From contig NW_025964361.1 in assembly GCF_023055435.1 (NCBI RefSeq), forward strand, positions 47,740,001-47,804,000: a stretch of DNA of 64,000 nucleotides, written 5' to 3'. A program made the translations under genes and the position numbers. This stretch comes from Haliotis rufescens (lineage: Eukaryota). Below are positions 1-64,000 of this stretch, one piece after another. A model generated the notes under the pieces. That model had not been told where the DNA came from and searched no databases. It saw only the letters and a list, made by a program, of their open reading frames with translations. Positions within the stretch are counted from its first letter, which is position 1; every line of letters begins with the position of its first letter.

Positions 1-54
1 CATATCATCCATCAAGTTCTGCGTGTAGGGGTGCGTGAGGTAGTCGTATTGTGT
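1..54 (-). CDS. GH13 alpha-glucosidase exon 6 (truncated by window edge)
   Basis: TTTCCAAG|TQYDYLTHPYTQNLMDDM..., matches the maltase 'YxYLxHxYT' segment that follows exon 5. Confidence 0.85.
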
Positions 55-289
55 CTTGGAAACAACATCATACTAAGGTTAGACCTTCATTAATTAATCA
101 GTAGTGTCGTCTTTTCCTTTCGGCCGAATGACAAGTACTTTTAAAACAGACACAATATTATTAAAAAGAAATAAACGTCTCGATATTAGAGGACAACAAC
201 GACAGTCATCCTGATAGGGTCGAAGCGTGTCTCCAGTGTAGACAACTCTGGCGATCTCAGCTTTACTTACAGCGCTCTTCCAAGATCTA

Positions 290-488
290 GGTATGTCTGT
301 AGATGCTACATTCATGTGGTTTAAGTGTGTCTGTAGAGACTAAACTTACAGGGTCTAAGTGTGTATGTGGAGAAGCACTTACATGGTCTCAGTGTATGTA
401 GAGACTAAACTTACAGGGTCTAAGTGTGTATGTGGAGAAGCACTTACATGGTCTAAGTGTATGTAAAGACTACACTTACAGGGTCTAA
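290..488. repeat. ~32-33 bp minisatellite overlapping GH13 exon-5 donor
   Basis: (CACTTACA(G/T)GGTCTAAGTGTATGTAGAGACTA)n, ~5-6 copies. Confidence 0.85.
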
Positions 489-605
489 ATCTGTCCTGTT
501 GCTCAAGGGTTCGTTCCAGGAGGTATTGGTCACCTCAAACAAGAAAGGCAGGGCGTCTATCCTAAACCCATCCACACCCCGTTCCAGCCAGAAGCGCAAG
601 GCATT
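480..605 (-). CDS. GH13 alpha-glucosidase exon 5 (not in ORF track)
   Basis: Hand translation: TGTAG|[42 protein letters not shown]|GTAAGT; region II GFRIDA with catalytic nucleophile Asp. Confidence 0.95.
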
Positions 606-759
606 CTACAAACACAAATAATGCAAGACAGTACTACCAGGGTACGAGAGGTACTGGTTGAAGCATCGGTCTAAGGGACCGATCATTTGATATTCTAGCT
701 GAGGTGGGTGGGGCCTTGGCCTGGGCGTGCCCCCCCCCTCACCCCCAATACAACACGGA

Positions 760-1029
760 GGGGGCACCCGTGGTCCAGTCGTCTAAGGCGCCGCGATTCG
801 CTCTGCAGAGTTGCGTCCCTTGGGCACGCCAGAAACCTATGATTGTGGGTTCGAATCCCGGTTCGCCCCGATTATGTTTCTAGGTTTGTCAGCACCATAC
901 CCGTGCTCGTGGGTTTCACCGAAGTGGTAAACGTCTGAGACCTGCATCACCTGCTTTCCACATTAAGCTGACACGCCGCGATATAAGTGGAATACTGTTA
1001 AAAGCGGCGTTAAACCCAACTTACCCACC
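760..1029 (+). mobile_element. SINE family C (tRNA-Leu/Ser-like head) with 11-bp TSD
   Basis: TGGTCCAGTCGTCTAAGGCG A box, GGGTTCGAATCCC B box, TSD TACAACACGGA. Confidence 0.9.
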
Positions 1030-1087
1030 TACAACACGGAAGTCGCCTGAGCCGATTATATTTAACATGAACGGGTCTGCCACCTAC

Positions 1088-1213
1088 CTGCATTTCTTCA
1101 ACAAGGGCCGGGTTTCTGTAATTGAGGTCGGGCTGCTCCTTCAGGAAGGCGTGGTAGTAATATTGTTTCCTCTCTTCATTCCACTCCCAGGCGGAGTTCT
1201 TGAAGACAGAGAG
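1088..1213 (-). CDS. GH13 alpha-glucosidase exon 4
   Basis: TTTCAG|[42 protein letters not shown]|GTAGG; QPDLN oligo-1,6-glucosidase-type motif. Confidence 0.95.
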
Positions 1214-1786
1214 CTGAAAGTGGGGAAGTACGAGGTCACGAGCAGACTTAAATTTTGTAAGTATGTATGAGTAAGTATGGTCATGAAATAACTGAACGTG
1301 GGGAAATGCGGGGTCATGAGACAACTGGAAGGGGGAAATATAGGGTGATGAGATAACTTAGGGAAAGGAAATACGGGTTCATATATAACTGAAAAAGGGG
1401 AAATAAATGGTCAGGAGATTACTGAAAATGGTGAAGTAAGGGGTCAGGAAATAACTGAAAGAGGGGATATAAGACGCCATGTGAAAAATAAAAATTGGAA
1501 ATACATAGTAACCAGATAACTGAGAGTGGGTAAATAAGGGGTCATGAGATAACTGGAAAGTGGGGGGAAAAGGGGTCAGGAGATAACGGAGATAACTGGA
1601 AAATGGGAAATAAGGGGGCAGGAGATAACTGGAAAGTGGGGGAAAAAGGGGAGAGGAGATAACGGAGATAACTGGAAAGTGGGAAATAAGGGGTCATGAG
1701 ATAAGTGAAAGTGGGAAAATAAGGGGTCATGAGATAACTGTAAGTGGGGAAATAAGGGGTCATGAGATAACTGAAAGTGGGGAATT
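1207..1786. repeat. ~33 bp minisatellite overlapping GH13 exon-4 acceptor
   Basis: (GAGATAACTGAAAGTGGGGAAATAAGGGGTCAT)n. Confidence 0.9.
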
Positions 1787-1851
1787 ACTAGATGCTGGGA
1801 GAACTGGAGGCTCACTTTCACATAAACACCACCAACCAGTTTCCAACTCAC

Positions 1852-2009
1852 CCAGTTATTTGGCGGCGAGTGTGTTCCATTGGGACCCGCAATCCCGTCC
1901 CTCCAGACATAGTAGTCTTTATAACGTGGGGTCCCCTTCACGCTCTCGTTGAACCACATATGGAGGTTGCTGGAGTGGTTGGGGACGAAGTCTAAGATCA
2001 CCTTCAAAC
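1852..2009 (-). CDS. GH13 alpha-glucosidase exon 3
   Basis: TTCAG|GLKVILDFVPNHSS...YYVWRDG...PPNNW|GTGAGT; contains conserved region I (DFVPNH). Confidence 0.95.
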
Positions 2010-2326
2010 CTGAAGTAAACAAATTAACAAACTGGATCAAGAGTACAAAACGCTCCTGTGTGTTCACGTGTCATACAACAAATCACACTTCAGTTTAAAT
2101 GAAATCTATCCGCTTTTAAAGTTCATAAGTAAACAAAGTCAGAATAAAAAATAATGGAGCAAAGATTCAATACTGGTCACAATTTGTACAAAGGCTTCCC
2201 GCAGAGTTACCATCTTTCATTTTAAAGAAATCTATGCGCGTTTAAAGTTGATTAGTAAACAAAGTTAGAATATAAAACAGAAATGAGCAAGGAACAATAC
2301 TGGCCTCAAGTTGTACAAAGACAAAG

Positions 2327-2650
2327 GATAACTGCTTTCGACCTGCTTGTCTCGGAACCGAAGATAACTCCTGTCGACCCGCTTGTCTCGAACCAAAAAA
2401 ATAACTCCTGTCGACCCGCTTGTCTAGAACCGAAAATAACTCCTATCGACCGCTTGTCTCGAACAGAAGATAACTCCTATCGACCCGCTTGTCCCGAACC
2501 GAAAATAACTCCTATCGACCCGTTTGTCTCGAACCGAAGATAACTCCTATCGACCCGCTTGTCTCGAACCGAAAATAACTCCTATCGACCCGCTTGTGTC
2601 GAACCGAAAATAACTCCTATCGACCCGCTAGTCTCGAACAGAAAATAACC
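2327..2650. repeat. 35-bp minisatellite
   Basis: (ATAACTCCTATCGACCCGCTTGTCTCGAACCGAAA)n, ~9 copies. Confidence 0.95.
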
Positions 2651-3092
2651 CATAATGTATTACTGATGGTACTGTAGTTAATACAACGTAGTCTTTAAAA
2701 TCCGCAAACTGGCCTTCTTAAATGATTGCTGACGATGTAACTGGTTAAGGATAAACTATTTAATATAACGATTGCATTGTTATTGTACATAGTTAAACTC
2801 AACCCACTCACTTCTTTCATTCTCAACTCGTCATTGTTCATATATTCTTAATAATTTACAGCCTGTGCCTCATTTAAATGCAGTGAACCCTCGTTAATCC
2901 GGACTGAAATAGTTTCGATTAACGAAAGAAAATACAAGATATAACAAGGGCTCATTTCGCCCACAGGACATGCGTAAATTAAGAAATGAACGAAATTGTA
3001 ATGAACGTTGCCAGATGTATTCAGATGAATGAGAACTAGACTTTGTTCATTTCAACAATATGTATGTCTTCGCCTAATAACAACACTAAATA

Positions 3093-3253
3093 CAGTCAAA
3101 CACCGTTGTCTCGAACTTTGATGTGTCGAACTTACGGTTATCGCGAAGTAAAAGCTTGGCTCCTGCATATTCCTTCTTTATTCATCACTTTCGGTTGTAT
3201 CGAACCTCGGATAACTCAAATTATTTCAACTTCGACACAACGGAGTTTGACTA
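3093..3253. mobile_element. Small Tigger/pogo-like MITE
   Basis: TA|CAGTCAAACACCGTTGTCTCGAA...TTCGACACAACGGAGTTTGACTA|TA. Confidence 0.75.
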
Positions 3254-3569
3254 TATATGTAAGGTTGAAATGTATTCAAAGGCTGCTGTGAGAGGTTTGC
3301 AGGAAGCATGAGTTAAACATATAAACATGAGCAGGTCCATGGCCCGATTTTTCTATGGATTTGCTGCTAGTCGTCTTGAAGTTTGAAAAATTGGCCTTTT
3401 TCTCTCTTACTTTAGTTATTGTTATATATGTGATCACACCAGAAGTGCAAAAGTTTCCAAGTGTTTGAAAGCAAAAAGGCATCCTTCCGTCAACCAATGT
3501 TGATCAACATTCTACCTGTGATAATTTGTTCATAAAAAAAGAAATCGGTGGAAAAAGTTTGGCCCTTCT

Positions 3570-3703
3570 ACGGTGTAGTCTAGTGGCCGAAGGCCCGAGT
3601 TCGATTTCCCACATGGGTACAATGTGTGGAGCCTATTTCTAGTGTCCCCCGCCGTGATATTGCTGGAATTTGCTAAAAGCGGCGTAAAACCATACTCACT
3701 CAT
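3570..3703 (+). mobile_element. SINE A (internally deleted head)
   Basis: Homology to 4249-4441. Confidence 0.85.
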
Positions 3704-4005
3704 TCCGCATGCATTTAAAACTCTGGAACTTTTTGTGAAAAATGTTTGAATTTTTTTACTTTTATTGTTGCATTTTTTGTTTGCTTGTTTAAGGTCATCT
3801 GGTATCTTATTTATATGCCACCGTAATTTAATGAAGGCTGCTTCCAGTCTAATGCTCAAACTTTGGTCTGCTGGTGACGCGGCATGGCACAGTGAGTTAC
3901 TATAGGCGAAAGTATACTACTCAAAAGAAGTTAAGGATCACCTCATTCTTCCATATTACAATAGTTAATCTCTCATGCCATGACATGCTGGCACATGAAG
4001 TCTAC

Positions 4006-4185
4006 CTCTCTTGTGTGCCTCTTCTATGAGATTTGCCATGTCGGTGAGATTGCCGAAGATGGGGGCGACGTTGGTGAAGTTGCTGATGTCGTAGCCGAAA
4101 TCTTTCATGGGAGATTCATAGACAGGGCTGATCCAGATGGCCTTGACATTGAGATAAGTGAAATGGTCCAGCTTGCTGATGATGC
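4006..4185 (-). CDS. GH13 alpha-glucosidase exon 2
   Basis: TGTAG|GIISKLDHFTYLNVKAIWISPVYESPMKDFGYDISNF...AHKR G|GTAGA; 180 nt, phase 1-1. Confidence 0.95.
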
Positions 4186-4248
4186 CTACAACGTAGAGCA
4201 AAGAACATAACTAACAGCAATGTCACCCAGCAATGACACAGGATCCAA

Positions 4249-4441
4249 GGGGCGGTCGGGTAGCCTAGTGGTTAAAGCGTTCGCTCGTCACGCCGAAGAC
4301 CCGGGTTCGATTCCCGACATGGGTACACTGTGTGAAGCCCATTTCTGGTGTCCCCCGCCGTGATATTGCTGGAATATTGCTAAAAGTAGCGTAAAACCAA
4401 ACTCACTCACTCACTCACTCACTCACTCACTCACTCACTCA
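4249..4441 (+). mobile_element. tRNA-derived SINE family A (best copy)
   Basis: A box TAGCCTAGTGG, B box GGTTCGATTCC, tail GCGTAAAAC..(CTCA)n. Confidence 0.92.
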
Positions 4442-4591
4442 ATTGCACCCTGTCTCGGGGCGTCATTGGGCGACGAAGACGTCTTTGGGCAATGTAACTT
4501 CAGCTTACGATTGAATTATAGGTTTTGGTCCATTTCGGAATTTTCACGGTTTGTTTTTCTGTTCAGGATACCGATACATTCTTCGGTCATA

Positions 4592-4820
4592 TTGTTCGTT
4601 GCTTATTTAAGTCCGCACTAAGCAATATTCAGACTATATGTAAATATTCGAGTTTGAACCTGACAATCCAGTGATTGACATCATGAGTATCGTTCTACGC
4701 ATTTGGGATACGATGACATGCATCAACCAAGTCAGCAAGCCTGACTACCCGATCCCGTTAGTCGCCAATTACGACAAGCATGGGTTGATGAAGACCAATT
4801 CTAACCCAGATCTTCGCGAT
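4592..4820 (-). mobile_element. SINE B
   Basis: Reverse-strand homology to 42616-42855. Confidence 0.82.
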
Positions 4821-5454
4821 CGCATGGTTATGTAATGTAATACCGAACGTATTTATTTTTTTAACGGGAACATCTCTATTGATGGCAATTGGCATCGGCC
4901 ATTAACAGAAATGACATGCTATGTTGATTGCTAATCTGATTATTGAATATAATAGGCTTTGTCTATTATCTGATTATTTGTCTGATTATTGAAGCTTTCA
5001 TCATTACAAGAATGATAATTACTAGAGTATGTGGTGACAGTTTATTGTCTGAGAAAACAACAGGTATCGACGTGACCCAACTCTGTTCAGCCCCGGTCCT
5101 GGCCCATTACGAATGTGTTGAATGGTGCTCTCTCAATCACATTTTTTGTCAAAAACGGAATGCTATTAAAGTGACAGTTTCTCGAAAGTAACTTTTCGGA
5201 TTGAGCTGCAGTGATGTTAGTGGTTTAAACAAAACTCGATATTTAACAGGTGAGCACTTGCCTTACCTTTGCATGTATTTGTGATCGGTGCGCACCTTTT
5301 CGCGAACACCAGGTGTCATCACTATTTGATAGTGATTCATAAACATACGCTTATGATATACTAGTATTTGGAAGCGTGCTATGGACAATGGGTTTCCTTT
5401 GCATGCATATAACCCTGGAAACGTCCCTACCCCAAGCCTCCTGATGTGACAGTC

Positions 5455-5620
5455 GGGGTGGTCGGGTAGCCTAGTGGTTAAAGCGTTCGCTCGTCACGCT
5501 GAAGACCCGGGTTCGATTCCCGACATGGGTACAATGTGTGAAGCCCATTTCTGGTGTCCCCTGCCGTGATATTGCTGGAATATTGCTAAAAGCGGCGTAA
5601 AACCATACTCACTCACTCAC
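5455..5620 (+). mobile_element. SINE A with 13-bp TSD
   Basis: TSD TGATGTGACAGTC. Confidence 0.93.
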
Positions 5621-6104
5621 TGATGTGACAGTCAGTTGTGAATGATGGCAGTATGGGTGGTAACAATGAACACGTTTTCTGTGAGAAACCCCATTCTAGA
5701 AGATCGACACCCAGTCTCCACCACCATACCTTCATGTCACAATTTTGATAATTTTGTTCGTAAAATATGGGGATAATTCCGTTATAGCCAAAAAGGCCAG
5801 CTGTTATTCGTGCGACTGTTAATAGGTTATGTACGGTGCGCACTGCCCTAGCCTAGATACTAATGCTTGGGGTCTGGACAATTCAAATCAAAACCTCTTT
5901 CGTCCCGAGACTGCTCTGTAGAAGGGGGAGCACGTGTGACAATCGACATGACAGATAGACTGTGGGCTTGGAGCGTACCGGTGTTGTGTTTGTGTGCCGT
6001 GTTTATCAGCGACTGTGTGCAAACAAATGAAGAGTTCAGTACTGGGACACGACGTCCGTTACATATATACACTCTTCATGGAATATTACTAAAATCATTA
6101 AAAA

Positions 6105-6346
6105 GTTTGTTTGTTTGTTTGTTGTTTAACGCCGTACTCAGCAATATTCTAGCTTTATGACGGCGTATGTAATAATCGAGTCTTGACCGCACAATCTAGT
6201 GACTGATATCAAAAGCATCGATCCTCGCAAATTGGATACGATAACATACATCAATCAACTGATCGATTCTGACCACCCGAGCCTGTTAGTCGCCCCTACG
6301 ACAAGCATGAGTTGCTGAAGAGCGAGTCTAACCCGGATGTTCACGA
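6105..6346 (-). mobile_element. SINE B
   Basis: Reverse-strand homology; (TTTG)n tail at 6105. Confidence 0.82.
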
Positions 6347-6481
6347 TGGGCACGATTATGTAATATCGGACTTATTTATGTGTTTAACAACAACGCCTAA
6401 AACGAAAGTTCCTTGATGTGTATTTTGGTCAATGTTTCGTCAATAAACGTGTACTTTGGTTATGTCCCACGCCCGGTACTA

Positions 6482-7715
6482 TGTCTGTAACGTCTGTGTG
6501 GTAACGTCTGTGTGGTAACGTCTGTGTGGTAACGTCTGTGTGGTAACGTCTGTGTGGTAACGTCTGTATGATAACGTCTGTGTGGTAACGTCTGTGTGGT
6601 AAGGTCTGTGTGGTAAGGTCTGTGTGATAACGTATGTGTGGTAACGTCTGTGTGGTAACGTCTGTATGGTAACGTATGTGTGGTAACGTCTGTGTGGTAA
6701 CGTCTGTATGGTAACGGCGTGTGTTAACGTCTGTGTGGTAACGTATGTGTGGTAACGTCTGTGTGGTAACGTCTGTGTGGTAACGTATGTGTGGTAACGT
6801 CTGTGTGGTAACGTCTGTATAGTAACGTCTGTGTGGTAACGTCTGTGTGGTAACGTCTGTGTGGTAACGTCTGTATAGTAACGTCTGTGTGGTAACGTCT
6901 GTGTGGTAACGTCTGTGTGGTAACGTCTGTGTGGTAACGTCTGTATAGTAACGTCTGTGTGGTAACGTCTGTGTGGTAACGTCTGTGTGGTATCATCTGT
7001 ATAGTAACATCTGTATAGTAACGTCTGTATAGTAACAGCTGTATAGTAACGTCTCTATAGTAACGTCTGTGTGGTAACGTGTGTGTGGTAACGTCTGTAT
7101 GGTAGCGTCTGTATAGTAACATCTGTATAGTAACGTCTGTATAGTAACAGCTGTGTGGTAACGTCTGTATGGTAACATCTGTATAGTAACGTCTGTATAG
7201 TAACAGCTGTGTGGTAACGTCTGTATGGTAACGTCTTTGTGGTAACGTCTGTGTGCTAACGTCTGTTTGGTAACGCCTATGGTAACGTCTGTGTGCTAAC
7301 GTCTGCGCGGTAACGTCTGTGTGGTAACGTCTATGTGGTAACGTCTGCAAGGTAACGTCTGTGTGGTAACGTCTGTATGGTAACGTCTTTATGGTAACGT
7401 CTGTGTGGTGACGTCTGTGTGGTAACGTCTGTGTGGTAATGTCTGTATAGTAACGTCTTCATGGTAACGTCTGTGTGGTAACGTCTGTGTGGTAACGTCT
7501 GTGTGGTAATGTCTGTATAGTAACGTCTGTATGGTAACGTCTGTGTGGTAACGTCTGTATGGTTATGTCTGTGTGGTGACGTCTGTGTGGTAACATATTT
7601 GTGGTAACATCTGTATGATAACGCCTGTATCGTAACGTCTTTGTGGTAACGTGTGTGTGGTAACACCTGTATGGTAACGTAAGTATAGTAACGTCTGTAT
7701 GGTAACATCTCTATG
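6482..7715. repeat. 14-bp minisatellite
   Basis: (GGTAACGTCTGTGT)n. Confidence 0.97.
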
Positions 7716-8057
7716 GGATACACTTCAACGCATTAGCACCTGAGCTCCTGTAAGTATATTAACATATTTCCAAAATATGGCGTTTTACGAAAGATGCCAG
7801 GTATATGCTTTGAAACAAAAATTCTTTGAAGCCTATGTAATAACCAACAGTGACATATATCAAGCCAGTACTGTAAAAGACTACTACCATTACTACATCA
7901 AAGAGGCTATATCTTGCTGGTGTTATCAGAGCTATGTAATCTAAGGTCAAGGTCACCTGTGCACACGTAGTGTGGATATCCAAAGTTTTTCATGACATAA
8001 GATAACCTTTCCGCGAAGCATAGATCTAAACATGTAAACATATTTACCTGTACATTG

Positions 8058-8909
8058 TTTATACCTATAATGACGGGGGGATATAGCCATCAGTATGTCC
8101 GTCTGTCCGTCTGTAATCATTGTTTGTCCGGAGTATATTTCCTAAACCATACACCCTAGCTGCACAAAACTTGGTACACTTTCCAATCAGGCTCAGTAGA
8201 AGTACCTTTTGCTATTTAGAGATTTTTAAAATTTTATATTTTTGTCGTTTCCATGGAAATATTATGAACTTAGGAATTTTGAGGGTAGTGCTCTTGTCCG
8301 GACCATATCTCCCGAACCATACAACTTAGCTTCTCAAAAGTTTTTACACCTATCAAGCAGGCTTTGTAGTGGTGCCTTTGCTATTAACAGATTTTTTTCT
8401 TTTTTTCTTTTTTTTCAATTTAAATTGAAAATTGATGAACTTAGGGTAATGTCCTCGTCTGGAGCATATCTTCTAAACCATGCGACAGAGTTTCACCAAA
8501 CTTTATGCACATATCAGTCATGTTCACTAGCAGTGCAGTTTGTTATTTATAGATTTTAATCTTTTTAATTTGTAGCCCCTGACATATAATTCTAAGGTGT
8601 ACTACTTACCGATATCACATACTATATATGATGTGAGCTACATAGCCTAGTACATTCTCTTTATGCCTTTGTGTCATGAGGCTACTACAGAGCTATTCAT
8701 AAGCGAATCTGCGAAGTAATTGTTATTCCTATTTCATGAGATCATCAGAAAGTGAGCTACATGAACCAATATTTAATAACCTTCATTATATTTCTGGTTT
8801 TGGCTTCAAAGAAAAGGATGTCCTTGCCAATCTAAATACATTTGAAGGTACACACAGTTTACCGACATGCCACGTCGGGGGGATATGTCATCTTCGGATG
8901 ACTCTTGTT
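8058..8909 (+). mobile_element. Non-autonomous Helentron-type (HINE/pearl-like) element
   Basis: T-rich start, GGGGGATATAG subterminal motif, (GTCC/GTCT)n microsatellite, ~170-bp diverged internal tandem units, 3' GGGGGGATAT-GTCATC.TTCG.GATGAC hairpin-TCTTGTT. Confidence 0.7.
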
Positions 8910-8915
8910 AATTTA

Positions 8916-9299
<384 letters not shown>

Positions 9300-9799
9300 T
9301 CAGCGATATTGACAATGTTATCGGGTGTGCAAGGTGATGACGTCGATTTATACTTATGTCACGTGGTTAAGGCTCCTGAGTCCGTATTGAAGCCCTGCCC
9401 GAAATCCTCAAGTGCACATCTAGAAACGTAGTTTCACGATAATTTATCTATCATTACTCCGACAAGGACAACTTGATATCTGCATGTCCTTAGACGTTCC
9501 ATATACATTAACCCAACAATGACACCCTGGTGCTAACGTTCAATCTCACATTCATATAAATCACCGTCAGTGTATACCTTGCAAACAACTTCCAAGCCCG
9601 GTTCAAACTGCGTCGGGGCTAAAACAGAATGATAATGTTCTACGGCTGTACGCGCGATAACAGATGACCTCTCGACACTTACCTACCAAGTTGTGATGTA
9701 GACATGACATACAAATGCCCGGATGGAATGCCAAGCACTCCTAGTCGGGTAGGATTGTGTTGAGGAGAGGGCAGGGCGTACCGTAAGTACCCGTATAAG

Positions 9800-9983
9800 N
9801 NNNNNNNNNNNNNNNNNNNNNNNNNNNNNNNNNNNNNNNNNNNNNNNNNNNNNNNNNNNNNNNNNNNNNNNNNNNNNNNNNNNNNNNNNNNNNNNNNNNN
9901 NNNNNNNNNNNNNNNNNNNNNNNNNNNNNNNNNNNNNNNNNNNNNNNNNNNNNNNNNNNNNNNNNNNNNNNNNNNNNNNNNNN
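9800..9983. other. Assembly gap
   Basis: Run of N. Confidence 0.99.
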
Positions 9984-10154
9984 AATGAAATTAATTATAT
10001 CCAGGCGTATAAGATTGATGTGGGAGGACAGACAGAAATGATACAGGTCTTTGACGTTTACCACTTTAGTGCTGATAAACCTAGGAACGTAAGCATGACA
10101 AACAGATATTCGAACCGCATACCTATGACAACTGAGCCATCCGTGCTCCCTTAA

Positions 10155-10313
10155 GTGAGTGAGTACGGTTTACGCCGTTTTTTTAAAAATATTCCAGCAA
10201 TATCACGGCGGGGAAAACTAGAAATGACCATCACACATTACACCCATATGGGGAATCAAACCCGGGAATTCGGCGCGAATAGCAAACGCTTTAACAACTT
10301 GGCTACTCCACCG
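10155..10313 (-). mobile_element. SINE A (diverged)
   Basis: Reverse-strand homology to 4249-4441. Confidence 0.85.
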
Positions 10314-10454
10314 AAATATGGACGTGCATGCAGGCATAACTATGGACAGTGAAATAAGAAATGGGACTTGCCAACAAGCAGGAATATGGACGTACATTCA
10401 GGCATAATCATGGACAAAAAATTGGACATTCTTGTTTCCGTAAAGAACATATAA

Positions 10455-13400
10455 GGGTCCTAGCTTGTGGAGCATGCTTGGTCCAAGCTGGTATAGCATG
10501 CGTGGTCCAAGGTAATATCTCATACTTGACTCCAGCTAGTATCTAAAGCTTGTCCTAGCTGGTATCTCAATCTAGGTCCCAGCTATTACCCCATGGTTGG
10601 TCCAAGCTAGTATCTCATGCTTGGTCCCAGCTAGTATCTCATGCTTGGTCCCAAGTAGTATTTCATGATTGCTCTCAGCTATTATCTTAGGCTTGGTCCC
10701 AGCAACTAGCTCAAACAAGGTCCCAGCTATTATCTCAGGCTTGGTCCCAAGTAGTATTTCATGATTGCTCTCAGCTATTATCTTAGGCTTGGTCCCAGCA
10801 ACTAGCTCAAACAAGGTCCCAGCATCTAGATCAAACAAGGTCCAAGCTATTACCTCAGGCTTGGTCCCAAGTAGTAGTTCATGGTTGCTCTCAGCTATCT
10901 TCTCAAGCTTGGTCCCAGCTAGTATCTCAAGCTTGGTCCCAGCTAGTATCTCAACCTTGGTCCCTGCTACTAGCTCAAGCTTGATCCCAGCAGCTAGCTC
11001 AAACTAGGTCCCAGCTATTATCTCATGCTTGGTTCCAGTTTTTATCCAAAGCTTGGACCCAGCTACTAATTCAAACTTGGTCCCAGGTAGTATCTCAAGC
11101 TTGGTCCAAGCAATTATCTCATGCTTGGTCCCAGCTAGTATATCATGCTTGACCCAAGCTAGTATCTCAAACTTGGTACCAGCTAGTATCTCATTCTGGG
11201 TCCCAGCTACTATCTCTTGCTTGGCCCAAGCTATTATATCAAAGTTGGTTCCACCTACTAGCTCAAACTAGGTCCCAGCTATTATCTCATGCTTGGTTCC
11301 AGTTTTTATCTCATGCTTGATCCCAGCTATTATCTCAAGCTTTGACCCAGCTGCTAACTCAAACTTGGTTCCAGCTAGTATCTCAAACTTGGTTCCAGCT
11401 AGTATCTCAAGCTTGGTCCCAGCTAGTATTACAAGCTTGGTCCCAGCTAGTATCACAAGCTTGGTCCCAGCTAGTATCTCATGTTTGGTCCCAGCTGTTA
11501 TTTTATGCTTGGTCCCAGATAGTATCTCATGCTGGGTCCCAAGTAGTATTTCATGGTTGTTCTCAGCTATTATCTCAAACTTGGCCCCAGCTAGTATCTC
11601 TTTCTTGGTCCCAGCTAGTATCTCAAGCTTGGTCCCAGCTAATATCTCAAACTTGATCCCAGCTAGTATCTCATTCTTGGTCCCAGCTATTATCTCATGC
11701 TTGGTCCCAGCTATTATCTCATGCTTGGTCGCAGCTAATAGCTCATGCTTGATCCAAGCTAGTATCTCATGCTTGGTCCCAGCTACTATCTCATGCTTGG
11801 TCGCAGCTAATAGCTCATGTTTGATCCAAGCTAGTATATCAAGCTTGGTCCCAGCTAGTATGTCGTTCTTGGTCCCAGCTATTATCTCATGCTTGGTCCC
11901 AGCTACTATCTACTGCTTGGTCGCAGCTAATATCTCATGCTTGATCTAAGCTAGTATCTCATGCTTGACTCCAGCTAGTATCTCATGGTTCGTCCCAGCT
12001 ACAATCTCAAGCTCTGTCCCAGGTAGTATTTCAAGCTTTCTCCCAGCTAGTATCTCAAGCCTGATCCCAGCTAGTATCTCAAGCTTGATCCTAGATACTA
12101 GCTCAAACTAGGTTCCAGCTAGATTCCTAGTATCCCGTCCTTGGTCCCCGATATTATCTCATGCTTGGTCCCACCTAGTATCTCATGCGTGGCCCCAGCT
12201 ATTATCTCATGTTTGGTCCCAGATATTACCCCATGCTTGGTCCCAGCTATTATTTCATGTTTGGTCCCATCTATTACCCCATGCTTGGTCCCAGCTATTA
12301 TCTCATGCATGGTCCCAGCTATTATTTCATGCTCATCAGTTAACATCTCAAGCTTGGTTCCAGCTAGTAGCTCAAGCTTGGCCCCCGGGTAATATGTCAT
12401 GCTTGGCCCCAGCTGAGTATCGCATGCTTGATCCCAGCTGATATCTCATGCTTGACCCCAGCTAGTATCTCATGCTTGGTCCTAACTATTTTCCCAGGCA
12501 CGGCCCCAGCTGATATCTCATGCTTGGTCCCAGCTAGTATCTCTTGCATGGTCCCAGCTAGTATCTCATGCTTGACCCCAGCTAGTATCTCATGCTTGGC
12601 CCCAGCTATTATCTCTTGCATGGTCCCAGCTAGTATCTCATGCTTGGTCCTAACTATTTTCCAAAACATGGTCCCAGCCAGTATCTCATTCTTGGTCCTA
12701 GCTAGTATCTCAAGCTTGGTCCCAGCCAGTATCTCATTCTTGGTCCCAGCTAGTATCTTAAGCTTGCTCCCAGCTATTATCTCAAGCTTGGTCCCAGCTA
12801 GTATCTCAAGCTTGGTCCCAGCCAGTATCTCATTCTTGGTCCCAGCTAGTATCTTAAGCTTGCTCCCAGCTATTATCTCATGCTTGGTCCCAGCTAGTAT
12901 CTCATGCTTGGTCCTAACTATTTTCCAAAACATGGCCCCAGCTATTATCTCAATCTTGGTTCCATATATTATCTCAAGCTTGGTCCCAGCCAGTATCTCA
13001 AGCTTGGTCCCAGCCAGTATCTCAAGCTTGGTCCCAGCCAGTATCTCAAGCTTGGTCCCAGCTAGTATCTCAATCTTGATCCCAGCCAGTATCTCAAGCT
13101 TGGTCCCAGCTAGTATCTTAAGCTTGGTCCCAGCCAGTATCTCAAGCTTGGTCCCAGCCAGTATCTCAAGCTTTGTCCCAGCCAGTAACTCAAGCTTGGT
13201 CCCAGCCAGTATCTCAAGCTTGGTCCCAGCCAGTATCTCAAGCTTGGTCCCAGCCAGTATCTCAAGCTTGGTCCCAGCCAGTATCTCATTCTTGGTCCTA
13301 GCTAGTATCTCAAGCTTGGTCCCAGCTAGTATCTCAAGCTTGCTCCCAGCTATTATCTCATTCTTGGCCCCAGCCAGTATCTCATTCTTGGTCCCAGCTA

Positions 13401-13569
13401 GTATCTTAAGCTTGCTCCCAGCTATTATCTCAAGCTTGGTCCCAGCTAGTATCTCAAGCTTGGTCCCAGCCAGTATCTCATTCTTGGTCCCAGCTAGTAT
13501 CTTAAGCTTGCTCCCAGCTATTATCTCATGCTTGGTCCCAGCTAGTATCTCATGCTTGGTCCCAGCTAG
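10455..13569. repeat. 24-bp minisatellite
   Basis: (CTTGGTCCCAGCTAGTATCTCA(A/T)G)n. Confidence 0.97.
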
Positions 13570-14553
13570 AAGTCCAAACTTATTAAAATAGAGACGGGGT
13601 GGTCCTGATTGCGCGACATCATAGACCCTGATGACGTGGGACGTGCTCCAGCTCTCAGTCACAGTTTTTCCTATATTTCAAGGACCCATCATAAAACCAG
13701 ACATGCATTCACTCGCTCACTTAATTTACATTTCAGAAGTTGGAGAAGACAGAAAAATCATATGTGGGTAGCAGTCTTAAACATTAACATATATATTCTT
13801 TCCTTTCACGTGGTTAAGACATTTTTTTATTAGACAACAGAAAAAAACACCTCATAATCGGACAAATTCGGCTGAGAAATAATTAACATGGAAACAAAGA
13901 TGTTTCAAACACGAAGAGAAGATATCAATAAGATTACTTCTAGACAGCTAGGGGTAATCGTTTAGCTAAATGCCGTAAAAAAGAAATCTGTCATTTTTTT
14001 CAAGTGGAAGAGGAAATTAAAGTAACTCAGATGAAAAAAACAGATGTTGATATAATAGCTTGTTTCTAGGTTACCGGATCTGCTGAAATGGGATATCAGA
14101 CCGAGGCACCAGGAACTTACTACAGTAATCCACATTGCTAAGAGCTATTTGCTTGATGAACCCGCGTAGTCCTCGCTGTAATCCTATGTCACAACAGCCG
14201 CGAGTCCTTCATTAGCTGCAAGGACACTGATATTGTCTCTGGCAAGCAGCTCACAGCCCCTATCCTTAAATCATTCGCGTTGTGCTCCATTCGGTTATTG
14301 GTTTTGCGGTAGCCGTGCACCAATATGGCATTACGTGTGCGGTTTCCTCGTCTGCTCTGGGCGTGTCTCTGTGTTTCTCCCCTCGACTTGGTGACTGTTG
14401 CTACTACATTTAATCCTGTCAAAAAAAATTAAAACGGAAAGGATTTTTGGTACGTTGACCATTGGAGTAAAGGAACAAGATGAATTCTAGAAAATCGCGC
14501 GAGGTGGGTTTTACCTGTGTTTCAATAATGCCACGGCGTGTCTGCTCCTTGTG

Positions 14554-14840
14554 GAGTGAGTGAGTGAGTGAGTGAGTTGGGTTTAACGCCGCTTTCAACA
14601 ACATCCAGTTATATGTGGTAGGAAACTTAAAGTGAGAGGAAAGCCCGAAGTGGTGCAGGTCTCGAGCGGTTACCAATTTGGTGAAACCCATGAACACGGG
14701 TATGGTGCTGACAAACCTTGAAACATAATCGGGATGAACCAGAATTCGAACCCACAGCCCTAGGTTTCTGGCGTGTCCAAGAGACGCAACTCTGCACAGC
14801 GAATTGCGACGCCTTAGACGACTGGGCCACCCGTGCGCCT
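14554..14840 (-). mobile_element. SINE C full-length
   Basis: Reverse-strand homology to 760-1029, (CTCA)n tail. Confidence 0.88.
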
Positions 14841-15290
14841 GCTCCCGATTGAGGAAGGCGAGGCAGATCATATTTGCTACTGTGGCGTAATAAAATAGGG
14901 CGGTGAGGACAGACAAAACTCGGGGCTAAAATTGGATTCGAACCCATGGTGCAGTCAAGGGACGCAAGGTAATTGCTGCACCTTGGGCCTCCATGACACC
15001 TAGAGCTGTTCAGTAAAATGCTTCACAGCGAAGCTATCAACGTACTAGTAGTTACCTTATCTGTGGGGCACATACCTGATCTCACATCCACTCAGGATTC
15101 CCCTTAGTGCTTCCCGTATATGTCGGATTTATAGGTCTTTCAGTCAGACTCAACTCATTTTCGAAGCATGTGGAACGCTCAAAACGTGACAGCAGAGAGG
15201 TAGTACTCGTCTGGGTGGGAAGAGACATATGCCTGAGAACATGGGCGATGGCTTGTAGAGTAGTCAAAGCTATTATGTCAGAGTAGAAGG

Positions 15291-18200
15291 CTGGACCACC
15301 CACCTCCCCTCACTGTAACGAGTGAACGCTGTAACCACTGGACCACCCACCTCCCCGCACTGTAACAAGTGAATGCTGTAATCAACCTCCCTCCCCTCAC
15401 TGTAACGTGTGAACGCTGTAACAACTAGACCAGCCACCCACACTCACTGTAACGATTGAGCGCTGTAAACAATTAGACCACCCCCACACACTCACCCTAA
15501 CGAGTGAACGCTGTAAACAACTAGACCAGCCACCCACACTCACCGTAACGCTGTAAACAACTCCCCTCCCCTCAGCGTAACGAGTGAAACCTGTCAACAA
15601 CTGGACCACCAACCCACACTCACCATAACGAGTGAACGCTGTCAACAACAAGACCACCCACCCACCATAACGAGTGAACGCTGTCAGCAACTAGACCACC
15701 CACACTCACCGTAACGAGTGAACTCTGTCAACAACTAGATCACCAACCCACCATAACGAGTGAACGCTGTCAACAACTAGACCACCCACCCACAATAACG
15801 AGTGAACGCTGTCAACAACTAGACCACCCACCCACACTCACCATAACGAGTGAACGCTGTCAACAACTAGACCACCCACCCACACTCACCCTAACGAGTG
15901 AACGCTGTCAACAACTAGACCACCCACACTCACCATAAAGAGTGAAAAACTGTAACCACTCTACCACCCACCTCCCATCACCGTAACGAGTGAACCCTGT
16001 AACCGCTGGACCACCCGCCTCCCTCACTGTAACAAGTGAATGCTGTAACCATTAGAACACCCACCTCCCCTCATCGTAATTAGTGAACGCTGTAACCACT
16101 AGAACACCCACCTGCCTCACCGGAACGAGTGAGCGCTGTAATCACTAGAACACCCACCTCCCTCACCGGAACGAGTGAGGGCTGTAATCACTAGAACACC
16201 CACCTCCCCTCACGGTGACGAGTGAACGCTGTAATCACTAAAACACCCACCTCCCTCACCGGAACGAGTGAACGCTGTAACCACTCGACCAACAACCTCC
16301 CTCGCCGGAACGAGTGAACGCTGTAATCACTAGAACACCCACCTCCCTCACCGGAACGATTGAACGCTGTAACCACTAGAACACCCACCTCCCTCACGGT
16401 GACGAGTGAACGCTGTTATCACGAGAACACCCACCTCCCTCACCGGAACGTGTGAACGCTGTAACCACTAGAACACCCACCTGCCTCACCGGAACGAGTG
16501 AGCGCTGTAATCACTAGAACACCCACCTCCCTCACGGTGACGAGTGAACGCTGTAATCACTAGAACACCCACCTCCCTCACCGGCACGAGTGAACGCTGT
16601 AATCACTAGAACACCCACCTCCCCTCACCGGAACGAGTGAGCGCTGTAATCACTAGAACACCCACCTCCCTCACCGGAATGAGTGAGCGCTGTAATCACT
16701 AGAACACCCACCTCCCCTCACGGTGACGAGTGAAGGCTGTAATCACTAGAACACCCACCTCCCTCACCGGCACGAGTGAACGTTGTAATCACCAGAACAC
16801 CCACCTCCCCTCACGGTGACGAGTGAAGGCTGTAATCACTAGAACACCCACCTCCTTCACCGGCACGAGTGAACGCTGTAACCACTCGACCACCAACCTC
16901 CCTCACCGGAACGAGTGAACGCTGTAATCACTAGAACACCCACCTCCCCTCACGGTGACGAGTGAACGCTGTAATCACTAGAACACCCACCTCCCTCACC
17001 GGAACGAGTGAATGCTGTAATCACTAGAACACCCACCTCCCTTCACCGGAACGAGTGAGCGCTGTAATCACTAGAACACCCACCTCCCTCACCGGAACGA
17101 GTGAGAGCTGTAATCACTAGAACACCCACCTCCCTCACCGGAACGAGTGAGCGCTGTAACCACTAGAACACCCACCTCCTTCACCGGCACGAGTGAACGC
17201 TGTAATCACTAGAACACCCACCTCCCTCACCCGAAGGAGTGAACGCTGTAATCACTAGAACACCCACCTCCCTCACCGGAACGAGTGAGCGCTGTAATCA
17301 CTAGAACACCCACCTCCTTCACCGGCACGAGTGAACGCTGTAATCACTAGAACACCCACCTCCCTCACCCGAAGGAGTGAACGCTGTAATCACTAGAACA
17401 CCCACCTCCCTCACCGGAACGAGTGAGCGCTGTAATCACTAGAACACCCACCTCCCTCACCGGAACGAGTAAACGCTGTAATAACTAGAACACCCACCTC
17501 CCTCACCGGAACGAGTAAACGCTGTAACCACTAGAACACCCACCTCCTCCACCGGCACGAGTGAACGCTGTAATCACTAGAACACCCACCTCCCTCACCG
17601 GAACGAGTGAACGCTGTAACCACTAGAACACCCACCTCCTTCACCGGCACGAGTGAACGTTGTAATCACTAGAACACCCACCTCCCTCACCGGAACGAGT
17701 GAGCGCTGTAACCACTAGAACACCCACCTCCTTCACCGGCACGAGTGAACGCTGTAATCACTAGAACACCCACCTCCCTCACCCGAAGGAGTGAACGCTG
17801 TAATCACTAGAACACCCACCTCCCTCACCGGAACGAGTGAGCGCTGTAACCACTAGAACACCCACCTCCTTCACCGGCACGAGTGAACGCTGTAACCACT
17901 AGAACACCCACCTCCCTCACCGGAACGAGTGAGCGCTGTAATCACTAGAACACCCACCTCCCTCACCGGAACGAGTGAACGCTGTAACCACTAGAACACC
18001 CACCTCCCTCACCGGAACGAGTGAACGCTGTAACCACTAGAACACCCACCTCCCTCACCGGAACGAGTGAACGCTGTAATCACTAGAACACCCACCTCCT
18101 TCACCGGAACGAGTGAGCGCTGTAACCACTAGAACACCCACCTCCCTCACGGTGACGAGTGAACGCTGTAATCACTAGAACCCCACCTCCCTCACCGGAA

Positions 18201-18456
18201 CGATTGAACGCTGTAATCACTAGAACACCCACCTCCCTCACGGTGACGAGTGAACGCTGTAATCACTAGAACACCCACCTCCCTCACCGGAACGAGTGAA
18301 CACTGTAACCACTAGAACACCTACCTCCCTCACGGGAACGAGTGAATGCTGTAATCACTAGAACACCCACCTCCCTCACCGGAACGAGTGAACGCTGTCA
18401 CCACTCGACCACCAACCTCCCCTCAGTGTAACGAGTGAACGCTGTAAGCCACTAGG
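15291..18456. repeat. ~46-bp minisatellite derived from SINE A head
   Basis: (CTAGAACACCCACCTCCCTCACCGGAACGAGTGAACGCTGTAA(T/C)CA)n. Confidence 0.97.
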
Positions 18457-19267
18457 CCATGCCCCCAACTCCCTGACTAATAATGAAACAGAGTCGTATC
18501 GAAAGAAGAAACCCAATACTGCCGTGATGTTGTGCAAGCTCTCCTCTGTCCATCTGGTGTCTCGTACTGTGGCTGTGGTAAAGATCATTAAATGTCCTGC
18601 ATACTCATTGCGGGCATCAGTGTAGTGAATTAAATGCTGATTTGTTCGAGCTGCCCTGTCGAGTACACTTGAACGTCGTGGTGGGGATCCAAGCGAAAGT
18701 GCTTTCAATATTTTTTCGAATGTTCATTGTACGGGAAAATAAGAGACAAATTAATTAAAAATACCACAAACACGAGGGATGACTTTCACTTGAAAACATT
18801 TCTTAAAGGTGCAAGATCCGAACTGTAAGGCTTTTTTTCTCTATAACTGTTCTGCATTGTGTTTTACTTGATACGGGGTAATACATCTTTAAATGAATTA
18901 ATTACCTTGTACTTTGCAAAGATCGATTTACCATCTAAGCATGGCTGTATGTCAAAGACACTACGAACTAGATTTCCAAAGAAAAAATATTCCACAACGA
19001 AATATCGACTAAAACATGTAATAATAGTTATAATAATAAAATGCGGGACTCACCGTGAACGGGAATCAGGTTTAGTCAATAAAGTGTCTGCGATGTCGTT
19101 AAGTAAAACATAATTTGCAGCTTGTATTCCTAACAAAAAACAAAACAAGAACTGATTGTGTAGACGATAAATTTCTTTATCAGGATATGGTATACTGGTA
19201 ATGTGGGATATATGCACACATGCGCTCCCGACACACACACACACATAGAAATAGATACACACATAAA

Positions 19268-19414
19268 NNNNNNNNNNNNNNNNNNNNNNNNNNNNNNNNN
19301 NNNNNNNNNNNNNNNNNNNNNNNNNNNNNNNNNNNNNNNNNNNNNNNNNNNNNNNNNNNNNNNNNNNNNNNNNNNNNNNNNNNNNNNNNNNNNNNNNNNN
19401 NNNNNNNNNNNNNN
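19268..19414. other. Assembly gap
   Basis: Run of N next to a (CA)n microsatellite. Confidence 0.99.
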
Positions 19415-21289
19415 ATTTTCCCATAGCGACGAAGCTTAACACAAAAACGCAGCCATGGGCAAGGCCATAAAAGACAAATCAAGGTCTAACTTGAATAGAC
19501 AAGACACGAATCTGTCGATTAAAAATAAGTCATCGTGCAGAAATATTTTCTTTTGTAAGGCTGAGCAAAGCGAGTTAGTGAATATTACTCATCGCTGTAT
19601 AGGCTTTTCGATAAAAAACAAACAAACAAAGCACAAAAAGCACCCGAAATCCCCAAAACTAAAAGCATATTGCCTTGTGCGTGATACTGAAGAGACTCGT
19701 TTGTTTTAAATGGCGGACCGTCCATAGCCGAGGATCTTGGGATGAGGTTTTATTAGTACTTCATTTAAAGTCAACTAATCGAATATAATATTTACAACAC
19801 ATTATTACATGAAAACTTGAAAGGCTTGTATTGAGCCGTGAAGCGCGGCAACATGATCAGGCCCTACACGTGGCCCCTGGGTACTGGGCTGTCTCGTGTG
19901 GGGGTTAGGCTTCATTAAACTCCGTGTGACTCACTCCACTCTTCTAACTACCCACGGTCATGCTGCTATTAACGCATCAAGAATTATTGGATGATGCCAG
20001 GAGTTTTGCACAAAGCAGTCGTGCATTTCTCATTGATATGTTGATCATCACAGTAATTACAATAGCACCGTATTTTCTCTTGGTCTGATGGAACAGAGTA
20101 ACATTAAAATGACGTTTTTTATAAGCCAGCTCAAAACTTTATTTTTTTTTAACAGAAATAAACGTTTTTTCAGAAATATGTTCAAGTAGCTATAAAATAT
20201 ACATATCCTCAGCAGAATAAAGGCGATTCTATGTTTTATAAACTTTTCGAAATTGATAAAAACCTCTTGGATGATGTTTAAGAGTATTTAACTATTTCCT
20301 CTACGACATTAAAGATAACACTTCACTATATTTGTAATATTCGGCAATTATATGTTTTATAATTCTGACTGGTTGCTGCGAATCTTGAAGTGACACGTGA
20401 TGTAATAAGTCAAGTATCACACAACACGACAACCAGCCCAGCCCAGCCAAGCCAAGCCCAGCCCAACCCAGCTCAAAATTCAATTCCGATCATTCCGAGA
20501 TCAGCTGTGTTCAGGTATAAATTCCCCGCCTTGGCTCTCCATATAATTAAGTTTGTCCAACGCTTTATGTTGAGTTAGATTTATTGGAACCCCTATTTTT
20601 CACTATTTAAATGAAATTGCGGATACCTAGGATTGAACTTTGTTCCGTGTGTTGTTCAAGGCAAGGTGACATTATGTCAGGTACAAACATAGTCACAAAT
20701 CGAAAATGGCCCCAAACGAAAATCTCGACTCTAATTTCAAGACATCACGTTAATTTTCTTCATAATCCGAACGACGTCGTGAAAAAGAAAATCAATATTT
20801 CTTTTCATGAAATGAGAACAAAGGCTGGCTTGTTTTCGTCGATCAAACCACACCTTCGGGCAATTTGAACAACTTAATTCCCTTTGAGAACGTTTGCCTC
20901 TGAAACTCGTTAATATTGCTAAAGAAAGACTACCCCAAAACAAGATTTTTTTCTGTCCTGTTCGGTGTATTTGTGCTGTGTGCAGTGTTTTTATAGTGAT
21001 AAAAAATATTTTGTAGGTTTAATGCATACAGCAATATGGCCTGTAACATTTTATTCTCACAATTTGAGAAAATATACAAGGAATAACAGATAAAAACTTT
21101 GATTAACGATCTTTGAGCCATACTTGAGGTAATTTGTTCACATCAATAGTGTTTCACAATTATTTAGATTTTTGTTAATTTCAGCTATGGTCGAGAAAGA
21201 GAATCAATTTCAAGCCATATGACTGTTTAACACTAAACAGACACTGAAATGTTATATATTGACTGAAATGTTATATATTATTATGATAA

Positions 21290-21830
21290 CTCAAAGTGTC
21301 ACCGGACCATCTGGCTGTTGGAACTATCCGACGCCAGTTTGACGTAAAATCCCCCAGGGGCAGACAACTCTAATGTTCTTTTGTTTTGTAAAACCATATA
21401 AAGTGTACACTTCCGGGTGTCAAAATCTTTACGATATTTTGTGGTAAATACACAGTTATGAGATGTATTTAAAATGTTTTGAATTTCTTAAGCACGGGAT
21501 CATATTTAGATGTGTTAGAGTCTCACAAACAGCATATGCTTGCCACTTTTTCTGACGATGAATTATTTGACAGCGGGCCTTAACACAAAGGCGTGGGGGC
21601 GGTTTACCGCATTCACCGCAACACAATCATTGAATTACGTTGACAATGGTGGCAATTATGATGAATGAATAAGCCGAGCCCAATTAAAGCAAAGCCCAAG
21701 AGAATATCGATCTATCCGAGTCGCGATTTTATCATTTCCTAGTATACTGGCGAGAATCAGCACGTTGCAGCATTGTAAGGATGGGTGCAGGGACTTGCTG
21801 ATCTTATCGAACCTGAGGAAATGTGAGCAT
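21290..21830 (+). promoter_or_regulatory. Candidate AASDH promoter / non-coding first exon
   Basis: Local CpG-richer patch in AT-rich DNA with ACTTCCGG (ETS-like, ~21409), TGACGT, GGGGGCGG and TCGCGA motifs, followed by a donor-like AAT|GTGAGC (~21823). The coding exon at 24615 starts with a splice acceptor, so an upstream exon is implied. Confidence 0.35.
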
Positions 21831-23076
21831 TTATATATATATGTTTTATTTAATATTGAGTAATTATTTTTGAGTAGCTTTTGTGCATTGTTGAGTTATG
21901 ACAATGAAAATGCAAATTCACATCTGCTTTCTGCCATTTTTGACAAAATCGGCAGATGCTAAACTCAATTAATTCCTGTTTTCTCAAGCCTGTTCTCTTA
22001 AGTTTTTTTAGATGTGTGATTTACTTTTTTCAATGTGTCAAAAATGATTTATTAATCATGTAAGTGTGTTATAACGACACAGAATTTCTTCCCTGTTTTT
22101 GACAAATGATAAAGAATAATGCTGAGACTAGATACTTCTGAAATACAGTTTTGTAGAACTACGTGTTTATGTCAGGTTATGACACTAAAGAAAAATAAAA
22201 CCAAAGCCAGATTTATATTTTAGAATGCTGTTCAATTGAGCTTTTTGCTATTTTAAGTGTTCTGCTTTGTGGGATCTTTTGATTTAATCCTTCTTAATTG
22301 TGACAAAGGAAATCCTGATATATTTCGTAGTTGTGAAAAATGTTCTTAAACATTGTAACAATCATTGATGGCTAAGTGCAAAACTAATTTATTTGTATGG
22401 GAACTTGTGGCATATGGATGAAGATGAGAATGTGCAGCTGAAGGAAGATGTCATTGAAAAATAGCATAGATCTAACTGTTTTAGTACTAATGGAAAGGAA
22501 TGATAAAAAAATATTTTCGTTTTACTTTAGCTTATTAAATTTTTTTATGATATTTTCTAGTGATGAGTATTGGCCTGACTTTCGTATTGCAATTTATTGT
22601 AATAGTGATTCATGTATTGCAATATGTACCAATATATTCAATGCATTCTTTCATCTGTAATTTGTTATGTACTTGAACAAAAAAAAAACCCTTTCCAGTA
22701 GTTTCCATCACATTTTTGACAACTTCATAATCGTCTGCAATCTTTGTTAGAAGTTGCTTTAGTCAAATGATCACATGCATGTGTAATAGACACTGTATAC
22801 AGGAAAAAGGGTTGCGAAAAGTTCCTCTTCTTTCTAATTTCTGTATATTATTATTTCGATTCGACTTGGCACTTATGTAAAGTTTTCTAACAAGATCAAA
22901 ATATGCATGATTTTGAAAATCGCAATAGTCCTTTTTTCCAAACGTATGGTGATTTTTATTCATTAGTAATCCATATCATGGTATACCTGTAATAACGCGC
23001 ACTACTATTATTTTTCAATTAGAATCTATATATTTGCTTTATTTATTTATTCTGAAAAATGGACATAATTTATGTA

Positions 23077-24273
23077 GGGGAGACCGGGGTGCATTGGGAC
23101 AAAATCTTTATTATCCAGTCTACATCCCACATGAAATGGATTCATAAAGAAACTGACACTTCTTCTAATCAACACTTTAATAATGAATCACTGAACAAAA
23201 AATGTATTTCACAAACATGAAATTTACTAAAACACAGTGATTTAAAAAAAATATACTGGGACACATACTGGGGTGCATTGGGACATTAACAAAGACATGG
23301 CCATAGAACTTTGAAATTTGGATAGATCTTGTCTGTAAATAACTAGTTCTTTTTCAGGACGCTAACTTCATAAAGAAACAACTAATTACCGTATATGACC
23401 GCGGATAAGCCGACCCCGTAGATAAGCCGAGGTGTTAATTTGACCATTGAAATACGAAAGAAAATGATATGACCCGCGGATAAGCCGAATCAGGAATTGA
23501 AAGACAAAAAACACTGCGAAGTCGGACTGCAAGACATGTGCCGGTACTCGCAGATATTCAAAAATATAAGATGAAAAACGTTGTAATTATATTGAAAAAG
23601 TCATTCATACGCGGTCATATACGGTAAATGTCAGAATGTAACTAATTCTTTGACCGGAAGATATCTGTAGATCAGCTCAATAAGCTCCACTGGAAGGCCA
23701 AGGAGACCAGTCATTGAACCTACCAGAAAAGTATCTTTCATTGATATTTCATCAAAGTTCAAGAAACAAATCCAAAGCAAATGTCAAATTAATTACATTT
23801 TGAATTCATAAAATGATAACATGCTGGTCATTTAGAATCACATGTTTTGGGTGCATTGGGACATGTCCCAATGCACCCCGGGCACGGTGTCCCAATGCGC
23901 CCTGACGCTACCCTTGCATTTTTTTATTGGCTGCATGACATAACCATGTGACAAAATGAAATTCATCTCTTGGCAGAATACTTTTAAGATATCACTGTTT
24001 TGAATAAAACTCATACATCAACTGAAAGATGGAACACTTTGGCATATAAAGCTTCAACAATAGGGGTCTGAATTTTACAATGAAGTGCAAAAATTACATT
24101 TAACTTACCAAACTTCTGTCAATGGGTGCTACTTCCACCCCTGCTACAAAAAGTGCCACGGTGTATGATGTCACTTCCTTAAGTGTAAATGATCATGTGA
24201 TTGTACACCTATAAATAGCAGTTTTTGGGGGTGTCCCAATGCACCCCGTGTCCCAAAGCACCCCGGTCTCCCC
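23077..24273. mobile_element. Non-autonomous DNA transposon (Tc1/mariner-pogo-like, TA target)
   Basis: TA|GGGGAGACCGGGGTGC...GCACCCCGGTCTCCCC|TA; internal repeats of GGTGCATTGGGACA in both orientations. Confidence 0.88.
23389..23624. mobile_element. MITE (pogo/Tigger-like) nested in the 23077-24273 element
   Basis: TA|CCGTATATGACCGCG...CGCGGTCATATACGG|TA. Confidence 0.88.
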
Positions 24274-24615
24274 TATTCTAAGCTAAAAGTTAATTATTTA
24301 ATTTGATAATGTGTTTGAAATGAATTTTCATGTTTGTCTACATGTGGTCTAATGCCTCTGTATTTATTGTAAAATGGTTAATGTATAGCTTATATCCATC
24401 ATGATAATTGATGCTATATAATTTATCATCTATATATATTAATTATTATGTTTATCATGTTTGTGATACATAAAATGTATAATAATGTTCACTATTTTTT
24501 TTTGTTAACTTGTTTTTATTACGTTTCAGTTCATTCAATTGATCTGAATGATAATGTTGTTAGAGTAAACATGGTAAACATAAAACATAATAAACAATTT
24601 TCAATTTTGCGCAGG

Positions 24616-24744
24616 ATGGAAACTTTGCATGGTTTGGTGGAAAAACAAATTTCTGAACAATCTTATAAAGTGGCTGTACAATTTGATGATGGAGTAAACA
24701 AGTCATTCATCACCTACCAAGACCTGTGCAACACAGCCAATATT
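24616..24744 (+). CDS. AASDH: AASDH/ACSF4 beta-alanine-activating enzyme, coding exon 1
   Basis: cgcag|gATG; METLHGLVEKQISEQSYKVAVQFDDG...ITYQDLCNTANI|gtaagt; resembles the AASDH N-terminus. Confidence 0.85.
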
Positions 24745-24882
24745 GTAAGTAAATATTACAGAATTGTGTTTTATGATGTGTGTGTAATATTATTACATGA
24801 ACATAAAATGTTATTCATGAACTATTAAGATAATCATTGAGTGTATTGGATCATTCATCATGTTCACAGGGATTTGCCTAAT

Positions 24883-25383
24883 CAGAGCTCCAGATAAGCT
24901 TTTGGTGTTGTGGGTATTTTACCCATGCATTTTATAATCATTTGGTATCAGTAATTCTATCTGGGTATTCAAATTTCTGTTACCCACTAGTTTTTACACA
25001 TGTGGGTATTTTAGTTAAATATTTAAAAACACTCTTCATCTAGTCCCTGCAAACTGGTGTCGTGTGGGTTCGAGAGCTTTATAGGATGATACCACGATAC
25101 TTCCACAAGAAAGTGTGATGGCAAATGATCATGATGTAACTGTCATCGTGGAGTTTGGCAAGGTTGACGGAATGCCCGTTAATAATTTCAAAATAAGTTG
25201 CTGATTTGCTAATCGAATATGCAGGGTTACTTCACAATATTTTGATGATATGCACAAGTTTTATTTTTGTAGCGTATCTGTAATGTTCGTTGCATATTTG
25301 ATACGCTTGGATTTTATTTTACTGCATATTTCTGCATTTCTGATGCATATTTCACGCAGATACGCAGCTTATCTGGAGCTCTG
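24883..25383. mobile_element. MITE with 17-bp TIR and 6-bp direct flank repeat
   Basis: CCTAAT|CAGAGCTCCAGATAAGC...GCTTATCTGGAGCTCTG|CCTAAT. Confidence 0.85.
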
Positions 25384-25697
25384 CCTAATACCCTATAAGA
25401 GTTTGTACCTGTGGCAGAATAAAAACAACATTCAGTTATGACATTTGATTATCGTTGAAAAGTGTTTATTTAGTGTTTACTATATTAAAGATGGTATTGA
25501 ACCTTTTTTGAAATTTTATTCTGTGCATCAAAATTGACTTTGCAAAGTTTGACTGGATTGGCAAGCGTGATATTTATGTACGATTTGACATGTGGTAGTG
25601 TTTGTCAAAATATTTCAGTTCAAAATTCATTTTCTTAAGTCACAAGCATCTAACAGATTATCCTGTTCTCAAGGTTTTACACTGCTATTTTAGAAAG

Positions 25698-25859
25698 AGA
25701 GCGAGTATGGTTTTACGCCACTTTTAGCAATATTCCAGCAATATCACAGCGGGGGACACCAGAAATGGGCTTCACCGATTGTAACCATGTCGGGAATCGA
25801 ACCCGGGTCTTTGGCGTGATGAGCGAACGCTTTAACCACTAGACTACCCGACCGCCCCC
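25698..25859 (-). mobile_element. SINE A with TSD
   Basis: TSD TATTTTAGAAAG. Confidence 0.92.
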
Positions 25860-26089
25860 TATTTTAGAAAGGGAAGAACAGCTTAAACATCTTTGTTTTT
25901 ACCTATCACATGATATTAAATGAACTCAACCATTTAATAATATTTTACCATCCTCCTCTAAATTAGTATCCTCATTCCGGTTACTCATGTATGAAGAAAA
26001 GCAGTCAACACTTGAGAATCTATACTTTTTTAATAGACCAATATTAGCATGATTAGAATATTCTTTGGAAGTCAGGGATTAACAGGACC

Positions 26090-26900
26090 ACCATTAATGA
26101 AATTCAACTTGAATTATAACAACTAGAGGCAGCAAGGATAGTGAAGTGTCTTCCATCAAGCCTATATTACAAACTCGCTGGGCACCGCTTAAGGAAAAGC
26201 ATAGACTTAAAAAAGCAACTATTGATACATAAAGTTTTCAACTACCAATGTCCGTCATATATATCTAACTTATTACCTTCCAATATTTCTTCTGTTACTA
26301 AATATAAGTGGCCTCATAAAATCAACATAGTTATACCTTTTGCTTGCACATCAACTTTTGAAAACGCCTCTATACCAAGTGCTTTACGTGCCTGGAACTC
26401 TCTTTATTATGAAGTGAAAGAAAAAACATCTTTGTCGCATTTTGAAAACGTATGAATATGAAACCAACAAAAGTTCCTGACTACTTCAGCTGTAGTGAAA
26501 GAGCAGTTAACATACTACATACAAGGCTCATACATAACTGTAGTAAGCCCAATGCTGATTGCTACAGAGTAAACCTATCTGATTAATCATCATGCTCTTG
26601 TAGGGGCAGTCGGGTAGCCCAGTGGTTAAAGCATTCGCTCGTCACACCGAAGACCCGGGTTCGATTCCCGACATGGATACAATTTCTGGTGTCCCCCGCC
26701 ATGATATTGCTGGAATATTGCTAAAAGCGGCGTAAAACCCTACTCACTCACTCACTCACTCACTCATGCTCTTGTAAGTTTCAATGTGACAATGCATATC
26801 ACTATTTCCTTAAATGTACATATTGTTCATTATACAGACAAACCATGTTGAAAGAAATATCTGATGAAGGAATTCTTCCAAATTTAGAAATAATAATTTT
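26090..26900 (+). mobile_element. Decayed non-LTR retrotransposon (CR1/L2-like) 3' remnant, interrupted by a SINE
   Basis: ORF 26141-26455 ...LIHKVFNYQCPSYISNLLP...FENASIPSALRAWNSL resembles the post-RT C-terminal region of CR1-group LINEs. Confidence 0.6.
26603..26763 (+). mobile_element. SINE A with TSD, inserted in LINE remnant
   Basis: TSD TCATGCTCTTGTA. Confidence 0.92.
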
Positions 26901-27902
26901 TTTGTAATAAGGAATCATTATCATGTTTATATGATACTGACATATCATTTTTATATCTGGTTGTAAATATGTAACATCATAGCAGCTAAACTACTCTAAT
27001 AATCACATCTTATATTGTCATTATACAGTTGAACTCCATGTTTCGGTTTCTGATAAGTGTTTCATGTAACTTTACAACCGATGATGTATATACTTTATAT
27101 TTTTTTACCCTTTTAGATAGTCACACCCTTAGCTAAATTATATCTTCTATTGTTGTCATAATGTTAAATATTAGCTGCACTGCACATTGTACATATTTGA
27201 ATGTATATAATATTGTAGCCAAAGCCAAACATGTACAAATTTCCATCATGTTTTTTTCTTGATGTTCTAATAAGGATCTTGAGGATTTTGTAAGTGAATC
27301 CCTTTTTTGTCGAATCCTAGGATTTCTGTGAATGTTTAAAGTAACATTTCAGGACTTCAATACTTTAACCATGTTAACTGATGTTTTTGAATTATTCAAA
27401 ATTTATGCAGTATTCAGGCAAGAGGTTTAAGTTGCACAATAAATGTGCTGTTTTAGGGAAAATATTTTACCACAAATTGTAAATCTCAAATGGTTTTTTA
27501 AAAAGAATTATCGTGAAATATTTGGAAAACTAATCTTTAAACGTTTTGAATATTGTATTCCGCTTTTAATATCTAACATTATATAAAATAATACTTGTAC
27601 CATTTAGATTGCATGTGAAATATGATATTTTATGTGGAAACATTTAAACAAAATGAAACTGACAGGTATATTTATACATTTTTCAAGATTGAGCCAGGAA
27701 AGTACAAGGAAAGTATAAGAATAAGAGTGGGGACAGATTCTCCATTCTCAGAGTCCATTCTTCAAACAGATTCATTCCAGTCAGTGACTCAGGGAATTAA
27801 GAAGAATATTTCTTTGTTAGAATCTTGGGGCAGACTGTAAACTGTGTGAAGCTGATGTAAAATCTCCCCTGTGTTCAGCTGTGCTTTGTGTCATGTTGTC
27901 AG

Positions 27903-27994
27903 GTCAGTGAAGTATTGCGGTCAAGTGGGGTGGACAATGAGACTGTCGGTCTGTGTGTGCCCCCCAACATTCACCTGCCATCTGTCCTCCTTGG
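27903..27994 (+). CDS. AASDH: AASDH exon 2
   Basis: tcag|VSEVLRSSGVDNETVGLCVPPNIHLPSVLLG|gtgagt, phase 0-2. Confidence 0.85.
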
Positions 27995-29176
27995 GTGAGT
28001 CAGTCCTCTTACAATGGTCCTCTGTGCCGATGATAAGAGGATTTGTTTTGGTCTAATATGTTTTTGATGAATTATTGTTATTGTATCTGCTACGACTGAT
28101 GTGAATGTTTACAGAGGAAGCAACTGTGTTAATACTATTATGTATACGTTACAGTCAGTGTGTAAAATGACTTAAACTTTTACTTTGGCAATTTACTAGA
28201 TGCCAACATTGTTCAGTATTTTACAAATTGATTGAAAATGGTTCCTTTTATTATATGGTAACAAATTTCCACTCACTGAAAATGTTAGGATTACAAGAAA
28301 ACAAAAGACATGTATGTTTGGTGTATTTTTTGGCTCTTAATCCCAGCATAATTAGTCTATTATGATGTTTTTAAGCCCTTTTGAACTTCTTTATAATTTT
28401 TCAGTCAGTCTGTGAAAAGATTTAGGCATTTTATAAATTTCTAAGTGAAGCACCTTTTACATATTGACTGATGGTACACATTCACTGTAACATGTAACTT
28501 GTTAAAAACCGTTATATTTGATTTGCTTATTACAAATATATTGTGACTATATGAGCTAATGACATAAAGAGCGCCGAAAGGTCTAGACCTTTGGTTAATG
28601 GATGCATCATAAAGCTTTTGGCCCAGACTTTGTAGCAAAGCATAGTTGATGATTAGGATAACTTCAGTTCATAGAGGACAATGTTTTTTTTTCTTTAGAA
28701 TCTTGGAATCACAGAAGTCTTGTTGGACTAGAAATGTTTGCTGTTAATTGTCTCATCCCAAACTATAAGACCCATGTCAATATAAAACTGTTGATAGCAG
28801 CTATAAGAAGACATCACACCATCTTTATTGTCGTCTCAGGAAGGATAATCCTGTTTACATCGACAATACTTGTCACTGTACTAATACTTCTTGTAAATGG
28901 AATCAAAATATATGTATTTACTTTGACTTGAGGTTTTGAAATTCCTTGTATTATAGAACTAATGCCATGGTTAAAATACTTTTTTCAAAGATGAAATAAA
29001 TTCCTAGCCCCTTACGGGTTCTCTGAAGATAAAATTCTCTTAAAATTATTATCTTGTGACAATGTTTATTCTGTGAACTAGTTGGTAAAGTACTTAACAC
29101 AACTAAACTGAGCCATCCTGAACATGTAAATGCTTTTAGTCTACATAGTTTAAGTTAACCTATGTCTTTTCTTCAT

Positions 29177-29545
29177 CGACTGCATGGTCTAGTGGTAGAG
29201 CGTCCGCCCAGAGAGAGGAAGGTCCGGGGTTCGATCCCCAACCGTGTCATACCAAAAGACTTTAAAAGATGGTACTTGTTGTTACCCTGTCTGGTGCTCG
29301 GCATTAAGGGGCTAAAACAAGGACTGGTCGGCTGGGAGTCAGTATACTGTGTCTGAGTGGGGTATTCATGTTAAACTGCGGCATGGTATCTCAGTGGGCT
29401 AGCACTATAAAATCATCATTATTCCGGACTAGTACAAACAGCCATACACAAACATGCATGCACGTCATGTGAGTGCAATAATCTTGGACGTGACGTTATT
29501 TCACCATTTCACCATTTCACCATTTCACCTCACCTTTCACTTCAA
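29177..29545 (+). mobile_element. tRNA-derived V-domain SINE
   Basis: A box TGGTCTAGTGG, B box GGTTCGATCCC, then GTCATACCAAAAGACTTTAAAAGATGGTAC...GCATTAAGGG (V-SINE-like core); (TTTCACCA)n tail. Confidence 0.75.
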
Positions 29546-29715
29546 CTTTTGTCATCAAACTGTATTCACGTGGTTAGCACGTTTAAAATTGAAAGGGCAC
29601 ACCTGTTAATCACGTAAACATTATGCCCGTGGCACACGTGAAGAAACTGCATTACTGCCTTGAACTCCTTGAATCTTGTTAATTAGATTCTACCCAATCT
29701 CTGGCCATGTTGCAG

Positions 29716-29833
29716 GATTCTTCAGACGCCAGCGTCCTTCTTCCCCTTCGACTCCGATGGAAGTGTGTACCTTCGCCAGGCTCTCCCCCAAGTGGGGGTC
29801 AGGTTTCTCCTCGTCGATGTTGATCACTTGCAG
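29716..29833 (+). CDS. AASDH: AASDH exon 3
   Basis: tgcag|ILQTPASFFPFDSDG...VRFLLVDVDHLQ|gtgact, phase 2-0 (adenylation A2 region). Confidence 0.88.
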
Positions 29834-31094
29834 GTGACTATCTTCATTGCTCGTTTAGTTGTCTCACACCTTGGTTTATTTGGGGAACAACTAACCTATC
29901 CTCCCGAGGCAAGGACGTTAACTGACTATAAAAGTCCAGTTTCTACCTGTGCCGAACTAGGCTAGAATTATGGAGTTATGTTTTGGCTGGACTACGAGTC
30001 TATGCATAGTCCAGTAAAAAAAACCCATTGTGTATCGAAATCGACATCCTGTTGGTAAACTGCCATGCAGTCGATTGCAGGATTTGCAAAGCATGTGGAC
30101 CGTCAATTTAGCGTCAACATATATATTCCAAATCTTTTCATGTTATTAATCAAGGTGCTCGCGTCATTTGGTGCACTTCTTAAAGTAAGACCCGATTTAT
30201 TACAATAAAGATCTTGATTATCGAGCAGATCGTCTTCAATGTGTTGATCAGTCATCAGCTAACCCTTTACTGTATTTCTTAGCAAGGCTTCTGATAATGG
30301 ATGTAGGTGGAGGTACTGCTACATTCAAGCTAGCTTCATCTTACTGCCAATCACAAAAGAAAAGGCTCAGTCTCATTGCATTCTGCCATTAGAACTAGTC
30401 CATATTACCTACTGTTAGGGAGGATAACTTGAGTTGTGACCTGACAATTGATCCCATATGACTACCATATTTTCTTGAGTTTAGTGCACACTTTTTTTCC
30501 CAAAAAACACAGCTGGGTAGAAGGGGGTGCGCATTATACACACCATAATGAGTTTTGATGTTTTTTCCCCCCAACACAAAGACATTACCGTGAGCACGTA
30601 ACACAGGAAATACCATGTAAAAAATCCATACTGAAGTACGCAAATTAATCATGTAATTACACTGTCTGGTTATAAAAAGTGTTCATTGTGTATCTGGATA
30701 TGTTTGTAACTTATTTCATTAATTTTATTCAAAATTCCTGTATGCCCACTGGCACATACCATTGTGAAGAAAGGGGTAGCAGGTGGTCTGCTACAAGTAG
30801 TGCGAGTCTTGTTAGTTCAATAGCACATTAGAGTACATGCTGATGTGAGGTACCCGATGACTGTGAAAATTTACTTTTTTACCCTAGAGAGCAATAACGA
30901 GTAGTGTCAATGATTGTAAAGGTTGAGACCCTGACGTAGTGATAGCTGACTCAATGACATACTCCTCAATTAATCGCACGTAATTGTTGATGGGGTTTCA
31001 GCATACTGTAAATGTAATATTGCTAGCTGGATATATGTTGAGATAACTGGATAATCATCTCACTAGTCTTCACATTCTGATGCGCTTTAGCATA

Positions 31095-31510
31095 TGTAGC
31101 AGGGCGTGGAGTCATCCCACAGATGACATCCTACCTTGTCAGCTTGCTTTGCTTTGGTCATGTGGACAAGGCGTCCGACCTCGGATCAGAAGGTTCGTGG
31201 TTCGAATCCCATCACGAGACTCGGAAATTTTATGGCCGCTACATTGGCGCCAAACGTAGGGCTGAGCACGTTCATATTAAATTTGAGCAAAATAAGCCTC
31301 AGTACCCTACTATGCAGCCCGGGACGTGCCTTCTGTTGACGGGGGAGTATGTAGCAGGGCGTGGAGTCATCCCACAGATGACATCCTTACCTTGTCAGCT
31401 TGCTGACGGGGTTAACCTCTTTGGTCATGTGGACAAGGCGTCCGACCTCGGATCAGAAGGTCCATGGTTCGCATCCCATCACGGGACTCAGAAATTTTAT
31501 GGCCGCTACA
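31095..31510 (+). mobile_element. TRIM (non-autonomous miniature LTR retrotransposon) with tRNA-Arg-like sequence in its LTRs, Helenus-type
   Basis: LTRs 31095-31243 and 31350-31510 (TGTAGC...GCTACA); PBS TGGCGCCAAACGTAGGG at 31245; PPT GGGGGAG at 31341; flanks CATA/CGTA. Confidence 0.9.
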
Positions 31511-32810
31511 CGTAGATACAGACAGACCCTTGGCAATGCTAGCTTTTGACAATGCTTCAGATATATTGTACAACCTTTCTCCATGTAATTTGTGACATTA
31601 TTGGCCAATTTTCGAGCCTGAGTATGTATGATTTGGCCATGCTTACCTAGCTTTGACATGTTTATTTGTTTGTAATTAACTTCTTTCAAACGACTTGTAG
31701 AGAATTCTGGTATCGACTTGTCACACCAACCTCTGAATAGTCTTATGAAAAACGCATGAATCCATGGGAGTCAATTTCATCGTCATGACCTGCACGTGCA
31801 CAACATGCATACACCCTCTCTACCTGTAACAAACCTAATATGTTTGGCCAAATTCTCTGCACTGCCTACTTGTCTCAAAATCACATTTTGTGAGTTGGTT
31901 TAACTTATCCTGGATTACCATGTGGGTTAAACACAGACTAGTTGAGATCGCAATAAGGTGAAGCTAAGCTGGTGGCATAGAGTAGGTGGATGGATGACAA
32001 CGCTCAGCAAACTTGACGCATGAAAGTTTTAGAGCTTCCATAGCTTTCCATAGATTATTAAAATATATGATGTCGTTCAAAATATCCGACAATCGCTTCC
32101 TGGTTGAGAAGATAATATGAATGCAAAACCTTCTTGTTAGGGCTGGCTATGATAATCGATAATTGGAATTATCATCGATGGGAAGAAATATTATTAATCA
32201 TTGATATGAAACTGTTGTCATTGATAATAACTGACATAAACTATTGTGATGAAATAAAGTTTAGATTAACCGAAACAGACTTATCATTGTCAATAATGTA
32301 ATTATCGATCTCTATGATCTATATCGATAACTTGCACTACTTCTTGTGGCGAAACGTGCTTTAAACCATGATGAGAATGTAATTTGAGTGCACACTAATC
32401 CATTGACTTGGCTAATACTTGTGAAGTGCCACGAACAAGCTTCAGGGTATGGATACAGCACACTATATATCAGTCTCCAAAAAAATTGCCAGCCCGTGGC
32501 TGGTAACTTTTCTGTCGGGCTGCATGAAATTTTCCTCCATCTGCCCGATTATCCGGCAGATAATTTTAAGACTACTTATTATAACTCCTTGTAGATTCTC
32601 AAGTAATTGTTTGCATTAACTAAATCAAGACATGATTTGTCTCTTAGTTTTTGCAATTTTTCAATATTTTTTATGTCTGAATGCGGGCAGATAACTTTAA
32701 AGATGGACAAGCAACACTTATGAATCACCTGCCCGACTGTCTTTTTGGGTTTTGAAATTATTTTGAACACTGCTATATATGCATTTATTATTATTATTAT
32801 TATTATGCAG

Positions 32811-33025
32811 AGACTGGAAGATGTGACCAACACCCTGCATGGAGCTGTGGTACCCTGTATGGAGTTGTTTGAGCTTGGCCTGGTTCTTGTGTCACTGCGG
32901 GATATCTTGCCACGCCCACAAGCCAGCTCATTAGCATACTGCATCACCACGTCGGGGACAACCAGCGTGCCAAAGGTGGTCCGCGTCCCACACAGCTGCA
33001 TCGTGCCCAACATTCAACATCTGAG
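32811..33025 (+). CDS. AASDH: AASDH exon 4 (AMP-binding P-loop)
   Basis: tgcag|RLED...LAYCITTSGTTSVPKVVRVPHSCIVPNIQHLR|gtagga. Confidence 0.95.
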
Positions 33026-34095
33026 GTAGGATATACTGTATATATCATCTGAAGTAGGATATACTGTATATATCATCTGGAGTAGGATACACTGTATACA
33101 ACATCTGAAGTAGGATATACTGTATACAGCATCTGAAGTAGGATATACTGTATACAACATCTGAAGTAGGATATACTGTATACAGCATCTGAAGTAGGAT
33201 ATACTGTATACAGCATCTGAAGTAGGATATACTGTATACAGCATCTGGAGTAGGATACACTGTATACAACATCTGAAGTAGGATATACTGTATACAGCAT
33301 CTGGAGTAGGATATACAGTATACAGCATCTGGAGTAGGATACACTGTATACAACATCTGAAGTAGGATATACTGTATACAACATCTGAAGTAGGATATAC
33401 TGTATACAGCATCTGAAGTAGGATATACTGTATACAGCGTCTGAAGTAGGATATACTGTATACAGCATCTGAAGTAGGATATACTGTATACAACATCTGA
33501 GGTAGGATATACTGTATACAGCATTTGAGGTAGGATATACAGTATACAGCATCTGGAGTAGGATACACTGTATACAACATCTGAAGTAGGATATACTGTA
33601 TACAGCACCTGAAGTAGGATATACTGTATACAGCATCTGAAGTAGGATATACTGTATACAGCATCTGAGGTAGGATATACTGTATACAGCATCTGAGGTA
33701 GGATATACTTTATACAGCATCTGAAGTAGGATATACTGTATGCAGCATCTGAAATAGGATATACTGTATGCAGCATCTTAAGTAGGATATACTGTATACA
33801 GCATCAGAAATAGGATATACTGTATACAGCATCTCAAGTAGGATATACTTCTTGTATCATCTCAAGTAGGAAATACTTCTTGTATCATCTCAAGTAGGAT
33901 ATACTATATAAATATTATCTCAAGTAGGATATACTGTATATGTAATCTCAGGTAGGCTACACTGTATATATCACCTCAAGAAGGAGAAACTGTAAATATC
34001 ATCTGAGGTAGGATATACTGTATATATCATCTGAGGTAGGATATACTGTATATATCATCTGAGGTAGGATATACTGTATATATCATCTGAGGTAG
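33018..34095. repeat. 28-bp minisatellite starting inside AASDH exon 4
   Basis: (CATCTGA(A/G)GTAGGATATACTGTATACAG)n. Confidence 0.97.
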
Positions 34096-34164
34096 ATATT
34101 ATTTTGTTCATCTCAGGTAAAAAGAAATCAATATGTTAACAAGGTGTATTATGTTTTACTGCAG

Positions 34165-34357
34165 GAAGATATACGAGCTGAACTCAGAGGACCTTTGTTT
34201 CCTTGCATCACCTTTGACCTTTGACCCAAGCATTGTGGAGATTTTTGTGACCTTGACCTCTGGTGCAACCTTGCTTATGACTAATAATGAAGTAAAAGCC
34301 TCACCTAAGAAGTTACTGGAGATACTGTACCATAGGAACCGTGTGTCAGTGCTACAG
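34165..34357 (+). CDS. AASDH: AASDH exon 5
   Basis: tgcag|KIYELNSEDLCFLASPLTFDPSIVEIF...RVSVLQ|gtaaac; A4 motif TFDPS. Confidence 0.95.
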
Positions 34358-34418
34358 GTAAACATGCATGTCAGGGCTATATGACAAGACTGTATAACTT
34401 CAGAACTTGTCTCAAGTA

Positions 34419-34837
34419 CCGTATATGACCGCGGATAAGCCAAATTTTGAGGACCAGAAAAAAGATTCTGTAGAAAGGGGTCGGCTTATCCACGGGATAC
34501 ACTTTCATGATACATGTAGTATTTTTCAGATCGTGATCTGTCAGAAACATTGCCTGAATGACGGTCCGATAGATTACAACTTCCCGAAAGTTTGGAAGTT
34601 CCACGACTAGAGCCATTATTGTTATAAATTATCAATAAAGTTATTATTATACACCAATTTTGTCATTATTAAAAAAATGTTATGCATGTTACTACTTCCG
34701 ATAATAAGTTTTCAATTGAATGTTCAAAGTTGCTCAAAACCATATATCATTTTCTTTCGTATTTCAATGGTCAAGTTAACACCTCGGCTTATCTACGGGG
34801 TCGGCTTATCCGCGGTCGGCTTATCCGCGGTCATATA
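34419..34837. mobile_element. MITE, same family as 23389-23624
   Basis: TA|CCGTATATGACCGCGGATAAGCC...GGCTTATCCGCGGTCATATA; shares internal segment (TTTCGTATTTCAATGGTCAA) in reverse orientation. Confidence 0.85.
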
Positions 34838-35190
34838 GAATATTGCAAGAATAGATCCCTCCCAGGTGTTGGTGTTATGGTTGACCCTGGACAATCCAAC
34901 ACACATGTATTACCTACCTGTGTACAGGTACCAGACCCTTTCTTTACTGGAGACAAACATTTATGAAGAAATAATCGTACAGATAACTGTTTTCTCCAGA
35001 AGAATATTCCAAAAGACTGAAAGCAAATGAAAATCTTATCTTTCATCTGTAAAGTGTTTGTGGAGCGAATATCAAATAGTAGCAATTCAAATCAAGGTAT
35101 GGTGCAACTAGCTGACAGTCTTCTGCATGGGTAGAGATAGATGTTGGGAGCTGCGATGTTGTTTGATGAAGATGCTTTGTATGACCCTAC

Positions 35191-35727
35191 CTTCTCTCTG
35201 TAAAACTATGTTTTGGTGTTCTCTCTGTAAGACTATGTTTTGGTGTTCTCTCTGTAAGACTATGTTTTGGTCTTCTCTCTGAAAGACTATGTTTTGGTCT
35301 TCTCTCTGTAAGACTATGTTTTGGTCTTCTCTCTGTAAGACTATGTTTTGGTCTTCTCTCTGTAAGACTATGTTTTGGTCTTCTCTCTGTAAGACTATGT
35401 TTTGGTCTTCTCTCTGTAAGACTAAGTTTTGGTCTTCTCTCTGTAAGACTATGTTTTGGTCTTCTCTCTGTAAGACTATGTTTTGGTCTTCTCTCTGTAA
35501 GACTATGTTTTGGTCTTCTCTCTGTAAGACTATGTTTTGGTCTTCTCTCTGTAAGACTATGTTTTGGTCTTCTCTCTGTAAGACTATGTTTTGGTCTTCT
35601 CTCTGAAAGACTATGTTTTGGTCTTCTCTCTGTAAGACTATGTTTTGGTCTTCTCTCTGAAAGACTATGTTTTGGTCTTCTCTCTGTAAGACTATGTTTT
35701 GGTCTTCTCTCTGAAAGACTATGTTTT
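35191..35727. repeat. 27-bp minisatellite
   Basis: (TTCTCTCTGTAAGACTATGTTTTGGTC)n, ~20 copies. Confidence 0.97.
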
Positions 35728-36027
35728 GGGGCAAGCACTTGATATTCCGGGGTTGGGAGCATTGGATTGTTTTGAAAATGATATTCTGTTCCTGAAAATA
35801 CTGGAAAAAGTAAATCTGTCCCCAGGTTTAACAAAACAATATAAAATCACTTCGTGGATGTGCGGGATGTTCTTGAAAGTAATGTGTTGTGGTGAACAGA
35901 ATCATGTTGTTCCTCCTAAACATGAAACATGTTTGTAAGTACTGAATTACTTGAACCACTGACAGAAAGATTCTTCTGTCGCAAACACCGACTACGGCTC
36001 CCCCCAGAATGTTAACTGGTCAGTACC

Positions 36028-37188
36028 ATATCATGATTATTTCTTCATCTTACCCTCTGTCTACATGATCCCATCATTATTCCTTCATCTTACCCTCCTG
36101 GCTACATGATGCCATCATTATTCCTTCATCTTACACTCCTGTCGACATGACGCCATCATTATTCCTTCATCTTACACTCCTGTCTACATGACACCATCAT
36201 TATTCCTTCATCTTACACTCCTGTCTACATGACGCCATCATTATTCCCTCATCTTACACTCCTGTCTACATGACGCCATCATTATTCCTTCATCTTACAC
36301 TCCTGTCTACATGATGCCATCATTATTCCTTCATCTTACACTCCTGTCTACGTGACGCCATCATTAATCTTTCATCTTACACTCCTGTCTACATGACGCC
36401 CTCATTATTCCCTCATCTTACACTCCTGTCTACATGACACCATCATTATTCCTTCATCTTACACTCCTGTCTACATGACGCCATCATTATTCCTTCATCT
36501 TACACTCCTGTCTACATGACACCATCATTATTCCTTCATCTTACACTCCTGTCTACATGACGCCATCATTATTCCTTCATCTTACACTCCTGTCTACATG
36601 ACGCCATCATTATTCCTTCATCTTACACTCCTGTCTACATGACAACATCATTATTCCTTCATCTTACCCTCCTGTCCACATTGTGCCATCATTATTCCTT
36701 CATCTTACACTCCTGTCTACATGACAACATCATTATTCTTTCATCGTACCCTCCTGTCCACACGGTGCCATCATTATTCCTTCATCTTACCCTCCTGTCC
36801 ACACGGTGCCATCATTATTCCTTCATCTTACCCTCCTGTCCACATGGTGCCATCATTATTCCTTCATCTTACCCTCCTGTCCACACGGTGCCATCATTAT
36901 TCCTTCATCTTACCCTCCTGTCTACATGACACCATCATTATTCCTTCATCTTACAATCCTGTCTACATGACGCCATCATTATTCCTTCATCTTACACTCC
37001 TGTCTACATGACACCATCATTATTCCTTCATCTTACCCTCCTGTCCACATGGTGCCATCATTATTCCTTCATCTTACACTCCTGTCTACATGACACCCTC
37101 ATTATTCCTTCATCTTACACTCCTGTCTACATGACGCCCTCATTATTCCTTCATGTTATAATCCTGTCCAGATGACGCCATCATTGTT
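36028..37188. repeat. 41-bp minisatellite ending inside AASDH exon 6
   Basis: (ATGACGCCATCATTATTCCTTCATCTTACACTCCTGTCTAC)n, ~28 copies. Confidence 0.97.
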
Positions 37189-37401
37189 GCTGAGGTTTGG
37201 CCCATCGGTTCTGAAATCAACACTCCTGAGTCAGCGGTCAAGTGTTCGGACCCTGGCGCTGGGAGGGGAGAATCTGCCCACCCTGGCCATCCTTCGGTCA
37301 GCCGTGGCCCCTGACTGCCGTGCCACCTTCTACAATCTGTATGGGGTGACCGAAGTGTCCTGCTGGGCCACATGCTTCCGGTTTGATGCAACATATCTTG
37401 A
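37172..37401 (+). CDS. AASDH: AASDH exon 6
   Basis: tccag|MTPSLLLRFG...LALGGE...FYNLYGVTEVSCWA...|gtaagt; A5 motif NLYGxTE. Confidence 0.95.
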
Positions 37402-40400
37402 GTAAGTATCGTCAGTTGTCAGTTGTCAGTAAGTATTGTCAGTTAGTATTGTCAGTTGTCTGTTGTCAGTAAGTATTGTCAGTAAGTATTGTCAGTTGTC
37501 TGTTGTCAGTTGTCAGTAAGTATTTTCAGTTGACTGTTGTCAGTTGTCTGTTGTCAGTTAGTATTGTCAGTTGTCAGTTTTCTGTTGTCAGTAAGTGTTG
37601 TCAGTAAGTATTGTCAGTAAGTATTGTCAGTTGTCTGTTGTATTTCACCTATTGTCAGTAAGTATTGTCAGTAAGTATTGTCAGTTGTCTGTTTTAAGTT
37701 GTCTGTTGTCAGTAAGTATTGTCGGTAAGTATTGTCAGTTGTCTGTTGTCAGTAAGTATTGTCAGTAAGTATTGTCAGTTGTCAGTTGTCTGTTGTCAGT
37801 AAGTATTGTCAGTTGTCTGTTGTCTGTTGTCAGTAAGTGTTGTCAGTTGTCAGTAAGTATTGTCAGTTGTCTGTTGTCAGTAAGTATTGTCAGTTGTCTG
37901 TTGTCAGTAAGGATTGTCAGTTGTCTGTTGTCAGTAAGTATTGTCAGTTGTCAGTTGTCTGTTGTCAGTCAGTATTGTCAGTTGTCTGTTGTCAGTAAGT
38001 ATTGTCAGTAAGTATTGTCAGTTGTCTGTTGGCAGTAAGTGTTGTCAGTTGTCTGTTGTCAGTAAGTATAGTCAGTTGTCTGTTGTCAGTAAGTATTGCC
38101 AGTTGTCTGTTGTCAGTAAGTATTGTCAGTTGTCTGTTGTCAGTAAGTATTGTCAGTTGTCAGTTGTCAGTAAGTATTGTCAGTTGTCTGTTGTCAGTAA
38201 GTATTGTCAGTTATCTGTTGTCAGTAAGTATTGTCAGTTGTCTGTTGTCAGTAGGTATTGTCAGTTGTCTGTTGCCAGTAAGTATTGTCAGTTGTCAGTA
38301 AGTATTATCAGTTGTCAGTTGTCAGTTGTCAGTTGTCAGTTGTCTATTGTCAGTTGTCAGTTGTCAGTAAGTATTGTCAGTTGTCTGTTGTCAGTAAGTA
38401 TTGTCAGTTGTCTGTTGTCAGTAAGAATTGTCAGATGTCTGTTGTCAGTAAGTATTGTCAGTTGTCAGTTGTCAGTAAGTATTGTCAGTTGTCTGTTGTC
38501 TGTTGTCAGTAAGTGTTGTCAGTTGTCAGTTGTCAGTAAGTATTGTCAGTTGTCTGTTGTCAGTAAGTATCTGCAGTTGTCAGTTGTCAGTTGTCAGTAA
38601 GTATTGTCAGTTGTCTGTTGTCAGTCAGTATTGTCAGTTGTCAGTTGTCAGTAAGTATTGTCAGTTGTCTGTTGTCAGTAAGGATTGTCAGTTGTCTGTT
38701 GTCAGTAAGTATTGTCAGTTGTCTGTTGTCAGTCAGTATTGTCAGTTGTCTGTTGTCAGTAAGTATTGTCAGTAAGTATTGTCAGTTGTCTGTTGGCAGT
38801 AAGTGTTGCCAGTTGTCTGTTGTCAGTAAGTATTGTCAGTTGTCTGTTGTCAGTAAGTATTGTCAGTTGTCAGTTGTCAGTAAGTATTGTCAGTTGTCTG
38901 TTGGCAGTAAGTGTTGCCAGTTGTCTGTTGTCAGTAAGTATTGTCAGTTGTCTGTTGTCAGTCAGTATTGTCAGTTGTCAGTTGTCAGTAAGTATTGTCA
39001 GTTGTCTGTTGTCAGTAAGGATTGTCAGTTGTCTGTTGTCAGTAAGTATTGTCAGTTGTCTGTTGTCAGTCAGTATTGTCAGTTGTCTGTTGTCAGTAAG
39101 TATTGTCAGTAAGTATTGTCAGTTGTCTGTTGGCAGTAAGTGTTGCCAGTTGTCTGTTGTCAGTAAGTATTGTCAGTTGTCTGTTGTCAGTAAGTATTGT
39201 CAGTTGTCAGTTGTCAGTAAGTATTTTCAGTTGACTGTTGTCAGTTGTCTGTTGTCAGTTAGTATTGTCAGTTGTCAGTTTTCTGTTGTCAGTAAGTGTT
39301 GTCAGTAAGTATTGTCAGTAAGTATTGTCAGTTGTCTGTTGTATTTCACCTATTGTCAGTAAGTATTGTCAGTAAGTATTGTCAGTTGTCTGTTTTAAGT
39401 TGTCTGTTGTCAGTAAGTATTGTCGGTAAGTATTGTCAGTTGTCTGTTGTCAGTAAGTATTGTCAGTAAGTATTGTCAGTTGTCAGTTGTCTGTTGTCAG
39501 TAAGTATTGTCAGTTGTCTGTTGTCTGTTGTCAGTAAGTGTTGTCAGTTGTCAGTAAGTATTGTCAGTTGTCTGTTGTCAGTAAGTATTGTCAGTTGTCT
39601 GTTGTCAGTAAGGATTGTCAGTTGTCTGTTGTCAGTAAGTATTGTCAGTTGTCAGTTGTCTGTTGTCAGTCAGTATTGTCAGTTGTCTGTTGTCAGTAAG
39701 TATTGTCAGTAAGTATTGTCAGTTGTCTGTTGGCAGTAAGTGTTGTCAGTTGTCTGTTGTCAGTAAGTATAGTCAGTTGTCTGTTGTCAGTAAGTATTGC
39801 CAGTTGTCTGTTGTCAGTAAGTATTGTCAGTTGTCTGTTGTCAGTAAGTATTGTCAGTTGTCAGTTGTCAGTAAGTATTGTCAGTTGTCTGTTGTCAGTA
39901 AGTATTGTCAGTTATCTGTTGTCAGTAAGTATTGTCAGTTGTCTGTTGTCAGTAGGTATTGTCAGTTGTCTGTTGCCAGTAAGTATTGTCAGTTGTCAGT
40001 AAGTATTATCAGTTGTCAGTTGTCAGTTGTCAGTTGTCAGTTGTCTATTGTCAGTTGTCAGTTGTCAGTAAGTCTTGTCAGTTGTCTGTTGTCAGTAAGT
40101 ATTGTCAGTTGTCTGTTGTCAGTAAGAATTGTCAGATGTCTGTTGTCAGTAAGTATTGTCAGTTGTCAGTTGTCAGTAAGTATTGTCAGTTGTCTGTTGT
40201 CTGTTGTCAGTAAGTGTTGTCAGTTGTCAGTTGTCAGTAAGTATTGTCAGTTGTCTGTTGTCAGTAAGTATCTGCAGTTGTCAGTTGTCAGTTGTCAGTA
40301 AGTATTGTCAGTTGTCTGTTGTCAGTCAGTATTGTCAGTTGTCAGTTGTCAGTAAGTATTGTCAGTTGTCTGTTGTCAGTAAGGATTGTCAGTTGTCTGT

Positions 40401-41722
40401 TGTCAGTAAGTATTGTCAGTTGTCTGTTGTCAGTCAGTATTGTCAGTTGTCTGTTGTCAGTAAGTATTGTCAGTAAGTATTGTCAGTTGTCTGTTGGCAG
40501 TAAGTGTTGCCAGTTGTCTGTTGTCAGTAAGTATTGTCAGTTGTCTGTTGTCAGTAAGTATTGTCAGTTGTCAGTTGTCAGTAAGTATTGTCAGTTGTCT
40601 GTTGGCAGTAAGTGTTGCCAGTTGTCTGTTGTCAGTAAGTATTGTCAGTTGTCTGTTGTCAGTCAGTATTGTCAGTTGTCAGTTGTCAGTAAGTATTGTC
40701 AGTTGTCTGTTGTCAGTAAGGATTGTCAGTTGTCTGTTGTCAGTAAGTATTGTCAGTTGTCTGTTGTCAGTCAGTATTGTCAGTTGTCTGTTGTCAGTAA
40801 GTATTGTCAGTAAGTATTGTCAGTTGTCTGTTGGCAGTAAGTGTTGCCAGTTGTCTGTTGTCAGTAAGTATTGTCAGTTGTTTGTTGTCAGTAAGTATTG
40901 TCAGTTGTCAGTTGTCAGTAAGTGTTGTCAGTTGTCAGTTGTCAGTAAGTATTGCCAGTTGTCTGTTGTCAGTAAGTATTGTCAGTTGTCTGTTGTCAGT
41001 CAGTATTGTCAGTTGTCAGTTGTCAGTAAGTATTGTCAGTTGTCTGTTGTCAGTAAGTATTGTCAGTTGTCTGTTGTCAGTAAGTATTGTCAGTTGTCTG
41101 TTGTCAGTAAGTATTGTCAGTTGTCTGTTGCCAGTAAGTATTGTCAGTTGTCAGTAAGTATTATCAGTTGTCAGTTGTCAGTTGTATATTGTCAGTTGTC
41201 AGTTGTCAGTAAGTATTGTCAGTTGTCTGTTGTCAGTAAGTATTGTCAGTTGTCTGTTGTCAGTAAGTATTGTCAGTTGTCTGTTGTCAGTAGGTATTGT
41301 CAGTTGTCTGTTGCCGGTAAGTATTGTCAGTTGTCAGTAAGTATTATCAGTTGTCAGTTGTCAGTTGTATATTGTCAGCTGTCAGTTGTCAGTAAGTATT
41401 GTCAGATGTCTGTTGTCAGTAAGTATTGTCAGTTGTCTGTTGCCAGTAAGTATTGTCAGTTGTCAGTAAGTATTATCAGTTGTCAGTTGTCAGTTGTCTA
41501 TTGTCAGTTGTCAGTTGTCAGTAAGTATTGTCAGTTGTCTGTTGTCAGTAAGTATTGTCAGTTGTCTGTTGTCAGTAAGTATTGTCAGATGTCTGTTGTC
41601 AGTAAGTATTGTCAGTTGTCTGTTGCCAGTAAGTATTGTCAGTTGTCAGTAAGTATTATCAGTTGTCAGTTGTCTATTGTCAGTTGACAGTAAGTATTGT
41701 CAGTTGTCTGTGGTCAGTCAGT
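37401..41722. repeat. 27-bp (7-bp subunit) satellite starting at the AASDH exon-6 donor
   Basis: (GTCAGTAAGTATTGTCAGTTGTCTGTT)n with a 1701-bp internal duplication. Confidence 0.97.
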
Positions 41723-41789
41723 AATGGTAGCACACATAAGATGAAGTTAGGTCGCAGAGAGTCCTTGGATGGGTGAAGATGTCCATCAG

Positions 41790-42103
41790 CTTGGTACCTG
41801 AGAGTTTCTAGGGCTTTGGTCCAGCCCCACACTGAAGCACATGTAGCACACACATGTGTCTCCTTGGGCAAGTGACTTTGTCCCAAATATGCCACTGATG
41901 GGTACCCAGTAGGATGTGATAGCAATGTGGCTGTTATCCTTTTAGTGCCTCACTGGTAGCTTGGGTTGTATGTTCCCCAGAGAGCTGATAATTTAAATCA
42001 AGTACACGCCCTTGACCAAAGTAATAATGTGCTTTGAGCATGATATTCAGCATGGAAAAACAATGTCATACACATTGGCTATTATTTTTATTACTATTAT
42101 TAT
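41790..42103 (+). mobile_element. Old CORE-like SINE remnant
   Basis: TGTGTCTCCTTGGGCAAGTGACTT core-like motif; ..GCTTTGAGCATG.. and (TAT)n tail. Confidence 0.45.
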
Positions 42104-42419
42104 CGTCTGTTTAATTCCACTTATCTTAGGTAGGTACTGACAGTCAGTTAGTTTATTATGTTTACTCTAGGCCTGGTTGTGTCATACTGACTGCTGTAGA
42201 TGTGAAGGTTTTGAAACATTTACCTACTTACAATTCTTGTCCCTTTATAATAGGCAGCAAGGTCTTTTTGGTCTTTGATCAGACAATGTTATTGTTATTC
42301 ATAACTATGTAATACTTCAATGACCAATATTGCAGTAGTTCCAGTGACTTAGGAAAGTGGAACCATTTTCATGTTACTACACAGAATACATAATGATGAA
42401 GGCCACTTATTTTTCAAAG

Positions 42420-42532
42420 GCAAGGCGAAGAAGGACCAATTCCATTAGGTGCTGTTCTTGATGGAACAGAGGTGAAGGTCACTGACAGCGACGGTCATCA
42501 GGTCACATGTGGAGAGGGGAGACTACAGATAG
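42420..42532 (+). CDS. AASDH: AASDH exon 7 (not in ORF track)
   Basis: tttttcaaag|QGEEGPIPLGAVLDGTEVKVTDSDGHQVTCGEGRLQIG|gtaggt; phase 2-1 fits neighbours. Confidence 0.85.
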
Positions 42533-42615
42533 GTAGGTCCATCGTTGTCCACACCCCTAACTGGAGGAGGATCTGGGTCTCCTGTGACACATCATTAACC
42601 CTAATGGCAGCATCG

Positions 42616-43140
42616 CCCGTGAAGATCAGGGTTAAAATTGGTCTTTAGCAACCCATGCTTGTCGTAAGAGGCGAATTACGGGATCAGGTGGTCAGGCTCG
42701 CTGACTTGGTTGATACATGTCATCGTATTCCAATTGCGTAGATCGATGCTCATGATGTCAATCACTGGATTGTGTGGTTCAGACTCGATTATGTACAGAC
42801 TGACTTCATATTGCTGGTATATTGCGGCGTTAAACAAAAAACCCAAAAACAACAGAAACGCCATGGTCCTGCTTTCCTGGAATCCCTGTATCCTACTCTT
42901 CCACAGTTCCATGAAGAATCCGGGTTAGAATTGGTCTTCAGCAACCCAAGCTTGTCATAAGAGGCGAATAACGGGATCGGGTGGTCAGACTCGCTGACTT
43001 GGTTGATGCATGTCATTGTATCCCAGTTGCGTAGATCGATGCACATGATGTCAATTACTGGATTGTCTCGATTATTTACAGACTACAGTCATATAGTTTG
43101 AATATTGGTGAGTGTGGTGTTAAACAACAAACAAACAAAC
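42616..43140 (+). mobile_element. Two adjacent SINE B copies (42616-42855, 42909-43140)
   Basis: Homology to 58843-59111. Confidence 0.85.
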
Positions 43141-43402
43141 ATGGCATCACAATGCTTCAAATAAGTGTTGCATTTGATAACTGAAATCATTTACTGTCGG
43201 ATTGATAAAAGCATCACATTGAGTGAGCCCAAACGCATGATGTCCAGTGTGTTATCCGTGTAATACAGCCTGATGTCACTGCGTCATGTCGCTACATGGA
43301 TAACTCATTACAATTTCAAAATGGTTTTTGCAGAATTTCTGTTGATGTGGAAACTCTTAAAAGTTACTTACTTTTGCCTCAATAAATAGTGTCATAAATG
43401 TA

Positions 43403-44686
43403 CGTGGGCTGGCTGAAAAGTTCTAAGCCTAACTGTGAAAGACCCGTACCAAGTCGATGGTTTTCATTTATTTCTCCACATAGTCCCCTTCCAGGTTTAC
43501 ACACTATGCCAGCGATGCTGCAAGGCCTGGATGCCGGTCAAGAAGAAATTTTCTTCAGCCACCCTAAAAAAGTCATTCACAGCGGAAATGACGTCATCAT
43601 TACTCGGAAAATGGCGACCGGCTAGTTCCTTTTTCATTTTGGGAAACAGGTGGAAGTCTGCCGGGGCCAAATCGGGTGAATAAGTGGGATGGTCAATGAG
43701 TTCGAAGCCACAATCATGGATCGCTGACATGGTAACCACTGATTTGTGAACAGGAGCATTGTCTTGGTGGAACAGGACTTCTTTAGTGAGCATTCCCCGT
43801 CGCTTAGCTTTGATAGCTTCACGTAACTGTCTCAGTAGGTCAGCATAATATCTTCCATTGACAGTCTGGCCTTTTTCAAGATAGTCAATCAGCAGAATAC
43901 CCTTGGAATCCCAAAAGACTGAAGCCATCACCTTTCCAGCAGAAGGAACCGACTTGGCTTTTTGGTGGGCTGGTGATTCCATTGTTAAGACTGAATTTTG
44001 GTTTCTGGTTGAAAGTGATGAATCCAGGTCTCATCCATGGTTACAAATCGGGCCAAAAAATCATCACGATCTGCTTCAAAACGGCATAAATGGTCACGGA
44101 ACGTCAGGATTCTGACACGTTTCTGATCTGCTGTCAAGAGCTTTGGCACCCATCTTGCAGAAACTTTTGTCATTCCCAACTCGTTGGTGATAATGTGCTC
44201 AACCCTCTCATGAGAGATGCCCACAACACTGGCAATATGTCGAGTGGTCAATTGTCGATCAGCCATCAACATGTCATGCACCCGTGTAATGTTTTTTTGG
44301 AATGGTTGCTGTTGAAGGCCTTCCTGGACGCGGGTCATCGTCAAGGCTCTCTCTGCCATGCTTGAATTCCGCAGCCCACTTCTTTACAGTGGAAAAGGAA
44401 GGGGCATCATCCCCTAAAGTGGAGACCATGTCAGCATGTATCTGTGTTGGAGTTAGCCCTTTCAGTTGCAGGTACTTGATGACTGCCCTATAGCCAGTTT
44501 TGTCAATTTCTGGTGATTTCAATGGGTAGGTTCACAAGATGGTCTGGTACAAAGACAATAATAACACTACAGTTGCAGTTCTTATGTCTATGATTCATTA
44601 AATGATTTTACTTGTTGGTGGCAAAAGTTTGTTTCAATCCGATTGAGATATCCCATTTAGGCTTAGAACTTTTCAGCCAGCCCTCA
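43403..44686 (-). mobile_element. Full-length mariner (Tc1/mariner, DD34D) transposon
   Basis: TIR (C/T)G(T/A)GGGCTGGCTGAAAAGTTCTAAGCCTA at both ends, TA duplication, ~1.28 kb. Confidence 0.95.
43468..44507 (-). pseudogene. Disrupted mariner transposase
   Basis: Split over ORFs 44274-44522, 43985-44359, 43497-43982: WVPKLL, TMDETW, HQDNAP, YSPDLAPADF, C-terminal GDYVEK*; two frameshifts, a stop at ~43985, start codon apparently ATT. Confidence 0.92.
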
Positions 44687-44783
44687 TACAAGGCAAACAT
44701 CCAGATATCATATGGAACTGAGTTATATTTTCTTTACTTCTGACGAATTATATTTGTTTAAGGGCAAATGTTTCCCATTGCAG

Positions 44784-44968
44784 GCAGCAGTGAGCGTGTG
44801 TGTCTGTTGAATGCTGAGACCGAGGCTGTCTTGGAGAGTCTCCCTGTGTGGAGAGACACGGGGGATATTGTATACGTCCGGGACGATGGCACCATCACAT
44901 ACATTGGTCGCTATGACGATCAGATCAAGCGACATGGGAAGAGGTTGAACACATCAGCTATACAACAT
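44784..44968 (+). CDS. AASDH: AASDH exon 8
   Basis: tgcag|GSSERVC...WRDTGDIV...YIGRYDDQIKRHGKRLN...|gtaagc; A7/A8 motifs. Confidence 0.95.
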
Positions 44969-44992
44969 GTAAGCTACTTCATGTGACTGAGT

Positions 44993-45154
44993 GGATGGTG
45001 GGGTAGTCTAGTGGTTAAAGTGTTCACTCGTCATGCTGAAGGACCAGGTTCGATTCCCCACATGGGTATAATGTTTGAATCCCATTTCTGGCGTCCCCCC
45101 CACTGTGATAGTATTGGAATATTGCTAAAAGCGGTGTAAAGCTATACTCACTCA
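44993..45154 (+). mobile_element. SINE A
   Basis: Homology to 4249-4441. Confidence 0.88.
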
Positions 45155-45315
45155 TTTGACTGAGAATTGTCAGATTCACTTGTCTTGATTTTGCTAATGT
45201 AATACAAGATTTGTGTTTTTGTTTTTGGTTATATCAAAGTTCATCACATCTGGAGTAAACTGTAGAAAGAGAACAAGAAATTGAGAATTTTGAAAGTAGA
45301 AGATTCTTGCGCTAT

Positions 45316-45709
45316 AAGACTTAAAAATTATAAAAGAATTTGTTCTCAGGCAATGACTTTTGAAAATATAGTGCGGGTGGGCAATGTTTTTTGTGTGTGC
45401 TTGTTCAAACTAGTATGTAACTAAATAAACAGTTGTGTACCATCAACCTGGGAAAGGACCTCCCTACATGAACAAGCATATAAACTCCTATTGCCGCCAT
45501 GACCATAAAACAAGATGCCCAGTGAAGCAGTGCACATGTGAAGGGAAGTAACTCTGTGCTTTATTGGACCACATTGTTTTTAAGTATTAGGATACTAATT
45601 TTTTATTTTTTATTTTTTGGAAAATGGAAATAAAAACGAAATGTGGGTCAGACTTTATGAGGATGCAGGCAGTGCCTGAGAACCAAGACTTTTATTTCTT
45701 TTTAGCCTA
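45316..45709 (-). mobile_element. Same TIR family (copy 2)
   Basis: Reverse complement of 53359-53712 (GTTCTCAGGCAATG...CTGAGAACCAAGACT...TTTTAGCCTAA). Confidence 0.6.
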
Positions 45710-45857
45710 ATAGTGCAAGAATCTTGAACGCGACATTAAACCCCATTTCACCCCATCTCCTTAAGCCAGACGATTTCACATGGACTGGTAGTGTCCAGCT
45801 TTCCAAGGTTTTACTGTGTATTTGTTACTTCATTCTGAATGTGATACTTCTTCACAG

Positions 45858-46068
45858 GCTGTCCAGCAGCTGCCGGCAATCATAGACAGTAGAGTTCTCT
45901 CCCTTGCCGATCGTCTGCTGCTGTTTGTGGTGACGGATTCCCCCTGTGAAGAGGTCCAGCATGCATCACTCAAGATGGCGGTCACATCACATTTACAGAA
46001 GACATTACCATCTCACTATCAGCCGGACCAGGTGATGCTCGTGGAGCAGATTCCTCTCACCAAACACG
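45858..46068 (+). CDS. AASDH: AASDH exon 9
   Basis: cacag|AVQQLP...LPSHYQPDQVMLVEQIPLTKHG|gtgagt; A9/A10 region. Confidence 0.93.
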
Positions 46069-46152
46069 GTGAGTAGCAGGACAGTCATGGAGTTAGTGGT
46101 GGACTTGAGTCTGATTGAGCATGTCATGTCACTAGAATTCCCAAGTTGAATA

Positions 46153-46320
46153 GAGGCGGTCGGGTAGCCTAGTGGTTAAAGCATTTATGTCACGCCAAAG
46201 ACCCAGGTTCGATTCCCGACATGGGAACAATGTGCGAAGCCCATTTCTGGTGTCCCCCCGCCATGATATTGCTGGAATATTGCTAAAAGCGGCGTAAAAC
46301 CATACTCCCTCCCTCCCTAC
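46153..46320 (+). mobile_element. SINE A with (CTCC)n tail
   Basis: TSD AAGTTGAATA. Confidence 0.9.
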
Positions 46321-46331
46321 AAAGTTGAATA

Positions 46332-46802
46332 TTTTTATGCCCCCAGTATATAATGCGGGGTATATAGTCGAAAATTGGCAGATATATCCAACAGGTCCTG
46401 AAATGGTGCCTTTTGCTTTGTCATTTGTATTTTCTTTATTTCCATGGAAACAATTTGCACTAAGTCTAAGAAATCTTAATTTTTCCTGTGGTGTGTTTGT
46501 CTGTACTATATGTCTAAAATTAATAGTTATTCTTTCTTGAAACAATGCACACACAAAGATCAATTTGCCAAATGGTGCCCTTTGCTACTTAGGGTGTTTA
46601 TAATTTATATTTCGTCTATTTCCATGGCAACTAGTTTGTCTTTGACTCTGATTCCCAATTCCATGCTATTGTTTCTATTGCTCAGACAGACAGATCAGAT
46701 AGAATTCTCTCATCAAGTTGGACTTAAAGTAACAGTCAGATGGTTTGTGCTTTCCGATTTGTGGAAGCCGGGGGGATTTGTCATTTTCTGATGACTCTTG
46801 TT
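46332..46802 (+). mobile_element. Second HINE-like element
   Basis: TTTTTATGCCCCC...GGGGTATATAG start; same 3' end GGGGGGATTTGTCATTTTCTGATGACTCTTGTT as 8058-8909. Confidence 0.65.
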
Positions 46803-47267
46803 AATAGTTATCATTGTCATTAAAATTGTTTCACATGACATTGAGCACTTTGCAACATTTCTTTGTTTGACATACAGCAACAGCATTTGAAATAGCTGCC
46901 TACTCGCTATCCCATCGTCAGTCATTTTCTAGGGAGTGGGGTCAGTAATCTGTCAAACCCCCTATCCCGCCTGTCAAATGAAATATTTTGATGTTCAAAG
47001 TTTGAACTACCCAGGTAACACTAAAACGTATAAACTTATGTCACTAAAATATTTGTGTGTGTGTCCCATTATCACTGTAACTAGTTATGTCTAACATGTG
47101 CCTTGGGAACAGAGCAGATCTTCATAGCAGAAAATATTTTTATAGGCCTATTGTACTTGATTTAAGACTGTAAACAAAATAATTTTAGTGTCTTATTTTT
47201 CGTGTTTTCAAATTACTCTTTCGTACTTAAGAATTGTCATTTTGTATTTTGAGGGTCAGCGATCCTT

Positions 47268-47708
47268 GCTGTTGGGTGGTATAAATGAACGGCTGTTGGG
47301 TGGTATAAATGAACGGCTGTTGGGTGGTATAAATGAATGGCTGTTGGGTGTTATATATGAATGGCTGTTGGGTGGTATAAATGAACGGCTGTTGGGTGGT
47401 ATATATGAATGGCTGTTGGGTGGTATAAATGAACGGCTGTTGGGTGGTATATATGAATGGCTGTTGGGTGGTATAAATGAACGGCTGTTGGGTGGTATAT
47501 ATGAATGGCTGTTGGGTGGTATAAATGAACGGCTGTTTGGTGGTATATATGAATGGCTATTGGGTGGTATAAATGAACGGCTGTTGGGTGGTATAAATGA
47601 ATGGCTGTTGGGTGGTATAAATGAACGGCTGTTGGGTGGTATAAATGAACGGCTGTTGGGTGGTATAAATGAACGGCTGTTGGGTGGTATAAATGAACAG
47701 CTGTTGGA
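47268..47708. repeat. 24-bp minisatellite
   Basis: (GCTGTTGGGTGGTATA(A/T)ATGAA(C/T)G)n, ~18 copies. Confidence 0.97.
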
Positions 47709-47989
47709 CCCCCTGGCCAGTTTGATAGTTGCCGTATTTTACTGCACAGCACCATGATGTGAATGTGTGATTATCTGTGGGTGTAGCGGTTTAGAAGCTG
47801 CTGACTTTGGTAAAAGTTTCATTTGGCACCCTGACCTGATCATCACGTTTCACACATTGTGTTATACCTCTGCATTTGGTGCTATGATTCGCCAACTTGC
47901 AATTACTGAACAAACACAAGCTAGTATGCAGTCATTTAGACATTTGATAACACTTTAGCATACCTGTGCAACACACCGTTGTGCAACAA

Positions 47990-49355
47990 CTGTACACCAC
48001 ATCTACCACATTGGTCCACCATACCTGTCCACCACATCGGTCCACCATACCTATCCACCATACTTATCCACCACATCGGTCCACCATACCTGTCCACTAC
48101 ATTGGTCCACCATACCTGTCCACCACATCGGTCCACCATAACTGTACATCATACCTGTCCACTACATTGGTCCACCATACCTGTCCACCACATCGGTCCA
48201 CCATACCTATCCACCACATTGGTCCACCATACCTGTCCACCATACCTGTACACCATAGCTGTACACCATACCTGTCCACCATACCTGTACACCATAGCTG
48301 TACACCATACCTATCCACCACATTGGTCCACCATACCTATCCACCATACTTAAACTACCACATCTGTCCACCATACCTGTCCACCACATCGGTCCACCAT
48401 ACCTGTCCACCACATCGGTCCACCATACCTGTCCACCACATCGGTCCACCATACCTATCCACCACATCGGTCCACCATACCTGTCCACCACATCGGTCCA
48501 CCATACCTGTCCACCACATCGGTCCACCATACCTGTCCACCACATCGGTCCACCATACCTGTCCACCACATCGGTCCACCATACCTGTCTACCACATCGG
48601 TCCACCATACCTGTCCACCACATTGGTTCACCATACCTGTCCACCACATCGGTCCACCACATCGGTCCACCATACCTGTCCACCACATTGGTCCACCATA
48701 CTTATCCACTATACCTGTCCACCACATCGGTCCACCATACCTATCCACCACATCGGTCCACTATACCTGTCCACCACATCGGTCCACCACATTGGTCCAC
48801 CATACCTGTCCACCACATCGGTCCACCACATCGGTCCACCATACCTGTCCACCACATTGGTCCACCATACTTATCCACTATACCTGTCCACCACATCGGT
48901 CCACCATACCTGTCCACCACATTGGTCCACCATACCTGTCCACCACATTGGTCCACCATACCTGTCCACCACATTGGTCCACCATACCTGTCCACCACAT
49001 CGGTCCACCATACCTGTCCACCACATCGGTCCACCACATCGGTCCACCACATTGGTCCACTATACCTGTCCACCACATTGGTCCACCATACCTATCCACC
49101 ATACTTATCCACCACATCGGTCCACCATACCTGTCCACCACATTGGTCCACTATACCTGTCCACCACATTGGTCCACCATACCTATCCACCATACTTATC
49201 CACCACATCGGTCCACCATACCTGTCCACCACATCGGTCCACCATACCTGTCCACCACATCGGTCCACCATACCTATCCACCATACTTATCCACCACATC
49301 GGTCCACCATACCTGTACACCATACCTGTACACCATACCTGTACACCATACCCGT
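47990..49355. repeat. 13/26-bp composite minisatellite
   Basis: Mix of CCACCACATCGGT and CCACCATACCTGT subunits. Confidence 0.97.
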
Positions 49356-49498
49356 GTGTCATACCGATGTTCATGTGTTTCACCAAAGTGGTAAACCTCT
49401 ATGACCTGGATCACTTCAGGCTGTCCTCTTGCGCCAAGCTGACACACTGTGATAAAACTGACACACTGTTAAAGTTGGTGTTGAATCCAACACCCAAC
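49341..49498 (+). mobile_element. SINE C 3' half, fused to the end of a minisatellite
   Basis: CACCATACCCGT...GTTTCACCAAAGTGGTAAAC...AAGCTGACAC. Confidence 0.75.
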
Positions 49499-49644
49499 TT
49501 GTTTTCAGTGCACCTGCAGGAAACTTGAAGCAAACTTTTCTTCATTGTTGGCTTAGGAACTTAAAACCATGGCCAGGTGAATACACACTATAGTCACGGA
49601 GTAATAGGCATCACACATTGTGACATTCTGTTGTTATTTGTTAG

Positions 49645-49748
49645 GGAAGACTGACACGAAGCTGCTGGCGACGCTGTGGGAGGAGGTGGTCAGGAGGTCG
49701 CCCACACTGCCGCTGGATGTCCGACGCTGGTGTACCAGTCTCTGGCAG
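49645..49748 (+). CDS. AASDH: AASDH exon 10
   Basis: gttag|(G)KTDTKLLATLWEE...CTSLWQ|gtgggg; completes HGK with catalytic Lys. Confidence 0.88.
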
Positions 49749-50284
49749 GTGGGGAAACACTGGGGCTTGTCGTGGGCCTGTGTCACAATCAAAACAAAGT
49801 CCAGCTCTTCCCAAACACATCATTAAAGTATTTTAGAGCAAAATTTTAGCAAGTATTGAAAGACTCAAATTTGAAAAAAACAACCTTTGTGGACAGAAGT
49901 TACTATAAGACGAGTTACAAGTGCTGAATATGATGGGATAATATGTGTATGTGTTCATAAATAATCAGCATTAAAAATACATCTATCTTTATTGAAGTCA
50001 GGAGATCACTTCTATTGTACAGCATCCAAAAAGCCGTGTCAATTTCGTGTACATGTTGCGGGTGTCAAAATGACCACATTCAATTTTGCAAAAAGTGATT
50101 TAATTCTTGATCAGGCTGTCAGAACTTGCAATAGGCCAAGTATTTAACTGTGAAATGGTTTACTTTTCATGAAATATTATATTACCTTCAAGTAATATTT
50201 TAGGAAATTTTGTTTTCATTCTTAAGAAAAACAGAAAATGTCCAGTGAAAGGAATGTGATTTAAAAGTCTTTTTCTGGCTCCAG

Positions 50285-51453
50285 GACCATCTTCATCCAT
50301 CAGGAAACAGTAGAGATATCCTGGACATGGATGAGTTTCTAGCTCTGGGTGGAAACTCCCTCCAGGCTGTCAGTCTGGTCAACATGGTGGAGGATCAACT
50401 CGGGCATCATGGCTCCTTGCTTCTGGACACTGTCCTCAATAAGACTTTCCTTGACTTTGTCCAGCATGTCCAGGGGGTGATGGCAAGCGTCCAGAGCCAA
50501 GATGCAGCTGCTGTATCTGGGGATGGGAAGAGTGAGGACCCTGAACCTGTGCCAGCCACCATCCAGAGCCAAGATGCAGCTGCTGTATCTGGGGACGGGA
50601 AGAGTCAGGACCCTGAACCTGTGCCAGCAACCATCCAGAGCCAAGATGCAGCTGCTGTATCTGGGGATGGGAAGAGTCAGGACCCTGAACCTGTGCCAGC
50701 AACCATCCAGAGCCAAGATGCAGCTGCTGTATCTTGGGAGGGGAAGAGGGAGGACCCTGAACCTGTTCCAGCAACCATCCAGAGCCAAGATGCAGCTGCT
50801 GTATCTGGGGACGGGAAGAGTCAGGACCCTGAACCTGTTCCAGCAACATCTGCTCATCCTGTTGTGAGCGAGCCTGTATCAGCTGATATTACTGAAGATG
50901 TCCATGATGGCTCAAAAACACAGATGAAACTTGAAGGATGTTGGACAGAGCATATGTGTTGTAAATTTGCTGGGTCTGTTTCCCGAGGCAGTAAATATCA
51001 GGGAACAGTTAGGCTATCAATGGCCAGTGTAGACCCAGGTGCTACAGATATCCAGCAGGATCGTGTATCGAGTCAAGCAGATTTCGAGCAGGATCGTCTA
51101 TTGAGTCGAGCAGATGTCCAGCAGGATCGTGTATTGAGTCGAGCAGATGTCCAGCAGGATCGTGTATCGAGTAAAGCAGATGTCCAGCAGGATCGTGTAT
51201 CGAGTAAAGCAGATGTCCAGCAGGATCGTGTATCGAGTCAAGCAGATGTCCAGCAGGACCGTGTATCGAGTCCAGAAGATTTTGAGCAGTGTTATGTGTC
51301 AAGGCCTACAGGAGTGGAATGGGATCGGGTGTTGATGAACAGAGTCGACTCAAGTCATCCAGGAGTTGATCAGGATTGTGTGTCAATGTCCCTGTGCTGG
51401 AAGTATGACACTGAGAAGTGTGTGGATGCCTCGCCTCTGGTGGCAGTCAGCAG
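50285..51453 (+). CDS. AASDH: AASDH exon 11 (carrier/thiolation domain + repetitive linker + start of PQQ-like propeller)
   Basis: tccag|DHLHP...FLALGGNSLQAV (phosphopantetheine Ser at 50357) ... WKYDTEKCVDASPL|gtgagg. Confidence 0.9.
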
Positions 51454-51932
51454 GTGAGGCCTAATTATGACATTTATTGTCATTTTGATTTCATAAGGAT
51501 GGTGGGGTAGACTCACTCCCAACATATTTTGTCTTTCATCTGATCAATGTTTTATCATGACAAATTCAGTGACAAAACCCATATCTTGTAACAGGAGACA
51601 GCGACACACTCTGAAAGAGGGGTGGTGTAACAACTCAATTAACAATGTCAATATCGGGTGACACCACTTGTGTTAATACAGGCGATGCAGCATGACGACT
51701 TTTGAATGTTTTTAAATGGCATTTTGACCAAGAAAACTGTCAAACAAGAAAACAGTTATTGGTTTAGCTTGAAACAGGTCTTCTGTTTAGTCTTCTGGCT
51801 ACATTAATCCTGTGCTCTGATGTTGGGTAGTTTGCAGAGAAATATGTTCTCTGCAGAAAGGAACAGATATATGATATTTTATGTACATACTTCTTTGAGT
51901 TTCTCAGGACTTAGTGATACCATCTGTTCCAG

Positions 51933-52084
51933 CACTGGCAGCCATGTTGTGTACATCGGTTCCCACTCCCATCTCATGTGTGCTATTGACCTGAAAACTG
52001 GTTGTGAGTTGTGGAGGAAGAGACTCGGTGACCGTGTGGAGTCTTCAGCCTGCCTCAGTCAGTGTGGGCGATGGGTTGTCGTAG
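51933..52084 (+). CDS. AASDH: AASDH exon 12
   Basis: tccag|TGSHVVYIGSHSH...WRKRLGDRVESSA...VVVG|gtaggt. Confidence 0.93.
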
Positions 52085-52614
52085 GTAGGTGGAGACACAG
52101 ATTCAATTGAATGAGTAATATGAGTAATATCTTGGTCAGTTTCATTGCAATGACAAGGCTAATTCCAGGTACCGGTACCCAATAAGTAGGCATGTTAAAC
52201 ACTGGTAGTTTCAGCTATGATCCACAAGCATCCAGTGTTCTGCCGAGCCACGGCCGTGCGGGAATCACACAATAATTTATTGATTGCCGCATCATATTTA
52301 CACTCAGTGGGACATCAGGCGTTTTGATGTGGATGAGTTTATGAAACATAATTATGGGAGTCACTGACTGTCTCAAAAACAGTTCACTTGTCTTGGACAG
52401 CTGCTTCTATTATTGAATGTAAACGTCATGATCTTTGTTTCCTTATGCGTCTCAATTTACTGAGCCTGAAAGTCACAAATGGTCCATTTAGAATTGAGTT
52501 TACACATTTTTGCAAATATAGTGGTCATATTTATGATCGTGCCAAAGATGTTTCTGCTTCAAATGATCCCCATATCTCAGAATCACCAACCACAAGTTAG
52601 CGATACACTGAATG

Positions 52615-52757
52615 TGTCGCAGCACCCTTGGTCGTGGGTTTCACCGAAGTGGTAAACGTCTGAGACCTGCATCACTTAGGGCTTTCCTCCCACATTAAGC
52701 TGACATGCTGTGATATAACTGGAATACTGTTCAAAACAGTGTTAAACCCAACTCACT
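52615..52757 (+). mobile_element. SINE C 3' half
   Basis: GTGGGTTTCACCGAAGTGGTAAACGTCTGAGACCTGCATCAC...GTTAAACCCAACTCAC. Confidence 0.82.
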
Positions 52758-52835
52758 TAACTGTCACTAGTATAGCCCCATGAAACTGACCTTTAAAGAG
52801 AACTGTTTTAACCATGGCAACTTTGTATGTTGTAG

Positions 52836-52999
52836 GTTGCTATGACAACTGTGTGTACGTCCTCTGTGCAGTGTCAGGAGACATCAAGTGGATATATAAA
52901 ACACATGGCTGTGTCAAGAGCTCTCCAACCCTTGACCCCATCACCTCGCATATCATCATTGGCTCACATGATGGCTGTCTGCATTCAGTGGATATCTAT
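52836..52999 (+). CDS. AASDH: AASDH exon 13
   Basis: tgtag|GCYDNCVYVL...VKSSP...IGSHDGCLHSVDIY|gtaaga. Confidence 0.93.
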
Positions 53000-53257
53000 G
53001 TAAGATTTCAGAAGATGAAACATTTTACACCCAGACGTATACCTCACCTGCACATGTTGGCATTAATCAGAGACCATAAACCGAGGGACAGGCCTCGGCA
53101 GTAGAGTATCATTACAATCACTGCCACGACTGTGAGTGTAACGGGTACATTGAGACACCCTGCTTCTTTTCTCCGTCAGCGGTCAAGATGCACCACACAT
53201 GTGCAGATGCTCTTACCTGAGGACTCCCTTCGTCTAGTAAACAATCCTACGAACTGC

Positions 53258-53340
53258 TTGATTGCTGAGTTTGGTTTCCAGCTACGTGTATATGACGGCG
53301 GTCTGTAAATAATTGAGTCTGGACAAGACAATCCAGTGAA
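53258..53340 (-). mobile_element. SINE B 3' fragment
   Basis: TATATGACGGCGGTCTGTAAATAATTGAGTCTGGAC..ACAATCCAGTGA. Confidence 0.7.
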
Positions 53341-53358
53341 ATATTTGATGCTATTTTC

Positions 53359-53712
53359 TAAGGCTAAAAAAAAGTAGTCTTGGTTCTCAGACACCGCCCA
53401 CATCATCATAAAGTTTGCCGCACATTTTGTTTTTATTTCCATTTTAAATTTTTTTTAAAAAAATCCTTAAATATTCCAAATCCAATGGTATTCAAATACT
53501 GTATTCCAGTATTTTACTCATCAAGGAATACATTTTCTAGGGAGGCCCTTTCCCAGGTTGATTGTACACAACTGTTTATCTGGTTACACTGTTTATTTGG
53601 TTACATACTAGTTTGAACTAAAAAAAAGAAAAAAAAGAGGCCGCCCTCTCGCACTATATTTACAAAAGACATTGCCTGAGAACCAATTCATTCTTTTATT
53701 TTTTTAAGTCTA
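53359..53712 (+). mobile_element. ~360-bp TIR element, possibly Kolobok-like MITE (copy 1)
   Basis: TAAGGCTAAAAAAA..TTGGTTCTCAG / CTGAGAACCAA..TTTTTTAAGTCTAA; homologous to 45316-45709 and 60982-61359. Confidence 0.65.
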
Positions 53713-54288
53713 AAATTCGCAAAAAATCAGAAAGAAACTTTATAAATATTTTTTAGCATGGCTGCATGCACAAAATAATGGTCAAATGTTAAAATGTACT
53801 TGAATTTAATTTAAACGATGTTTGTCCAAGAAACATGTGCATGTAAGATGTAGGATAATGAAGTTTGAAGTGAGGTAATAATTTAAGTGATACCCTCTGA
53901 TGGACGGTCTTTACAAAACACCCAAATAAATAACGAAAAAAAAATTATGCCACTACAAAAAATATAATAAATCTTCCGACTGACTCCAGTATCTGAGGAC
54001 TTTGTTTCATATTTAATGGAATAATTTGTACTGGAAAATGGATAAATTGTGAATTTCTCGTAGGCCACTATTTTATTTTTGTATGATAGAACAATGGGAT
54101 GTGATGCGATGTCGCATGAAAGTGACACTTGGTCATGCACAGCAGTGATCGTCTCCAATCAGCCCCGAGGCCCGTCCCTCGGTATATAGTCTCTGGAATC
54201 CATGTACTACAATCAAACAAATTCATTATATTCACTGAAAAAATAAGCTGTCTCTTCTGATCATTGTATATTTTGTATGATGTTGTAG

Positions 54289-54414
54289 AGGCAGAGGTGT
54301 GTCTGGAGGCAGGCTCTCGGTGCCGGAAGTGTATTTTCCTCTCCGTGTGTCAGTCGCCATCGTCGCCATGTCTATGTGGGCACCCTCGGCTCAAACCTAC
54401 ATGCTGTCAACCCT
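54289..54414 (+). CDS. AASDH: AASDH exon 14
   Basis: tgtag|RQRCVWRQALGAGSVFSSPCVS...VYVGTLGSNLHAVNP|gtgagc. Confidence 0.92.
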
Positions 54415-54469
54415 GTGAGCATAGTTATCTTAAACATGAACTTTTGTTATCCAACATTTAACTGTGTAA

Positions 54470-57400
54470 TACCTCAACTAACCTTGTGTTATCCCAAGCC
54501 TGTCCCATTATTATCCTACGCTTAACCCTGTTATCCTCCACCTGACTTTGATATCCCAATTCTGATCCTCTGTTATCCCACACCTGCTAATGTGTTATCC
54601 TACATCTGATCCTGTGTTATCCCTCAGCTGATTTTGTTATCCCACACCTGATCCTCAGTTCTAACACCAGCTACTGTCATGTCATCCCCCCCCCCCTCCC
54701 CGTTACCCTGTCTTATCCTCAACCTAACCCTGTCTTATCCTCAACCTAACCCAGCCTTATCCTACACCTAACCCAGTCTTATCCTCCCAGTAACCCTGTC
54801 TTTTCCTCCCAGTAACCCTGTCTTATCCTCCCAGTAACCCAGTCTTATCCTACACCTAACCCTGTCTTAACCTCAACCTAACCCTGTCTTATCCTTTCCG
54901 TAACCCTGTCTTATCCTCAACCTAACCCTGTCTTATCCTCCCAGTAACCCTGTCTTATCCTCCACTTAACCCTGTCTTATTCTACACCTAACCCTGTCTT
55001 ATCCTCCACCTAACCCTGTCTTATCCTTTCCGTAACCCTGTCTTATCCTCAACCTAACCCTGTCTTATCCTTTCTGTAACCCTGTCTTATCCTCCACCTA
55101 ACCCAGTCTTATCCTCCCAGTAACCCTGTCTTATCCTCCACTTAACCCTGTCTTATTCTACACCTAACCCTGTCTTATCCTCCACCTAACCCTGTCTTAT
55201 CCTTTCCGTAACCCTGACTTATCCTCCACCTAACCCCTTCTTATCCTCCACCTAACCCTGTCTTATCCTCCACCTAATCCTGTCTTATCCTCCACCTAAC
55301 CCTGTCTTATCCTCCACCTAACCCAGTCTTTTCCTCCACCTAACCATGTCTTATCCTCCACCTAACCCTGTCTTATCCTCCACCTAACCCAGTCTTATCC
55401 TCCACCTAACCCTGTCTTATCCTCCACCTAACTCAGTGTTATCTTCCACCTAACCCAGTCTTATCCTCCACCTAACCCAGTGTTATCTTTCACCTAACCC
55501 AGTCTTATCCTCCACCTAACCCTGTCTTATCCTCCACCTAACCCAGTGTTATCTTCCACCTAACCCAGTCTTATCCTCCACCTAACCCAGTGTTATCTTC
55601 CACCTAACCCTGTCTTATCCTCCACCTAACCCAGTCTTATCCTCCACCTTATCCTGTCTTATCCTCCACCCTTATCCTGTCTTATCCTCCACCTAACCCT
55701 GTCTTATCCTCCACCTAACCCAGTCTTATCCTCCACCTAACCCAGTCTTATCCTCCACCTAACCCTGTCTTATCCTCCACCTTATCCTGTCTTATCCTCC
55801 ACCTAACCCAGTCTTTTCCTCCACCTAACCATGTCTTATCCTCCACCTAACCCTGTCTTATCCTCCACCTAACCCAGTCTTATCCTCCACCTAACCCAGT
55901 CTTATCCTCCACCTAACTCAGTGTTATCTTCCACCTAACCCAGTCTTATCCTCCACCTAACCCTGTCTTATCCTTTCCGTAACCCTGTCTTATCCTCAAC
56001 CTAACCCTGTCTTATCCTCCCAGTAACCCTGTCTTATCCTCCACTTTACCCTGTCTTATTCTACACCTAACCCTGTCTTATCCTCCACCTAACCCTGTCT
56101 TATCCTTTCCGTAACCCTGTCTTATCCTCCACCTAACCCTGTCTTATCCTTTCTGTAACCCTGTCTTATCCTCCACCTAACCCAGTCTTATCCTCCCAGT
56201 AACCCTGTCTTATCCTCCACTTAACCCTGTCTTATTCTACACCAAGCCCTGTCTTATCCTCCACCTAACCCTGTCTTATCCTTTCCGTAACCCTGACTTA
56301 TCCTCCACCTAACCCCTTCTTATCCTCCACCTAACCCTGTCTTATCCTCCACCTAATCCTGTCTTATCCTCCACCTAACCCTGTCTTATCCTCCACCTAA
56401 CCCAGTCTTTTCCTCCACCTAACCATGTCTTATCCTCCACCTAACCCTGTCTTATCCTCCACCTAACCCAGTCTTATCCTCCACCTAACCCTGTCTTATC
56501 CTCCACCTAACTCAGTGTTATCTTCCACCTAACCCAGTCTTTTCCTCCACCTAACCATGTCTTATCCTCCACCTAACCCAGTCTTTTCCTCCACCTAACC
56601 CTGTCTTATCCTCCACCTAACCCAGTCTTATCCTCCACCTAACCCAGTCTTATCCTCCACCTAACTCAGTGTTATCTTCCACCTAACCCAGTCTTATCCT
56701 CCACCTAACCCAGTCTTATCCTCCACCTAACTCAGTGTTATCTTCCACCTAACCCAGTCTTATCCTCCACCTAACCCTGTCTTATCCTCCACCTAACCCT
56801 GTCTTATTCTACACCTAGCCCTGTCTTATCCTCCACCTAACCCTGTCTTATCCTTTCCGTAACCCTGACTTATCCTCCACCTAACCCCTTCTTATCCTCC
56901 ACCTAACCCTGTCTTATCCTCCACCTAATCCTGTCTTATCCTCCACCTAACCCTGTCTTATCCTCCACCTAACCCAGTCTTTTCCTCCACCTAACCATGT
57001 CTTATCCTCCACCTAACCCTGTCTTATCCTCCACCTAACCCAGTCTTATCCTCCACCTAACCCTGTCTTATCCTCCACCTAACTCAGTGTTATCTTCCAC
57101 CTAACCCAGTCTTTTCCTCCACCTAACCATGTCTTATCCTCCACCTAACCCAGTCTTTTCCTCCACCTAACCCTGTCTTATCCTCCACCTAACCCAGTCT
57201 TATCCTCCACCTAACCCAGTCTTATCCTCCACCTAACTCAGTGTTATCTTCCACCTAACCCAGTCTTATCCTCCACCTAACCCAGTCTTATCCTCCACCT
57301 AACTCAGTGTTATCTTCCACCTAACCCAGTCTTATCCTCCACCTAACCCTGTCTTATCCTCCACCTAACTCAGTGTTATCTTCCACCTAACCCAGTCTTA

Positions 57401-58528
57401 TCCTCCACCTAACCCAGTGTTATCTTCCACCTAACCCAGTCTTATCCTCCACCTAACCCTGTCTTATCCTCCACCTAACCCAGTCTTATCCTCCACCTAA
57501 CCCAGTCTTATCCTCCACCCAACTCAGTGTTATCTTCCACCTAACCCAGTCTTATCCTCCACCTAACCCAGTCTTATCCTCCACCTAACTCAGTGTTATC
57601 TTCCACCTAACCCAGTCTTATCCTCCACCTAACCCAGTGTTATCTTCCACCTAACCCAGTCTTATCCTCCACCTAACCCAGTCTTATCCTCCACCTTATC
57701 CTGTCTTATCCTCCACCTTATCCTCCACCTAACCCTGTCTTATCCTCCACCTAACCCAGTCTTATCCTCCACCTAACCCAGTCTTATCCTCCACCTAACC
57801 CTGTCTTATCCTCCACCTTATCCTGTCTTATCCTCCACCTAACCCTGTCTTATCCTCCACCTAACCCTGTCTTATCCTCCACCTTATCCTGTCTTATCCT
57901 CCACCTAACCCAGTCTTATCCTCCACCTAACCCAGTCTTATCCTCCACCTAACCATGTCTTATCCTCCACCTAACCCTGTCTTATCCTCCACCTAACCCA
58001 GTGTTATCTTCCACCTAACCCAGTCTTATCCTCCACCTAACCCAGTCTTATCCTCCACCTAACCATGTCTTATCCTCCACCTAACCCTGTCTTATCCTCC
58101 ACCTAACCCTGTCTTATCCTCCACCTAACCCAGTCTTATCCTCCACCTAACCATGTCTTATCCTCCACCTAACCCTGTCTTATCCTCCACCTAACCCAGT
58201 GTTATCTTCCACCTAACCCAGTCTTATCCTCCACCTAACCCAGTCTTATCCTCCACCTAACCATGTCTTATCCTCCACCTAACCCTGTCTTATCCTCCAC
58301 CTAACCCTGTCTTATCCTCCACCTAACCCAGTCTTATCCTCCACCTAACCCAGTCTTATCCTCCACCTAACCCTGTCTTATCCTCCACCTAACCCTGTCT
58401 TATCCTCCACCTTATCCTGTCTTATCCTCCACCTAACCCTGTCTTATCCTCCACCTAACCCTGTCTTATCCTCCACCTAACCCTGTCTTATCTTCCACCT
58501 AACCCTGTCTTATCCTCCACCTGTGTTA
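54470..58528. repeat. 22-bp satellite filling AASDH intron 14
   Basis: (CCTAACCC(T/A)GTCTTATCCTCCA)n, degenerate toward exon 14. Confidence 0.97.
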
Positions 58529-58644
58529 TTCTCATGATTCTGTTATTCTATCTCTATGTAAAGACAGAATAATTTAATATCTTCAAAGCAAGCTTGGAAT
58601 TGTTTTGATGTATGCTTTCTGACATATTAATTTTTTCTGAACAG

Positions 58645-58776
58645 GATACCGGTGATGTGCTGTGGTCCCGAGATACAACAAAACCTGTCTTCTCCTCTCC
58701 AGCTGAGAACCACAATAGTGTTATAGTTGGTTGTGTGGATGGTAGCATATTGTGTTTCAACCATCAGGGTGACAAG
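58645..58776 (+). CDS. AASDH: AASDH exon 15
   Basis: aacag|DTGDVLWSRDTTKPVFSSP...VGCVDGSILCFNHQGDK|gtaaca. Confidence 0.93.
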
Positions 58777-58842
58777 GTAACAATTGTGAAATATTATCCT
58801 GAATGTAATAGTGATTTCTTATTGAAATATTAATTTAAAATA

Positions 58843-59111
58843 ACCCGTGAAGATTCCGGGGTAGAATAGGTCTTCAGCAACCCATGCTTGCCATAAAAGG
58901 TGACTATGCTTGTCGTAAAAGGCGACTAATGGGATCGGGTGGTCAGGCCCGCTGACTTGGTTGATGCATGTCATCGATCCCAATTGTGTGGATCGATGGT
59001 CATAATATTAATCACTGGATTGTCTGGTCCAGACTCGATTATTTACAGACCGCCGTCATATAGCTGGAATATTGCTGAGTGTGGCGTTAAACAACAAACC
59101 AACCAACCAAC
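58843..59111 (+). mobile_element. SINE family B (Meta/MESC-like core), (CAAA/CCAA)n tail
   Basis: CCCGTGAAGA..GGTCTTCAGCAACCCATGCTTG..TGTCGTAA(G/A)AGGCGACTAA..GCTGGAATATTGCTGAGTGTGGCGTTAAACAACAAAC. Confidence 0.85.
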
Positions 59112-59379
59112 TAATTTAAAATATATATTATGAACTGTTGAATATATAATTAGCTACAAGGCATGTGCAGTTGACTATTATGTGCATTGATTAAATGCAA
59201 TATAAGGACTATGGATCCTTAAACTTAATAAGGCTGGGTCGATAATGCAAATGTCATGCTAACTTACAATGACACAGTTAACAATTACACCAAATTACAC
59301 CATATGCATTAATGACAAATATGTGTGTACACCTTTAAGTGTACTGATAGTGAAGATAGTGACTTTGTTGTTGCCACAG

Positions 59380-60891
59380 ATTTGGACTTTCTCCACTGAT
59401 GGCCCAGTATTTTCCTCACCGCTGATCATAACTCCACCCCAAGTCTCTACGTGTACCTCAACTGAACCTGAGGATGTGGTGCTAGTGGGCTCCCATGACA
59501 AGCACCTGTACTGCCTCACAATGACCGGGCAGAAGCTATGGCGCTGGGCGGCAGACTCAGCCGTATACACCACACCGTTTGTCTGGCACCAGGGAGCCAC
59601 ACAGGAGTGGCGGCACAGGAATGGAGGGCTTGCCTCCTGGGGGACGTCCTTGGAAGAAGAACTTCATTATCAGACAGAGCTGTCTAATGGTATAGCTTTA
59701 CCCTCAGCTACACATCATATGACTTTCAGCTCGGATTTAAAACTGGCAGATTCTGTCAAACAACTTTTGGTAGATCACAAGCTGAGACAAATGTGTAAAT
59801 GTTCACTTCATGGAGACAAACGTAATGACTGTAAGCTAATGCTACATAAAAAGGGTTTGTACAATGTCTCCAGGATCAGCTCTATGAACTGTGTTACATG
59901 TAGTTCTGGAAAGCACAAGACTTTCCTCAGCATGATGGAAGAACCTTGTGTCAAGAAACAGAGATTTCACATTGACAACGCTTCTCATTTTAAAGTCCCG
60001 GTGTATAAACGTGATTTGTTTCATGCTGGTAATCAACAGGTTCCTGAACCATGTACAAACTCATCATCAGCTTCGTGTCAAAACCTAAGTCTGGATATTT
60101 CCTCAAAGCTCCACCCACCTGTTGTCATTGTACCAGATACAGCATTGTCCCCTCAACCTTCCTCAATGTCTGTGGACATATCAGATACAGCAGCTTATTC
60201 TGAAGGGAAAGGTTCTGGACTGAATCTTTGTCTTGATGGAAGTCATATCCACAATAACCAAACTACCCCACCTACCTCTCAACAAATATCAGGTACTATT
60301 GATCAGCATTTGAAATGTCTTCCAAAAGGACAGCTGCCTTCAGACTCAAATACCACAGTTCATGATGATACAACACGACAAGCCCAGACAGAAAACATTC
60401 CATGTGAACCCAACTCTCTGTGTACCCATGTCCGAGTCCCAAAACATCCATGTCATTGTCAAGGTTCTCAAGGCTCTTCAGAATCCTTACCAGAGTTGTC
60501 AAGCTCTGGTCCTGTCCTTGATTCATCCTTACCAGAGATGTTTGATCCTGTCTTTGACACATCCTTGTCCGATGAATCTGCCAGGAGGACCATCACAAGG
60601 GAATGCTGTGGATATGCTGTTCCTGTTCCTGTGAGCATCAGTCCTGGATGTTGCAGCAGGACGTGTAGGTCCCAAGAAGGTTCAGCAGCACCCCAGCAGG
60701 ATGTCCACCCCGTTGTGTATGTGGCCTCTACCAGTGGCAACCTGACCGCTCTGTGTGTGGCCACTGGGCAGCAGCTGGCCAGTACATGTTTGCCTGGAGA
60801 AGTGTTCTCCTCTCCCATCGTGGTCGATGGACGGTTGGTGGTTGGGTGCAGAGACAATAACATTTATTGTTTCACTGTTGTTGACATTTAG
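59380..60891 (+). CDS. AASDH: AASDH exon 16 (terminal)
   Basis: cacag|IWTFSTDGPVFSSP...GSHD...[long insertion]...LPGEVFSSP...VVGCRDNNIYCFTVVDI*; C-terminal motif typical of AASDH. Confidence 0.92.
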   Translation: MWTFSTDGPVFSSPLIITPPQVSTCTSTEPEDVVLVGSHDKHLYCLTMTGQKLWRWAADSAVYTTPFVWHQGATQEWRHRNGGLASWGTSLEEELHYQTELSNGIALPSATHHMTFSSDLKLADSVKQLLVDHKLRQMCKCSLHGDKRNDCKLMLHKKGLYNVSRISSMNCVTCSSGKHKTFLSMMEEPCVKKQRFHIDNASHFKVPVYKRDLFHAGNQQVPEPCTNSSSASCQNLSLDISSKLHPPVVIVPDTALSPQPSSMSVDISDTAAYSEGKGSGLNLCLDGSHIHNNQTTPPTSQQISGTIDQHLKCLPKGQLPSDSNTTVHDDTTRQAQTENIPCEPNSLCTHVRVPKHPCHCQGSQGSSESLPELSSSGPVLDSSLPEMFDPVFDTSLSDESARRTITRECCGYAVPVPVSISPGCCSRTCRSQEGSAAPQQDVHPVVYVASTSGNLTALCVATGQQLASTCLPGEVFSSPIVVDGRLVVGCRDNNIYCFTVVDI

Positions 60892-60981
60892 AAACGGTCC
60901 AGCCTGTATCAGGTGATGTCCAAGTGCAGTGAATCAGGATATTGACAATATGTGCAAAATCTTTCACCAAAATTGATTGAT

Positions 60982-61359
60982 AAAAAAATAATAGTCTTGG
61001 TTCTCAGGCACCGCCCACATCATCAGTAAGTCTGCATTTTGATTTTATTTACATTTTCAATTCTTTTTATAAAATCCTAATACTTAAAAACAATGTGATC
61101 CAATATATCACGCAATTTCTTCCCTTTACAAGCGCACTGCTTTGCTGCGCATATCGTATTATGGTCATGGCAGCAATAGGAGTTTGTATGCTTGTTTATG
61201 TATGGAGGCCCTTTCCCAGATTGATGGTACACAACTGTTTATTTGGTTACATACTCGTTTGAACAAGCGGAAAAGAAAGAAAACACACCGCCCGCACACC
61301 TGCACTATCTTTTCAAAAATCATTGCCTGAGAACCAATTCTTTTATGTTTTAAGCCTTA
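60982..61359 (+). mobile_element. Same TIR family (copy 3), just downstream of the AASDH stop codon
   Basis: AGTCTTGGTTCTCAGGCACCGCCCACATCATCA...CATTGCCTGAGAACCAATTC...AAGCCTTA. Confidence 0.65.
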
Positions 61360-61935
61360 TATATTATTCAGTGAACAGGCTGGAGAATCAAGGGAGGTCA
61401 CCAAGCACATGACAGGTACAGGGTCATGAAATATCACAATTATCTTGAGGGTCGTGAAATAACAATTATCTTTAGAGTCTTGCATTTGACAGATACGTTT
61501 GGGTAGAACATGAAATATATATTTGTGATACTTATGATAGCAAATAACTGGCATTTGACAATAACAAATATCTATTATACAAAATGTGATCACTGTAACC
61601 ATGGTAACCTGAATGTGGTTATTTGAGGTTGTGTAAGTAGCATGAGCTAAATCTGATTTACAACATGCTGAGAAGACAAATTCATATGGCAGCAATCACT
61701 TGCAGAGAAAGTGCAATATTATTGACAATTGGTGCATTTACCATTATACATGTTATGAAACAACATATCAACACTTTTATGATATTCTTTTATTTCTATA
61801 CTCAATTACTCATACTTGTATGATGAAATAGGGCAGTTCTTTACAGACATATTTATTTATGTATTTTATTCTTTTATGTTGTCCTGATGAAATGAATGTA
61901 TTGATCTTCCATCTAAGTGAAAGTCACAATATTGT

Positions 61936-62105
61936 GGGGCGGTCGGGTAGCCCAGTGGTTAAAGTGTTCGCACATCACGTCGAAGACCTGGGTTCAATTC
62001 CCGACATGGGTACAATGTGTGAAAAACATTTATGGTGTCCCCTGCCGTGATATTGCTGGAATATTGCTAAAAACTGCGTAAAACCATACTCAATCGTTCA
62101 CTCAC
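61936..62105 (+). mobile_element. SINE A
   Basis: TSD TCACAATATTGT. Confidence 0.9.
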
Positions 62106-62142
62106 TCACAATATTGTGTCTCCTTGTGTTCTCAAACCAAAC

Positions 62143-62307
62143 AGTTCGTCCCGAGTATGTTTCTAGGTTTGTCAGCACCATATCCATGCTCCTGGTTTCA
62201 CTAAAGTGATAAATGTCCGAGACCTGCATCACTTTGGCTTTTCTCCCACATCAAACTGACACTTTAAAGAGGCTTTAAACTCAACTCACTCACTCTCAAC
62301 TCACTCA
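62143..62307 (+). mobile_element. SINE C 3' part
   Basis: TATGTTTCTAGGTTTGTCAGCACCATA...GAGACCTGCATCAC...(CTCA)n. Confidence 0.8.
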
Positions 62308-62349
62308 GTCTCAAACTATGTCTTTTTTTGTGAAGCTCTGAGTTGTGAA

Positions 62350-62512
62350 GGGGCGTGGGGTAGTTGAGTGGTTAAAGTGTTCGCTCGTCATGCCAAAGAC
62401 CTGGGTTGATTCCCGACATGGGTACAATGTGTGAAGCCCATTTCTGGTGTTATTGGTGGAGTATTGGTGGAATATTGCTGAAAGCAGCATAAAACCCTAC
62501 ACACTTACTCAC
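62350..62512 (+). mobile_element. SINE A (diverged)
   Basis: Homology to 4249-4441. Confidence 0.85.
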
Positions 62513-63168
62513 ATTTAGTGAACAGAGATGATGTCTTTCGGGAATGCTGTGATGTTACCCTGGAAGTGGAAGATGCCAGGATACATGCCGTAGATGCCGA
62601 CCCTGATAACAATACCCACTTGGTCAACAGAATGTGCAACAACAAAAACAACTAAAAAAAGCCCTAAATCAAAGTTGTTCTGATAAATATTGATCCAGTT
62701 TCATTTTTAATTAATGTGGTACCATTTTCCCAAGCTGAATGGGATTATGAAAAAAAAATAAAAAATTGTCAAGTATTCATGAACAGTCCAGATTTCCGTG
62801 CTTTAATTTTCATTTAAACACGTTTTTCAAGCAATCATAATGGAAGGCACGCTCTCTTTCATTTCATAATTAAGAACATTTCACCATAGTACAGACCTAC
62901 ATCACAATATGGCACAGTAGGAGTCGGTTTTACAAGACTACCTGGAGGTCAAGTATGCAGGCAATATCATACATGTCTTAGTTAGCAAGGAATATAATGT
63001 AGAAGGATACTAGTACAATTATGTTTTTCAGATAAGTGTTTTCATTTAACTGACTTGGGCTACTGTTCAAAACAACACCAGGATCAGCGTATGTTTACTG
63101 AGCATGTTCCGGTTTAAGCTCTTGTCATCTCTTTGGTGTTTAGCATCACTATTATCTTACTGACCTGG

Positions 63169-63272
63169 GTGCCGTTGTACAAAGCGATCTTACCGCTAAG
63201 GTGATCGTAACTCCTAACCTTAACATAGACTTACGACAGTCGTAGCGCTAGGGTTGTTTTGTACAACGACAC
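63169..63272. mobile_element. Tiny palindromic MITE-like element
   Basis: GTGCCGTTGTACAAA...TTTGTACAACGACAC with further internal symmetry. Confidence 0.6.
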
Positions 63273-64000
63273 AACGATTCATAGTGTATTGTGAACGGCA
63301 TAGCCCTTTTCACAGGTTATGGTCAAAAGGACCTCAAACACATTGGTCAGAAGGGCCACTGTAAAAAGTCAAAAGGGCCACTGTAAAAAGTCAAAATGGC
63401 CACAAACCAAAAGCTTACCGAAGACAATTTACACACGCAGGTTTCACTATAGATCAAAGGTCAATCAACACAGTACCGAAGCATGTATTACAAAAGCCTA
63501 GAAGAAACGACACCAAAACGTGTTACTAATGATCAATCTTTATTGTTAAGTCCTTTGATTTATTGAAATATAGTAACAACACAAATAGAACTAACACTAT
63601 TTATTAGAATTCTTTATGTTATACTATTTCATGTGGCTCATTTGATTTTTTGGTGTTTGCGTTTTAACATAGGTTTGTTCCCCTTTTAACAGCCATATCA
63701 GTCCTATTTGTGTAGACATGCTGTACATGCTGTATAGTGCTACCATGCAGCGATGCTTTACTTACTCTCTATTATTATATCTGTGATAACAGGAGATCAA
63801 GGACTGTTTGAAAACAGTACAGCAGTACATTGCGGGGTGTGGAAATACACATATCGCATTTCCTCTAATAAGCACCAAGGCGCTTATTTGAACAAGCTTC
63901 CAAACCCGGCAGGTATGAGTCCTGGTGGTAAGAGACCCAGCGCTAAACAACTACGCCGTTGCATAATACACATGGAAGCTTCTAGCACAGTATGGTCGTA

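Follow-up and report, generated by a model that had tools for sequence, protein, structure and literature searches.

A 416-bp sequence inside an intron of an abalone gene carries two LTRs, each of which contains a tRNA-like segment. The locus raises the question of what kind of element this is, how it is transcribed, and which machinery copies and integrates it. The answer that we regard as highly probable is a young, Helenus-type TRIM of abalone that is likely transcribed by Pol III from boxes derived from tRNA-Arg, and likely copied and integrated in particles supplied by two or more autonomous Gypsy families.

Structure of the element and its family

The window is the whole stretch of DNA that was analysed, 64,000 nucleotides in length. 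The element occupies positions 31095–31510 of the forward strand and lies in sense orientation in an intron (29834–32804, +) of a beta-alanine-activating enzyme-like gene. The flanking exons are found at 29717–29833 and 32805–33026, with approximate borders. This multi-exon gene extends over 24616–60888 (+) of the window, its introns are rich in minisatellites, and its last exon is 100% identical to a Haliotis rufescens protein. Elsewhere in the window, the reverse strand holds an exon of an alpha-amylase-family gene (1576–2070; PF00128) and a fragment of a Mariner-type transposase (43497–44030; PF01359).

Sequence inspection and the repeat search agree on the organization of the element. A 5′ LTR of 149 bp (31095–31243, +), which is 12 bp short of the 161-bp family LTR, is followed by a non-coding interior of 106 bp (31244–31349, +) and a 3′ LTR of 161 bp (31350–31510, +), and both LTRs start with TGTAGC and end with GCTACA. 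The interior contains a primer site (PBS) at 31245–31262 (+) that matches the 3′ end of host tRNA-Lys(CTT) plus CCA at 16 of 18 positions, and at 18 of 18 in L002, a typical copy. It ends in the polypurine tract (PPT) GGGGGAGTA at 31341–31349 (+). The flanking target-site copies, CATA (31091–31094, +) and CGTA (31511–31514, +), differ by one mismatch, and the target-site duplication (TSD) of the family is 4 bp. The initial annotation, which had described these LTR and interior lengths, the inverted ends, a tRNA-Lys(CTT) primer site, a short PPT and the nearly matching 4-bp flanks, is borne out on each of these points. A typical family copy measures 428 bp. With a length below 1000 bp, two LTRs and no coding region, the element in the window is a TRIM by definition; the window holds its motif twice, and none of 100 shuffles holds it.

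The two LTRs of the window copy are 6 substitutions and 12 gap columns apart. These differences fall at sites that segregate among other copies, a pattern suggestive of a recombinant, and for that reason the copy was not dated by LTR divergence. This intronic copy counts among the older members of the family and has suffered slight damage.

The family itself is young, multi-copy and dispersed. A search of the abalone's own genome returned 1862 candidates and 59 scored matches, the window counted among them, with identities of 93–95% for the others. Exact pattern searches, which set lower bounds, located at least 749 LTR ends and at least 218 LTR–PBS–interior junctions. Thirty loci were taken for the analysis of insertions; 8 proved to be duplicates of two arrays, 1 was without a scorable end, and the ends of 2 were out of view. 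The 19 scored insertions are the best matches, and hence biased toward intact copies: 17 have an exact 4-bp TSD, the other two, window included, have one mismatch, and 6 have an identical LTR pair. Among 30 of 39 solo-LTR candidates that were examined, the TSD is exact in 22 and has one mismatch in 4, while 4 are not solo LTRs. Tandem arrays exist as well, the largest consisting of 16 LTRs within one TSD, so that the solo LTRs, arrays and consistent TSDs for which the initial annotation had suggested a genome-wide search are all present. A 1403-codon open frame over the 16-LTR array is a stop-free frame of its 267-bp unit, and was taken as a chance occurrence. The family sequence is present in sequencing runs under five species labels, and 14 runs hold at least half of its words. 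Runs X19 and X20 (share 0.05) are left out of the counts.

Several further arrangements of the LTR were observed. At L147 (816–1452, reverse strand), the initial 49 bp of the TRIM LTR are repeated in about 14 tandem units, which are followed by a whole LTR; back-steps of 49 bases are found in contigs from all four DNA runs, and the tandem is a satellite seeded by the TRIM LTR. Tandem units of about 2.25 kb with one TRIM LTR each, comprising about 28 motif matches, occur at L097 (G000:C1:43.92–43.99 Mb), and a comparable spacing, of 7 kb, is located on C2 near 0.37–0.40 Mb. Loci L031 and L033 hold diverged relatives of the TRIM LTR, possibly an older subfamily, with an anticodon arm nearer to that of real tRNA-Arg(TCG). 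The flanks of L007 (TRIM) and L165 (Gypsy C, see below) display nearly the same 16-bp target at different loci, probably one and the same position within a host repeat.

The tRNA-like cassette and its transcription

Alignment with a host tRNA-Arg(TCG) gene (L032) gives 49 identical positions out of 69 for copy L002; in the window, 48 of 69 are identical in the 3′ LTR and 44 of 59 in the 5′ LTR. The alignment score is 73, compared with a maximum of 48 over 2000 shuffles, and tRNA-Lys scores 36. Judged from this alignment, the LTR cassette is derived from tRNA-Arg. In the 5′ LTR, the A-box-like motif is located at 31155–31165 (+), the triplet TCG at the anticodon position at 31181–31183 (+), and the B box GGTTCGAATCC at 31199–31209 (+). 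The tRNA-like part of the 3′ LTR spans about 31415–31489 (+), with its A box at 31422–31432 (+) and a B box carrying one substitution at 31466–31476 (+). The initial annotation had quoted a single cassette for each LTR and assigned it to Arg-TCG. The quoted cassette is exact in the 5′ LTR, but the 3′ LTR has other T-arm bases in addition to the B-box substitution; likewise, the tRNA-Arg origin stands, but the TCG triplet is not fixed, as among 90 LTRs, to which one array contributes 16, the anticodon position reads TCG in 32, TCT in 50 and another triplet in 8.

Helenus elements are characterized by two boxes, A (for most families TRGCY...YGG) and B (GGTTC), and the abalone family carries both. 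Its B box matches exactly, and its A box, TGGTC...TGG, is one base off the TRGCY pattern of PMC10886601. The stems are broken while both boxes keep their tRNA spacing. ARAGORN and Rfam each returned zero tRNAs in the element, and the cassette has no cloverleaf, its fold being no better than that of shuffles (z about 0). Conservation of the A and B boxes across the family is not visibly above that of the remainder of the LTR. Two hairpins in U3 (z −1.99, with 9 of 200 shuffles equally good) were judged unpersuasive. Since the cassette matches Arg and the PBS matches Lys, the tRNA-like part is not the primer. The tRNA-Lys(CTT) genes form an array that runs from G000:C79:12.69 Mb onward (L129–L131), with 198 exact motif matches on one strand, and the first 100 matches listed are all on C79, mostly at a spacing of 297 bp. 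The tRNA-Lys(CTT) of this array is the primer tRNA for the TRIM and for both Gypsy families described below.

From the retained boxes, and by analogy with Cassandra, we infer that the family is transcribed by Pol III, with initiation predicted near LTR position 59–66. The LTR contains a sole T4 run (31228–31231, +, in the 5′ LTR; 31495–31498, +, in the 3′ LTR), which is a putative leaky Pol III terminator. Because this run lies inside the 5′ LTR, a full-length Pol III RNA requires read-through; the polymerase would partly read past this run and terminate at its counterpart in the 3′ LTR. It could instead be supposed that the tRNA segment is a passenger, and that transcription is carried out by Pol II from the element's own U3 or by read-through of host introns. 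The imperfect A box, the internal position of the T4 run, and the sense orientation of the intronic window copy are in line with this explanation. Three small-RNA libraries yielded 0, 5 and 3 reads on the TRIM and no piled ends; this gives no sign of Pol III activity but does not weigh against a 350-nt RNA, which size selection would miss. RNA-labelled contigs of run X15 may be DNA. We nevertheless consider Pol II transcription unlikely: the boxes are held at tRNA spacing despite the lost stems, only about 65 bp are available upstream of the cassette, and one hybrid junction, a single event, enters the TRIM at LTR position 59–63, beside the predicted Pol III start.

Gypsy partners and hybrid insertions

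Gypsy-type elements with the same termini and PBS, which the initial annotation had suggested looking for, were found in two intact families, B and C. The search for the PBS followed by a non-TRIM base gave 41 matches, of which 30 were examined, and most of these are element B. Gypsy B is 9.17 kb in length with LTRs of 871 bp, and all seven full-length copies contain a 533-aa gag-like frame and a pol frame of 1371–1391 aa, the latter with RT, RNase H and integrase in the Gypsy order. The LTR pairs are identical in 5 of the 7 copies, and a 4-bp TSD is present in 6. Gypsy C is about 8.9 kb, its pol is 72% identical to that of B, and long frames are found in most of the 9 copies examined. B, C and the TRIM have in common the 18-nt primer site, the terminal bases and a target preference; the half-site AT[GC] stands beside the TSD in 28/78 cases for the TRIM and 12/28 for Gypsy, against a background of 3.8%. 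Homology between the TRIM and B is confined to the PBS and, in the LTRs, to 10 bases at the start and 6 at the end. The TRIM is therefore not a deletion derivative of B, as the interior and LTRs lack homology past the PBS and ends. A third Gypsy has 53–56% amino-acid identity with the integrase region of B and C, and at L194 pieces of it lie between inverted TRIM LTRs within one TSD. A further Lys-primed element is found at L063.

The TRIM is joined to these elements in hybrid insertions. Flank-blind patterns detected 14 junctions in which a B or C LTR, with its own spacer, is followed by the primer site and then by the TRIM interior. Other junction forms bring the total to 16 hybrid loci, three of which (L070, L083 and L085) have lost one end and cannot be scored. 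All 13 hybrids with both ends intact are flanked by one 4-bp TSD, for which the chance match per locus is 0.0048, or about 0.03 given the target bias of the family (our arithmetic). Nine of the 13 have one Gypsy and one TRIM outer end (L081, L082, L084, L086, L087, L088, L175, L040 and L047), and in the remaining 4 both outer ends come from one element. The reciprocal arrangement, in which a TRIM LTR precedes the interior of B or C, has two instances, one from the pattern search and one in L070, compared with 14 in the opposite direction, and both retain the Gypsy spacer. At L069, B sequence is flanked by two identical TRIM LTRs that share 7 private changes, the pattern that a single round of reverse transcription would leave. 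At L040 and L047, an end of C is connected to an inverted TRIM LTR, primer site to primer site, and other hybrid junctions use 5 and 8 shared bases. A 24-bp match to the TRIM interior beside the integrase at L075, first read as a shared 3′ end, marks a hybrid junction at which 8 bases are shared. The sequence shows LTR-type integration and hybrids that entered as single units.

At five loci (L040, L047, L050, L051 and L053), the primer site is extended into a self-complementary end that is followed by an inverted LTR end. The Lys primer site starts with a palindrome, at which fold-back or cross-priming likely gave rise to these extensions. A hybrid flank (L040:1700–2450) resembles, by eye, protein-coding DNA from a larger mobile element, ATPase-like motif included.

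Plus-strand strong-stop DNA consists of the LTR, spacer and primer site, and is transferred by annealing at the primer site. RNAs with the same PBS in one particle would thus yield the commonest hybrid form, and this argues for co-packaging of the TRIM with B, C and perhaps the third Gypsy. In the proposed cycle, TRIM RNA would share a particle with Gypsy RNA and be primed by tRNA-Lys. Gypsy plus-strand strong-stop DNA would then anneal to the minus strand of the TRIM through the PBS that the two have in common, giving a product composed of Gypsy LTR, Gypsy spacer, PBS, TRIM interior and TRIM LTR; alternatively, hybrids could arise when reverse transcriptase jumps at 5–8 nt of shared sequence. 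Gypsy integrase would accept the ends of either element.

The evidence for Gypsy mobilization is genomic, namely the common PBS, ends and target bias and the 13 TSD-flanked hybrids, and it points to at least two, perhaps three, Gypsy families as helpers through co-packaging. The hybrids indicate co-packaging, and do not tell which family is the source of most ordinary copies. The TRIM could accordingly be a Helenus element whose hybrids are by-products of stray RNA in B and C particles, with most copies made by an element outside those found here. Hybrid junctions make up a minor share of all junctions, about 6% (14 vs 218), the third Gypsy is also joined to the TRIM at one TSD-flanked locus, and another Lys-primed element exists among the 30 PBS matches examined out of 41. 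By contrast, when the PBS and TRIM interior were sought behind any LTR with the end TACA and a spacer of 2–8 bases, 13 matches were obtained, of which 12 are B or C, one is the TRIM itself and none belongs to another family; moreover, B and the TRIM are equally young and prefer the same target. We therefore regard the by-product explanation as improbable, and retain mobilization by B and C.

It appears very improbable that the hybrids formed through nested insertion and ectopic recombination on the chromosome, or as products of the assembler. The tandem arrays and solo LTRs imply frequent LTR recombination, and the four hybrids with both outer ends from one element would be compatible with it. 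Recombination between two loci would, however, leave unlike flanks, whereas nine hybrids combine one end of each element within one TSD. In addition, an empty site for L081 was found, with the flanks joined directly in contigs of all four DNA runs from three studies; one of the four runs may be the source of the assembly itself. The empty allele is without the whole 1408-bp hybrid and without one TSD copy. The filled site was not seen among the contigs listed, and the filled allele rests on the assembly.

A local duplication of a tRNA pseudogene, the outcome that the initial annotation expected of a single-copy sequence or of copies lacking PBS, PPT and TSD, or else a SINE dimer, has the tRNA similarity alone in its favour and is refuted for practical purposes: the copies number in the hundreds, are dispersed, and share fixed TG...CA ends, a PBS, a PPT and TSDs of a constant 4 bp. 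A tRNA-derived SINE was rejected on the same fixed ends and constant TSD, as opposed to a 3′ simple-repeat tail and variable TSD.

Relation to Helenus and other TRIMs

Animal Helenus (TRIMp3) was described by Kojima in 2024 as a TRIM with a tRNA-derived LTR segment, PBS, PPT and 4-bp TSD (PMC10886601). Every structural feature of that description is found in the abalone TRIM, in agreement with the initial proposal of a tRNA-carrying, Helenus-type element. The shared features comprise a length below 1 kb, tRNA-derived A and B boxes in two LTRs, PBS, PPT, 4-bp TSD, solo LTRs and arrays. Priming by Lys(CTT) is also found in many bivalve Helenus families, and the LTR and interior sizes are near those of the scallop elements Helenus-1_PeMa (159/105) and Helenus-2_ArIr (160/105) (PMC10886601). 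By eye only, and in the sections of PMC10886601 covered, bivalve and nemertean Helenus share with the abalone family CTTT directly before the A box and a PPT of the GGGGGAGTA type, often with GGG and a short palindrome ahead of CTTT.

The abalone family is not among the Helenus families of PMC10886601, its likeness to the published consensus sequences being judged by eye. It differs from published animal Helenus in its full 18-nt PBS, and its cassette clearly resembles tRNA-Arg; the supplement of PMC10886601, in which line breaks may mask matches, contains no instance of the motif AAGGCGTC. The molluscan hosts given there are pteriomorph bivalves only, and gastropods are missing from Tables 1 and S1. 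That same study infers animal Gypsy helpers from PBS similarity and TSD length only, whereas the abalone helpers are tied to the TRIM by hybrids. It names a sequence-linked partner for one fungal Helenus lineage only, indicates no autonomous partner for Cassandra, and states that how TRIMs maintain dependence on an autonomous element is not known (PMC10886601).

Other TRIMs offer partial parallels. The biv-TRIM of bivalves is likewise molluscan, with solo repeats and tandem arrays, but it lacks a canonical PBS, no partner was found for it, and the portion of PMC6934838 covered describes no tRNA cassette. TRIM–TRIM chimeras and template switching are reported for beet in the covered part of PMC13570524, and 11 of 289 plant TRIM subfamilies are tied to larger elements by similarity (PMC4717578). 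Neither the abalone family nor a partner is named in the covered parts of 10.1101/2023.07.14.548913 and PMC4758252. The openly searchable literature yielded no Helenus from a gastropod, nor any TRIM–helper hybrid in which the TRIM bears a tRNA; Repbase could contain entries that are unpublished. Cassandra and Ajax resemble the abalone TRIM in a Pol III-type promoter within the LTR and in tandem arrays, but carry 5S in place of tRNA, and the TSD of Ajax is 5 bp. Recombinants reportedly link non-autonomous and autonomous elements in the pairs Dasheng/RIRE2 (rice) and SNRE/SARE (soybean, with LTR swapping), which are said to be large elements with homologous LTRs. In contrast, the LTRs of the abalone TRIM and its helpers are unrelated past 6–10 terminal bases, and there is more than one helper.

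As a class, these elements are already published, and the abalone TRIM itself extends the host range. What is added are partners named through hybrids, a TRIM and helpers that are both young, and a use of helpers that looks promiscuous. We think it reasonably likely that this is the first Helenus of a gastropod and the first animal TRIM with a Pol III promoter whose helpers are identified by hybrids, and that it uses two or three Gypsy families without LTR homology, for which a common primer site and a handful of terminal bases would suffice. Should the resemblance seen by eye to families of bivalves and nemerteans be homology, the lineage would be older than the gastropod–bivalve split, or would have been transferred horizontally. 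With hundreds of copies, the tRNA-like LTRs may confuse tRNA annotation, and polymorphic TRIM insertions are usable as markers. Packaging specificity and the Pol III step become directly testable in an aquaculture animal.

Follow-up and report, generated by a model that had tools for sequence, protein, structure and literature searches.

A tandem repeat in the genome of Haliotis rufescens ends on a splice acceptor and consists of copies of that same acceptor, in which AC stands in place of the terminal AG in every copy except the last. The repeat lies in a window of 64,000 nucleotides of repeat-rich animal DNA (contig NW_025964361.1, positions 47,740,001 to 47,804,000, forward strand) and raises the question of why an AG-less unit has been amplified there. 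The first-pass annotation took the array as a sign that expansion had been permitted to a splice-dead variant alone. The other view is that the change from G to C was an ordinary one, carried by the unit from which the array was founded.

Host gene and used junction

The host gene encodes a beta-alanine-activating enzyme-like protein (AASDH) and occupies about 24613–60891 on the + strand, with 16 coding exons placed by mapping the Haliotis rufescens protein P0270 exon by exon. The array lies at the 3' end of a phase 0, GT-AG intron of 2,814 nt (34358–37171, +) with an ordinary major-type donor, which the P0270 mapping places between an upstream exon at 34165–34357 (+) and a coding exon at 37172–37401 (+). 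The latter shows 100% identity to P0270 and corresponds to about residues 251–327, in the AMP-binding domain; its match to PF00501 (E 4.3e-5) falls under the curated cut-off. Contigs from three of three probable RNA runs, which come from two studies (X12, X13, and X17), connect the upstream exon with 37172; the RNA status of these runs is presumed and not on record, and the contigs do skip both introns. Both ends of the exon are joined in these contigs, which in two of the three runs extend into the exon at 42420. Because the contigs join at 37172, the last copy of the array is the used acceptor, and the junction is where the first-pass annotation had placed it on sequence alone, as the P0270 mapping also indicates. 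The exon starts at no other position in the contigs of the three runs, and no alternative junction was found in them, contigs being assemblies from which rare forms drop out. The protein junction carries no insertion in H. asinina or in a salamander.

Several further observations concern this gene. The X12 and X13 contigs, which are labelled as the organism of the window, differ from the window at 8–9 of about 230 bases in 37172–37401, while the runs of organism B show six differences in the same exon, fewer than X12 and X13. The divergence of X12 and X13 may reflect a divergent haplotype, a hybrid or a label problem. The long AASDH exon contains in-frame coding tandem repeats at 50483–50847 (72 bp x 5) and 51045–51280 (33 bp x 7), both on the + strand. 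AASDH has 1,615 residues here as compared with about 1,100 in the salamander, and the in-frame repeats account for part of the difference. Two open frames at 43497–44383, within an AASDH intron, resemble, by eye, a mariner-type transposase.

Structure of the array

The array spans 36032–37185 (+) and is described by TRF as 28.2 copies of 41 bp with 92% matches. The unit comprises 27 nt from the end of the intron and 14 nt from the beginning of the exon, in register with the real junction, and is thus the copy of a splice-acceptor junction that it had been read as. Some 17 nt of exon start had also been ascribed to it; these are present on the + strand if one mismatch is accepted, and the exact part is 14 nt. 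All 27 upstream units (36038–37144, +) have AC at the acceptor position in register, as had been claimed, none of them retaining AG, and AG is found in the terminal functional copy alone (37145–37185, +), at 37170–37171, where the probable RNA contigs join. The 5'-most unit, shortened to 40 bp by a deletion, has AC as well. Comparison of the terminal copy with the array consensus reveals differences at 5/41 positions, all of them on the intron side; three are fixed, and G>C is among these. The probability that one of the differences lands on the AG is 0.14–0.34, depending on the mode of counting. The 27 ACs are a single inherited change and not 27 events.

A search of the abalone's own genome (G000) with the junction and exon returned at least 26 matches, every one at the AASDH locus, and since the matches are confined to this locus the repeat was likely born locally. 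The array has been recovered from 4/4 DNA runs, three representing organism A in further studies and one representing organism B, in contigs whose depth does not equal copy number. In run X9 one loose end carries AC, with the AG/AC position near the end of the compared stretch.

An AG count between 36030 and 37168 gives zero; no AG starts anywhere from 36023 to 37169, which is the longest AG-free run of the + strand of the window. Base composition would predict 18, a contrast that is invalid as a test because the copies of the array are mutually dependent, and the AG count was dropped as evidence of selection for this reason. The description of an AG-free, pyrimidine-rich zone of about 1.1 kb ahead of the exon is nevertheless accurate (71% pyrimidine).

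Long AG-free, pyrimidine-rich stretches ahead of the 3' splice site are characteristic of AG-exclusion zones with distant branch points. The abalone array shares the AG-free stretch with such zones, while here the stretch is a by-product of the repeated 41-bp unit. The array might then be a functional element that, as a long AG-exclusion or pyrimidine-rich zone supplied with spare branch points, makes the acceptor stronger or controls its use. Its composition over 1.1 kb would fit such a role, as would its presence in organism B and in the further organism A studies. The kilobase is AG-free, however, because one AG-less unit is repeated, and a mid-intron array at 48297–49386 likewise yields an AG-free run, of 1,090 nt. 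The single junction seen in the probable RNA contigs, within their reach for rare forms, and the uninterrupted protein junction in H. asinina and the salamander also speak against regulation, and a functional element is highly improbable. The array is likely to be without function.

The AC could also be a relic of the minor spliceosome, that is, an ancestral or live acceptor of the AT-AC type, with a motif in each unit that resembles the U12 branch site and lies some 18 nt ahead of a YAC. The U12 branch consensus is TTCCTTRAY and the U12 donor consensus RTATCCTT. The branch consensus is matched at 21 positions of the array, with one mismatch each, but the count of such matches in the window as a whole is at chance (69 vs 63 +/- 8). 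An exact RTATCCTT is absent from the + strand of the window, the sole near match in the host intron has a mismatch in the core, and the real donor at 34358 is of the major type. With no U12 donor upstream of the AC, a U12-type (AT-AC) acceptor was rejected, and we regard this origin as the least probable of those considered.

Junction arrays in the dynein genes and the neighbourhood

The expectation that acceptor-anchored arrays are depleted in AG was examined in 1.4 Mb over 16 dynein heavy-chain regions of the same genome and in 464 kb around the window, which together are not a random sample of the genome. The dynein junctions were placed by protein alignment and splice-site scores, and 626 of 657 were kept, 31 being dropped for weak support. 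Copies were scored by their flanks alone, with the AG or GT columns excluded. The minimum for the right flank was lowered from 7 to 6; at 7, there are five arrays with AG in 56/56 copies from 500 junctions. Eight single-copy dynein hits (five with AG, three without) were not counted as arrays.

Eight of the 626 dynein junctions have at least two upstream copies of the acceptor, and AG is retained in 8/8 of these arrays and in 93/97 copies. The periods are 35, 44, 46, 55, 56, 61, 81, and 82; retention of AG solely at periods divisible by three was ruled out, as 7/8 are not divisible and the 81-bp one meets a stop. All 93 retained AGs would lead to a frameshift or a stop if they were used. Several of the arrays have a majority of copies that score equal to the real site (17/29 in the largest case). 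On the donor side, 14 dynein junctions have multi-copy arrays, and GT is mostly retained in all of them. One dynein gene (G000:C334, L055–L064) has 29 copies of 44 bp and 19 copies of 46 bp with AG intact at stitched positions 45819 and 69643, respectively; most of these copies match the real acceptor in score, and the use of any would result in a frameshift or stop.

The de novo scan of the 464 kb yielded 17 acceptor rows, of which three with protein support were kept and 14 dropped. Among the 14, four are mostly non-AG, and three of these four coincide with or adjoin donor-side arrays that belong to other candidate exons; a Pfam scan of five of the 14 gave none over the cut-off. An exon of endonuclease V (L164:4692, -) has at least 18 upstream copies with a period of 52, the nearest 154 nt away, and AG is present in 18/18. 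In all, there are ten protein-supported acceptor-spanning arrays, nine with AG in the consensus and one in which it is lost, as against 0.83 losses expected from flank divergence, a rough figure that includes the divergence of the AASDH array itself. The 95% interval for a loss of 1/10 is 0.3–45%. A count based on TRF gives an AG-free unit in 0/9 acceptor-spanning arrays. The general claim of an expansion restricted to splice-dead variants is thus contradicted by the arrays of the same genome, and AG depletion beyond expectation was not observed in the dynein regions and the neighbourhood. Seven of the nine AG-keeping arrays have a consensus identical to the functional flanks; these undiverged arrays may be younger, with selection perhaps yet to act on them. 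The use of the last AG at the AG-keeping arrays rests on protein alignment.

Junction-spanning arrays are not enriched in the TRF count, with nine at acceptors and 12 at donors compared with 13.2 per side by random placement; the acceptor figure is slightly below random. In the 16 dynein regions, a mild enrichment exists for array ends at or near acceptors (40 of 204 vs 27.1 expected, P = 0.012) and none for ends near donors (31 vs 27.1). Among arrays whose end lies no more than 40 nt from an acceptor, 12/31 are AG-free, compared with 32/135 of those in mid-intron. The higher proportion near acceptors is as expected, because units there are copied from the AG-exclusion zone.

A narrower form of the selection argument applies to the AASDH locus alone. 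At a weak acceptor, AG-bearing copies would capture splicing and produce nonsense, and only an AC unit could expand. The real AASDH acceptor is indeed fairly weak (score 6.6, 21st percentile of the 626), and a 41-nt unit shifts the reading frame, but three dynein arrays with still weaker real acceptors (5.6, 5.8, and 6.0) retain AG in 19/19, 5/6, and 20/23 copies. Capture by the AASDH copies is also made less credible by their scores, which outside the AG columns are 0.4 for the array copy and 2.7 for the real site. The uniformity of the array, with AC in every unit including that at the far edge, would follow from such a filter, as would the absence of AG-creating changes among the 17 variant alleles in 26 in-register units, but with 1.3 expected this absence has P = 0.24, and a single event cannot demonstrate selection. 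That G>C was a permissive step at the AASDH acceptor, with selection on splicing deciding which unit could expand, is accordingly viewed as unlikely, though less so than a functional element. If it were true, the locus would reveal a context-dependent splicing filter on the birth of minisatellites, for which the AG-keeping arrays (about 1/80 of dynein acceptors) would serve as contrast, and would provide a natural test set for the choice of the last among many identical 3' splice sites.

Relation to known repeats

Repeats of this kind have been described in amphioxus under the name of mirage minisatellites, in Adh3, the globins BflGb6 and BflGb9, troponin C, and PGBD5, according to the available text of the reports (PMC3087553, PMC3902484). 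In the sections consulted of one of these, AG or GT is retained in many, but not all, repeats, splicing appears normal, and the edges of the clusters escape homogenisation (PMC3087553). The AASDH array belongs to this known type, and four features of the type are found in it: it is a head-to-tail tandem repeat of minisatellite size, its unit crosses an actual boundary between exon and intron in the host gene, its interior is homogenised with diverged boundary copies, and the copy at its edge is the authentic site with normal splicing, as judged from contigs that rare forms may escape. On a fifth, length instability between alleles or cells, the observation is the presence of the array in the 4/4 DNA runs, whose summed contig depth is no measure of copy number. 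It differs in occurring in a gastropod and in that all 27 spare copies are without AG, whereas in amphioxus, as far as the available text goes, many repeats, though not all, have AG or GT.

Human minisatellites that span a junction have also been reported, in F7 IVS7 (37 bp), CBS IVS13, IFI6 (6-16), LMNB2, and PDGF intron 4 (PMC1557585, available text). As in the abalone, the monomer spans the junction and so carries further copies of the splice signal into the intron, and the authentic site at the edge is mainly used. Unlike the abalone array, which reiterates an acceptor whose AG has been lost, the human examples in that text reiterate the donor, mostly intact. A search of the mollusc and Haliotis literature, in a collection without most subscription journals, found no paper on Haliotis arrays of this kind.

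Origin of the array

The best explanation, to which we assign a probability of roughly 0.78, is that the AASDH array is a mirage-type intronic minisatellite in which G>C was likely an ordinary founder change and the AC unit was then likely amplified. A 41-bp piece across the AASDH 3' splice site would have been duplicated in tandem, perhaps seeded by a short similarity of the ATCAT type at the 5' flank of the array and the exon start. The upstream copy would then have acquired G>C at its AG, and since the unit at the far edge carries AC as well, this change probably came ahead of amplification. Expansion and homogenisation of the AC unit may have proceeded by slippage or unequal exchange, leaving out the functional copy at the edge. 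The G>C change would have been neutral and not required for the expansion.

Intact spare acceptors appear to be tolerated in this genome, to judge from the predicted junctions. The tolerance is most likely due to exon definition, which would favour the copy with the whole exon behind it, while nonsense transcripts would be removed. In vitro work by Reed and Maniatis in 1986 reportedly found that a duplicated 3' site with a short piece of exon is skipped for the downstream site.

The AASDH array is in itself a neat but unexceptional case of a repeat type already known. What is useful is the count obtained along the way: 8 acceptors and 14 donors of the 626 dynein junctions carry arrays, and nearly all of these keep the signal. 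As many as 29 intact acceptors, each leading to nonsense if used, follow one another at intervals of 44 nt. Should RNA data confirm that the last AG is used faithfully, the dynein loci would offer a natural experiment on how one 3' splice site is chosen from a set of identical competitors, and the AASDH array with its ACs would be the AG-less control.

Other junction-derived arrays in the window

Other arrays derived from splice junctions exist in the window. One begins at the donor of the exon at 37172–37401 and extends over 37401–41723 (+), with 129 more AGTAAGT copies after the real donor; the latter, the first of the series, is the donor used in the probable RNA contigs. A 28-bp donor-spanning mirage of AASDH, upstream by two introns' ends, is located at 33018–34099 (+) and has GT in 34/37 copies. 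In this mirage 14/27 pattern matches have A for G at the last exon position, which makes a weaker donor, with GT intact.

On the - strand, an alpha-amylase-family gene contains a 33-bp acceptor-derived array at 1279–1806, with AG in 13/14 unit ends, which makes it a further case against the general claim on splice-dead variants. Its source is the final 33 nt of the intron with the acceptor at 1214, and the flanking exons match PF00128 (E 2e-12 and 6.6e-11). Counted upstream from the real AG, the first three others, at distances of 33, 78, and 111 nt, are in frame and stop-free, and in-frame alternative acceptors are possible in this gene. The alpha-amylase-family gene also has a 65-bp donor-spanning array at 317–488 (-), in which GTAAGT is present in four copies past the real donor.
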